From Lama glama (lineage: Eukaryota), in assembly GCA_028534125.1 (NCBI GenBank), contig CM052820.1, positions 3,968,001-4,032,000 on the forward strand: a stretch of DNA of 64,000 bases, given 5' to 3'. Both the position numbers and the translations under genes were made by a program. The notes beneath the pieces were generated by a model. The model searched no databases. It was not told the origin of the DNA and saw nothing but the letters and a program-made list of their open reading frames with translations. This document shows, piece by piece, positions 1 to 64,000 of this stretch (the stretch's first letter is position 1; each line of letters starts with the position of its first letter).

Positions 1-1424
1 CTTGCTCAGAGCAGGACATGCTGCTTTCTCATTATTTCTCTGAAGTTCCTAGTAAGAAGTTTTATGTCCTTCAGTATTTTGGACAGTGATCACCCGATCT
101 TCAACATGGCTTACATGTGCGGGGGACCGAGATCGCAGACTGTCACACAGACGAAGACAGTCACCAGGATCAGTGGCACTTCTGTGGTTAGGGACTGGGC
201 TAGGAGGTGAAGTAATTAGAGAAGGTGGCTGAGCCAACTGCTGCTTTATCTATTAACCCAGTTTTAAAACTTCAGATAACCCTCACTAAAAATATCATGT
301 CCTTATAATTACTTGGTTGCAAGTAACACGGTAAAATTATGCTGAAAAATTTAAACAGCTAGATTTCAATACTGCTCAAGTTTTACTAGCGTTTAAAGAT
401 ATTTCCCCCCATTGGAACATTAAACGGCACCCACGAACGTGTTCAGAAATAAGCCTAAAATCTGTTGAGCAGTGGTAGCTGACAGAAGTTTTAAGTTTAT
501 TTGATTTGCAGAGGGTTTCTGGAGCTGACAGTTTAAATGCATTTCATGTGTCCCAGAAAATAAGTCTGGTGTTTACCACGTGGCTGGTTTCTAAGAAACC
601 AAGTAAACACTCATTTTAAAAAAATTAATTCAGATCCACATGCTCCCAAGAACGCTTTCACGGGCCTGATGACAGACATGTCTGCTGGGAGAGGACCCCA
701 GGCAGAGACCCCGGGGAAGCGGCAGGACTAGCAGAGGAACATCCAGCTCATGGGGACCGTCGGCCACCAGGCCCCTACAGCTGGAGGAAGTGACCACTGG
801 GACACGGCCAGCGTGTGACAGCGGCAGCCAGGAACGGGCAGGGCACAGTGGGAAGTCCAGGGCCGGTCAGCTTCGGTGGGCACAGACTGTTAACACGGGG
901 AAGGAGACGGCAAAGATGCAGCTGACTCGGGCCTCACAGCGGTCACCTGCGCTATAAGCCCACGTCCACCCAGAGAAGCTCCGGACACTGCATCGTGGTC
1001 CACGCAGCCCGCCCACCCCCATCCCCGCCCTACATGTGGGAAAGACTTCACAGAACTCAGCCCCAACCCGAATCACCGAGGGGCGGGGTCGGGGTGGTCA
1101 GCCCACTTTCAACTGTGTTCTTTTCTCTAGTTTCCAAATGACACGATTAGGGCCCAGGCATGTCTCCACTGCCACGACCTGGGATTTACTTAAAACTGTC
1201 AGCATAACCGCACAGACGAGGAGACAGTCCCTTGGGCATCTCCCAGCCGGGTCGGGGCTTAACCAAGGAAGAGCACTGAGCAGAAGAGAAGGCCATCTTG
1301 CTCTGAGGGACCTGAGGTCCTGAAGCCACACCTGTGCTTAGCGCTGAGGAGGCGGGGCCCACAGCCTGGGGCAGAAGCTGCGGGAGAAAAGGGGCGGGGC
1401 CTGTACTTAAAAGGTGACCTTCAC

Positions 1425-1600
1425 GAGGCCTTGCTCTGCACCAGGCACTAGAGCGGCGTCTTCCACACGTTTAAGCTCTTATTTGGTCCCTGCAACACCT
1501 GGGAAGCAGAGAAGAGCACACTGAGATTCAGGACCCAAGGTCACAGGAACAGGAGTGGCTGAGACAGGCTGGGGACCCTAGGTTTCAATGGCCACAGGCA
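1425..1600 (-). mobile_element. MIR SINE (decayed)
   Basis: ccaggcactagagc...cactgagattcaggacccaaggtcacag...gagtggctgagacaggctgg. Confidence 0.55.
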
Positions 1601-2413
1601 AGTTCAGGCCTGACACAGAGGCTCAGAGCTTCTAGAAGGCAGTGCAGCCCTCTCCCTGGGGACACTCAAGTCCAGGCAGGATGGGGTCCAGGCAAGGGTG
1701 TGGGGAGGCGGCCCCTCCGGCCCTGAGATCCTCCAGCCCAGGACTCCCTGGAGCTTCCTGACAAGGTGCTCCAGCTCCCGGACCACCACCCGCTTCCCTC
1801 CTGCCGTGGTGGCCCCACTCCTCCCGTCCCTGAAACCACCCAGCCCTTCCACACCCCGTTTCAGCCTGGAATCATTAAAGACGCTACGCATTTATAGGTT
1901 CTTCTCCCAGAATGTGAACCGGTTTCATCTTTCCTATGAAATACCCCAGGTTTGTATCAAACTCCGTGTATCTGACATAAACCAAATACATGAGAGAGAC
2001 GGGCTCTAGGCTCCTTCCGGGAAGACTGAAGAAGCGGAACACAGCCGGGTGCTTCCCTGCTGCGGCCCGGCGCAAGACAAACACACCAGGGATTTCCTGC
2101 CATGTCCGGAAGGCCTAACTCCCTATCTTATTGCATTATGTACCTTACCATTTCAACCATTTTGTTTTACACACTGCAGCTTTCTCAATGTAGTAGTTAT
2201 AATTACTCAGTATCTAACATTTTCCCCAAAGGCTAATTAGCAGCACTCAGGCATCTTCTGTCACCCTTTTCGGCTTCAGACTCCTTTCTTTACACAGAAG
2301 GAATTCCCATGGAGCTTCCCACTTTGGAAGGACACTGGCATCCCACCCGGCTCCAGTAAGTTCCTAGAGGAAGGTCCACCTGTAATTCTCTGCCCAAACT
2401 CATGGGGCTGAGT

Positions 2414-2557
2414 CTTTTTTTATTTTTAGTCTTTTTTTCCTGGAGGGGTAGGTAAATAGGTTTACTTATTTACTTTTGGAGGAGGTACTGGGGATTGAAC
2501 CCAGGACCTCGTGCATGCTAAGCATGTGCTTTACCACTTGAGCTATACCTTCCCCCC
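2414..2557 (-). mobile_element. tRNA-Ala-derived camelid SINE (vic-1 type)
   Basis: Reverse complement reads GGGGGAAGGTATAGCTCAAGTGGTAAAGCACATGCTTAGCATGCACGAGGTCCTGGGTTCAATCCCCAGTACCTCC plus an A-rich tail, with Pol III A and B boxes. Confidence 0.88.
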
Positions 2558-3905
2558 ATCTGACTGTTTTAATTTGTGAAATGAATGGTGCAGGGCTGGA
2601 ATTCCTAGATACCCGTTCATGTTTTCCGGTCTTGGGTGGGTTGCAGCCGTGGTGGCACATGTGTGGTCCCCGCTGGGAAGGACAGGAGAGCGAAGACGGA
2701 GCTCTGGGTCCCCGCCCAGATGAAGGCAGCTCCCCTGGAGATGAGAGGCGGTGCCATCGCAGCCTTCACACTGGCACATGCCCCGTCCCCCAGCTCCCAG
2801 CCAGGATCCTGCTGGCTGCCGGCCTAGATTCGGGGCTGTCACAGCCTTGGGGCTTTTTACCCTGAAATGTGAGCTGGTGAGGAGTCCGAGTCCAGAGAAG
2901 CTGAAGATGTACTCCCTGGGGGAATGAACCTCTGATGGATTCCGCTTACGGGGACCCAGGAAGGACAGCCGCTCCCAAGTCACACCTGGGCAAGGCCTGC
3001 AGCTGCCTGGGCCCCTCCTGTTTCACACCTGGATGAGGGTTTACTCCAGACTCAAGGCAAAGGAGGCTCTCAGACAGCGTGACGTCACCCTGGCATGTTT
3101 TACCCCATCTGGTGGCCTGAAATTCCTGGAACAATTAGCCAGGAGCACTTCACTTTATAACCACAGGAAGGAAGGTCCTGGACGTTCTTCAGTCTGTTTC
3201 CACCAGCCTTAAAACCTACTACTCAACCCGCTGGGCAGTTCAGTCCGCCTTAGAGCCGGTGGGCCGGCCCCCGCCCCTCCACTGCCACCAGGAACGCAGC
3301 TGCTGGCTCCAGCCTTTCCGGGCCCAGGTCCTCCTGCATGGCGCACGGCGGGAGGCAAGGAGAAGCACAGAGACGCGTTGCAGGACACGGTCTCAGAGCA
3401 ACGCCTCAGCTCCGCAGCTCCGAACTCCCTGGGGGCACAACCACCTCCCCGCCTGCCAGGGGAAAGTGTCTCAGGGGCTCGTGTTTTCCACCAGATTCCC
3501 ACTTAATCCTGGGCGGCCTGGTATTCTTTCCTTTTTCTTTTTCTTTTTCTTTTTCAGGGAAAGAGTGAAAACCAGTGGCAGACGTGCGGGGTCTGTGGTG
3601 GAAGGCGGGGTGCCCAAACCCCCGTTCACTCTTCTGATTAGCAGCCGTTAGTGGGGCACCAATGGCAAGGGAGTCATTCGTATCTGATTCTTTCTGTCAG
3701 AGGTGAATGGCAGCTGCGAAACTCCCATCAGCGCTGTGAAGGTCACGTGTAAACTAACCTTCACTCAGGTCTGCAACCCCAGCAGTGAGCGTCGCCGGAA
3801 AGGCCTGGGGCAGCTTCGCTCTTCTGGTCACGAGGACGTAACGGGCAACCTCAGTCCCGAGTGCAGCTGCCGTCAAACACCGCATGTGTGTGCTATGCGT
3901 GCTTC

Positions 3906-4320
3906 TGAGGGCTGAATTCTCTCCCGTAAGCCGTGTGCAAGGCCCTGCCCCCGACACCCCGACACCTGCGATGTGGCCTTGTTTGCCAACAGGGTCTTTG
4001 CAGACGTGATCAAAATGAGGTCGTCCTCGAGTAGGGTGGCCCTCAACCCAGAGACCTGTGTCTTCATGAGATGAAGGAAATGTGGACACAGACAGACACA
4101 GGGAGGAGAGGCAGAGACCGGAGCAACGCGTCTGCAGCCCAGGAAGGCCAAGGGCCGTCGGTGTCAGCAGCTCGGATGCTCCCTCAGCTCCTCAGGGGGA
4201 GCCAGCCTGTCCACACCTTGATCTCGGACTTCCAGCCTCCAGGGCTGTGAGAACACATTCCTGTTGTTTTAAGCCACCCAGTTGCTGGTAATTTGTCATG
4301 GCGGTCCTAGAACTCAAGCA
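3906..4320 (+). mobile_element. MaLR solo LTR (MLT1 family)
   Basis: Diagnostic blocks: agggtctttgcagacgtgat, ccacaccttgatctcggacttccagcctccagggctgtgaga and ctgttgttttaagccacccag. Confidence 0.85.
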
Positions 4321-7044
4321 CATGGACATCTCTCTCTCTTACACACACACACACAATTAAAAGGGTATTTGCCTGCACAAAACTTTTACTTTGGATTACT
4401 TTCACGGACTTACAGGCTCCCCACTGGTTACCCACTTTTGCCTTGTGAATCCACTAATGAAAAACACGGAGTATTTAAATCCTTCCTTCATTTAAATTGT
4501 ATCTTTCCCATGATCTAAATTGTGGGAGTCCACTCTCTTTGCTACAAGAATTAAAACATCAACCAAAATGTACCACACAATTAAAGCACACCAGATGTCA
4601 TCCTCTGAGACCCGACGACAAAGTGCCCGCTGGGGGAGGCTGGGGACCACCCCATCCCAGCGGCGGGTTTTCTATGGAGAAAGAACCCTCTTCAGAAAGC
4701 AGAAGGCCCTTTACCCTCCCGGCCATCTAAAGACACCTGCCACAGGTCAAAGTAAAGCTACAGGCTGTTTCCCCGTTAATGAAATCAAAAGAAGAGCCAC
4801 ATGCAGACAGGAGAGCAGCAGGGCGACCCCAGGCAGCCGGTGCACAGGCGGGGCCCAACCACGCCAGCAGCACACGCCTCCCGTCGGAGCTGCTGCCCAG
4901 GGTGGGAAAGGCAGCCGATCACTCCAGTGGTGGGAAGAGGGAAGGAGGAAAAATCAGAAAGTAATAGTAATAGCAAGAAAACAGAAAGGTCTCACAGCTC
5001 ACCCAGAGTCCAGGCCCCTCCGCCCAGTGCCCACAATGTCCACCATCAGCTGTGCCCTGACCCGACCCTTGGCTGCAGAAGTCGCTGCCTGGCAGCTGTA
5101 CTTGGCCTTCGCTGCCTCTGGCACCGCCCGGAGAGGACTCCCTTTGCTCTCATGTTCTCCATAAACCTGGGTGATGTCACGGCACATTGCAACTCCAAAC
5201 ATTCTCTGTGCAGACTTCTCAGTGAAGCAAGCCTGGGTAACTGAGGAAGTCACCACGCCCGACAAGAGCTGAAATCCCTCTGCAGCTGCGGCGCCCCGAC
5301 CAGAGAAAGAACTTCAGCGTGTCAAGACGTCGGGAGGCATGGCTTTTCCCGTTCTGTTTCTTTCCTTTCAGAAGCAACCAACTGGGTTCCCTCCTGCTGC
5401 CACGTGGATGGAACATGGGAGCCAGTTCCCTGGTCTCACAAAGAGAGGCAAAGGCATAGCCACCAGCCAGGTTCCAGGGTGGCAGGTCCCTTGGAAAATG
5501 GACTCACGGAGGTGAAGGGCTTCCAGGCACCAGGCGGCACCTGTTCACAATCTTCCAGGACCTGGAGGCCCTGATGCATGTGCAAAGGGGCGTATCTCTC
5601 TAAGCTCCCAGCGATGCCAAGGGCAATCCCTTGACCTGGAATCAAATGGTGAGCGGACAGGTGGCCAGGTGGCAGGACGAGAGGAAAGATCAATTCTGGA
5701 CAATCTTCCCTCTGAGCCAGGAGGCCCTGGGCACCGGCTCCTCTGAGGGATGAGGTTTTCCCACTTTGCAGAGGAAGAAAGAGATGGGAGCGTACTCAAG
5801 AATGCATATACTCTTTCAGATAATGTCTTAACATCATATGATACCGTGAAATTCCAGTAGTAAAACGTGTCACTTGAAAAGTCAAAGAAGCAGGGCTATA
5901 AGAGACCACATTCAGGTCCCCCCGCTGGGAACAATTTTTACTTCTGATGTGCAAACGTTCAAGAGAAAGGCCTCCATGTTCATCAGAATGTAAGGGCCCG
6001 CTGCAGACTCACAGTCAGGCTCGAATGCGGTGGCACAAACTGGACCCCCAAAGGGAAAACAGCAGAAGCCACAATAAGGACAAAACGCACCACAGGGGAG
6101 GGGGCGGCGGCCAGGAGCCAGGGGGCTGGGGACTCGCACTGGCCACCCCAAACGCTGAACCAAGCCCGGAGAGGCCAGCACGTCACCAAACCAGGGCCCA
6201 GACAACGTAACCTCCAGGGGCCCCCAACTGAAATCTGGAGTGTTCCAAGGGCAACACAGGCAGGTTTACTGGGAGAGGTGATCACGTCACCTGCAGTCAT
6301 GTTCATCCGTCCACAAGCGGCTGCCGTCACTAACACAAAAGCCACTAACCCCGAGGAGTAAGCAGAAACCCCAAGAAAAAGGCTCTAAGACAATCAGGTA
6401 TAATCCAAGGGATGATGGCTAAAATCCACATTCGGACACAAACGAATAAACACACCAGCGCAACCAAGCAGAGACCCCAGGAAAGAAGTCGGAAAGACGC
6501 GTAAATTCCTCGCCTGCCTCACCTAAGGGACGCAGTTTTTTGGCATCTGTGTATATTTTGCATTGTCCAGCTACGTTTTTTTCCCCATTGATTCCCACAA
6601 TTTGAACCTTCAGTTTAACTTCTCGTCTTCCAAGAGCATCATTTCAATGTGGGTAAGGGAAAAGGAAGCCGTTCCCTCATGTGACCACCACGAGACCTTG
6701 ATGACATGATTGCAAAGTTCTGCAAAGTCACGCCAGAGCCCCAAGCAAAGATGGCCCAGGGTTCCATCTTCCACACTCCCCTGAACGGTCAACAGTGTCC
6801 AGGACAAGAGGTAAGTACCAGAACAGGTGTTACGGGAGACACGGGAGCTACTCAGGACTACTGCTAACGACATCTAAGGGACAAAACAAGGTGAAATGTT
6901 TAACTTAAAAAAAAAAGGAGAAAGCGGAACAAAATAGGATGGTACACAGAACAAAGAGGGCAGGGGACACTACGGTACAGAGCTGGGCCTCTCCTCTCTC
7001 TCCAAACAAGACAAGCAGCTGCCAAGAAGAAAAGGTATAGTTAC

Positions 7045-7056
7045 CTGCATCCATGT
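7045..7056 (-). CDS. AGAP1: 12-nt microexon of AGAP1 (adds DMDA after ...EESPE)
   Basis: Minus strand reads ttccttctttttcttactggctgttccattctttgcAG|acatggatgcag|GTAACT. Long CU-rich tract, branch-like cttac and strong donor. Phase 1 gives G|AC ATG GAT GCA G with no stop. Confidence 0.75.
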
Positions 7057-7757
7057 CTGCAAAGAATGGAACAGCCAGTAAGAAAAAGAAGGAACCAGAA
7101 ATTCAGTGTCTCACAGTTGGATTTTCAAAGGTTACACGGAGAGAAAATAAAATTTAGAAAACTGCGTGTGCGAGATACCTTGACTAGGGAACAAGGGGGC
7201 TAAAGGGTCTCCTAGCGTTATACTGAAATTTCATTTACAGCAAAACATAAAACATGGATATGTTCACAGAAGAAGTAAAGGCCTGGTGGCAAAAGAAATA
7301 TCTCATTCACGTGCAAAATGATTATCAAATGTTTGTAATACGATCATAAGGGGGGGAACGTTCTCAAACATACGGTGGTGGTGATCACCTGAAGGGCCTT
7401 GAATCTCTAAGTAACATACAAATTATACATCAGCTCAACATCCAGATCAGAGAAACTTCCAAGCAATACAGGAGCGACACTGGATTAACGTTTGAAAGGA
7501 CAGAATTACTAGGTAAGAAATACGTTCCACAGCATTTGTGGCTTTACTTTATTGCTGCAAATGCCGAGGTGAAGATAACATAGCTGGTCAGCTAACAATA
7601 CTGCAGAGGAAACAACGGGCCTGCAGATTTTTGAGGCTTGGTATTTTATTACTTGCTTGATATGTGATACATCAAAGTAATGACTTAGAATATGCTAGCG
7701 AAAAATTTAGAGAAACTAAACTCTCTGAAGCTTGAGGCTGTCTGCCAAACAGCATAC

Positions 7758-7845
7758 CTTCGGGAGACTCCTCCTGGACGTACGTGCCGGTCAGATACCG
7801 GTGCACCAGGGCCGACTTGCCGCTGGCCAAGTTACCCACAATTCC
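7758..7845 (-). CDS. AGAP1: AGAP1 coding exon (88 nt; [29 protein letters not shown][G]; P-loop of GTPase-like domain; canonical exon 3)
   Basis: tttgttccAG|ggaatt...gaag|GTATGC, with Walker A motif GNLASGKS. The translation matches AGAP1. Phase 0 in, phase 1 out. Confidence 0.96.
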
Positions 7846-9856
7846 CTGGAACAAAGACAGGGACAGTCATTAAGCATCAGTGTAGCGCGCTATGCGGCAA
7901 GCTGCAAACAGACAGGTTCAAATGTGGTGTAATCCTAAACCTGATCTCAACCCAGCACTGCTGGGTGGCCAGAAATTGGCTCATTAAATCCTCCTGCTGG
8001 GAAGAAAGGGGTTCCAACACCCTCGGTGAACATCTCACGTTCTCACCGGCCCCTACAGCCCAGAGAATCAACACAGTTCGAACACACACTGGTGGTGGCC
8101 TTTTTCCAGATGCCAGGAGTGCTGGTTCCATCAGGAAGGTGTGCAGTGAGCCAGCCCGTCCACATTTTCAGGTACCCTCAGAACACTCCACCAGGCGCCA
8201 GGTGAAGCAGCACACAGTGGCAGGATGGAGGAACTCGAGGGTAAGGAGGACATTCTGGTGCCTTCCATCACGACTCTGGAGTAGGATTTTGGAGCCGGGT
8301 GAGACTAGCAGACAAAGAGCCACGCAGGGAAAAGACTGTCCAGGAAGGACACAAGGGGCGAAAACTGGACCAAGGCGGAGGGAGGGGAGAGCAAGCCTCT
8401 ATCTCTGGACATGGGGTCTACACCACAGGACCAACACAAGGACAGAGTGGGGGCCACGGCAGGGGCGGCAGAGGGGTTCATACTGGGTTAAAAAGGAGTC
8501 AGAGTGACGTGAGGGCCACTGTCCTAGCATGTAGGAAGGCCCGGTCACCACGGGGCAAGGTTGGCACTACCCTGGCTTTTTTCAAAAAATCCCCTATAAC
8601 ACAGCCAAGATATCTGGCCTGGAGGCAGCCAGCCCCGCCGGAAGCCTTCCCTCCACTGGAGGTCTCACCCCACCACCTTGACCTCCCAGGCAATGCTGGT
8701 CACCAGGACTGTCCAGCATCTGAGTCTTACCCTCCCCCACCAGGACTTTCCTATCTACACGGGGGCATGATCAAATCAATCCTCTCTTTAAGGAAAGCAA
8801 GACGGGAGACCTGCCCTGGAGATGGGTCCCCTCCTAATGGAGAGGCTGCCATCCCCTTCAGGGCCAGGCCTCAGGCTCTGCCCACCCCCAGGCTCCACCC
8901 ACCCCTGCCCCCGCCCTGAAGGTCTGACCCCATTCTCCAGGACACTGCCGAGGTCACCAAGGACTTCAATTTCTAAAACCATGAGCCTTTCTCCAACTCC
9001 TGACCCAGGCCCATCACCAGAAGCTGTAGAACTGAGATTCTCTTTCTTCAAACTCCCACCCTGGGCTTCCTCTTAGAATTCCCTCTCTGACCACACGGGC
9101 TCCTTCCCGAGCTCTCCCAAGGTCCTGGATTCTAGGTCCCCCAAGTGCGCCTGGACACACTGGACTCCACAAATAGGCTTCAAGTTCCCACCCTCGTTCT
9201 CCAGCCCCCACCCCGCAGCTCCAGGGAAACCCACACCATCCATGCCAGTACTCAAAACCTCGGCATGTCCGCGTCCTGCCCAGTCTGCTCATCTTCCTCT
9301 GGGACCACATGCCCTCCAGCCTCTCACACCAGACACCGGGAAGCTGTCCCGCCTCCCATCCCGCCCAGACGTCCCAGGACCCCCGCACCTGGGAGCGTCT
9401 TCAGGGTCCCGTGGGCCCGGCTGGGCTGCCCATCACCTGGATCTCGGGAAAGCCTGCCTGGGAGGCCCCCCCTCACCCCCAGGATACCAGAGATTCTTTA
9501 ACATGGGCACTGCCAAAGTGTTACTCCCTCATTTCACAATTCTTGGGAAGACTCCCACAGCCGGCAAGTCCAAATATTTCACAACAAAGGGTCTTCATCC
9601 AAACCCTTGTACACAGTCTGCCATGGGCACCCAGACACGGCAGGAACCACACTGACACTTCTTTCTTCCTGCCACCTGGGCACAACTCCCTCCTTCCCCT
9701 GAAGGGAGTGCTGGATGCTTTTCCTGCCTCTCAGCATGCTCAAGACACCTGACACTGTGACCCGCTACACGCAGGTCCCTGGATACCAGCAAGGCCACCG
9801 CTCTGAATCCTGACCCTCAGCCCAGGTTCCAGCCCCAACAAAGTGCCAGTAGGTAC

Positions 9857-9962
9857 AGGATGGATGATGGATGGATGGCCGGCCGGACAAACAGATGGAT
9901 GGATGGGTGGGAGGCAGGGCTGGAGGGAGGGTTTGCTGGCTGGTTGGATAAATGGATGGTGA
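9857..9962 (+). repeat. Degenerate (GGAT)n / purine-rich microsatellite
   Basis: ggatggatgatggatggatgg...gatggatggatgggtggg...ggataaatggatgg. Confidence 0.8.
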
Positions 9963-10169
9963 TGCCAATAACTTACAAGAACAAACACAAGGGAGAACAG
10001 ATTTGGCATGAGATTGTAGAAAATAAGTTAAAACCTGACCTAAAACCCCAAGCCCATCCTGTCCCCCTCACCATGCAGGGCACTTTGTCCTCTGTATTCA
10101 GGGACCAAACCCATCCCGCAGGCCTTGCTGTCTCCAGACACCCAGACCTTCCCACGTCAATCGCTGCCT

Positions 10170-10460
10170 GAAATACGACTCTTAACTCACTGCTCAGCAA
10201 TCAGTTTGGATGTCACCTCCTCTGAGAAGCCCTCCTAACGCCACAGCCTCCAGCAGTGCCTCTCCCCAGAGCCCCCTCAGCGCCCTCCTCACTGCCCTGT
10301 CGTGACACTCACCTCTGCGTTTCCCCAGCATCGGTCTGTGGGGCTGACGCCCTCCAGTGCTGACAAGGCACTGGGTCTCACCTCTCCCTGGCCCTCCACA
10401 CCCCGGGCTGCCCCCACCCCAAGGCAGACTCTCGGCAGCACTGACTGAATGAACGAAGGA
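10170..10460 (+). mobile_element. L2 LINE 3' end (decayed)
   Basis: gatgtcacctcctctgagaagccctcct ... ending in gactgaatgaacgaa. Further L2-like pieces occur near 36960-37460 and 61150-61292. Confidence 0.55.
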
Positions 10461-12189
10461 GTGACTGTAAGGCCAGTGGGTAGAAATGAGATGCTTTCTC
10501 ACTCGGCTCAAAGCCACAGACAATGTGGACAGACCCTCAATAAAGCTGTTTGTCTTCCTGATTTGACTTCTGTCTTCCTTTTGCCTCGGGCCTCTATAAT
10601 CGGAGAGTTTCTACCTATTAATTATTCTCTTGCTCAAGGGCACCTGCTGTTTGTCAGCTTCACGCTGAGAAAATCCAAAACAGTGTGCCACAGAATTAAA
10701 TTTTTAATTAAGGTTGGGGTTTTGTCTTTCCCGAGGAGGAGACGCTCAGAATCCAGTTCTTCCCGTGCGGGGCCGGCGTTCCTCCTGCCTCACGCGCCAG
10801 CGGTCCGCGCAGAAGGGGCTTTCCCCTCACAGGGATCAGCTCACCCGACCCAGGGCGGGGGATTATTTGGAGTGAATGGCTGGCTCACAGACCTCCTTAC
10901 GTTTGCACACCACAGGCATTAGTTTAATTTGAAACACTGGCAGAAACTAACAGCCGGCTGTGAGGAGGAAATAAAACAAGGGGTGAAAACGCCCTTGACG
11001 CTGTAAAGCTCCACCAGGATCCAAGAACCGCGGCTGCGTGGAGACCAGAGAGCGGAACCACCCCAGGCTGGGTCTCCGGGCTTGAGGAGACACGAGGTAA
11101 CACGGGTGGCGTCCTGAAAACCGCAGGAGCAGCCGTGCATGCTGGGGCAACACGTCGCCACCGCTGGCCTGGCGTCCTCTGGGCAGGCCTAGGAGCCGCC
11201 ACGCCACAAGAGGGGAAGGAGCTGGGGGGGGCCTTTTTAAGCTGATTTCTCGACTGTCCCACACCTTCCCGCTTATCTTGCTCAGCTTGCTGAAAACGGC
11301 ATCGAGGCCTTCAGTACAAACCCCAGCCAGGAATTCAGTGAAAACACACAGACAGGATGTGACAAGGGGCTGATGGACGCCACCTCCACAGGCACGAGGG
11401 GAAGGGGCGCGGCGTGCGCCGCCGGGCTCGTGTCCGCAGGGCCAAGCGCGGGCCACCGATCGCCCGGCCACCATGCGACCTCGGAGTGCGCGCGGCACAG
11501 CCCCGCTCTCGCACAGCAAGCCGACACTGACGGTTTCTCTCCGACAGATTCCACAAGATTCATCACCCAGTGTGACATAAAGAACCCATCTGAGGCTTGT
11601 TACTGTGTCATTTAATCGCTCCGTTTCTGAAAACACTGTCAGGGGCTCGGAAGGCGCTGACCTAGGGGACCACCCGTCCGTCCCGGGCGCTGGACTCGGG
11701 CAGGGAACAATCGCGGCCCTGTGGACACGCGGACTCAGAGGCTGCCCTGGACAAAGGCGCACTTGCTGGAGATGCTGGGAACCCTGCAGCACAGAAGGGA
11801 TCTGCTGACGAGGTCAAGGAGGCGGAGCTGCCCGCTCCCTGCCCGGCAGGGGGCGCACGGTCCAGAGCAGAGCCAGCCAGCCTGCCGGAGTCTCGGCCAG
11901 CGCTCGGGTCAGGAGGCAGGACGCTGCACAGCGACTTCTCCTAGACGAAGTCCATCCAATCTGGGAATTCGTGCCAGCTAGGCTGTAGGATCGTAAATCC
12001 ATGCTGCCTGTTAATGCAACCACCCCTACGCCTCCAAGGCGTGTTTCTTATTTCAAAGGTGCTCTTGAAATACCAGCAGGAAACGGGTTGGCGGAAGCAT
12101 CCTCAGTGATGGGCTGGTGTGGCCTCAGCACCCGACTCCCTAAACTGGGTTTAGACCAGAGGGTCTGATACTCAATGATCACAGACTCT

Positions 12190-12362
12190 AATATGGTCGA
12201 AAGGGTGACCCCTGGCCTCATGTGGCTACTTTAACCTAAATTAAGCTTAAACTAAAATTTAAAATTCAGCTCGTCATTTGTACTCGCTACAGGGGGTCCG
12301 TGGCTGTCACCATGGACAGCGAAGACAGAGAACGTCTCCGCGTTGCAGAAAGTCCCGCCGGT
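12190..12362. mobile_element. MER3/MER33-like hAT-Charlie fragment
   Basis: catgtggctact...aaaatttaaaattcagctc...ggacagcgaagacagagaacgtctcc...gcagaaagt. Confidence 0.55.
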
Positions 12363-13700
12363 GGTGCTGACGCGGAAGCACAAGCTCCAGGCTCAAACCC
12401 CGGCTGCGCCTCTCACTGCCCGTGGCTTCTTCACGTCTGAGACTCAGGCCCCTGCCCGCGTGACAGGGATGACAACAGTCCCAGCTCCTGGGCGGCCCTG
12501 GGGATTAAGCCCGCCGACTCCATGCAAAGCAGGCCCCGCACAGAGGACGTGTCATCATCCCTGAAACACTGTGCCCCTGGTTTCATGCCGCTCGCTGGGC
12601 CTGAGCGTTGGCTGCCTTGCGAAGGAGCATCTGAAACTAGAATGTCTTCCTGGGAAACTGAGCAGCACCCTGCCGGCTCTGCAGGGACCGCTGCCAGAGC
12701 TTCCTGGCCGGGTCCCGGGGACGGTGGTGACAGAGCACAGAGGACAGAGGGGCGCTGTCCTGAGGCCGGCCTTGCGGAACCCACGTTCCTGAGATGGCAC
12801 CAGGACTGTGGGACGCTTTGTCTCCCGAGAGGAAAGAAACTGCTGGCAGGAGCTGCTGAAAAAGGTCAGAGCCGGTGGGAGGCACAGGGGAGGGCAGCCC
12901 GGAGGTGGCCCAGCAGAGGGGATGCCGCTGGCAGGAGGCGGGGGGCACGTCTCCCAACGTCCAAGGACCTGCCCACAAGTTGTCCCTTGTTGCTTAAGCT
13001 GAAAGCCGTGTTTTTCTTGGCGACAAAGGTCACAGACATTCTCTTCAAAATCCAGAACTTCCTTGTTGCTCAATCTCTTCATCTCAGTTTGAGAAGCCAG
13101 AAGGGGCCTGTCCCTCCCTGGACCATGAAGCACTGCTGCGGTTGGGGCCCCGGCGTCCAGGGGCCTCTGGGGTTCCCCAGGCAGACGGGCTGGATCCACA
13201 AACCGGCGGACCTCGGCAGGAAGGGCACGTGCAGGGGATGGAAACACTGAGGGTGAGGGGCTGGGGAGGGCGGAGCCACCAGCGGCCGGCTGGCCGCCAG
13301 GCAGGAAGGGCTTACCAGCTTCCATCTCAGAGTCCATCCCTTGAGAAGTTTAAAATACAGACGACCACCTCCCTCCGATGCCACTTATTTCATAACAAAG
13401 AACGCGATTACTTAATAGTTTCATTTATCCTTCCCTCTATACTGGGGGCGGGGAGGGCTCAGGGGTGTCACAACCGGCCCAGGTCGTTTTTCATTTAAGC
13501 CATATTTGGGCTTTGAACAGTCTCACTGAAGAGCATTTAAAGCTCATAACAGAAACAAAGCTTCTGTTCACTGGGTGCTGCTCCTCTGTGACACAGTCAG
13601 CAGCCACATGTTTTAAAAATGACGAATTACAAAGCTTGACGGCTAACTGCAGAAATTTTCCATGGAAGTCCTGCAAAGGACCAGTAAAGCCATGGCTGTG

Positions 13701-13757
13701 TGTGTGTGTGACAGAGACAGAAAGAGAGAGACTCTTTCTGTCTCTCTCACACACACA
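13701..13757. repeat. 26-bp inverted repeat (25/26 match) with 5-nt spacer
   Basis: tgtgtgtgtgacagagacagaaagag-agaga-ctctttctgtctctctcacacacaca. Confidence 0.9.
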
Positions 13758-14029
13758 GATACGAGAAAGGATGACTGACGGACGGACAGACTCAGCCCTG
13801 CACACAAGGCCACTCTGGCTGGCGCTGGTTGTGGCCATCAGACACACTCGGGGCTCCGGCCCCAAACGCAGCCCACCTGGCCCTCTCCTGAGGACCCACC
13901 AGAGCAAGCCCCAACTCTGGGCCCCAGGGGATGCAGGCTTCGTGTGCTTACAGGTCACACCTCTCCTCTTCCAGCCCCCGCCTCCTGCAGGTGAGGAATG
14001 ACAACCAGCAAGGCCGAAGGACCACTCAC

Positions 14030-14088
14030 CACTTTGAGCTCCGGGACTGATCGACTTAACGTCCATTCCTGGCTATTCACAAAGGCAT
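14030..14088 (-). CDS. AGAP1: AGAP1 coding exon (59 nt; [D]AFVNSQEWTLSRSVPELKV; canonical exon 2)
   Basis: Minus strand reads cctgttttacAG|atgcctttgtgaatagccaggaatggacgttaagtcgatcagtcccggagctcaaagtg|GTGAGT. The translation matches AGAP1. Phase 1 in, phase 0 out. Confidence 0.96.
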
Positions 14089-14895
14089 CTGTAAAACAGG
14101 AGGGTAAAACGAGGTGAGATGCTGTGACTTACCTAAGTGCCAGGTCAGCACACCCCAACTGTGCCGTCTGTCAAACCAGAGGGACCCACCCCCTCGCATC
14201 ACTTCCACCCGGAGGAGCTGAGACGTGCCCGGTTCACGTGGCTGTTCCGACTCCCAGTCAGCGCTCTGTCTCGGGAACCAGAATGCACGCACCCTCCAGG
14301 CCCCATCCTGTCGGGGGCATTAATACCCTTCTGAACCCGGGTGTTTGCTGAGTGTGGAGACTAGGAAGGCTCCTGGCTCTCCTGGAGCTGACCCTCCAGT
14401 CACTCAACTTCCGACTGTCTGGGTTTTTTTAAGACAGTCACTTGCCTGTAATCCACTAACAAAGATACGGTGGATGATGGTTGGATTTTGAAAATCCAAA
14501 TGTTTACAACAACATTTTATGGTTTAGAAGATTTTTTTGTCCCAGAGTTTCGATCCTCAAAAACATCTTAGACGCTGAAGATCCAGTTGGAATACTCCAG
14601 GGTGTGTCAGAAGGATGAGGGGACCCCAGACCCTGCCCAGCCAACACACTCGGGGTGGCCTCCCCTAACCAGCATCTCTGCCTCTCACCCCCAGGGGTGC
14701 AGGTGGAGATGACCTATCCAATCCAGAAGACCCAAATGACCTGGATGTCCCCCGTCCCCCACTTGCCACTTCTCACAGTGCGCCCCTGCACCACCACCCA
14801 CGTCAGGCACTTACGGGCAGACGTGACCAGCCTGACAGCTGCCCCAGCGACCACCACGCTGGGGGAGAATGCTTCTCCATCCAAAAGAGATTCGC

Positions 14896-14965
14896 TTTTT
14901 TTTTTTCCACTTTTTTAAAAACTGAAGTATAGTCAGTTTATAACGTGTCAATTTCTGATGTAAGC
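14896..14965 (-). mobile_element. Short artiodactyl L1 extreme 3' end
   Basis: ttttttaaaactgaagtatagtcagtttataacgtgtcaatttctgatgta is the reverse of the L1 tail seen at ~50050. Confidence 0.6.
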
Positions 14966-17900
14966 CAGAAAGAGATGCACTTTTTATACGTTTTCTGAAA
15001 ATTCCCAAATTCCTTCCCTCCACATTATGACCAAGAAGTCAAGTCACAAAATGCCTAAAAGTCAAGAAATGCCAGGTTTCAGACGCATGATGTTCGCATC
15101 GAATGAGTGTGGGAACCGAAGTGAGGGCCCCACCCCTGCAGTCCCACGGTGGGGGAGCGGGCACCCAGGAGGACGAGGAACGCCTCTGGAGAAGAGAGGC
15201 AGCGACAGGAAGAAGGGGTGAGCAGCCACGTGATGGACCAGACAGCGCTGGCCCTGCAAGACCGAGGCGAGGTCCACGATGCTCGGGAGGTGGGCAGGCA
15301 CGGGAGGAGGACTCCGGGGAAGGGTGGGTCGTGGACGAGGAGGAGAGGGAGGCTCTGGGCAGCTGGAGATGCTGCAAGGCTGACGGGCGCCTTGAGTAAC
15401 CTCGAAAGCTTGGGTAAAAGCTGGCAGGGACCGGTGTTCAACGGCAGACATGCTGAACCTTTGGGGACCCGAACACCAGGCTAGCGGGCAGAGTGAGAGG
15501 GCAGAGGTGCACCTGCGGGAGCTCAGGAGGAGACGTCCGCTCGCGAAACAGAATCAGGAGCAGCTTCTCCCCCCATGGAATCGAGCACGTTGGGGGCCGA
15601 ACACTGGGGGTGCACATCACTTTCTGCCCCTGAACACCCAGCCTTTGGTCAGCCAAGCACCACCCTAACATGTCAGAGACACGACCTGCAGACATAGACA
15701 GGGACGGCCCGGGCACAGGGCTGGACGCCCGGTGGGTGCTTGGCAGATGGAAGTGAACGTCACTGCCGAGCACAGGGAACAGCACGGCTCATTAGGTGGC
15801 AAAACGTGCATTTTCTGTCGGAAACTGATCCCTCAGGAAAACGGGCTCGTGGCCTCGTGGGACCTGCAGGGTGACCCCAATGGCCCAGGGAAGTAAATGA
15901 CAGCAAACCTGTCCACGCGAAATGCATGTCCCAAGGGCGTCCCCAAAAGCCAGCCTGGTGCTGTGCTTGGAACAACCCATTGCTGGTTAAGTACGCTCGG
16001 ATAATCCACGTACTGAAGGCTAAGTGGCCGAGAAAATGCTTACAGCCTCAAGACAAAGCCATCCCAAAGCTGGCGTAGGTGATACAAGTAAGTATGTGTG
16101 AGCGTGTGCGTGTGAAGTGCACATGACCTCATCCATGCTGAGAACACGTCTGGTGGGACTAAGAACTTCACAGTCGCTGACTTAGGGTTGGGAAGCCAGG
16201 TGGCTTGGGGACAAGATTTGAGGAGACTTTCTTTCCATTGCTACCTTTTGCTACCATTCCAATTTCATACCATCTGGCACATTAAAAATATTTTAAATGT
16301 AGCTTTTAATAACCTTGATAGGAAAACAAAAGAGGGTAAAGGGGGAATTAAAATGCACTCAATTCACTAATGCACTGCTTTTTAAACATATACCACCGAA
16401 AGATTATGTTTATCACAACAAATATTAACTGCTCATTATAAATTAAGCAGGGCGCCACTAAATAAAGACGTGTAATTATATAAACACTGGGACAATGTGC
16501 GCTGCCTTTTTACTTGCAAATATATCTCCTCTCAAACATAATGTGTTCATCTCTGGCAACAAAATTAATAAAATTAATGCTTGGCATAACAGAACAGATT
16601 CATAAAATTAATGCTTGACTTAAATGACCAGAAAAGCACATCTTGAATTTTAAAAGATTTACTTAAAAATGCTCATCATTCTCAAGTCAGGATGGAATGC
16701 ACGGCCTCAGGAGAGGATAAATTAAAAGTTACAAAAGATTTAGCAGATACTCCCTCGTGCTACCTCTCCACTGGGACCTTTCCGTGGGCTGGACTCAGTA
16801 AACGGGGGCTGAGAGAGGATGGCATGGCCCCTGCAGAGGAGGTCCTAGTGGGGCAAGCGGGGTGGGAACCAGCCAGCTGCGTATTTCAAGTCCCACGGGG
16901 CAGCAACACTTGAAACATAAACACCTGTGCTTTGGGGCCACACCCCCGCGAGTCTGCGTGTGTGCACACGTTGTTCTTTCTCAGAGCAGCTGGAACCCGA
17001 AGTCCTGAAGAAGCGTCTCAGTTCAGAAGAGGCCGCTCCGTGCTCCCACGGGGGGTAGAACAGTACCATAAAATGCGCTCCCATGCACCTGTGGAAGTGC
17101 TGCTTAATCTGAATTTAGAGTAAAACCCAGCCAGTGCCCCTGACTGACAGCTTCTAGCCTGTCGCGGACCGAGGCTCAGTGGGCTGTCATCACTGGGGGC
17201 CGGCGAGACCCCAGGCTGTGGGGCGCCTGCACCAAGTACCCAATACAATGCAGTTTAGGAAAAGAAGACAGTTAATCATTTCTTATCATTCACAGGGCTC
17301 CCCTTCAGGTGGCACCTTATCTTTTAAATTTAAATCACCATATTGAAAAGAGACTCTCAACAAACGCCAAGATTAGGGAGCATGAAGTAACCCGGAATGT
17401 TTATCAGGAGGAAAACCTAAACCATTCGTTTCTTTGGAACAGAAATCTGAAGGCAGTGAGAGGAAGTAAGCAGTCCTGCCAGTGACGGGCCTGAGGACAC
17501 CAGCGGGTGGTTACAGGAAGGAGCAGGAAACCGAAATTACTGGGGTGGGGGTGGGGTAGGAATTTTAAACAAATTCTCAGCCTAGTTATTCTGAGTTGAA
17601 GGCCAAAGGATCTGAAGTTGAAGGAAAAGACAGCAAGTCCCTGCCGTCAGACCGGTCCGCCCACAGGTCACACGCACGGCACACATTGCAAGTCTCAAGA
17701 AAGGGAACTCTAAATAACTCAGTGTGGATGCCGGGAGAATTCCTTCTCAGCTTAACCCTCTATTAGGATAAAGTCCAGTGATGCTCAGAGTGTGAAACGC
17801 ACCGTCCCACACATGACACGCTGCTGTCGTGATGCTGGGCGAAGAGGGAGCCGCCAGAGCCACACTTTCAAAGGGAAAGGTGCTTGCAGTTCGGACAATC

Positions 17901-19377
17901 ACCGCTGAGCCACAAGAAAAATGAAATTCACACCATCTAGGCCACTCACTTACGGTGCCCTCAGCAGTTTGCCTCTCCTTGTATTTTTTTTTTTAACCAG
18001 CAACTTTCCTTAGTTTAAATAGTCCTTTAAAACATACAAAGTAAGGGGGTGCTGAGCCTGGATCCCCCCGATGCAGTGATGAGGGAGCGCAGGTTGGGGG
18101 AGACAGAGCGTACTTACAACACAACACTATATTTATTCCTCTTGTTCCTGACACAGCTGACCACGCGGGTCCCTGAGTAATAAACACGGTTACGCATCCA
18201 GCACACAAGCAAAGACACTACTCGAGAGCCAGTTCCTGGTGCTGCCTGGCCCGGGGGAGACCCCGAAAGTGACAAGTCAGCCTCGGCTCCTGCTGATGCC
18301 AGCCAGCCCCCGCCCCAACAGCCACCTTAACAAAGGGCTCGCACTCTGGCCCGGACCCGCACGCCTGGACCCCTGCGGCGTGGTCAGCTCTCCTTAGCCT
18401 CCCAGAAACGCCTGCGCTTCCTTCCGAGTGGCCAGTGTGACTTGGGCCTTTCTCAGGAAATCTGAACATGTGATGCAGGAGAAACCCCCTCACCTGAGAC
18501 CATTAGGGCCGGGCTCCCCCCTCCTCCACCCCCAGTTGCTGCTATTTCCCACGCCCACACGCACCCCTGCACCTGCAGGGCCTCAGCAAGAAGGCAGCCC
18601 GCCACAGACGGCTCGGACAACCGGGAAATGTAAACAAAAGCCTCCGTCCAAGCTTCCGTCCACGTCTGCAGAGGGAGCGTGGACTCTGCAGCGGCCCCTA
18701 TCCCCAGCCCCGGGGCCCCCAGGCATCCTGGATCCCAGTACAATCGCATGCGTCTTGCTGTCTCTGAAGCAGACCGAACCCTCTCTCCCCAGAGGAAACA
18801 CACAGATAAATCCTCGGCGGGGCTCCGGAAAGCATCTTAAGCCCTTGCCCCCAGACAGCCCAGCGTCCCTTCCCTGTTCTTTTGAAAGAGACACAGCTAC
18901 AAAGGCTGAAGGCTTATTGCGGAGAAAAGCCCCTCTCCCCAGCAGAGAAGCTGCTTTTCTGAGCCACTGGGGCCCCTGAGGCCTTCTTTCCGGAACCTCC
19001 CCTTCCAGGGTCACCTCCGGCCCCAGCCTGCCTCCCCTCAGGGACAAGGACGAGGCACAGGACCCCAAGAAAGACAAACACCCGCCGACACGGACAGAGA
19101 GGAGAGCAGACCATCTGGGGCAGGGAGCTGCAGAGGAAACAAAACACAGGCCCAGTGACAAAGCTCAGCTGCTTATCCTCGCTCCCAGGCCCGGGAGAGC
19201 GGTGCCGCCTCCCCGCGCGGGGCCTGCTTAGAATTCGCCCTGACTGCAGACTTCCTCCATCCTCTGCCTGCTAGTAACGGAGGGACTCGGCTCCGTTTTC
19301 AAAATTATTCATATACGGAAATGCACATTAAGCAGGAAAGGTAAGGCCCTCGTTACACCACACACAAAACAGGCACT

Positions 19378-19500
19378 GGGGGGCTCAGGGGTAGAGCGCA
19401 CGCCTCGCGTGCACAAGGCCCTGGGTTCAATCCCCAGCACCGCCATTAAAAATAAGTAAGTGAATAACCTCCCCCCACCCCCAAAACAGAAAAAAAAAAA
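19378..19500 (+). mobile_element. tRNA-Ala-derived camelid SINE (vic-1 type), GC-shifted copy
   Basis: GGTAGAGCGCACGCCTCGCGTGCACAAGGCCCTGGGTTCAATCCCCAGCACC followed by AAATAAGTAAG...poly(A). Confidence 0.85.
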
Positions 19501-20779
19501 CCAGGCGCTCCAACTTGAAAGCCATGAACGTCCCCCTTTTTAACCAACCCTCTTGGACCAGAGAGAACACAATGGGGTGTGGGTGGGCGAGCGCGCAGGC
19601 CTGATTCCCAGCTGCCTGATTAGCTCTTTGCTTTCCATCCGGGATCACGGACTAATCATCTAATCCCCAAGTACAAGAACACAGGTGAAGAGACGGCCCA
19701 GCGCACAGACGAGCTCGGAGTCGCTCACTTTTACCGCAGGCCCGTCTGTCCCTCTGTGCTGCTGTGTTAGTGGTGCCATTACAGCACCGACCCTGCCGCT
19801 CTCTTTACTTGAGGTAACAAAAGCCAGAAATTCAAGTCTTAAAACTGATAGGATTTTTTGCCAAGTAGCTTAAAGAAAAAAAAAAGACTCTTGCCCGTCA
19901 GAATTCTCCTGCAACATCTCGACATTTATTTAATTGCAGGGCATAAAGATGGCTACAGACCACATTCACCTTTTGGTTCCAACAATAACCAGGAATGCTG
20001 GGTTAAGAGCAGCCACGGAAATCACCCCTTCCCTACGTCCATTTCCGCTGAGCCTGGACCACACAGGGACACCCCAACACTCAGAACAGCATCAAAGCTG
20101 TAGTTTGACTCCTTTCTTGTGCACTTCATGCTAAAAACGAGCACCGTGCAAGAACAAACACAGCAACCGACCGGCACAAAGATGACTATGAAGGATGATC
20201 TTACTGCCGTATCTGGGAGGGAGACTAAAATTACAAAAGAAGGGATGTGTTTTATTTTCTCCTTGTCCTCCTGCCTCCACCCCTCCCCTGGACACACCAA
20301 GACCCCCTCCAAAAAAACACAGAGTGGAAGACCCTTCAAGAGCATAGAAATGATCATGAATGAAAGCACGAGTCTTCTTTACAAAATGCAATCAAATCTC
20401 TGCAGTGCAGGCAAACAAGGCAATTTTTCTACCACAGTTACTCTGGTCTGGAGACAAATGATTTCAGTGATTAAAAAAAAAAAAAAAGCTTAGGAGTAAA
20501 GCCGCCCTCAGTACACTGTCTACACAAAGAGCAACAACTCCATGCGTGCCGAATGAATGAAGCACGAGAGCAAACAGAAGACAGCGCGCTTCGTGCTGAT
20601 TCACAAGTTGGAGGTGCAGGGCTGAACCTGAGACACTGATGACCATCCCCTGAGCACTGCGGTGCCCCAGGCCCACTCAATATGGCACCAGCAGCGCGAC
20701 AGCTGTCACCGCACCATGGGTCCCTTGTGAAAGGTCCCTTGGGCCAAGCCCTCCCGCCTTCCCTGTTGTGCTCCCCGCC

Positions 20780-20925
20780 CAACCTGGCCTCAGACTCACC
20801 TGGGACACTCGGCCAAACTGGCAACAGGTGAGCATCGGCAGGCTCATCCCATTAGAACCTGAGAACCTGCATTTCTCACAAGCTCCCCACGGGACTTGAC
20901 TCACTCTCCTTCAGTTCTGCAACTT
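20780..20925. mobile_element. Decayed MER5-like fragment
   Basis: cagactcacctggga...cctgagaacctgcatttctcacaagctcccca. Confidence 0.5.
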
Positions 20926-23900
20926 TGCTAAGCAGATGTTGCAAACTGCTTAGCAAAGTCCAGCGTCACGATTTCAGACCACACGTTGTGGGAGCCCCGC
21001 TTCTCCCACCTGGCCTCACCTGGCCTCAAGTCCAGGACTGCACAGGACAGGGAGACACAGAGGAGAAGCAAGAAACTTGGTGGGAGAGGCCAGGAGCTAC
21101 GGGCTGATGGTGACCTCGACCTCTTGGGTACTTCCAAGTCTGGCCGTCTCCTCACTGGTGAAACAGGAGTCTTTCCTTCCCACTCAGAGACGACGTAACC
21201 CCTCTCCTATCAAAGGCCCCCCCACCCCATGGAAGCCCTCCTACGGCCTTTGGGGGTGTGATTAAGGGGTCAGGGCTTCTAGCACCCCATGTCCTGGGTC
21301 TCACAGCCATGGGGGTGGACGCAGACTACCTGAGTTCACTGCCTTGTTGGGGCCACAAGTGACAACAGGTCACACGTGAGCCTGAAAAGCACGTGGCTCG
21401 TAAAAGCCTCATCAAGCAATCCAACTGCAGTTATCGGCTACCGTGGTTTAAGGCAAGCCAGGAAAACCAGGTAAAAGGCACTGCCAGTTAGTTTCAATCC
21501 CGAGCCAGTTCATACCACGAGGAACCATGTGGAACTGCCACGCAGGAGGTCACGAGTGGCCGAGCAGCGGCCAGTCCACGCGGTCCACACTGTGCAAGAG
21601 CGCACGGGGAAAGCTGTGCCCACGTGGCGTGAACACTAACATACGTCAGAAATTCTGCAGTTTAACATAAACTGAAAATACCTCCATCCATTCTCCCTCA
21701 GCAAAAACAACACAATCAAAGGAACAGAGCAAGCAGGCTATGATAAAGCAAGAGATCTCTCACTAGACGGACTGAGACGGCGAAGCCCCACCTCCCGGGT
21801 CCCCACCGCGGCAGCGGCGAGGACCCAGCTACCTAAGGACCAGGGAGGGCCCGCCTGGCTGTGACACAGGCTCCCGTCCCCAAGGCCGGCACAGTGTCCT
21901 TCCCTCGGGGTCTTTCCCTAGCGGCTCCCAGCACTCATCAGACAAGACAGCCAAAAACTCATCTTCAAGGATATTAAACCAGCCATCCTTTGGCTCCCGG
22001 ATTCACTCCCCAAGAGAGCTACAGAGAAGCACAGCATGCAGCCACAGCTAGCACATTAAGGTCAGTCCTCCCTCCCTCCACCCCGTTTGGATTCAGTGAC
22101 CGCAAATACAGGTTCCAGCAAACCTCCTGCAATTACATTCAAGAGTAGAAAACAGGAACCTGACATCACAGGTGAATTTTTAAAAACATCTTAGTATCTC
22201 AGGGATTGAGAAGTTTGTTTGAAACCTTACATTTCACAATGATTCTTTTTCAAGTATTATTTCTGGCCACAGAAAAGTGAAGGAGCATTTATTTTTACTT
22301 TAAAGCATTCATAACCCCAAAATATAAATGGATACAGCAAGGGGGAGCAGCAAGCACGCCCACACAGAACAGGCGCGCTGGGGGAGAGACGAGGGCTCTC
22401 GTGTGGCATCACATCTGTGCTGAGACAGGAAGCGCACGTCCTTAATAAAATAAACCCATCTCAGTGCAGCAGGAACAAGCCACACTGCACAGCGGTTGAT
22501 GCAGGATCCGCCGATGACTCTCAAATGGAGGATTCAACAGACGCCCACTGGCACGGTTTTCCATGGGCTGATTTGATTTCTTACTTGAGGATCCTTGAGT
22601 CTCTGTAATAATTGGAACAAACCACAAACTCTCGGGATCCCAGGTGCATCCTGGCTCCCCTGGAAGTTTGGGTTGCCTTCTGGTGGCCTGAAAGGTCTTC
22701 AAACCAGACAGTGTCCCACCCCGCCGCCCTCATTCCCCAATAGCATCCAACCCCTATTCACGGGGCACCCGCCAGGGCAGGGTGACATGTGCTGGACCGC
22801 CAAGATGTCCCAACCCCCTCACCGCAGACACAGCCAAACCGTTCTCAAGCATCTTCCTCCCTCTGAGCCCTGATGTGAACCAGAATCCGTCTCAACATGA
22901 CCAGACTCTAAGGGGATCCTCTCTCTCCTGAGGAGCCCCCAAGCCCCAGCTCGAGAGGACTCGCACGCTTTCATGTCCTCAGAAGAGGGAGGCCTCCCTT
23001 CCCCACGGCTTCCCCCACAGCGCTCCTACGTGCCCCACAAAGCACCTCGTTCCACACTCTCCGAGAACACCACCGCTGTGCTGGGCACGTGAAGAACACT
23101 TTCAGATTCGTGTCTGAGGATAAGGAAAGTAGTGGGTGTGCAAATTTGAGAGCAGAGAGGAAGAAAACATGTTCTCCTTCAAATACATAAGCTGATGCCC
23201 ACCTGTGGCCTGGAGCGGCGCAGAACCACCTACTGAGGACCATTCCGCACAGCCCTGGCAGGTCTGGGTTGTGTGTTTCCTTCAGAAGGATGTGTGTTTC
23301 CTTAGCTGACGCGGCTTCGGAACGTTTTATTCACAAGGAAGACAACAATCCCAAACCGGCGACCTGATTTCACCCGGTCTCTGCTGCGCTGTTCTGAATC
23401 CAGGGTGACCGTGGGCTTTGCTGCAAACGTCTTTCGAGGGCAAACTTTGGATGGCCCAGCAGGATAACCCTGCGGCCCCCTAGCCCATGTTAACCCAAGA
23501 GTCAGCACACGTGTCTACGCAGACAGACAGCAGGCCTGTCTCCACGCTGAAACCAAGGGCCTTCCCGCAGCCCCAAGGTCTGCAGAGAACCACCATCCAG
23601 GCCTCCTGCTCCCTGGGCGCTTCCGGCGAAGCATCACCTCTGGCTGCTTCCTTATTTCACAGGGCGGGGGGGAGGGGGCTCACTTCCAGTTTTGCCTCCC
23701 AAACCTGTGCAGCTTCGGAGCGAGTTTAGCCCCCATCACTGCGAGATGTCAGAGGAAAGGCAGTCCTCCCATAGCCTGGTCCCTCACTGAAGTCCATGAG
23801 CTGGAACACACACCTCTCCATGTGGTTAAAGCACCATCATTAGTTGAAAACCGTTTGGGAATTTGTGTTCTGAATTACGTTAACCCTTACAGTCACAGAA

Positions 23901-25104
23901 TGCAATGTGGACATAGCGGTACGCTTTTGGGAAGGTCATGTCATGACTCTAAAGAGTAAATTTTGGCTATGAAATGTTCCAGGGTCTCAGAAAGAAAGAC
24001 CAAGTGTGTGGAGGTGCCATGGGACCAGTGGGAATTCAAGAGGGCTGCAAAACTTTTTGGGGAAAAAAAAAGTACATTCAACTTTAAATCTATATCAGGG
24101 TCCCAAGCTACAATGTTACAGAAGGTCAGCTCCAATTTCCCACACCAAACCAACCGCTGCTGTCCAAAACCTTCTTGTTTTATATTTCAGTTTTCTACGC
24201 AAAACCACCCTCGCCAAAGACACTGCTGGGTCTGCAGCTCAGCTCAGGCCGCCCGGTGTCCCCACACCCTGGCACTGACACCTGGCGCCCTCCCACCAGA
24301 GGAAGGAAGGAAAGATACAGGGGCCAAGGAGGACACAGGCTTGAGTTTGAAGTCCCGGGACGCCTGGCCTAACCGGAGCCCTCCGCTTCCTTCCTGCAGG
24401 GGCCCAGGGACAGGGGCTGTCTGATGCCCGCATGGTCCAGGCCACCTGGGCCCGGCCTCCCTCAAGCTCCTCTCTGTTCTCCCGAGAGCTGCCCACAGGG
24501 GCTTGATAAAGACCCGCGCCAGGGTCTTAGCACAGAGGAGGGGTTCAACCTGTGCGTCATGGGGACTTACGGCTTGGGTGACAGCTTCTGTAAGTCAGAA
24601 GATTAACAAGGACTTTGAAATGAAGGCTGGTATGATTACTAATTGTTCAACAGGAACAGTGGCTGCCACACTGGGCTGCTGAAATGAAGTGTCCCTGAGA
24701 CAAAGACCCCAGGAACACAGGGAGCCGTGGCCCCATCACTAAAATGCCAGGTCATTGCCAAGGACACACAGCCTCCTGTCAGGGGCTCCTGGCACTTTTA
24801 AGCCGCAGTAAAACATTGTCATCCCTGGACAAAGTCAGAAACCTACATTTTGTAAGATTTAAAATTGTAAACAGAAAAAACAAAACAAAACAAAATAATG
24901 TGTCCTTATTTCAATACCCAATGAAACTGCAGAGTCTTTGAAAATGAAAATGTCAAAATAAAAACATTTTATGTAAAGGTCCGAGTCAGAAATGGCCAGA
25001 AAAAATAAAATCAGAGGTTAAATCCATGGCCATTTTTCTGAGACGGGGTGTAGCCGTTTTTCTTACCGAAGCTTGAGCAGGCACATACATACATTAAAAT
25101 GTAA

Positions 25105-25187
25105 TTTCAAATTGACTATACTTCCGTTAAAATAAATTAACACAATATTGTAAATCGACCATACTTCAAGTTTCTTTTTAAAAAAAG
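25105..25187 (+). mobile_element. Short artiodactyl L1 extreme 3' end (tail motif present twice)
   Basis: aattgactatacttcc...acacaatattgtaaatcgaccatacttcaa followed by an A/T run. Confidence 0.55.
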
Positions 25188-27613
25188 GTTAATTTCTATG
25201 ATGCCGCTTAGATGCTGCGGATGAGCAACAACCACTATGAGTGAAAGTTAAGACAAAGCTGGAAACAAACAAGAAAATCCTCCTGGTTGAAATCGATTCT
25301 GAAAAAAACAGAGCCGGCTCAGGTATTTGCAGTTCACATGCTGCATTTCTGTCCGTCTTAGCTGGATATAATGGGGCCTGACAATTTTAATTTCATAAAC
25401 AATGGTGAACAGTCAGCAGTATTTTTTAATTCATGGTGCAATTAATGTTTATCCTAAGAGATGGCTTGGTAATAGATGACGATGAATCCAGAAGGTTACT
25501 CCAGGGTGAGCAAGCAGAATTGTCTTCCCCTACTGCCCCTGCAGTTTGGCCAAAAAACCCGTAAGGTTGGCGGAGGAGTGGAGGCAGTGGGACCAGCAGG
25601 GCCCAGAGTCCACTCCATGTCTGTCACCCCAGCCCGTCCATCACCAACAGAGAAACATCACTCCACCTGGACTGAAGGAGTCACAGGGTGGGTGGGGACT
25701 CACGTGGCCCACTGCTCCTGGAGGGGCTTCCTGAGGACTGACTAAACACATCAAACAGGAGACAGTTAACAAACAGCACATCCCCGGGAGGAGGTGAAAA
25801 TTCCTGCTTCAAATCCACACGCTGCACCAAACCCTGGGCCACTTTCTGCAAGTCACATAGCCTCTTTGGCCCTCACACCCCAGAATCTTCTCTTTTGGGA
25901 ACACCCTTCCAAGCAGACCCCGGCTGGCTGGTGCGTGCGGCAGCCACGCCTCTCTCAATTTAATGGCCCGCGCTGACCAGAAGGAAGGTGTCAGAGACCC
26001 TGGTGCCCCGACATGGCCTTCGGAGAATGTGACCCTCGACTCAAGGCAGAAAAATCAAATCAAAACCAAAAGAGCTGGGATCCTTCTCTTTATAAGGTGG
26101 GAAGAGGGCTCATGGTCAGTTAGCATGAATGATCTATTCTTCCCCCACAAAGAGGTCTGCAGCCCTTGCACAGGAAATGGGCAGTGATTTCACGGTGCCA
26201 CCACCAATTCTGCGGCTGCGTTACATGATTAAAATAAATACCGCCCATTAGGTTGTAATGTCCAGCAAATCTAATCACTGTCCTGGCAGAAGGTCTGCGG
26301 AGTCTGCTGGCAAACAGGGCTCCACGTCTCCTCCCTATGGGCTTCGTCTGGGGCCTCATGTCCAAGAGATGACGATGCAGGCAGCCAAGTGCCTGATGAG
26401 GGCCTGTCCCCATCATCACACCTGTGTCCCCCGTGCCCTCCAGGACCTGCTGGGACTTCCAGGCCCCTGTCACTGACATTCGGGGTCAATACTGCTCACG
26501 AGCCATGGATTAAAAATCGGCAAACAAAACAAAAAATTGCCAAAAAAACCAAACAAAAACTCCCTCCCCACTGGTCAGGCAGTGCCCCATCACCACATTG
26601 CCAGTCCTGGTCCCCCTCCCACGCATGCACCGTCTCCACCCGTCTCTCCCCTGTCCTCAGCATGAAAGAAGCCCCAGTGGGTACACAGAAAGGGATTAAG
26701 ACCTGAAGTCCACAGCAGAGGGGCTGGCGACGGTCACAGCCATCATCGGCACCTGGCCCGACAAGCGGCACAGCGTCTCTGCAGGAAGCTACCTCAGGCC
26801 CCGGCTCACGGAGGCCCCGGGGGACAGCTGCCTCCCTGCCCCTCTCCTCGCTCCCTGGGCTCGGTGCCCAGGGTCCTGTGCATACACGCGCACCTCACCT
26901 TCCTCTCCTTCCCCAGCGAGGGGCCCCCACGCAGCTGACCCTCTGCCCCCGGCAGCTCAGATGCACGCAGCACAGACACTGCGGTAACGGTGTGCAGGCT
27001 CGGGAGAAGACTGCACCCCTACAAAACAGGACACCCTGAACAAAACCTGCCTGGGCAGGGACGAGCCCCAGACAGGTTCAGTGCCACACGCCGAGCCTGA
27101 AGACTGGGCTACAGAGCGCGTGCCTCGGCCCACAGCCGAACAGCAGGTCACGAAGCAGAGACGCGGCCTGTAAACAAGTGCACGGAAGGTGGTCTGCGTG
27201 GTCCTCGAGTCACCTGACAGCAGCGGCGACCTCTGAGGAGGAAGAGGAGGCAGAGCGATGTTCTCTTTCTCTTTTACTGATTCTGGTCCTGTTTCAATTC
27301 TCTACCAGGGGCATGTATGTTTTTGCAATAAGAAAAGGCAACAGAGACACTTTCTCAGACAGAAGTAGCTCCTTTTTACGCCTCTAAGAGCCAGGGGCGT
27401 GTGAGATGACTCATCCACGTGGCGATCCAAGTGGCAAAGTCAGAAGCCTTAAGTTGGCCTCAGTGTCTGAAGCATCAAATTAGGGAGGAAACACCAGGAG
27501 ATGGTCCCCGTTATCACTGGATTTCTTATTCCCCAGACTATGACTGTCAGAGACCCTTAGCTGGTTCTGAAGTTATAAGGCCCGTTTAACAATAAAAGAA
27601 TAGAAATGGAACT

Positions 27614-27638
27614 TATATATACATATATATATATATAT
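27614..27638. repeat. (TA)n microsatellite
   Basis: tatatatacatatatatatatatat. Confidence 0.85.
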
Positions 27639-30600
27639 TCATTCCCCAACTGCGGGGGCACCATATCCCCTATCAGGAACGTCCCCGCACATCACACCCA
27701 GTTCAGTGTCGCCGCGGAGACACAGGCCACGGGGGAGGGCGGTTCCCTGTATTGACACTGTGCAGATTTAACTGGGAGGCGGGAATCTGGGTCCCCACAC
27801 ATCCTGGCACCTGCTCACTCGGGCAGTCTGTCCTCTGTGTCTGAGCTGTGTATGCTTTCCAACGACACAGCAGCTCTCAGGAGGGAAGGAGACCCATGTG
27901 CACACACACAGGGCAGGTATGCAGGGACAGCTGGACACCTCCCCGACGGTCCGAAGGAGACGCCAAATATCTCCCCAAGACCAGGTCAGGTTCCCCAGCC
28001 GTCTTCTTGGTTCCCAGGGCCGTTTGTTCCACTTTCGTCAGACATACGCAACTGCTGACAACCTACCTCTCCCCTCCCTCAGTGAGTCGTGGTCAGCAGC
28101 AGAGACACTGGCCTTGCCCATGGGGCGCCCCAGCTGGACGTGCTGGCAGGAAATTAGGCACCCAGCGCCTAGCCCTCAGGGCCTGGGTTCCCCGGAAAGG
28201 GCAGACGCGGGAGCAGAGCTGGGGCAGGCGGAGAAGACTCTCCCAGTACACAGCCCCCGTCCCGGTGCCCTGGCGCTCTCACAGGAGGGCTCCGAGGTCC
28301 CAAGCTCACAGCTTAACCAGAGAAAACCCAGCAGTGAGAGGCTCCCAAGGCGGCTTATGGCAGGTTTAAAATAGCCACGAATCCAAGCCAAGCCCTAGGC
28401 CCAGACTCCAAGTGTTTACACGGCTGGATTTAGAACTCTGAAAATAAAACCCTTGATTTGGACTTCTCAAACCAATACTCAAACTGGACTGGAGGGGAAG
28501 AAAAATCACAAGCAAAGAAAAAACTCACTGACTTCACCCAAAGATGGAGCAAGAGTGATCAAAACTCAAGACCAGCACACCCGCCCCAAGCTGACCCGAG
28601 GCTGCCAGGCAGGGACGCTGGGGGCTCTTCCAGCAGGGGCTCCGGCATCTGGCCGGCAGCAGGGTTGTGGTCAGCCTCAGGCCCTCCTGCCTGCCCCGCC
28701 CCGCCCCGCCCACCCTCCCAGCCTAGGGACGAGGAATAAACCGCGTTCCTTCCTGGTTCTCACTTTTAAGTTAAACTAAATCTTGTGCCTAAAGGTCTCA
28801 AGTGCACAACATCATATGCTCCAATGTGAGCCCCGCCTCCAGAACTAGACGGCGCCTAGAGAGCCAGGCCCACAGCGGGGCAGGGAGGGGGGCGAGGGGG
28901 CCTGCAGCTGTCCCAGGAGCCCACCTGCCTGGGCCTGTCCTTTAAAAGGCCAGGTGCTCTCACCTTTAACAGGGTGGGGTGGGGGAGAGGGGGTCAAATT
29001 CCCTTTGGGCTCTGACTTGCCAGGGCCCTTTGTTTTAGAAGCCTGTCAGTCAGTCCTCAGAGCCAGGAAAGTAAAGATGGGCCGAGCGTGGGGCAGGAAG
29101 TGAGATCGCTCCTCCTCCTCCGAAGAGGCAAGAGGGGCGCCTCGGGACCCACCAGTGGCTGAAAAGCAGGGACAACACCTCGTGAAACCCAGCGAGGAGT
29201 GAGACCCTGGGGCTCCCATCACCTGTGCGTTTGCTGCAGGCCCACCTTCATCATCAGACACAGACAACCGCTGACAGGGTTACCACCAGATAAAGTCAGC
29301 CCAGGGAAAACAGTAAACAGCTTTTTCAAACACGGTCAATACGCCACTGCGCACCCTTAAGTGCGTCATACAGTCTGGAAAGCAAAATATCCAGCCTGAC
29401 ATCTCAGCTCCGAAAACTCCAGGCGGTGGTGCACACGTCCAGCTCACTGCCCACCTGCTCGGACGGCACGGGGCTCGGCCCCGCCAGGCGGGACTCCACA
29501 GGTGTGATCACACACGCGCACTGGCACGGGAATCCACCAGCCTCCCAGCTCTCCCAACCCTCCTCTCCCCTGCAATCTCGGAAAAGCAGGAATCAAGGGA
29601 ATACAGGGAAACGATACTAACCTCTCCTGGCTTGGGTTTGAGATGGAAGAGTCAGGGACCAGCCCTGTAGCGGGCCTGCCAGTCTGAGGCCCAGAAATTA
29701 CGTCTCTGAAATAAATGACAATGGGGGGGCACAGCAGCACAACAGACCTGAGACGCCAGACCTACCCAGGCCGACACCTCAGCCCCACGCCGCCCCCCCC
29801 CCGGCGCACGGACACACCACGTGTCCCTGCGCACACACTCCACCTGTCCCTGTGTGGTCCCCAATGTGGAGTCTGGGGCTGCACAGAGACCTGCTCAGGT
29901 CCGCTAAACCGAGCCCATTAACAAAGGCACCCAATACCATGTCAGAGTCAGCCTAAGAAGCATGGCCTTCTCCGGCTGTGTCCCCCCAGGGGCCGGGACA
30001 GGGAGGACACAGCGACCTCACTTTTCCCACCACTTACTCTAGGTCCCAAGAGCCCAGGACTGTCCCAGTGTGGCGGGAAGGGAGGGTGAAGGCAGGCCGT
30101 TAGCGATGGGGCGGCCGCCGGCTCCTCTCTCAGCCTTCCTGTCTCTCTGCACAGATAGCTCTCCGCAGAGAACCCATCAGCCCTATTGATCCGAGGTTGC
30201 TGGAATCAGTGAGTCAACATAAGCAAAGTGCTTCCAGCAGAGACCAGCCTGGCACACACTACGCCACAGGCTGCTGCCGCCTGACTGTGACACAGCCACA
30301 CAAGTCTAGAGAAGCACCCAGCCTGCTCCCCAAACAGCAGGTTTGCTGCCAGGAACACCAGGCTGCAGGGCAGGAGAGGGGACCCAGGACAGCCCCGCTG
30401 TCCCCCCTTTTCCCCCCACACCTGAATGCCCTGAAGCCCATCCCTCCACTGCAAGAGCTGGGCATGCTGGAAGACCCCATCCCTTGAAATCATGGTTTCC
30501 ATCTCAGCAGCAGCAGCCCCTGGTCCCAGTCCCAACGGGCAGGAGCCGTTTCACACGCAGGCAGGACAAAAACCTCAACATAAAGAAAGGGCCCCGTCCA

Positions 30601-33600
30601 GGCCTCCACGCCCACCCGGAACTGGAAATGCTCTTCATGACAGATGCTCGTGGAGCCCGGGGCTGGAGGTGGTGGGATCTGATCTCTCTGGAGGCAGCCT
30701 GCATCTGCTGGACACACAGAGGACCCGGGGAGAGGCAGAAAGCTGCAGTGCATCTGAAGCAGAGGGGCTGTCAACGTGAAAGGCAGCTGAGCTGTGGGAC
30801 CCTCGCTGACCCCTAGAACCGGGGAAAGAAGGGACAGGAATAGCGTTCCACATGCACAGCCAGGACCCCACACTCCAACAGGCACACGGAGGAAACCCAA
30901 CCATCCACAGACCCCAAAGCCAGGATGCCGTTCAGATCTGAGTGTCGGAGGACGGGGGTTGGAGGGGAAATCCAGGAACATCCTCTGACCACCGAGAGCC
31001 TAACTCCTGGGAATGCATGCCTCCCTCCAAAGAGATGCTTAATGACTGGAATCCTTCTGACCTCCCTCCCTCGCGTCTGTCTGTCAGTACCCCAGATAAA
31101 TCTCTGGCTACATCCCGGGAATGAAGAGAACATTCCTGTGTATTTTGGAAGAACTGAAAAGCTGACAGCTCATCTAAACAAATAAACCATGTTTCAAGTG
31201 CTGTTCACCACATATAACATGATTTTATCTGTGTGTTTTATCAAACTGTAACTGACATGCGCCAAGTACACTGAAGTTTGGAAACTCACCTGAAATGGAT
31301 TTTAAGCTAGTATCTAAGATGAGCAACCTTTCCAGGATTTACTTGGCATTATACACACAAGCCATATTATCACCCCGAAGGCACGTCTATACAAATGAGA
31401 GCCAGGCGTCAGAGGCCTGCCTGAGGGACGAAATTCCAGGACAGAAAAGCTGTAGGTTAACAACAGCCACCAGGGAAGCTGAGACTGAAAGCGTAACTTG
31501 GCGAGATGGACCTCAGGACTTAATCTCCCTCCGAAGGATCGAGATCTATCTAAAGACTGTAAAGAAAAGGAAAACACCACAAAAATCTCCTGCAGGGTAG
31601 GAAACGAAGGGACCCAGGAGTGCAAATCTGTGTGACAGCACGTCCCTGGATTCTTCTTCGGGGAACAGGGTGCACTTTCAGAGCTGGGATTCATCCCTTC
31701 ACTGGACAGAGGCTGTCATCAGCCCCACCCACCTGACCTTTAACCCGCAGGTCTTACGAGCGACCCCATAAGTAATTATGTCTTCACGATTCAGCAGGAC
31801 CCAGGAGAGGAGGGATCAGGGAAGGTGGTTATTCAGAAAGCTTTCCTTTGAACCAGAATCTAGATGTCACAGGTGAATCTGCCCATCAGTGAGCGTGTCC
31901 AAGCCTCCGGCAGGTGCTGCCAATCTGCAAGTATTCTTTGCAAAGGGGCAGTGAGTGGGCTGCAAACCTCAGCACGGGCCCCTGTCACTTCCCAGCTTCT
32001 TGGCCGACCTCGTAAGTTACTCATGCATTTTTACATTTTAACTCATTTAAACATTAAATACTGAATGTATTATTTCATAATTTATAAAATGTCTATTTGT
32101 ATAAATTATGAATACTAAGTATTAAATTTTAATCAAAATTTTAAATATATATGTTTGGGAGAGATAAAAGACGCAAGCACGTTTCAAAAAAATAAAAATA
32201 AACCAATGAAACCCCAAACTGTCACTTCTCTCCAAGGGGTCATTATTTTTACCCATTTCACCTTAAACAAAAGAAATTATTTTTCATTTTAAAGGAGAGA
32301 AAGATTTCTCACATACATAGAACCTCACTTTCCATGCTGGCCAGGGTGACAGGACTTCCACCCAGAGCAGCTCCTGTCGTTTGGGGGGGAGGGGAGGGGA
32401 GGGGTCACCACCCGGGAGGCAGCAGCAGCCTTGGGGACACAGCGCGCTCACCCGTTATCCCTCACCACCAGCCCAGGTCGAGTGCGCGTACCGCTTCTTC
32501 CTTCCCGGGTGAGGACACGGAGGCACAGAGAGGTGAGACTACGCGCTCAAGGACACCTCCCGAAAACGGCAAAACCTGGCGTCCAGCTCAGGACGCCTCA
32601 TCCTCTGCCAACCAGCGGCACGGACTCGACGGCCAGCTTGAAAGGGCTTCACACACACCTGCCACTGTCCCTAGAGGAACACCCCGAAACCAAACCCAGC
32701 GGAGCGTATCACGGGCTAAAGCAGCACACTGGCGAGCCGCCGCGGCAGACACGCCTCGGTGTGCACGTCGGTGGAAAGCAACACATTTCACCAAGACTCC
32801 AATTCTGAACCGATCTGCCTGTTAGCAAACTGCTCTTGAGAGTCCGTGATCCGCCGGAGCCGCCGGGCGGGGTATTTGTCAGGCGCCGGCCAGCGCCGAC
32901 GGCGGACGGAAAAGCTGCGACAAGTCTGCGACGCTTCTATGGTATTTGACGTTTACTCTCGTCTCATGAACTTGAGATCTCAGTTTGAGGAGGGGTGGGG
33001 GCAACGCCCTTCAAACTCTAACAGGTCTTTACGAAGACAAGGCCCCCCCCAATGTGGGTCTGCGTGCGTCTGGCCATCTGGGGGAAGCAGGTGGACAAGG
33101 CAGTTAAAGGAGGCCCAGAGCGCCAGGCTGGAAGTGACTCCCCCTCTGCTGCAGTGTGTGCTTTCTACCTGGGGTGGGGGGCCGGCGGGAGAGATGTGAT
33201 GGCACCAAAACCTGCAAAGAGGCCAGCGGACTGACCATGTGAAAGGAGGACAGACAGCAGCCGTGGGCACGGGTCATCTCATCTGGTGCCCGCAGCCCTG
33301 GTAACAGCACAGGCGCACAGACGGGGGGGCGCAGGGGGATGATTCGGAGCAGAGCCTCTGGGGGCTGTCGCCGCCCTTCCCACTGGGTGCCCGCTCTTCT
33401 CAAGGAGGCCTGGACACGACAACCTGCCGTCAGAACAAACATGCCCTACATGGTGAATTCCCTGAGGGGACTTGCTCCGGGATGCTCCTTTGAAGGTGCG
33501 CTGCCCAGCTCGGAACCAGTCCCAGTGGATGTCACCTGCCCCCAGGGCAAAGACAAGCCCCCGAGAGATGCCTGAGAGGAACACGGGTCCAATGACGCCA

Positions 33601-34561
33601 TCTGTAACACTGTGTAAGGAAACCCGAAAATGTGACAACATGGGATGCTTCAAATGACCCTGCTTACACCGCAGTCCATGGCTCGCACTTCGTGTGCTGT
33701 GCCAGAACTCACTGCTCTGAGGGCCGCAGGTCACGGCCAAGAGAGGCATCAACCACCGATCGATACAACAGGAAGAGGGCGGCCACCAGGGATGCAGACG
33801 ACTGCAGTTCAGGCCACACGCTCTCCGGGAGGAAAGCAGAAGCGGGCCTCACGAGAGGCAGGGTGCGGACGCGGCACTCAGAATGGCTTTCGGAAATCAA
33901 CCCGCATTTGGCTCATGTCAAGAAGGAAATGAATCCATAAGCTAAAAATGGAATTCACTCTTCCAGCTACACGAATAAAGAGACAATAAAGAGAAAAAAA
34001 GAATAAGATGAAAAAAGATAACTCTTTTCTCCCCATTTATAAATTGAAGGTACAATGGTCAACAATTTCAAAAGAAGTAGTTAAACTGCAGATCATTAGA
34101 AAATACGGGATGAAGGAGCGAGAACAAAATGCAAGGTTAATTCACACTTGCAGCTTTGGCAACGCACTCACCTGACCTGGGCAAATTTACATCTCAGAAC
34201 ACCTGTAAGCCAAGCCGTCCCACGTAGCTGGTATGTTCCATCTTTTGCAAAACATACTACAGACAATCATCCTAAAGCAAAGCTATTGGGTCAAAGAGTT
34301 TTTAGGACTTGCTTTCACATGCATTCTGGCCTCCTTGACAATCAGCCACGGTGACTGTCAACACCTACTTAAATAAATAAGGTGGGGGGCAGGGCAGTGA
34401 AGCGCCTTCTCAGGGTGCTTTGCAAGCCTAAACTGGCAGCCAAGACCAAACCCATTCCACTGATGGGGGATGCTGCACCATCCCCACGTGGTAGCTTTAA
34501 AAGTCATCCCTGATAAACAGAACATTCTTTCCGGCTACCATCATCATCATGACTCACATAC

Positions 34562-34588
34562 CTGAAGTCAGCTTTCGAGGCAAGGACG
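34562..34588 (-). CDS. AGAP1: Candidate 27-nt frame-preserving microexon of AGAP1 (adds ASLPRKLTS)
   Basis: Minus strand reads ctttcttgacTGCtttctttAG|cgtccttgcctcgaaagctgacttcag|GTATGT. Branch-like cttgac, UGC motif, pyrimidine tract, strong CAG|GTATGT donor, multiple of 3, no stop in phase 1. No transcript evidence is available. Confidence 0.5.
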
Positions 34589-34786
34589 CTAAAGAAAGCA
34601 GTCAAGAAAGCGGCACAGGCTGGGAGAGAATCAGATGAAGGTCACACTAGGACATCACCCACCGCCTTGAGGACAAGAGGACAAGTGGCATCAGTACCCA
34701 GATGGCCCAAGAGGAGCCCGAGAAGCACGAGCCGTGGGGGCAGCTGCCGGGAGGGAGGGACGGATTGCTTCTGGCTGCCAGGCTGC

Positions 34787-34827
34787 GATCCTCCTAAATC
34801 TCAGCTGGATCCTCCTAAATCTCAGCT
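34787..34827. repeat. Tandem duplication of a 21-bp unit
   Basis: gatcctcctaaatctcagctg gatcctcctaaatctcagct. Confidence 0.9.
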
Positions 34828-37800
34828 CAGCCAGCTGAGTACAGCAGGAGCCTCACGCGGGCCCACGTGGGGGAGGCAGGCGCTCACCACAAAGAGAGCA
34901 AATGCACCTCCTGTTCTGTAAGTCTGAGGGAAAGTTTCTGCTGAGAGACCAGGTACAAAAGTCATCAAAACCCTAGGTCCTAAAAGGACTCTCGACCTTA
35001 AAATCTAACACGGGGCTTTGAGACCACCAATTCTAAGCCCCCAGACAACAAACACAGCACCCCTCCCAACATTCCCTGACTAGCCTGTGCTTGGAAGCCT
35101 CCATGGAAAGAGGCAGCCAGCTCCAACTGAGAAGTGCCTTCTCAACTCTGAGTCAAACTTTCCCTAACGCATCTCACTAGTCTGGGTCCTTCTTCTGTTT
35201 GCTTCTTGAGAACTGGGTGACACGTCTGCAGGTTCCCCTTCCAAGTTAAAGATCCTCAAGTGTCTTTCCTGATCTGGTCTTCCATAAGCCACACCAGGAA
35301 AGCAGATCAGGCCGCCTGAAGTCTGAAGTGAGACAGGTCAGATTCTCAGGACTTGGGATTCTAGTTTGGGAACTAAAATAACCAGAATGACAGACGCAAG
35401 TATCTCGGGGCTATGGGTGAGCTGGGGGGCACCAGGGAGACAAAGCCTGCCTTGCTCAGTCCACCACTCCACCCATGACCGTGCCTGCGTCTAAGGTAGC
35501 AGGACTGAAGCTGCAGGAAACAAGTCACAAGTGTGTATCCCCAAGTCCGAAATCCTGTTACATATATCTTGCAGACCAACCGCTTTTTCCATTGTTTGAA
35601 AGCCCCTGCTAATTGGAACAGGAAAGTACAAAGTGGATAAACGCCCGCCATCCCCCTACCCCTATCAAGTGGCGTCTGAATAATTCGGATCTGATGTAAG
35701 AACTAGAGAGGGCAGGAGCTGCATCACAGAGGCCGGAGGCATTGTTTACAGTCAATTCTCAAGTGTTGGACAGTCAGCAGCGTGGCTGAAAGAAGCCCTT
35801 GCGATGACAGGCACAGAGGGCGCGAGGGGACGCAAGATTCCCTTTGACAAGCGTCCACTGAGATGAATCTGTATTCCACTGGTACCCAAAGACAGCCCAC
35901 GGGATAACGGGAGTGGTCCTAAGTGTTGACCGAATGACTGTTACACTGAGTCATGCAAAATCTCACACCTGCTGGTCACACCGGAGATAGTTACAAAGCG
36001 TGGATCTATTCTCAGCATATAGGAAAGCAAGTCTCCTTTCCCTTTTCCTTCCCACCAACTGGAGTGCCTCTTAAAATCATCTTCACGTGTTAGGCAAGGA
36101 GAAGCCAGAGGACCCCTTCGCGAGCCCCAGCTGGCACGCCCTGGTACCGAAGGAGGGAACAGAGATGTCCATCCTCCAGCCCAGGACGCTGCTTTCTTTT
36201 GTAAGCTTTCTGAGTCTTTAGATGCACTAGTTTGAATTGAAAACCAACACTAAAAGGAAATTAACAAGAGATGATAAGAAAACAAAGTGTCAAGATGCAT
36301 CTTTGCGTTAAAACCAGCCAAACGACTGTATGTGCGCTAAGATTTTTTAAAGTGTAGAAGCATCTACATTAAGTAAACTAACAGGAGAAAAGAGAACAGA
36401 TATGAACGCCTACATCAACAGAGACACAGGAGAAACAATTCCTAAGAACGTAACCCACAGACAAGCAAGTATCATCACCACAGCAGACTCTAATTTGAGC
36501 TGAACAAAGCCTGGACCAAAACGATGGCGGGCAGATGGTCCTTCCTCTCAAAATGATGCAAAGACAGTAATCGCCCTTCTTTTTGCTAATCTGTTGACCT
36601 TAATACCAATTCTGTTCATCACCTGGGGATACAACTGCAGCTGTACACACTTCATCTCAACCACTGTCCTAAATAAATAAAACCTGTTCTTTTTCATTAT
36701 TTTTCCCATTGTGTCATTTTAAATGAATATAATTTTTCAAATAATTACAGAAAAGAATAACAATAGTCTAAAGGAGAGTTCCCATCAAAAACAAAAACTG
36801 CGCCAAAAAAAAAAGAAAAGCAAAAACAAAAAAACCTCGTGGAAACCATAACATCCTTTTAATGCTTGACACTGGCATTAGTCATACAGATCTAAGGAAA
36901 AGGAATGACTTGTTATGAGTTAACTATAGAAATCCCAACCATCTTGCTGGTGGAGAATCTCCTCTTTTCTACCTGGCAAACTCCTACTGATCCTGTAAGA
37001 CCCAGATCATTTATCCCTCCTTGAGGCTTTCATTAACTCCTTCCCCTGCTCAAGGAAATTTGCTCTTTTTTTTAATCTCCCCCTACCTCCTCTCAATTCC
37101 TCCAACATTACAAGCTTATGTGCCAAGCAAGTGCATTTAATTCCTCAATACAAGGAGGAATGCTACAGGGTTCATTCATGCCCAGGAGGGACTCACTGAC
37201 TGTCAGACCTGGCTGACATGTAAATGCGATTACTGCTACACACCAGGACTAGTGCTCCAATGGCGGTGCGCTGTGCAGAGAAATACAGCCACACCTTCCT
37301 CTAAGTAGCCCATGAAGCTGTGATCCACTGTGCTCCACCTGCCCCAACAGGCTCCAGACCTACGAGATCAGGAACTGTGCCTTAGTATATACCCCAGCTC
37401 TCAGCTCCTGCTGCAGAACATACCACAGAAACTCAATAAGTGCCTATTAAGGCAACAGAAAAACAACTAAAAATACACATTGTCATATCAGCGCTGTATA
37501 GCTGGGCTTGAGACTTCCAAGTAAAAGTATTTACTTGTGTAACCAACCAGATGGCTGCAATGGGCCCACGCTAAAACTGGAGGACTTTTTTTTAGTAGAT
37601 GTACTTTTGAACATTCCTTTGGGGACAGGATATTCCAAGCCCAGGCTGACATAAAGAAAGATGCTAACAGGTGAATATGCTGAAACACGGGCTCCAACTT
37701 GATAAAATAAACATGGCAAGGCATAGTCCAAGCTCCCCACGCCGGCTCAGAGGGTCTCTGGCTGACCAGAGCAGCTCTGCCCGCATCCCAAGAGGGCTGC

Positions 37801-38934
37801 TCTGTCTCCAGAAAAACAGCTCAACCTTTTAACAAAAAGAATGGGGATTTTCCTAAATTACTACCTGGAGTCATTTATTTTAAAAAAAACAAAAGTGAAT
37901 TTCAAAACCCTGAATATATAATTAACTCAAAATGTCTCAAATGAGAAACTCTGAGCTACATCCTTTCATCTTTTTTTTTTAACATCCTTTCTTTGAAACC
38001 CCTTATGTCCTTCTTAGCAACAAATCAAGCTTAGAAATAAAAATGTATCAAGTTATTTCGGTCATTTCACTGCTGCTTCCTCTCGCCACTGAAGTTTTTT
38101 TTTTTTAAACTATAAAACAGTCTATCATGCTACACAAATTGAGTGATACAAATTAAGGGAATCAAAAACTAAAGAACAAAACCACTCATAGAAATGTGCT
38201 GTCAAAAATCAGTTGTAAATTACTAATTTAAAAAGCTAACCTCAGTCAGGGCTATCAGTGAATCACTTTATTGCTGTAATCAGTCCTCCTGGACAGTAGC
38301 AGAACACCCTGAAAAGCACACGCAGTCCTGGACTGGCATTGCCTGCAGCTGGTTCCAAGCAGGGTCAGCAGGCTGGCCGGATGCAGGGGGCACGTGCCAG
38401 AGAGTGACAGCCTACAGTGTAACTGATCACTTATTTGTCTTTCTTTGCATTAAATTATACTTGTGTCAACAGACTCTGCCCTAAGACATGCGTATCAGGT
38501 AACAGAAAGCGGCCCTTGATTTGACATAAGGCCTCTATGAAACATTCTAGGGCTTGCTAACAATTACAAACCTTACAGCGAGCAGCAGCCCTGGAACTCT
38601 GAGAGGCACCTGTTAGACATCACAGGTGAGGAAGAGGAGATGCCCCAACAGACGAGAACCAATGGGGCTTAAAGAGCATGAGACAATCATCCAACAAAGG
38701 TAGGAGCTTCAATCCCTTCCTCCTAATGCCCTGAATTAGGATTACAAGAAACCCAGAGATACGTGCTGAGGGCACCTGTGATTCTCTAATAAGACCCCAA
38801 CCATCTTGCAAAGGTACCTGTCTAAGACTACGCATCACTTCTAAGGAGAGGCCAAGTACACCATATAATGTAACAATGAATTAGTCTGTTACTCTCCTGT
38901 AGTCAGTTCAAATATTTAACAGCTGAGTGTAACA

Positions 38935-38997
38935 GTCTTTGCTGTACACCTGAAGCTAGCATTGTAAGTAAACCACATTTCAATACATTTTTTTAAA
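38935..38997 (+). mobile_element. Short artiodactyl L1 extreme 3' end
   Basis: ctttgctgtacacctgaagctagcattgtaagtaaaccacatttcaata. Confidence 0.55.
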
Positions 38998-39164
38998 ATT
39001 TTAACAGCCGTGAAGAGTCTAATGCAAGGAAAACCAGCCCCAGATGATGTTTCCTCTAACCCCCTTCAGACTTGAAAGGATGTCTAATTCTGAGACACTG
39101 TAAAGGCTGAGATTTAAAGAAAGCAAGCGATATCGCTCATGGCATGTATCACAAGTCTGCAACA

Positions 39165-39435
39165 GCTTACGTGTAACTCTGAAATCCAGAAAGGTCCGAA
39201 AACGGAAGCTTTATTCACAAGTGTTTAGCAGCCTCTTGGTGGCAAAACACATCTGTCATACTGAGTGCGAGTGTCTCAGGCTTTGCCACATTTTGTGAGA
39301 GTCTGATTACAGGGTGGTGCTGCCAGACCGCACAGGCAGTGTTCCGTCACACACACCTTTACCTTCCTAAAACCCAGACTGTCCAAGTCCTGCAAACCCA
39401 CCCGGCCCCACGGTTGAAGGCTCTGGGGACCTACA
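39165..39435. mobile_element. MER46C-like TcMar-Tigger fragment
   Basis: ctctgaaatccagaaaggtccgaaaac ... ccttcctaaaaccca...aaacccacccggccccacggtt. Confidence 0.5.
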
Positions 39436-41803
39436 CCCTACAGACATTCACAGGGAAAGTGAGCTTTGGTTCCACTGCACCTGAATGTTACCTGACAGAA
39501 CTGCACCCTGAACTCAAGACCTCACTTAAACAGCACCTCAACTTTGAGTACTCCACGTCCTAGGAAGCGATTACATAAAACGTGGAAAGCAGATGATAGA
39601 CTGGGAAGACCTGAAGCCGTGGGGCTGCAGCCTTTACCTGTAATAGATACTGGCCTTACAAAAATCTTGAGAACACCGACATTTCAGGCATTTTAGCCAA
39701 AGGCAGGTGAAGGGGGTAGTTTTGCGATTACCTAGAACTTTAGAATAAAGGAAGGCCCTGGGGTTCAGACTGTGCCGTAACCTACCTTGTTATCACTCGG
39801 TTTTTCTCCACAACCCACGTTGTTACCGTTACGTCAGACACCAGACTAATTCCACCCTGACAAGGACCAGCCACAGGGGACAAACCAACCCAGTATTATT
39901 TTAATTATTGCTATTAGTATCATCACATACTGCCCTAGAGGGCAAAATTCCAATACACTTCACACCTTTACCATTCCAAATCCACCATCAATCCACCTGA
40001 CAGGAAACACCCAAACCCCAATGCTTTTAACCTGAATCAGCGATGACCACAGGGAACCACTCTCCTCCTAAGCAGCTCTGTGCCGTCTCCCTCTCCCGCT
40101 CTCTGAGCTGTATTTGTCCGGAACCCAGGCAGCTAATTACTATTTTCGACAAAGCCCATGAGAACAAAGATGCAAGCCTGCTATTACAGGAAGCACTGCT
40201 GCCTGCCTATCTGAACTTCCCCCGAATGCAAGTGACGGCAGCGGCCACTTCATACAAGCCCTGTATCTTAACAAAATAACGCACATTAGTTTTAAAAAAA
40301 TATTTTAAGAGCATATGAGAAGAGATGGAATAATGGTTGGAGTCAAGCACAGCGCCTTCTAAAGTAAGTATTCCAAGGCAGGTTAAAACAAGATGTGTGC
40401 AGCAAGTTAAACTAATTCACGCCAGGCAACAGAGAACGTTGTTACATCCTCATTAATGAACTCAGATTTTAAACACTATCTGCACATTCAACTGCTTTCT
40501 TTCAAATACTTTCTGTCCAATTCTGAGGATCAGTGGGGGCACACTGGAACATGACATCATCTGTCTTCAGTTTAACCTTTAAAGTACTTCAGTGAGGTCA
40601 GTGGTTTCTTTGTATTGGCTGGTTTTAACACACAGCTTTGGCAGTCGGTTCACCTGTAAGGTCCACTAAGGAGGCACTCACTCTCCAGGGCTGGTGAGTT
40701 AGCAGCTGAAAATCTTCAACTAAAAGCCCACACTGCGTGTTTCAACGGCCTTAATCTCTATCATCAGAGGAGTTTTGGTAACTAGCAGAAGGTGCAGTTA
40801 CTAACGGTTTTTCAGTGGTGAGCTAAGCGCACCTGGACAGTGTCTTTAGGCACCACCCCCCACCCCTCCCCGTGAGATGGGTGTAACCATCCAGCCCACT
40901 GCCTGCCCTGGCCGCTTTCCTTCAGGGTGATGCCCACGTGTGCAGAGAGAAGGGGTTTGTGTTTCAAGTTTCTGGAGAATTCTGAGCCCCAAGCAACTTC
41001 CAGAAGGTTAGCGGATATTACCACATCTGCCTCCAGAACTCCCTGCGAGGTGCCTGTTGGAGGGCACCAGAGAACAGAGATCCCAGGGCAGGCTGTGTGC
41101 CCTGTATGCCAGAACTCATCACTAGGAAGCAGAACCCGGTCCTAGGGGAGCTGCCACCACCCGACACCAGTGTGCAGGGAGGGCTATCTCTGACCACTGG
41201 GGTGAACCCTCTTTCTCAGGCGCTCAAAAGATGAGAGCAGCCAAATCAGCGGGGCCACATCCCAGCACTCACAGATGGCAGCGCCTACAGGGAGACCAGG
41301 CTTGGGGGGTGGGGGGAAGGGAATTAAGATGAGAAATTAACCAAGATGAATGTCCTTCTCCCAGCCAGGCAGCACCACCTGTGCAGCATCTTCAGGGGCC
41401 CAGCCCCGGCCCCTGCTGCAGCCCCCAGGTGTCACAGCCGGCAAGCACGCAGTGCAGCAGCAAGCTCAGGAGCATGCTGCGCCAGTACCTGCGGGAGAAA
41501 GCACCGCTTGGCAAGGTGATCTCTCCCTAGACAGGCTTCAGTGGCTGGGGTGACAGGCCCTGAAAGATACCCAGCACACACAGCTGGGAGCAGGGACAGT
41601 CAATCACTTCCAGACCTGCAGCACGACTGAGGGAAAAACCGCAGTACCGGAATTCGCATCCAGCACGGCCACTTGCCGACTGATGACCTGGTAGGGCGGG
41701 TCCTTTGGCTGCTCCCAAGTCCCAGCGCGCTCTGCCAGGCAGGCCGCCGCGGAGCCCGGCCGGTTCCCATCACCGCCCTCCCCTCTCCGGGCGCGCTGCC
41801 CAC

Positions 41804-42773
41804 CTCTGCGCGGAGACCCGTCGATGCTCTCGGCGCTGGACGAGTGCGCGTCGGCTGGGGCCCGACGCAGGCTGCTGAAGTAGCCGCGCGGACGCGAGGC
41901 GCCGCTCCGCGGGGAAGGACCGCCACCGGGCGCGCCATCCCTGCGCGCGAAAATGCCGCTGAAGAAGCGCAGCAGCCGGTGCTCCGACGCCGCGCCAGGG
42001 CCCGCGGCCGCCGCCCGCGCGCGCTCCAGCCGCTGCAGGTCGCTGTTGTCCAGCGTGCGGTTCTTGCTTTTGCTGCGCTCCCAGCGCTCGAGGTCCGAGA
42101 GCCCATCGTTCTTGCTGAGCACCTCGCCCACGTCCAGGGTGTTGCGCTTCTCTGAGGCGGGTTGCGCGGAGGCCGCGGGCTCCAGGGCGGCCCCGAGGTC
42201 AGCCACAGCCTCGCCGCCCGGCGCCCAAGCCAGGCTCCCGGAGCTGCTATGGCGCCTCCCGCGGCCCAGAGACCGGTCCCGCGGCGCCTCTGGTCCGCTC
42301 CAGTGCCTGAAGCTAAGGCTCCGCCGCAAGGGCGCGGCCCGGACCCCCTCCACGTCGGGGCTGCCGGACGCGGGCGAGCCAGGCCCCTCCTCCCCAGCCG
42401 CGGGGCTGCCGGCCAGGTCCGCGGGCTCCGGGCCGCGTGCGCAAGGCCGGAGCCGCCCGAGCTCCAGCTGCCCGGTGCTGCGGGTGCGGAAGGTGCGGAA
42501 GTCCCAGGCGCGCGGCTGGAGGCCCTCCGAATCCTCCGCGTCCGCCGCCTCCTCGGCCTCCTCCACGAGCCGCCCGGGCGCGTCCGGGGAGCGCGCGGGC
42601 CGGGGCCTCCGAGCCTGTCGAGGGTCGGGACCGCCAGGACCCGGCGCGCCCAGCTGCTCCTTCCTAACCATGGTCACGGAGATGCGGTAGACGGTCCTCC
42701 TGGGGGGCGTACCGCGCGGCATCGCGTCCGCGGGCGGAGACGCGGGTTCGCCGCTGCCGTCCAGCAGGTACAT
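41804..42773 (-). CDS. AGAP1: Alternative first coding exon of AGAP1 (long, PIKE-L-like N-terminus, 323 aa: MYLLDGSGEPASPPADAMPRGTPPRRTVYRISVTMVRKE...SIDGSPRR)
   Basis: ATG at 42773 (ggcgacATGt) and a second in-frame ATG at 42722. The frame is stop-free within the CpG island. Donor AGAG|GTGGGC at 41804/41803 is phase 1, so G+AT from exon 14030-14088 gives GAT (Asp) in frame. Motifs RRTVYRISVTMVRKE, KSKNRTLDNSDL and RLLRFFSGIF match the AGAP2/PIKE-L N-terminus as recalled. Confidence 0.85.
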
Positions 42774-43270
42774 GTCGCCCGGGGCCGCGGCCGCCGCGCC
42801 GCCCGCCAGGGCTCCGCTGCATCCGCGGGCCGGGCCGCACGATCGGGGCGGGCGCCGGGCGAGGCGGGGAGGGCGGGAGCGCCCGGAGTGGGCCCACGCC
42901 CCCCGCTCTCCGCGAAGGCTGCGCTCAGGCTGCGGGGACGGCGCCCCTGGCGCCCGCCGGCCCGTGCGCCGTGCGGCCCGAGTGCGGGGGTCCGGGCCCG
43001 GGGCGCCGAGCCATGGGCCGACGGGGCCGAGTGGGCGGAGCGGCGGGCGGGCAGTCAGGCGTGGGGACGGTCTCGCCGGCAGGTGCGGTCGCGGCGCGCA
43101 GGGCCCGGGGCGGGCGGCGGCGCCCGCGGCTTCATTGTCTACGGCGCGGACTCCGCTCGCATCCTCGGGCCTTTTTTGCACAGTTCGGCGGCTCCGCAGC
43201 CTTCGCCACTCCCTGGATTCGGGACGCGCGGGCAGCTGCGCCGGCCGCGGGCTGGGGGCGGGCGGGCGGC

Positions 43271-43316
43271 GGTTTAAAATGGAAATGCGCGCCGGGGCGG
43301 GGCGGGGGCCGACGTG
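43271..43316 (-). promoter_or_regulatory. Putative core promoter: tandem GC boxes (GGGGCGGGGCGGGG) next to a TTTAAA AT-rich element
   Basis: ggtttaaaatgg at 43271-43282 is an isolated AT patch in the island. Sp/KLF boxes at ~43294-43308 lie upstream of it on the minus strand. A TSS near 43245 is inferred, not shown. Confidence 0.4.
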
Positions 43317-44130
43317 CAGGGACCGCGGGCCGCGCGCCCAGCCTGGCCGCCGAGTCCCGGGAGCGCGGCGGCGGCGGCGGCGGGCGCGCGGCTCCGCGGC
43401 TCCGCGGACAGGCCTAAGCGCCGGGGTGGATCGCCAACGCACGAACCGGAGCCTCCGTAGGATGGGCGGTGGGGGCTTGCGCCCCGCCTGAACCGACACT
43501 CTGGAGCTTGGCTTGCAAAAGTGAACAAAATATGCGTCGTCTCTGACCCGCTAAGGGTTTATATGAAGCATCTCTCCTAATCAAGGAGCTCTGAAGAATA
43601 TGCAACCCAAGCGACCTGTTTTAAAAAGCAAGGTACCTTTGGTACTTGTTGTCCTAACTTTACAAGAGGAGCAAGTGCACTCCCAGGAAGGAGAGAACAA
43701 AGACTGGGGAGGCAGCATCGCCGTAATGGCGGTCCTGTTCACACCAGTGCCCTCCGAATGAAGGATTGTGCAGCTTCACTCCTAGTACACTATTTTGGAG
43801 TCTTTCTGCAACGTGTGTGGGAAAACTCCTGACAGACAGGCATTTGCTGCCCGAGATGCAAGCGGGAGAAGACAATGGTTAAGAGAAAAAAGAAGGCTGG
43901 CCTCTCCCAGACCTGCATATCCACTTGCCAGAGGGCTCAGTTTTTACACCTGTAAAGTGGGGGTGGACACCACAAACAGCACCTAAACTCTGAGCATTCT
44001 TGTAGGACTGAACTCGTTCAGAGACTATAGGCAGGCATTCTGCGTGCTAAATACCATTAATATTTAATGTTGATTTCTCTTCCATCATATTTTCCCACTT
44101 GCTATACCTCTTGGCTCTACAGATACTCGT

Positions 44131-44225
44131 TGGTTGGTTTGTTTTAATGGGAATACTGGGGATTGAACCCCGGACCTCGTGCATGCTAAGCACACACTCT
44201 ACCACTGAGCTCTACCCCACACCCC
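44131..44225 (-). mobile_element. tRNA-Ala-derived camelid SINE (vic-1 type)
   Basis: gggattgaaccccggacctcgtgcatgctaagcacacactctaccactgagc is the reverse complement of the SINE head, with a T-rich tail at ~44131-44145. Confidence 0.85.
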
Positions 44226-44729
44226 TATAGGTGCTGGTTCTAGATATCTGATGCAGCACAATATTCACATAGTCGATCAACATACTCGTTCTTCATGATG
44301 TCATGAACATAGACCTCCTGGGTTTGCTGGTTTAAAAGTTTCAGAAGGAAAATGTCATAAATACAATGTCCACTCATCAAACCAGATGCTTTTCTGCAGC
44401 CTTCTCTAGGCCTGGAAATACCAAGACTGTGGAGAAGCTGTTTCTAGGAAACGTGCTCGTGGCCAGGCCGGGCGCTACTCGGGGATTAGACGACTGTGTG
44501 TAAGAGTTGTTTCCCTTCTTTCATCTTTTAGCAATTATGGGGCACCTACTGTGTTCATGGCATTGACGAGGAAATAGAGATGAATCATGAGGTCTCTTAG
44601 GAAGAAGATTATAACCTAGTAGATCTGGGTTGTACCTCAGGGTGAAATAAAATACTCAGATTTAATGAGATAAACTGAATCAACCAGCAGTCTTTCTGGT
44701 TTATTTTTAAAAAGATACTTTAGAGCATA

Positions 44730-45052
44730 GTGGGTTTTTAGGGCCATGAAAGATACTCTGTATGATACAATAGTGATGGTATGTGTCATTATACATTTGC
44801 CCAAACCCACAGAATACGCGACACCAAGAGTGAACCCTAATGTAAACAATGGACGTTGGGTGACGATGACGGGTCAATGTAGATTCGTAAGTTGTAACAA
44901 ATGTACCATCGGGTGGGGGGTGCCGATAGTGCAGGAGGCTGTGCATATATGGGGGTGGTGAGACGCAGGGGTATATGGGAATTCTCTGTACCTTCTGTTC
45001 AGTATTACTCTGAACCAAATACTACTCTAAAAAATAAAGTCTATTGTTTAAA
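44730..45052 (+). mobile_element. L1 3' end (L1MC1-like)
   Basis: tgtcattatacatttgcccaaacccacagaa...caccaagagtgaaccctaatgtaaac...gtaacaaatgtacca...ctctaaaaaataaagtct matches the L1MC 3' UTR. Confidence 0.85.
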
Positions 45053-48000
45053 AGTACTTAAAACACATTTGAGCACCCTCAGTGGCTCCACCTGGACAAC
45101 ATGATTGCCACCATCACAGGGTCACAAGTTCAGTTCACCTGTTCTTGACACTAAAGAGTTCAGGAGTAGTGCCTTTGACATGTCCTCACTGCAAAGGTGG
45201 AGACCCCTGGGACAGATCAATATTACCTTTTGAGTTTCAATAAAAAGTTAAGACCCACAAAAGACCAAACTTCTAGAGTGCTGCCAGGCAGTAATCACCT
45301 ATCCGAATGAAGTTTCTAGAACCCATCGTGTTAGGGGGATGTGGAGACCCAGAGAGGGTGGGTACTTTCCCCAAGGCTACACAGCTCATCGCTGAGAGCT
45401 AAATCTGGGGTCACACTTTCTGTGCCCATTTCCATGCACCAGCATCATTTCTTTTGTCAACATTCTGTGAGAAACGAATGTGTGACTGTTGCCAAATCTG
45501 ACACTCACTGAACTCAAATGATTCCCAACATCTTGGCAAATTTTCGTTTATTTTTCCATTTGTTCATTTATTCATGAAATATACACTGAGTACCTATTGT
45601 GACCCTCCAAAGTGAGGGTTTCTCTGTCCTCAAAGAATTCACAAACCTGTGAAAAATGCTGTAGTTCTCAAGGCCACGTGACTTAACAAAGCCGGAGAGG
45701 GAGGTGAAAGGATGGTTACAATTCTGGGCATGGCCCAGAATTCTAATGGCTGAGCACCCTGAAGATACAGCAAAAGCCTCCAATTTCACAGCTGTAGCTG
45801 TTCAGGCTTAAAGGTCCACCGAGTCTATAAGCAGAGAAACTGAAACTCAGCAGTGCAGAGAGGCTGGGCTCTCTCCAACAGGCAGTGGCGGGGCCAGAAC
45901 CCAAGGCTCCAACGTAGCCTAGGGTCCATTCCCACGAGAATTTGAGACCATGGCAACTTCCATATTGAGATGAATTTTAATATGAAATTGGCTGGCCCAC
46001 AGTTAAGCTATAAAGATACAGCTTGTTACCTGGGGCATTCGTAGCGCCCAAGGCGGGGGGCAGGGGGAAGAGGGGGGAAATAGCGTTTCTTTAGCGCTCA
46101 CTTAACTGTTAGGGTCTTCCAATCACCGCATGCTTGTCTGGAATCCAGCCCGGGTTTTGCACTGTGCTGTCCTAGGATGTGGGCTGCAGAGTAGAAGATT
46201 CCATTTGACCCACCTTAGGTGACACTGAATCTTAGATGACACTGGATGAGGAAACCTCTTTCAGACAGAGCCAGCATGTCCACTATCTTTTGGGGCCTTC
46301 TGCCTCACAAGTCAGCGCCTATTTTTCCACCCCAAACCGAAAGGTTGCAGCTGAGGCCTGAAGGTCTGGGTAGAAAAAGCTGGGAGAATGGCCTCTCCCT
46401 ACTGCCCTGGGAACGTGGGCTCTTCCGATGCACTGAAGACAGAGGCTCAGACAGAACCTGTCACTCCAAACCCTAAATCCTCTTTCACACAGCCAGACCT
46501 GCCTTTGAAAAATAAAAATACCATACTATATGTGTTCAGGTGGCGTGAGGATTTATTTTCCTGTTGCTTTTTAAAGCAGCCCCGATAGACCGTGACTTAC
46601 TGAATTTTGTTCCATGCCACAAAGAATATTTGTATCACCATTTTGGCTTAAAAAAAAAAAAGACTGTCGTTGATCTCGCTGGTACATCAAGACCAAACGG
46701 CATGCAGGCAAAGCCTCGGCATCCTGGAGACTCCAGTGCCGCAGAGGGAAGGACCACAGAGGGGGTCCAGGAGAGGGGGCCAGCCCTACCCACGCCCCCA
46801 TCCATCCGTCACCCTCGGGGCCTGGCTTCCCTCTCCCAGTTCCAAGTTTATGAGATTGTGTGGCCACCCTCCCATGACTTCCTTGTCCTGGGCAGTTTCT
46901 AGCTGCCTATAAATTAAACATCCTGCGTGAAAATACTATTTCACAAGCCTTTCTAGAGCTGATCAACCTCATGGAAAGGATACCCCTGGGAGCCAGCAGA
47001 GCCATCTGCTCCACGAGCTGACTTCCCAAATGACAGAACCTGCCAGCTAGTCACCGTGTGGACAGGATCTTAGCAGAACCACATCTGTAGGCGACAGAGA
47101 CCTGCCAACCACTGACCTTGCCCCGGCCTGGGCTAGCCCATCCTGGGAGCCAGCAAAGGACCCTCCCACAGCTCACGGGGCACGTGGCAGGCTCTCCTCT
47201 GGCCGTGAGTTGACTGACAGGCACATTAGCTGAAGCACAAAGAAAGACATCTACGTCTTACCAACAATCTCACATTTTTACCTTTTGGCAGGAGACTTGA
47301 GTCAGATGGTGACAGCAGGAAGGGTTTCTGATCTCAGACCTACTGTGATGGTCAACCTCTGCAATCACCCTGCCTGGGCTGAACTCATCAGGGGCCCCAT
47401 TTTCCCTCATTTTAGAAGCTGCAGGTTAACAGTGGAACTGCAAGAGAGATAAGGACTTGACCCTTGAGTCACCAAAGGATGGCATGTGCTTGGTCCCTGG
47501 GACAAGGACATTCTGATCCAGCAGAAGATGGACCATGGGAAGCCCTCTGAGCACCTGTGTCTTGCCGGCATTTTTCAAGTCACTGCCAGCCTAGTGATGG
47601 AATCGTATGAGGTGCAGGGACACACAGACATCACAGGGCGGCACCTCTGCTCCACACTCTTAAATTTTCACAGGAAGCCCCCAGCATGATCTCAACAGGC
47701 AACACAGCCATGCTCCACACTCAGAAAGTGAGGAATACAGGTCAGCGACTACTTTTCGCAACCAAATTTGGTATGACCTTAGGAATAAAGAAGGGGTTTT
47801 TTTCAGCCCAGTTCCCATCTGAAGGCATCCTCAGATCTGAGAATCAGGGTTTTGTACACTCGGAAGCCAGAGAGCTGGGTGGCCCAGCGAAGGGCAGAGG
47901 AGTGGGAGGTCCACCCCCAGTGGTACCTCTAGTCCGGCTCAGTATCCTGCCAACAAGGGTTTCTCTGGGGGGCCTTCCAGAGGATTCCAGACTACAGTTG

Positions 48001-48294
48001 GTCACTACAAGATGCTGGCGGTCGGCACACACCTGCCTAGGGCAGCAGCGTGGGCGCTCGCATTTGACATGCAGAGGATTCCCTGTGCGAGGTCAATCAG
48101 GAACAGCGGGGACCCTGACAGTCAGTGGACCTCGGCGTGGGATTAACCAGTGTCACAAATAACCAACCACCAGAATAAAGTGTTACATGTGACATAAAGA
48201 AGGCGGGTAAGAGGAAGGCAGGAAAGTATTATTTCTACCTGAAAACTCAAAAAGGGGTTCAGAAAGGGAAGCAGTATTTGACCTTCATCCAAAG

Positions 48295-48464
48295 CGGGGT
48301 GTGTCCACTGCAGCGCTGCGGGCCTTCTGGGCTGGGGCAGTCTGTGCTGGGGGCTGTCCTGGGCACCACCCCCTAGATGCCAGTAGTACCCCTCCCCAAG
48401 TCAGGTGTGTGCAGAGAGGACCAGTGTCCCTAGGGCACAAAATGCCTCCGGTGTGGAACCAGCA
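48295..48464 (-). mobile_element. MER20 (hAT-Charlie MITE), internally deleted
   Basis: gggggctgtcctgggca...ctagatgccagtagtacc...tgtccctagggcacaaaat...gaaccagc matches the reverse of MER20. Confidence 0.75.
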
Positions 48465-49450
48465 GTCCAAAGGCACAGACTAGACACACTCACATGGAAA
48501 GGGGGCAAGGGGCTCCCTCATCTTTTCAACTTTTCATTTTACCATTTTACTAAGTCAGCCAGCCCTGCCTGCCTCTGTATGTAATAATGAAAAGCTCTAG
48601 ATGGTCTCTCTATTAAAAGAGAAGCAATTACTCCCAGCATTTCTTCCCCAAATAGGAATCACAGCAGCAGTTACAGATGAGCGGCTATCAGTCCTCACGC
48701 TGGGATGGACAAGGCATCAATTACAAGCAGTTTAAATGAATGAGCATCACAGATGGGACTTAAAACAGTGGAAAGAGGGGAAAAATGAAGTTATACCTAC
48801 ACTAATTATTTAACATCCAAAACAGTGTTGTATTATTTTTCATCAGAAAAATGTCCTAAGCAGGATCTTGAAGACTTGGACCCATAAGTGCCTTCCAGCA
48901 CCGCCCAGGTGTGGACAGAGCACCTGAGAGCATGTGGGAGCTCAGCTAGGCTCCTGTCGTCCTTTTGGGGAGCTCCAGCCGTGTGCCCCTGCAGGGACTT
49001 GCACTCAGGCTGGCGGGCTAAGCCCCCAGGGCTGGAGCTGCCTTATCACAGGGTCCCCTCCCTCATTACACCTGCACTAAGTCAGGATGACATCACTCCA
49101 TCCTCTGCAAATGGGAACCACTGTTTAAATTACAGCAAGCTAGGGCTGGAAGAGATGTTAATTCAACCCATTTCACAGATAAAGCAGCTGACTCCACAGG
49201 AAGCCACCTGCCTGAGGCCACAGGAGGGAAGCAGAGAGGGCCCTCCACACAGTTATTGCAGGAGCCCAGAGGAAGCTCTAAAGCCACATGGGAAACTCTG
49301 ATTCAATGGGCAGGCCAATAAGAAGTCTGAATTTCAAAAATATGCCCAGAAATGTCAGTTATGAGTAGATTCTCATTCCCAAACAAAAAAAAAATATGTC
49401 TAAATGTCCTGGTGGTCTTTCTTGCAGTGTCAGGCAAAAGTGGCCGAAGA

Positions 49451-50085
49451 TAAAATTAACTCAAAACAGACTTATCATATGATTCAGCAGTCTCACTCCT
49501 GGGCATATATATATGTGGAGGAAACTCTAATTCAAAAANNNNNNNNNNNNNNNNNNNNNNNNNNNNNNNNNNNNNNNNNNNNNNNNNNNNNNNNNNNNNN
49601 NNNNNNNNNNNNNNNNNNNNNNNNNNNNNNNNNNNNNNNNNNNNNNNNNNNNNNNNNNNNNNNNNNNNNNNNNNNNNNNNNNNNNATAATGCTATTTAAG
49701 CTACATGGATAGACCTAGAGATTATTGTATTAGGTGAAGTAAGTCTGACAGAGAAAGACAAAGTGAAATAAATTTCACATATTTGTGGAATCTTAAAAAA
49801 TGACACAAATAAACTTATTTACAAAATGGAAACAGACTTGTAGACATAGAAAACAAACTTATGGTTATCGGAGGGAAAGGGAGTTCGGGATTTGAAGATA
49901 CTACTATATATAAAACAGGTAAACAACAAGGTCCTACTGTAAAGCACAGGGAACTATATTCAATATCTTGTAGTAACGTATAATGAAAAAGAATATATAT
50001 ATATATGTATGTATGTGTGTGTAACTGAATCACTATACTGTATACCAGCATTGTAAATCAACTAAACTTCAATTAAAAAACAAAA
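49451..50085 (+). mobile_element. Artiodactyl-type L1 3' fragment (end of ORF2 plus 3' UTR), interrupted by a sequence gap
   Basis: catatgattcagcagtctcactcctgggcatata, gacctagagattatt...gtgaagtaagtc, aacaaggtcctactgtaaagcacagggaactatattcaata, ending in cattgtaaatcaactaaacttcaattaaaaaa. Confidence 0.88.
49539..49685. other. Assembly gap (147 N)
   Basis: Run of N inside the L1 fragment. Confidence 0.99.
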
Positions 50086-53000
50086 GATGACATGAAAACC
50101 AAACCTGTCAACTGTCACTTCATGGAAACGAATACGAACACCCTTTGGTGTAGCAGCCATGGCAGCGCCCCTCTACGGTCACCCTTGCAGAACCGGGTGC
50201 GGCTGCAGCCGGGGGTCCTGCACGGATGCCCCCTCTCGTCCATCCAGCCTTCAGCTCTCTGTGGAGATGCAGCTGAGGAATCGGGAGGATTTAATCAAGG
50301 GCATCACATAACTTGCACCTGTCCCCCGAACAGCTGCAAAGAAGCTGGAGAATCTGTGTGGAGAAAACCCAAGAAATCCCTTCGGATGACCTAATCTCCT
50401 GAGTCTTCGAGTGCACGAGGGGCCTGTCCTACCAGCAACGTTCCCCTCCGCAGGATCCACCAGGAGGGATTCCTCTAATAATGACTCCTGCACTGTTGTC
50501 CTACAGATGCTAATCCAAACACAGGGAAGGGTCTGATCAGGACCCTCCTCACAGGCTCTGGAGTAGAAACAAAGACCAGGAGCCGTCAGGGATCAGCCAC
50601 CTAACGTGTCTGACAACAGCTGGATGTTTACCAAGCTGGTCTTTAGGTCCATGGACCCCAAAGATTCGTAAAGTCCAGGACTTCAGTGCAAATAAAAATT
50701 GAGGACACAAATACTGCCCTGGGAGCTGTCCTCGGCGCTGCTACAAAACCACCGTCAAGAAAAGCCTGCTGGAACAAGAGTTACCACCACTGCATCCCGT
50801 TTAAGACGTGGCTGCAGAGATACCTAGAAATCTTTCATCTGTGCCCAGGGGACTCCAAGGTTTGATATATTTTTCTCTAAATGCAGAAAACAACATGACT
50901 AAGATGCCTCTTCAAAGCCCAAATCCCCCCGACCCCAAATCTGCAGCAGGAGACACGTGACCGGTCTCCTGCCTTCATCAGCCAGTGTGTCACCAGCTCC
51001 ATGTTCCCCAGACTCAGAGGAGAAACACTCCACGGTGCCTGGCGACAGCAGCCACCCCTTTGGTAGTCACCATTTGCATCAGAGCTCTGGGGGAGGAAGA
51101 AAAGAGGGTCACCAGGATCCTTTATGACACAGGAAAATGGAGGAGAACGGCCATGTCTTCTCATCTGTGTGCCGCACACCGGTCACCAGCAACCAGCGAG
51201 CAAAGAGCCGGTGGGAGGGGTTCCTGCCACAGGAAGACAGGGAGTGGGGGCAGGGGAACCCAGGGCTGGGTCTCTAGCCCAGATGAGTCGGGCAGCTATG
51301 AGCCTCTTTCCCTGGTTATGATGTTGGGCGATGCTTGCCTCCTTTAGAAAATCACCACTAACCCCAGAATCTTCCATGAAAAAGAGACAGACCAAGTGGG
51401 GAATGATCAAATGAATCTGCCATGGCCAGACAGCATACAGTACTCAGGACCTTCAGGGGCTCTCCCCTCCGACGTCATCTCTGTCCCGAGGAGTGCTGCT
51501 AAACCGAGATCTGCCTGGTTCTGAACCAGCACAAAACTTTCCAAATTTGGAAAAGGAGGTTAATGACGCCTGATGTGCCCAGCGCTGGGCACCACTGTGG
51601 GTCGATCAAAGGCACCTTTTAAAAGCCTCATAACTACAAGGTGCTAGAGCCATCTAAGACGGTACTGGCTGTCCCGGCCACGAGTGATGCAGAGCCAGGA
51701 TTTATGTGCCGTCCGGTTCCCTATGTCCCTGTCACCCCCTCACAGCCACTCTGCCCCAACAGGGACAGCCAGAGGAATCCAGTGTCTGCGTGGAGAACCA
51801 GGTCACACCTGCCTCCTCGACCCCAATGGCCCTTCCCAAGCTCCGGGGGGCTCCCTTCGCCACACCCTGACCTGGCACTGGCCTCCAGCAGCCTGCTCTC
51901 CACCCGCAGCCTTCCATGCCACTGTCCTCTCCCCGAGAACATCCCCTACAGCTGTCAGAAGCTCTTTTTAACTCATCTTTTCCTACTCAATCCTGCAGAC
52001 CCTTCTCTATCCAGCAAAGGCCAAGAGAGTCTCCCTGTCTACTCCAGCCACGGCCCTGCCAGCCTCTGATGCCTCTGAGTCACCCCCACCTCGGTCCATC
52101 CAAGCTCCAGCCCAATGGACTGACGCACCTCACAGTGTGTCCACGGACCAGCAGCATGCAGCGCCCACCCACACCCTGCGTCTCAGGAGACTCAGTACAA
52201 GGTCAAGGGTGGGGGCACCAAGTGGACTGCAGATGCTTGCAAGCCCCCTGCAGGCCCCCAGTGCAGCCCTGGGCCCCTCACCCCCTGCCCCATTCCAACT
52301 GCGCAAGCTTGCTGCCTTCCCAGAAAACGTCAGGGCACCAGGCCCTCTGGGAAGACTTCAGGCCAGTGCTCAGAGCTGCCTGGCTCTCGGGGCTCACCAC
52401 CACACCCATCCCTCCCGCTCAGAGTTGGCAGCTGGACCCTGTACCATCAGTCACCACCATCTCCTCCAATTGGGCTGGGCCAGCACATAAAGCTGCTCAA
52501 TTATCTCCCATGTAATTAAAAACAGAAACAAAGGCCTCTCCTCCATCTGCATGCCCTCGCCCTCCACCCCGCATCCTCCCCATTCCTGCAGGGTGCCCCC
52601 CACCTTATTTCCCATCCTCTTCACCCTCCACAACTGCTAGAGCGGGTGGGGCCCAGCTGCCCCACCCCTGGCCACCAGCCACTGCAATCAGACTTTTCGG
52701 GCACGATGCTACTCAGACCCCCAGAGACTCCCGTCACCGCTCCTCCACTGGTGTCCAGGCCCCAGACAGCCCCACCCACCCCGGCTGTACAGAGCAGCTC
52801 AGGGGCTAGGCTCTGGGGCCAGAATGATGCAAACCCCATGAGACTTCGTGAAATTGACCCTGAGTCTCGGCACGTGGTCTCACATGTGCAGTAAGGCGAT
52901 GACCGTGGGGCTCCTGTGCCGCCCAAATATGATGGCACGTGGAGCAACCTGCCCCAGTGGGGAGAGCAAACATGCGTGGTCTGCTGCACCCCAGGGCTCT

Positions 53001-55679
53001 TCACTCTAACACCTCAAACTCCTTTGGAGTCCTGACCATGTCACATCCAGCCTCACCCCTGCCTCCTACTGGGGCCGCAGGATCAGCTAAATCCTCTCAT
53101 CACTGGGCCCAGCGCACTCAGGAGTCTGTGTCCCACCCCACATAACTGTGCACACCCTGCTTGGTATCAGTCACCCTGCCCCAACCCGACACCTGACATT
53201 TCTAGAACCACCTCCCCCAGAAGACCAGGGTCCTTGGCACAGGGCCAGCAGAGCTTTATATCTGAACCCCAGCCCTTATCAGTGTTCTGCTTAATACATT
53301 CCACCTAATGGTTAACTTGACCGACCCACGTGGTTGACTGTGGCTGAGCTCTGGAAGGGAGCAGCAGTGCCTCGGTCACGTGATAAATAGCAGCAAGGAC
53401 AGAGGACTTACTCGACCCCCCCACCATGCCCCTGTTTACACCGCTACACCACACAGCCGCCCCCACCCCCTCGAAGTTTATCTATGAAGTCTCCAGTGGT
53501 TAGGGAAAGAGGCAGAGAAGAGGCTGATTCATTTCTCCCCCTACCCCCAACCCCGGCCACAAAAATCCTCAGCTGCAGCTGATCTTGGGTGGCTGCCCCC
53601 GAGAAAAGTACCCCTCCCTGGGTGGAAAACACACAAACATGATGGGGGGTGGGGTTCCCGGAGTGTGACTGCCTGGGGAGAGTCTATCCCATAGCAGTAG
53701 CTTCATTTTAGGGAACAGGGTGCTGGTCAGAGAGGAGAGAGCTGGGAGCCTCAAGAAAGCACTCCTTGGAGGGACCCCCGGTAAGGCTGCATCTTCCCTG
53801 CCCTCTTTGGCCTGGCCACGCCCACCATGCTATTTGCAGCAGAGGCGGATTTGCCCAAGAGCCCCCAGCCATCCCTGGATGGAGGCGGTCAGCCAGTTCA
53901 CCTGGATCCAGCTGCACGGGCCACCTGCGGGCACTGGGCCTCTTCTGAGAGAATGAAATGCAGGCGATTGATCCAAGTGCTTAGAACACCCACTAAGAAA
54001 GAGAACACCTGAAATACTTAGGACTCTTTGAAGGGAGAATAAGGGGGCTGAGCCCAGAGTTAACACAAGGGTCTAACAGCTCTTAGCACCCGGAACTTCA
54101 AACGTTCTCAAAATGATGATTTTCCCTTTTCCAATGGCACATTCAGGGAAGCTGTCAGGAGCAGTGGGCCCAGGACAGGCCCTCACAGTCTGAGAAGTCA
54201 CCCACAGAGAGGGCCATGCTGCAAGTACCACCTCACTGCACCCAAACTGTCAAAGAATTTCCAGAGAAGCAATAGCTGTCACCGGAAATTTCTGGGCGCA
54301 AAAAAAAAAAAAGTGACATTAGGCAACAGAATGTTCCTGCAGAAGGCTTTGTTCTCAGGAAGGCTGTTTTCTGGAATTACAAGTTCATGCCCAAGGAAAG
54401 GCAACACTTGAAACGGCCATCCGTGAAAGTGAGCGGCCGGGACTCCCCACCCATGCACCCCAGTCCTCTGGAGCTTTCCAGCCTCCCCGGGCTGTGATCG
54501 AGTGCAGGGATGAACATGCGGCCTGCAGCCCGCTCACATCAGCCTCCCCCAGGCCAGAGCTCAGGGGCCTGGCCCACCTCCTGTTGCCAGGCCAGAGGCA
54601 GGTCTCCCCGGTGACAAAGAACTCAAAGGGCAGTGGTGTGGCCATTCTTTGCAAGCCATGCATGCAACACACTTTCAGTTTATCCACTCGCTTACAGACA
54701 AGATGGAAAAAAATATTTCACATTGACTAAAAGCTCCCAGGACCAAAGCCTAGTGTGTAGGGCTCCCGCCCATTAGAGGTTTAACCTCAGGCTTCAAAGA
54801 TACCAGGCCACCAGCAGGGTGGGCAGGCCCACCCCCAACCCAGCGCTTAGAGCACTTTGGCCCCCTCCTTCTGAAGCCTAGGCCTCCCCTCACTGGGCCT
54901 CAAGGCTTAGACAGACCAGCCCTGGGCTCCTCTTCCCAATGGGACCCGGGCCAAGGCTGGAGGAGGGCAGACCATGGCCAGGCTCAGCCAGGCGCATCAC
55001 AGATGTTAACCAGTTCATCCATTTTATTCCCCAAATGCCCACACAAGGTACGTACTGTTAGCATCCCTATTTCAGAGATTTGGAAAGTAAGTCGCAGAGG
55101 TTGAAAGGTGCCCTGGATCTCCCAGTATAGGGTGGACCTGGACTTGAGCATTCTAAGTGCGCCCTGCCCCCCATCCCACTGTACCCAAGGGGTGTGGCTG
55201 GCCCCACACTGGGCCTCTGGACATGCAAAGGGAGACGGAGTGGAAGTTAGGATGGAGACAGGGCTTCACAAAACAAAGTCAGGTTACTTCATTTTGCTCT
55301 GCTGGGGGAGGTGGGCAAAGTGGTAAAAGACTTCAGAAGCAGGTAGGCAGACACACACACACACAGCCCCTCACCCAGTTTCAAGGGACGGGGCACAGAG
55401 AGTTCAAGGCAGACGGGGGTAAAACAGGGTTCCATTTCCTGTGAATCTCTAGGGACAAGGCACCACCAGTCCAGAGGTCAGGATTATCCCCAAGTGCCTG
55501 CCTCAAGCCTCCCCTTCCCTCCTGAGTCCTGAGAGAGGCTGAGCACAGCCCTCAGCACCCTCCCCGTCCCCTGCACTGGCTTTGAGTGGCCTTCTGCCTC
55601 CAACCAGACCCCAGGGCAGCTGGCATGGGAAAACCTAGGGCCTGAAATTCCCAAATCCACTGCCAGTCCATCTGATGAG

Positions 55680-55720
55680 CCCACCTCCTCCTGAGGACCC
55701 CACCTCCTCCTGAGGACCCC
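55680..55720. repeat. Tandem duplication of a 19-bp unit
   Basis: cccacctcctcctgaggac x2. Confidence 0.9.
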
Positions 55721-56224
55721 TCTCCCGCCCTCCCCAACCCTGTGTGCCTCCAGTGCCCTCTCACCCCTCCTCCTCCCCAGCCCTTGACCTCCATCCTGCG
55801 AGGTGGCAGGAAAGTCTGTCAACTGCAGGCCTCCCTTCCCTAAGCAGAAGTACTCACTTACGAAGCCACAATTCTCAGCATCAGACACACTCTGGATACA
55901 ACCAGATCAGTACCAAGGCGCGGGCATGAGGAAAACCGTGCCTTTCTCAGGAGACACCCAGACCTTTTGCAGGTCTGTCAACTCAGTCCCTCCCAGGGTA
56001 ACGTTAGCAGTGTTGTTTCTAAAGCAAAATCTTGTCACTTCTAATAACAGGAGACATTTATTTTGCGAATAGGAAATGGTGTGCACAAACAAGCAGAAAT
56101 GCTTGCCAAGAGGGGTAAAGAAAAGGGTGAAGGAAAACGTCCGTAAGTGAGCAACTGGCTGCCAAGGTTGTAATGACCTTGGTGACGCAGACACAAAGTT
56201 CACAGGGGCTTCTGAAGCATCGCC

Positions 56225-56594
56225 GCCCTTGTCTGCTCGGCCTGCCATCACAAAGTACGCAGGCTTGGGGGCGTTAAACAGCAGCCCGTGCCTTCTCCCA
56301 GCTCTGGTGGGTAGAAGTCTGAGGCACGGTGTCGGCAGGGTTGACTTCCCCTGCATCCTCCCTCCCCGGCTCGCAGGTGGCATTTCCCTCTGTGTCCTCA
56401 CTCACAGCCTCTTCTCTCTGGGCCTGCGTCCTGATCCCCTCTCACTACACAGGACACCGGTCTTGTTAGATTAGGGCCCATCCCAGTGCTCTCACTGTAA
56501 CTTAATAACCTCTTCAAAGGCCCTGTCTCCAAATGCAGTCACATTCTGAGGCACCGGGGGTGGGATTCCGGAAGAACAAACTCAGCTCACAGCA
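56225..56594 (-). mobile_element. MaLR solo LTR (MLT1A-like)
   Basis: gtctgctcggcctgccatcacaaagtac ... gattagggcccatcc ... cttaataacctcttcaaaggccctgtctccaaatgcagtcacattctgagg is the reverse of an MLT1 LTR. Confidence 0.85.
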
Positions 56595-57502
56595 TCATCA
56601 AGATACCATCATGTTTAACAAACAAGAGTGACAATTCCTAAGGAAGGGGTGCCTTCAGTGTATCACAGCCCCACTTGGATTTATGAAAGGCATCTGTCTC
56701 AGCAAAGCAGCCTTGACATCAGCGAGGCGCCGCACTGCTCAGCTCAGCTCCAGGTCACCTGGGCCCTACGTGGAGTCAGCAGTCACTAGTCGGTGACACT
56801 CAGGACTGAGAGAGACAAGCTCAGCCTCTTCTGGTGGGAAGAAGGCGTCTCACCTCCCAGCCTCGCTGCCATCCTCTCGGGGACACTAGGAAAATTGCCA
56901 GTACATGTGGGGCCTGGGGTTAGTCTGGCCTCTGACTCTGTCTGTGGATGCTCCTGGAGTCATTTAAAACCAGGTGTGTCTCACTCAAATATGAAACCAT
57001 CACGCATGTGGTTGGTCAGCAACTTCAACCAGAGACCCCTGGCCCGGAGAAGAAACGTTTCTCCATTTCCTTTGTGGCCGTCAAGTTCAGGCTGCATCGC
57101 TCACTATGAGCAAATCAAGATTTCAGGCTTGAAACTCTGTTGTTTCTTCCTTTCCTTCCTTTTTTTTTTAATGTAGCCCTAAAAACAAGTGTGTGATGAC
57201 TTGTGTATCACGTTCAAACCGCAGCATCTGTCTCCACAGTGGTAATAAGGCGCCAGGACAAACGAGAGCAGTGCCCTCTCCCACCCGGGGTCCTCATCAG
57301 CCAGCAGCAGGCGCGACGCCCCGACCCGGCCAGGCCAATGGGAAAAGCACGGCTGCAACGTCCTCACAGGGGAGATGACACGCCCTGGGCGCCCCCCCCC
57401 AACCCCTGGACACCGTGCTTTCTTCACCTGTCCGATGGCGTCTGTGCCGCCCTGCTAGTTACTCACAGGAACGTATCAAAGCCCCAGCTGCCTCGCCTCA
57501 CT

Positions 57503-57565
57503 GGTAAATAAACAAACAGATGAACAAACCAACCTCATTACCCCTCCAAAAATTAAAAAGAAGAA
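57503..57565 (+). mobile_element. Probable 5'-truncated tail of the same SINE family
   Basis: taaataaacaaacagatgaacaaaccaacctcattacccctccaaaaattaaaaag resembles the tails of the full copies. Confidence 0.4.
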
Positions 57566-59319
57566 AATGTAGTTTTATGTGTGTGTGTGCGTTAAGGCAG
57601 ATTACTTTACACAAAGTCAGGAATCCTGCTCCAGGGTGACCAGGAAAGCAACACGGGAACCACCTGCTTCTCTCCACGGTAACTGGCTTGAGGAGCAGCT
57701 CACACATAGCCTGGCCTGAGAAGCATTTTAATTGTTATCAGTTGATCAGATAAAAGCATTCAGCACTGGTCTGCTATCCCCATTAGCTTTCCCTTTGGAA
57801 GCTGAGGGCGGGGAGTGTAATACTGGTGAAATAAAGGGACGAGGATCAAAAGTAAAGGTGAGATGAGGCTGTGATGCTTCTGGACACCTAATGAATTCCA
57901 TGTTCTCAAGTCCAGTATGAGTTAATTTTTAAAGCGCATGTCTGGTTTTAAATCTTTGTTGCCCTTGTGTGGAATGAACAAATGTTACTGTTATCACACA
58001 ATTAAAAAAAAAGGTGGGGGGGGAATCACCCTGGGTACAGCAATTAATATTCTTCACTCATGAAAGAGCTTTGTTTGAAATTACATGATTCAATCAGAAA
58101 GTCATTTTCTTTCCAAGTGTGCTGGGCTTCCTATGTGAATGCAAATCATAGTGATAGAAATACAACATAAAGATTGAAAACGCACTGCTTACTCCTTACA
58201 CATGTTTAAATTGGGTCCAGATATAGCTGTGAGAAGCAAGTCAGAGATCCTGATGGAATATGTGGGATATTTTATTCTCATTTTCTTGAGACCATTTGCC
58301 TCCATGAAAATAAAGCAGAGACCCAGGATGGAGACTTTTCAGATGAAGTCATCGTCAAGACTGTCATGTGGGAAGAGAAGAGACAGGGTCTTAAAAGTCC
58401 TGCAGGTCAGGATTAGAGTATGTCAACTTCAGGACTGGCCAGGGGGGGGACTACTGACTACCAACATCTAGCTCCTGTCACTTTAAATGTGTCACTGTCC
58501 TGCGATCGCGTCTTCTGCGCTAAGCCCACACGGGGACATCTGAGGACGACCTTGGACTGGGGGAACCACCCTTCACTCTGGTCTCCATCTCGGGACTGGG
58601 ATGCGGCACCTATTAAAATGTTCCTTGTCATCATTCAATTAACAGTACACGTGATGCAGAATATTGCGCCCTTTTTTTTATTCCGTCATGTATCAAAATA
58701 TTCAATTGGAAAGTCTGTTTCCTTCATCTTGCCATTGTTGTTACAAAGTTAAGCAACCCCAGCTGTCCAGGAAATACCACCGCAATGAACACATCATTGG
58801 GCAGAGAAGAATCAACTGAGGTTCCTGACAACCATCTCACAGGCTGGGGGAGAAAAGAGCCCACGTTACACTAAATATGCAGTTATGAATAAAATCCTAC
58901 CCCACACCCCGCACTGCCTTTTATCACCTCATCACGGGCCAGATGGAAAGACGCGGCTGAAGAACGCTGATTATAATCTCTAGATAACTGTAACATGTTT
59001 CTTCTGGTTCTTTATCTGTATGTTCTAAAATTGACATGTACTGCTGTTAATAAGAAAGGCTATTTTTAATTTTTAAACTTGGATTTAAGTTAGCTTTTCA
59101 ACGGTTTTGTTTATGCTCTGAGCAAAATAATGATTTTTTTAAAATCTATCTTTACCTCTGTCATCTCAAGCCGCCCACCTTTAAATCCTTCTTGGAATGC
59201 TTCCCCTTTGCTACCTAATCCATCCAATAATAAACAAGGGTGGGAGGAATCAGATAGAAGAGACCAGTGAACTTACACCACTTCTCCGTAAGTAGCAAGC
59301 AAAAGGGTACCCCACACAG

Positions 59320-59420
59320 TGGTTGGGTACCATTTCCGCCTTAAAGAGGAGGAAACAGGCCTAGAGAGGTCAAGTGCCTTGCCCAAGGATACGCAGCTAA
59401 TGAGGGGGAACGAGGGGTTC
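59320..59420 (-). mobile_element. MIR SINE core
   Basis: ttaaagaggaggaaacaggcctagagaggtcaagtgccttgcccaaggatacgcagctaa. Similar decayed MIR cores occur near 5750, 32500, 45350, 45840, 49170, 55070 and 62830. Confidence 0.65.
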
Positions 59421-60299
59421 CTGCCGGGTCAGGTGCCGCCAGCACCAGGCCCTGTCCCTCCCCTGCGCGGCGCTGCCGTCCCTGCGTCCTGGGGAAGGGG
59501 CACTCATTTCTCTTATACTTCTGTTTCTCCCCAGTATGGATGAGCCCTCTTCCCCGAGGTTTCAGCAATGCCTGTGCCATAAAACCGCGGGACCTCCTCT
59601 GCTCCCATGCATACCTCTCCCCAGGCCCTCGGCAGAGCACTGTTCCCTGAAGATGGAATCAATGTTGTCACCCCACAGACACGTGATCAGGGAATTTGCT
59701 TAGGGCGGTGCCCCGAGGTTGAGTGAACCAACAGGGCGAGTGGAGGGCAGAGTCTCAGAGACGAAGGAACTGGGGGTGCCTCGGGCTGGGTGGGCAGGAC
59801 CTCAACGTCTGATGGATGGAGGCTGAGGAGTGGCCAGGTGGCCTGGGTGGTGTCCCCTGATGAACATGGAAGCCATGCCCAGCCACAGGGGGCCGGGCTG
59901 GCTGCTCCCAAAGGAATATGCTTACAACATGTCAGTCAGGGAGCTCCCACAGGCCCTCCCTCCGCCTTCGGGAAGGCTGCCCGGCGAGTCTCTCGCCCAG
60001 TGAAGGCAAGCCCACCCCCGCTGGCAGGATCTACGGCTGCCATCACTCTGTATTTCTCTCCCGCTTAGGTAACCATCACAAAATTGAGCTCAGAAAACAA
60101 CACGGTGCCCCAAACCCTAAGCATTTCACACCAGAAGACATTGTATAATGTAAGGCTAATCTTCATCAAGAGAAAACTTCCCATTGACGGGCTCTTGCCT
60201 TTAGTTACCCATCCATCCCTGCGGGCTGCTCTGTGTCCCTTCTGGAACAATCCAATGGTCAATGGATCGATCTGTTCCAGATCAACCCATCAACCATTG

Positions 60300-60700
60300 T
60301 GAGAGATCTCTTTCTTTAGCTGAGATTCCTAGAAGCATAATTCCTGGTCAGAGTGTACAAACCTTTTATCCATTCACATTTCCTAACTGCCTTCTAGAAA
60401 AGGTACATGGTCCCACCTCCCCATCATTATTGGGGGCAGGGCTCAATGTTGCCCCCAACACACAGGCTTCCTCTGGTCACAGCCCCCCCCCCAACATGGC
60501 CATAGGAATGGACACGTCTATGTCATTGTCATGACTGATTTCAATCTTTGCTTGTCTGTCTAAACAATGGCACCTCAGATTAACTGGGTTTTGTCCCTTT
60601 ACCTGTGGGAATCTTCACGGCTTTGTAATCTATTTGTACCAGCTCTTTGGACACCAGGAACAGCCATTTGTCTGTAACATTCCTCTGTGAATATGTTTTC
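60300..60700 (-). mobile_element. Highly decayed old L1 (L1ME/L1M5-like) fragment
   Basis: gattcctagaagcataattcctggtcagagtgta...ttcctaactgccttctagaaaaggt resembles the antisense L1ME 3' region. Boundaries are uncertain. Confidence 0.4.
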
Positions 60701-60911
60701 CGTAACTTGTCAAAATACAGATCAGAGCACATGGAAAGCAAAGATTTTTGAGAACACTGCTATGCAGATATTCCGAGCATGGTTTTTCTCAGTGGTACCC
60801 GGCCTCTCCCAGTTGGCACTGCCCACAGAGCAGCTTCCATCTCGTCTCTGTCCTGGCGGGTCTTAAGGCCGCCAACAGTCACAGAGGCTGGGGTTCCTCT
60901 GGGGAACATGC

Positions 60912-61042
60912 TAGCTTTTCCCAGAGAATGTTCCTTTAATAAGTCTTTCTAGACTTTTGACTGTAGTTGAAGCTAAACTCACAGGCTTGTAATTTGCACA
61001 AACCATATTTTTTTTTCCTCCTTTGAAATGTGATATCCTTTC
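60912..61042 (-). mobile_element. CR1/L3 LINE reverse-transcriptase fossil
   Basis: Minus-strand translation ISHFKGGKKNMVCANYKPVSLASTTVKSLERLIK aligns by eye with the CR1-clade RT motif PIFKKGKKEDPGNYRPVSLTS.PGK.LE.IIK. Confidence 0.75.
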
Positions 61043-61658
61043 CGTGTTGAGTTTTCTGCGGCCTGCCTGCCAGGTAGTCTTCAGAACAGCAGGGCGGAGG
61101 GCAAGCTCACTGGCAAGAGCCCCCAGGACCTCAGAAGGTCCCAAGCCCCAGCGTGAGCCCGCAGCTCTGTGCTCTGTCTCTGCTGTGTCTCTGGTGCCTA
61201 GAACTGCCATGGAGAACAACCAACACGTAACAGATGGAGTCATGGGGGAGGGGATTGGCAGGGGGAGGGGGGTGTCACGGGTGAATGAATAAACTCACAG
61301 ACCAACCCAGCTCCCAGGGCAGCATGGGGCTCCCTCACAATCTCCTCACTCCTCCCAGGTCTAAGCAAGGCTTATTTTCATCTTTTCCATCCTAAGATCA
61401 CCCTCCAATCAAAAAGACATGTTTCTGATTGCCCACCAACGTGGTCATCCAGCTTGATTTACTGAACTCTGCTGCCTGGGAAACTCTATAAATTAACCCG
61501 AACTAGACATTAAAACGCCACTACTTTGATGTAAAAGGCACTCCAGAGTAAATAATGAGAAGCCAGCCCATGATCTAATGGAAGAGCCAAAGTGCTTCTA
61601 ATTGGTTTCATCTTAATCAGCCCCATGACATCTAGGCACGTCCCAGATCCTTAAATTA

Positions 61659-61783
61659 GGGGGAGAGGGCACAGCTCAAGTGGTAGAGCGCATGCTTAGC
61701 ATGCCCGAGGTCCTGGGTTCAATCCCCAGCACCTCCTCTAAAAGTAAACAATTAAAACCAATTACCTCCCCAAAAAACAAAAA
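61659..61783 (+). mobile_element. tRNA-Ala-derived camelid SINE (vic-1 type) with target-site duplication
   Basis: Full head GGGGGAGAGGGCACAGCTCAAGTGGTAGAGCGCATGCTTAGCATG...GGTTCAATCCC and A-rich tail. Flanked by cagatccttaaat(t/c)ag at 61644-61659 and 61784-61799. Confidence 0.92.
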
Positions 61784-61849
61784 CAGATCCTTAAATCAGT
61801 GACACCTGATGCACTGTATACTCCACAGAGCCCTCAAAATCCTGGAACC

Positions 61850-62010
61850 TGGGATCAGCAGTGCTCATCAAGATATACGTATTAGAAATGCAGACTCTCA
61901 GGCTCCACCTCAGACCCACTAAATCAGAATCTCTGGGAGGGGGGCCAGGAGTCTATCTCAAAAAGCCTCCAGATGCTTCTGACTTGCCCCAGACACGTGT
62001 GCAAAGCGCT
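61850..62010. mobile_element. MER5A-like hAT-Charlie fragment
   Basis: ttagaaatgcagactctcaggctccacctcagacccactaaatcagaatctctgggaggggggccagga. Confidence 0.75.
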
Positions 62011-64000
62011 GCCCCCGGACACAGAGCCCTGACATCTTTCCTGACATTTCTGTAACAGATCATTTTAGAGAAACACTTTAGCAAATGTCTTACAACAACT
62101 GCTTAGTAAAAAGCCAAACCTTCTTCTTTTCCCCACCCTTCCTGATTTCCCCTGAATTCTAGAAGAATGGTACATCATTTAAAGGATCACCAAAGGAACA
62201 CATTTTAAAAAGACGTATGACAAGTGTGAAAGGCTTTTAAAATGGGAAAAAGTCAATGACGGAATATTGGAAAAACTAAAAGTCGCCTGGAAGTAGAGGC
62301 AGAGCTGTACCCAAAATGTCACTGAGACTCATTCTGTAAGAGAAAAATAAACATCTGCTGTGGACCCACCCCCTAGTGTAGACAGAACTGACCTCCTCCG
62401 CCCCATAAAGTCTCTGGGCCCTGGAGCTCCCTGCCCAGTGACCACACCCACCTCCCTCCTGGGGCCACCTCCTCCAGGGAGTCCCCCTCCATCCCTCAAC
62501 AAAAACACAACTAAATTCCAGTGCATGTCAAGGGTTTTAAAGAAGACTTCTGGACCCTCACAAAAGTCACACGGACCCGAGTCCTCCAAGATCCAAACAG
62601 AGGAGCCACTGTATTGATAGCACCACCAGGGCAACCTCAGTTGGACCGACAATGATCCTCATGAAAGTTAACGCTGCCCGGGGGGCTCAGAACACCGCAG
62701 GCAACGGGCGTGTGCATTTTAGACCTGGCCATACTTAGCCCCCGTCCACTTTCGGAGGTGGGTCCCACTACCCCTCTCCTTTCTCTAAATAAAGGGTAGC
62801 GACCTGGAGGGGAGCCACTCAGTCACATGGCAGCGTGGGAGGGGAGGGTGCATATCTGAACCAGGTCAGACTGACTCCCAGATCCCTGCTCCGGACTTAC
62901 AAGCCGGAGAACCAGGAGGAGGAGGCACGGATGTTCGGAGCTGCTTGGCGTGGACCAGCCCCTCCTTCCCTACTCTGGCTTTAGCACAGCGTGTGGGAAG
63001 GTGGCCCACTTCCCAGGTCCTGGCCCTGAGTCCCTCAGCTGCGGTTCTGCAGTGGTCTCTGCACCTGTCTTCGCGTGGCTCTAACTTTATGGCTACAAAA
63101 CAGCATCGCTGTGAAGGGGGGAAGCGCTTTTCAGGCTGTGGCTGGATTCACGTGGGGAAGATCCTCTTTCCGGGGGAGAACCGCTCAGGGAGAGGCAACC
63201 TGGCCTCCAACCTTCTGGAGCCTCTGACTTAAGGCACTTAAATTTAAGCAAGTTTGAAACTGTCGTCTGCAGGCTCCTCACGGGTCCTCTTGACGCAGTT
63301 CTCCACACGAAGAGGGACAGGGATGGCCCATCCATGGTCCATCAGCCTGGATGCAGGACAAGTGCGCGGACATAGACTCAGGACCCATCGTTAAGCCACC
63401 AAGTGGGAAAAAAGGTCAGAAAAGAAACCAAAGCTCAGTGCCCGGGAGGGCAGAGGAGACGGAGGGGCTGGGGTTGCACAAAGACAGAAAAGAGAGATGA
63501 AAGCGTCACTGTGCCCACATGTTGGACACACAGAGCTAAAGCGTTCCCAACGCCCACCCATGACTGTGCGGGGCTTTCCAAGAATAAGGTCGGGGGCGGT
63601 CAAGATAAGAAGTGATTTGTGCTAATCTCAGTCACCCCTGTACTCTGGACCTTCCTTCATGACTGTATTTGGGTGTGGGAGTGGGGAGGTTGCAGTAACT
63701 AAAGGATTGAATTATTCTGAAATGGCCACAATCTGCTCTAAGCCAGGCTGAAGGGAGAAGCAGTGGCTGTGTGGTCCACGGGGAGGAAAAGGAGCCTAGG
63801 GGCCCCCACCTGGGCCCCCTCACACTGGTCAGCCTTGAGCCCGGACAATAAAGTGATGATGAGATGAGACTAAAACCTTTGTGGAAGTTCAGTCCAGACC
63901 TAAAATTCTACCAGGTTAATGCCAGGATTCCTATTGTAGGCTACGGCCACGTGAGTCCTTAGCCGAAAACCTCGATAAAGCAAGTTCACCAGCCTCTGTC

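What the first reader, a model, noticed from the sequence alone, without database searches (positions are those of the whole stretch)
41804..42773. A hidden 'PIKE-L-like' long isoform of AGAP1 from an internal CpG-island promoter
Seen: a 323-codon frame in an intronic CpG island ends at a phase-1 donor that joins exon 14030-14088 in frame (...SIDGSPRR|DAFVNSQEW...). Recalled knowledge: the paralog AGAP2 makes a brain isoform, PIKE-L, from an alternative first exon joining the homologous exon (...ASP|KAVINSQEW). Three blocks match in the same order across low-complexity sequence: RRTVYRISVTMVRKE vs RRTTTYLISLTLVKLE, KSKNRTLDNSDL vs KGKSKTLDNSDL, and HRLLRFFSGIF vs RKMLKFISGIF. Inference: the two-promoter, two-N-terminus design predates the AGAP1/AGAP2 duplication, and AGAP1 may have a counterpart of the PI3K-enhancer isoform. 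The exon may exist in automated annotations, but I know of no functional characterisation of it or of these motifs.
Basis: partly seen in the sequence, partly recalled or inferred. Interest (0 to 1): 0.85.

Follow-up and report, generated by a model that had tools for sequence, protein, structure and literature searches.

The report
Long-isoform first exon of AGAP1
This is a real alternative first coding exon of the AGAP1 gene, conserved from fish to mammals, that gives the protein a long and mostly disordered front end; gene-prediction databases already list it for dozens of species, but nobody seems to have studied what it does.

Summary
On the minus strand an ATG at 42773 opens 323 codons that end at a phase-1 G|GT donor after 41804. 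The exon lies in a CpG island (about 41500-43500). It joins exon 14088-14030 in frame (...SPRR|DAFVNSQEW).

It is not hidden. The window is camelid. The exon is 99.1% identical to RefSeq "AGAP1 isoform X2 [Vicugna pacos]" and 98.5-98.8% identical to the Camelus isoforms. The same N-terminus with the same junction is predicted in dozens of mammals, in chicken and in many fishes. Frame conservation stops at the ATG and at the donor.

The N-terminus is a fast-evolving, mostly disordered region with about nine strongly conserved short blocks.

Homology to AGAP2's PIKE-L is likely but was not shown with a tool. No AGAP2 sequence could be fetched, and a library-wide phmmer search returned only AGAP1-type proteins. 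Indirect support:
- AGAP2 has the same layout, with its long-isoform first exon downstream and in a CpG island.
- AGAP1 long isoforms carry the counterpart of the "PIKE-L-exclusive" PH-domain insert.

A PI3K-enhancer role is unsupported: no PxxP motif is conserved.

I found no paper on this isoform.

The parts
41500..43500 (.). CpG island holding the alternative first exon and, presumably, its promoter
   Evidence: GC 0.69-0.81 and CpG observed/expected 0.9-1.15, against 0.41-0.49 and 0.3-0.5 in the flanks. Promoter activity is inferred; no start-site data were obtained.
42774..43240 (-). Putative 5' UTR; its upstream end is unknown
   Evidence: No codon periodicity here (GC1/2/3 = 0.82/0.79/0.83). 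Outside camelids the frame is not kept beyond about 35 codons upstream of the ATG. Four upstream ATGs (43162, 43135, 43014, 42822) are all out of frame; the last opens a 52-codon ORF that overlaps the main ATG. A TATA-like TTTTAAA between GC boxes lies within the 43230-43300 stretch printed, near 43270 by my reading of the ruler. The transcription start was not determined.
41804..42773 (-). Alternative first coding exon of AGAP1 ('exon 1L'): 323 codons plus 1 base, phase-1 end
   Evidence: Sequence and translation. It is 99.1% identical to the N-terminus of RefSeq AGAP1 isoform X2 of Vicugna pacos (P0428) and 98.5-98.8% identical to the Camelus isoforms. Orthologues reach teleosts.
41802..41803 (-). 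GT splice donor of exon 1L
   Evidence: CAGAG|GTGGGCAG. Read-through ORFs of other mammals all continue ...SPR[RK]GG[QHR]R, which fits a conserved G|GT. After that they lose a common frame.
42656..42700 (-). Conserved block 1 (residues 25-39, RRTVYRISVTMVRKE; family consensus RKTVYRISLTLVKKE)
   Evidence: 11 of its 15 columns hold one residue in at least 90% of 129 sequences; T27-I31, T34 and V36 are invariant. The surrounding residues 21-40 have pLDDT about 75 in the N-terminus-only model.
42036..42071 (-). Conserved block KSKNRTLDNSDL (residues 235-246)
   Evidence: TLDNSD is invariant in 129 sequences. It is followed by a predicted helix at 243-255 with pLDDT 77-88.
41949..41981 (-). Conserved block HRLLRFFSGIF (residues 265-275)
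   Evidence: L267 and R269-F275 are at least 90% conserved. Predicted helix at 262-274.
14030..14088 (-). AGAP1 exon 2 (59 nt), shared acceptor for the long and canonical first exons
   Evidence: Acceptor ttttacag|ATGCC; the frame reads (D)AFVNSQEWTLSRSVPELKV|gtgagt. The same junction is present in P0428, P0433, P0160, P0167 and P0168.
7758..7845 (-). AGAP1 exon 3 (start of the GTPase-like domain)
   Evidence: ttccag|GGAATT...GAAG|gtatgc encodes [29 protein letters not shown] plus 1 base.

Best explanation
Window 41804-42773 (minus strand) is an alternative first coding exon of AGAP1. It sits in its own CpG island about 27.7 kb upstream of exon 2.

Transcripts that start here splice from the phase-1 donor after 41804 to exon 14088-14030. 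They encode an AGAP1 protein of about 1,020-1,160 residues. In it, a 323-residue N-terminal extension takes the place of the short canonical N-terminus, and the GTPase-like, PH, ArfGAP and ankyrin core is unchanged.

The extension is largely disordered and evolves fast, but it carries about nine short blocks conserved from teleosts to mammals:
- MYLLD
- RKTVYRIS(L/V)T(L/M)VKKE
- FRTFSTGQLELGRL
- PLRRSFSFRHWSG
- HSSSG
- TLxVGxVLxK
- RWERxxxKNRTLDNSDL
- RLxRFFSGIFxRRDG
- SSxESxxG

The most likely mode of action is that it works as a string of short docking and phosphorylation motifs that retarget or regulate the same ArfGAP core.

Shown here: the exon, its frame, the junction, conservation, the exon boundaries, and its presence in automated annotation.

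Inferred: use of the CpG island as a promoter, tissue pattern, and binding partners. My motif readings are unvalidated: RSxSxR in the RRSFSF block as a 14-3-3-type or basophilic-kinase site, and [RK]x[VL][RK]F as a PP1-type RVxF site.

The extension is probably the paralogue of the PIKE-L N-terminus of AGAP2 (about 0.8). This rests on indirect evidence only.
For: Sequence anatomy. CpG island. Codon periodicity is confined to the exon.

Homologues: 40 were found in a search of 1.84 billion proteins, 17 of them below 1e-30, and all are AGAP1-type.

Full-length predicted AGAP1 proteins with this N-terminus and the same SPR[RK]|DAFVNSQEW junction:
- mink UniRef A0A8C7AIL7, lemming CAO2625387.1 and chicken XP_015144747.1
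- RefSeq X-isoforms of mustelids, bears, seals, cats, whales, pig, camels, alpaca and rhinoceros, plus a UniRef entry for a colobus monkey
- cichlids, groupers, salmonids and other fishes

Identity to the alpaca isoform is 99.1%.

Conservation: 127 distinct N-termini have no stop or frameshift, and 236 of 243 begin with an MYLLD-type start (M[YFH][LP][LFIV][DENG]).

Exon boundaries:
- Read-through ORFs lose their common frame within about 14 codons after the donor, even between the window and camel, while the 969-nt exon has no indel between these two.
- Upstream of the ATG the frame is not kept outside camelids.

Evolutionary rate: the N-terminus is 83-92% identical among mammalian orders against 94-98% for the rest of the protein. 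For chicken the figures are 57% and 95%; for fishes, 42-46% and 86-88%.

Structure: the N-terminus-only AlphaFold2 model has mean pLDDT 53.5. Local order appears only at conserved blocks.

Transcription: RNA-labelled runs of 206-939 million letters from three studies hold 0.65-0.68 of the exon's sampled words in assembled contigs. That is too little sequence to assemble a single-copy locus from contaminating genomic DNA (my inference).

PIKE-L link:
Random placement reaches this 17 times in 100,000.
- In AGAP2 the PIKE-L first exon lies downstream of the short isoform's first exon, in a CpG island (PMC7073092).
- AGAP1 long isoforms carry AKRKAWKLNRVGSLRNIY. This is the counterpart of [20 protein letters not shown], which that paper calls exclusive to PIKE-L.
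Against:
- The RefSeq X-isoforms are predictions. I could not check their transcript support.
- Published Western blots describe only 89 and 93 kDa AGAP1 in brain (PMC5031601), with no band of the size expected for the long form.
- No AGAP2 protein reached E <= 0.001 in the library-wide search.
They agree with mine but were not checked with a tool.
- All the partner proposals are motif readings of degenerate patterns.
Confidence: 0.92

Rival explanations
1. The exon is an independent small gene nested in an AGAP1 intron. It would encode a stand-alone protein of about 330-390 aa that ends at the stop 67 codons past the 'donor', rather than forming part of AGAP1.
For: Some annotations treat it this way: rat 'uncharacterized protein Agap1l1' XP_006228997.1 (255 aa), and uncharacterized LOC entries in Pteropus medius, Caretta caretta, Pogoniulus and Ascaphus. 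Many assembled contigs carry the read-through ORF.
Against: - The read-through tails share no frame or sequence beyond GG[QHR]R, even between camelids, so the tail is not under coding constraint.
- The phase-1 end and the exact junction to DAFVNSQEW recur in full-length models from fishes to mammals.
- Two of the 'separate gene' models (Ascaphus P0216, Platysternon P0212) themselves continue into AGAP1 exon 2 and beyond, so they are truncated AGAP1 models.
Confidence: 0.04
2. The frame is a chance open reading frame in a very GC-rich promoter or CpG island. Any transcripts would be non-coding or would use a downstream start.
For: Stop codons are rare at 75-80% GC. Three ORFs of 239-371 aa lie on the other strand of the same island, and this frame stays open for 631 codons, well beyond the exon. 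1.2% of shuffles stay open.
Against: - Orthologues with the same start, the same order of blocks and the same phase-1 end span more than 400 million years (my figure, from general knowledge).
- Invariant blocks such as TLDNSD are present in 129 of 129 sequences.
- Codon periodicity is confined to the exon.
Confidence: 0.01
3. The exon is a genuine AGAP1 long-isoform exon, but its likeness to PIKE-L is not common descent of a two-promoter design. The few shared short motifs would be convergent or over-read, and the AGAP1 extension would be an AGAP1-specific acquisition.
For: - A phmmer search of 1.84 billion proteins with the exon returned only AGAP1-type proteins at E <= 0.001.
- Every one of the roughly 460 related proteins in hand is AGAP1-type ([18 protein letters not shown]).
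- The proline-rich character that defines the PIKE-L extension is not conserved in AGAP1.
- The PIKE-L strings are recalled, not fetched.
Against: - The three matched blocks are among the most constrained parts of the AGAP1 family, and they occur in the same order.
- The fish/family consensus (..YRISLTLVK..) is closer to the quoted PIKE-L block than the mammalian sequence is (compared by eye).
- AGAP2 has the same exon order and a CpG island at the long-isoform exon (PMC7073092).
- A second PIKE-L-specific element, the PH-domain insert, has a clear AGAP1 counterpart.
Confidence: 0.15

Closest known systems
Predicted long isoforms of AGAP1 in RefSeq and Ensembl/UniRef (for example AGAP1 isoform X2 of Vicugna pacos, isoforms X1-X7 of Camelus ferus, chicken XP_015144747.1, mink A0A8C7AIL7)
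   Same: Same gene, same first exon, same start (MYLLD) and same junction (SPRR|DAFVNSQEW). Identity is 99.1% to the alpaca isoform and 98.5-98.8% to the camel isoforms over the 323 residues.
   Different: Nothing of substance: 3 substitutions against alpaca and 4-5 against camels. These database entries are computational predictions with no described function.
PIKE-L, the long brain isoform of AGAP2 (AGAP2 isoform 1)
   Same: - It is a long N-terminal extension encoded by an alternative first exon that lies downstream of the short isoform's first exon, in a CpG island (PMC7073092).
- AGAP1 long isoforms also have the counterpart of the PIKE-L-only PH-domain insert.
   Different: - It is a different gene.
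- Outside the blocks there is no detectable similarity: no AGAP2 hit at E <= 0.001.
- AGAP1's extension has further conserved blocks (FRTFSTGQLELGRL, PLRRSFSFRHWSG) that I could not compare with PIKE-L.
- The proline-rich, SH3/PI3K-binding character reported for PIKE-L (PMC9818964, PMC7073092) is not conserved in AGAP1.
- No binding or PI3K data exist for AGAP1-long.
Canonical AGAP1 (the 89 and 93 kDa isoforms described in brain and cell lines)
   Same: From exon 2 onward the protein is the same: GTPase-like domain, split PH, ArfGAP and ankyrin repeats. The same optional 53-residue PH-loop insert is present.
   Different: The first exon and promoter differ. The canonical first exon is not in this window. 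Published work describes only the two shorter forms (PMC5031601).
Rat 'Agap1l1' (XP_006228997.1) and similar 'uncharacterized LOC' entries
   Same: They cover the same exon sequence (72% identity over 61% of the query for the rat entry).
   Different: They are annotated as separate genes. Here they are read as truncated or split models of the AGAP1 long isoform.

Membership tests
AGAP1 long isoform (alternative first coding exon) | Open frame from a conserved start to a GT donor whose phase fits AGAP1 exon 2 | tested here: met
   ATG at 42773, 323 codons, G|GT after 41804. G+AT gives D, followed by AFVNSQEW at 14088.
AGAP1 long isoform (alternative first coding exon) | Orthologous proteins carry the same N-terminus fused to the AGAP1 core at the same junction | tested here: met
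   P0428, P0433, P0160, P0167, P0168 and P0013 have it, as do more than 200 others. The core is AGAP1-type throughout ([22 protein letters not shown]1 C-terminus).
AGAP1 long isoform (alternative first coding exon) | Coding constraint limited to the exon | tested here: met
   127 distinct N-termini have no stop or frameshift. The frame is lost just after the donor and upstream of the ATG. GC3 exceeds GC2 only inside the exon. dN/dS was not computed because no orthologous DNA was available.
AGAP1 long isoform (alternative first coding exon) | Spliced transcripts in this organism (junction reads, mapped start site) | not testable with these tools
The only other evidence is that RNA-labelled runs hold the exon's words in contigs.
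PIKE-L-type N-terminal extension (AGAP2 isoform 1) | Alternative first exon in a CpG island, downstream of the short isoform's first exon | tested here: inconclusive
   The CpG island is confirmed. The canonical first exon is absent between this exon and exon 2, and from the rest of the window. That fits an upstream position, but its location was not seen. The AGAP2 layout is taken from PMC7073092.
PIKE-L-type N-terminal extension (AGAP2 isoform 1) | Significant sequence similarity to the PIKE-L N-terminus | tested here: inconclusive
No AGAP2 protein was among the hits at E <= 0.001, and no AGAP2 sequence could be fetched.
PIKE-L-type N-terminal extension (AGAP2 isoform 1) | Proline-rich domain with SH3-type PxxP motifs (the reported PI3K-binding part) | tested here: not met
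   Proline is 10.8% here but 3.3-13.9% across the family (median 5.7%). None of the window's five PxxP motifs has both prolines present in at least 50% of 127 N-termini.
PIKE-L-type N-terminal extension (AGAP2 isoform 1) | Accompanying PH-domain insert ([20 protein letters not shown] in PIKE-L, PMC7073092) | tested here: met
   An optional cassette AKRKAWKLNRVGSLRNIYSSSSTNTE is present in camel, pig, cat, seal, chicken and salmonid long isoforms, 22 of 235 full-length proteins in hand. It lies outside this window.
PIKE-L-type N-terminal extension (AGAP2 isoform 1) | Binding to and enhancement of PI3K; binding to 4.1N, Homer and PLC-gamma1; brain-restricted expression | not testable with these tools
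   These need experiments. No paper on the AGAP1 long form was found.

The most novel reading that the evidence does not exclude
The long N-termini of AGAP1 and AGAP2 (PIKE-L) descend from a single extension that was present before the vertebrate genome duplications. Their shared functional core would then be the three or more short blocks kept in both (the ..Y.IS.T.VK.. segment, K..TLDNSDL, and [RK]x[VL][RK]F.SGIF), not the proline-rich stretches studied in PIKE-L. These blocks would recruit a common partner still to be identified, for example a phosphatase-1-type or 14-3-3-type partner, or 4.1N. AGAP1-long would be a neglected neuronal isoform of a gene linked to neurodevelopmental disorders.
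Probability: 0.25. Interest if true: 0.55.

Novelty: already known. Interest (0 to 1): 0.3.

Why it matters
AGAP1 is studied as an endosomal ArfGAP and as a candidate gene for neurodevelopmental disorders. The papers I could search consider only the 89 and 93 kDa forms.

A second promoter and a 323-residue N-terminus conserved from fishes to mammals have several practical consequences:
- Constructs, antibodies, knock-outs aimed at the canonical first exon, and variant interpretation may all miss an isoform.
- Variants in this CpG-island exon would be read as intronic against the canonical transcript.
- If the PIKE-L paralogy holds, the blocks shared by the two proteins point to the parts of PIKE-L's N-terminus that are under long-term constraint.

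The exon itself is not a discovery, because annotation pipelines already predict it widely.

Tried and rejected
- Pfam scan of the exon: no family at E <= 1.
- PDB sequence searches with the exon and with the family profile: nothing at E <= 10.
- ESM Atlas with the exon and with the coelacanth N-terminus: only non-specific hits at 0.82 or below. The Atlas's own model of the coelacanth protein has pLDDT 0.42.
- Full-length AlphaFold2 model of the alpaca isoform from 40 sequences: mean pLDDT 38, and even the known domains are poor, so it was not used.
Later queries used window:41856-42773 or database proteins.
  - Local scripts still read the window file for local alignment and counting.
I therefore obtained no orthologous DNA, no dN/dS, and no check of whether contiguous fish ORFs (P0033, P0018) come from cDNA contigs.
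- Fetching an AGAP2/PIKE-L sequence: not possible. The scan's notes hold nothing on AGAP2.
The exons were handled by reference, and database proteins stood in for the spliced product.
- No contig that I took for human was met, saved or compared.
- Literature searches for 'Agap1l1', 'AGAP1 long isoform' and the peptide TLDNSDL: no papers.
- No complex prediction was run, because I make no binding claim.
Full report
**What is in the sequence**

On the minus strand an ATG at 42773 opens a frame of 323 sense codons (MYLLDGSGEP...AESIDGSPRR). One further base (G, 41804) precedes a GT at 41803-41802, in the context CAGAG|GTGGGCAG.

About 27.7 kb downstream, exon 14088-14030 lies behind a strong acceptor (ccctcctgttttacag|ATGCC). 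The split codon G+AT gives D, and the frame continues AFVNSQEWTLSRSVPELKV before a gtgagt donor. Exon 3 (7845-7758) continues [29 protein letters not shown]. These are the start of the AGAP1 GTPase-like domain.

The exon lies in a CpG island of about 2 kb (roughly 41500-43500). GC there is 0.69-0.81 and CpG observed/expected is 0.9-1.15; the flanks have 0.41-0.49 and 0.3-0.5.

**Is it more than a chance frame?**

Length alone is not convincing at this GC content. The same frame stays open for 631 codons, three ORFs of 239-371 aa lie on the opposite strand, and 1.2% of mononucleotide shuffles of the exon have no stop.

Three other lines settle it.

1. Codon-position composition is periodic only inside the exon. 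GC1/2/3 is 0.74/0.66/0.88 there and 0.82/0.79/0.83 upstream.
2. A phmmer search of the exon against 1.84 billion representative proteins gave 40 hits at E <= 0.001, 17 of them below 1e-30. All have the same start, the same ordered blocks and, where they extend far enough, the same continuation into DAFVNSQEW and the AGAP1 GTPase-like domain.
3. The exon boundaries are visible in cross-species comparison.
   - Contig ORFs of other mammals that read through the donor all continue GG[QHR]R. This fits a conserved G|GT.
   - These ORFs then lose any common frame. Between the window and camel this happens within about 14 codons, although the two have no indel in the 969-nt exon.
   - Upstream of the ATG, frame and similarity are kept only within camelids. 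Other mammals share only a short stretch next to the ATG.

**Whose genome, and is the exon 'hidden'?**

The exon is 99.1% identical (3 substitutions) to the N-terminus of RefSeq 'AGAP1 isoform X2 [Vicugna pacos]' (P0428, 1073 aa). It is 98.5-98.8% identical to isoforms X1-X7 of Camelus ferus, C. bactrianus and C. dromedarius. In all of these SPRR is followed directly by DAFVNSQEW. The window is therefore camelid.

The same long N-terminus is predicted in:
- RefSeq entries for mustelids, bears, seals, cats, baleen and toothed whales, pig, warthog and rhinoceros;
- UniRef entries for mink, pig, cat, lion, lynx, peccary, narwhal and a colobus monkey;
- chicken XP_015144747.1 and lemming CAO2625387.1;
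- a long list of teleosts, and coelacanth and sturgeon fragments.

In a few species the exon is annotated as a separate gene: rat 'Agap1l1' XP_006228997.1, and uncharacterized LOC entries in Pteropus, Caretta, Pogoniulus and Ascaphus. Two such models run on into AGAP1 exon 2 themselves. I read these entries as split or truncated AGAP1 models.

The isoform is thus widely present in automated annotation.

**Anatomy of the extension**

I aligned 127 distinct N-termini and, separately, 129 N-terminal fragments (A2). Both show a fast-evolving region with short, strongly conserved blocks:

| Block | Residues |
|---|---|
| MYLLD | 1-5 |
| G.P.RKTVYRIS(L/V)T(L/M)VKKE | 20-39 |
| FRTFSTGQLELGRL | 93-108 |
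| PLRRSFSFRHWSG | 148-160 |
| HSSSG | 175-179 |
| TLxVGxVLxK | 212-221 |
| RWERxxxKNRTLDNSDL | 230-246 |
| RLxRFFSGIFxRRDG | 266-280 |
| SSxESxxG | 312-319 |

Identity of the N-terminus compared with the rest of the protein:

| Comparison | N-terminus | Rest of protein |
|---|---|---|
| Among mammalian orders | 83-92% | 94-98% |
| Chicken | 57% | 95% |
| Fishes | 42-46% | 86-88% |

An AlphaFold2 model of the first 306 residues, built with 129 sequences, is mostly low-confidence (mean pLDDT 53.5, pTM 0.19). Local order appears only at conserved blocks:
- residues 21-40, pLDDT about 75;
- helices 223-234, 243-255 (pLDDT 77-88) and 262-274.

There is no Pfam family, PDB relative or informative Atlas neighbour. 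This is the signature of a disordered region carrying short linear motifs.

My motif readings are hypotheses from degenerate patterns. RSxSxR within RRSFSFRHW could be a 14-3-3-type or basophilic-kinase site, and [RK]x[VL][RK]F in RLxRFF could be a PP1-type docking motif.

**Relation to PIKE-L**

I could not obtain any AGAP2 sequence. The one exhaustive search returned only AGAP1-type proteins. The three word-indexed searches were filled by AGAP1 relatives.

The absence of AGAP2 at E <= 0.001 shows that similarity outside the short blocks is weak.

Four indirect observations favour true paralogy.

1. They hold 29 of 38 residues in columns at least 90% conserved, against 72 of 306 overall. Random placement of three blocks of the same lengths reaches this 17 times in 100,000.
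2. The family consensus of block 1 (..YRISLTLVK..) is closer to the quoted PIKE-L string than the mammalian sequence is, as expected for divergence from a common ancestor. This comparison is by eye, and the PIKE-L string is not tool-verified.
3. A review of AGAP2 states that only the first exon differs between the isoforms, that the AGAP2 first exon lies upstream of the PIKE-L first exon, and that the PIKE-L exon region is a CpG island (PMC7073092). The layout here is the same as far as the window shows.
4. The same review quotes [20 protein letters not shown] as a PH-domain insert exclusive to PIKE-L. Camel, pig, cat, seal, chicken and salmonid AGAP1 long isoforms carry an optional cassette AKRKAWKLNRVGSLRNIY... 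at the equivalent place.

I put the paralogy at about 0.8.

The functional inference is weaker. PIKE-L's extension is described as a proline-rich domain that binds PI3K (PMC9818964; PMC7073092). In AGAP1, proline content is lineage-specific (10.8% here, 3-6% in fishes) and none of the window's five PxxP motifs is conserved. What the two proteins appear to share is a different set of motifs.

**Expression**

The look-up of sequencing runs reported that RNA-labelled runs from three studies (206-939 million letters each) hold 0.65-0.68 of the exon's sampled words in assembled contigs. Four runs of another organism label hold 0.96-1.00.

The constant share fits a sister species about 1% diverged. 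The small run sizes argue against genomic contamination as the source. Both points are my inference.

I therefore have no junction reads, no start site and no tissue pattern.

**Literature**

I found no paper in the searchable library on an AGAP1 long isoform, an internal AGAP1 promoter or 'Agap1l1'. Work on AGAP1 in neurons reports two forms of 89 and 93 kDa (PMC5031601).

**Verdict**

The core reading, a long AGAP1 isoform from an alternative first exon in a CpG island, is right with high confidence.

It is already known to annotation pipelines, in the nearest species and across vertebrates, so it is not a hidden exon. What remains open is modest but real: an uncharacterised, deeply conserved N-terminus, its probable common origin with PIKE-L, and the function of the shared motifs. 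The suggested PI3K-enhancer role has no support in the conserved features.

Noticed in passing
window 7045-7056 (minus strand): A 12-nt microexon (ttctttgcag|ACATGGATGCAG|gtaact) inserts DMDA after ...EESPE. It is present in RefSeq Camelus ferus AGAP1 isoforms (SPE-DMDA-GGRFKKE). A related ADVDA form is the majority state in fish long isoforms. 111 of 242 proteins in hand carry an insert at this point.
   Followed up: partly
window 34562-34588 (minus strand): This is the 27-nt candidate microexon noted by the scan (ASLPRKLTS). Its phase would fit between exon 1L and exon 2. None of the roughly 460 AGAP1-long proteins fetched here contains SLPRKL, and all camelid isoforms join SPRR directly to DAFVNSQEW.
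   Followed up: partly
outside the window (AGAP1 PH-domain region; proteins P0431, P0433, P0434, P0168, P0414, P0424): An optional 26-residue cassette AKRKAWKLNRVGSLRNIYSSSSTNTE is conserved from salmonids to mammals. It is the AGAP1 counterpart of the insert that PMC7073092 calls exclusive to PIKE-L.
   Followed up: partly
window 42822 and 43014-43162 (minus strand): Four upstream ATGs lie in the putative 5' UTR, all out of frame with the main ATG. The one at 42822 opens a 52-codon ORF that overlaps the main start (main ATG context GGCGACATGT). If the transcript starts upstream of them, they could damp translation.
   Followed up: no
within window 43230-43300 (minus strand), near 43270: An AT-rich TATA-like element (CATTTCCATTTTAAACC) is flanked by GC boxes inside the otherwise roughly 80% GC island, about 0.5 kb upstream of the ATG. 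It is a possible core promoter element; this was not tested.
   Followed up: no
window 49539-49685: A run of 147 N lies upstream of the island.
   Followed up: no
database entries P0370 (Leptonychotes weddellii) and P0133 (Osmerus mordax): Two partial proteins with the AGAP1-type long N-terminus and AGAP1-type GTPase-like domain are named 'AGAP2-like' by their source. The likely reason is that only AGAP2 has a curated long form to be named after.
   Followed up: no
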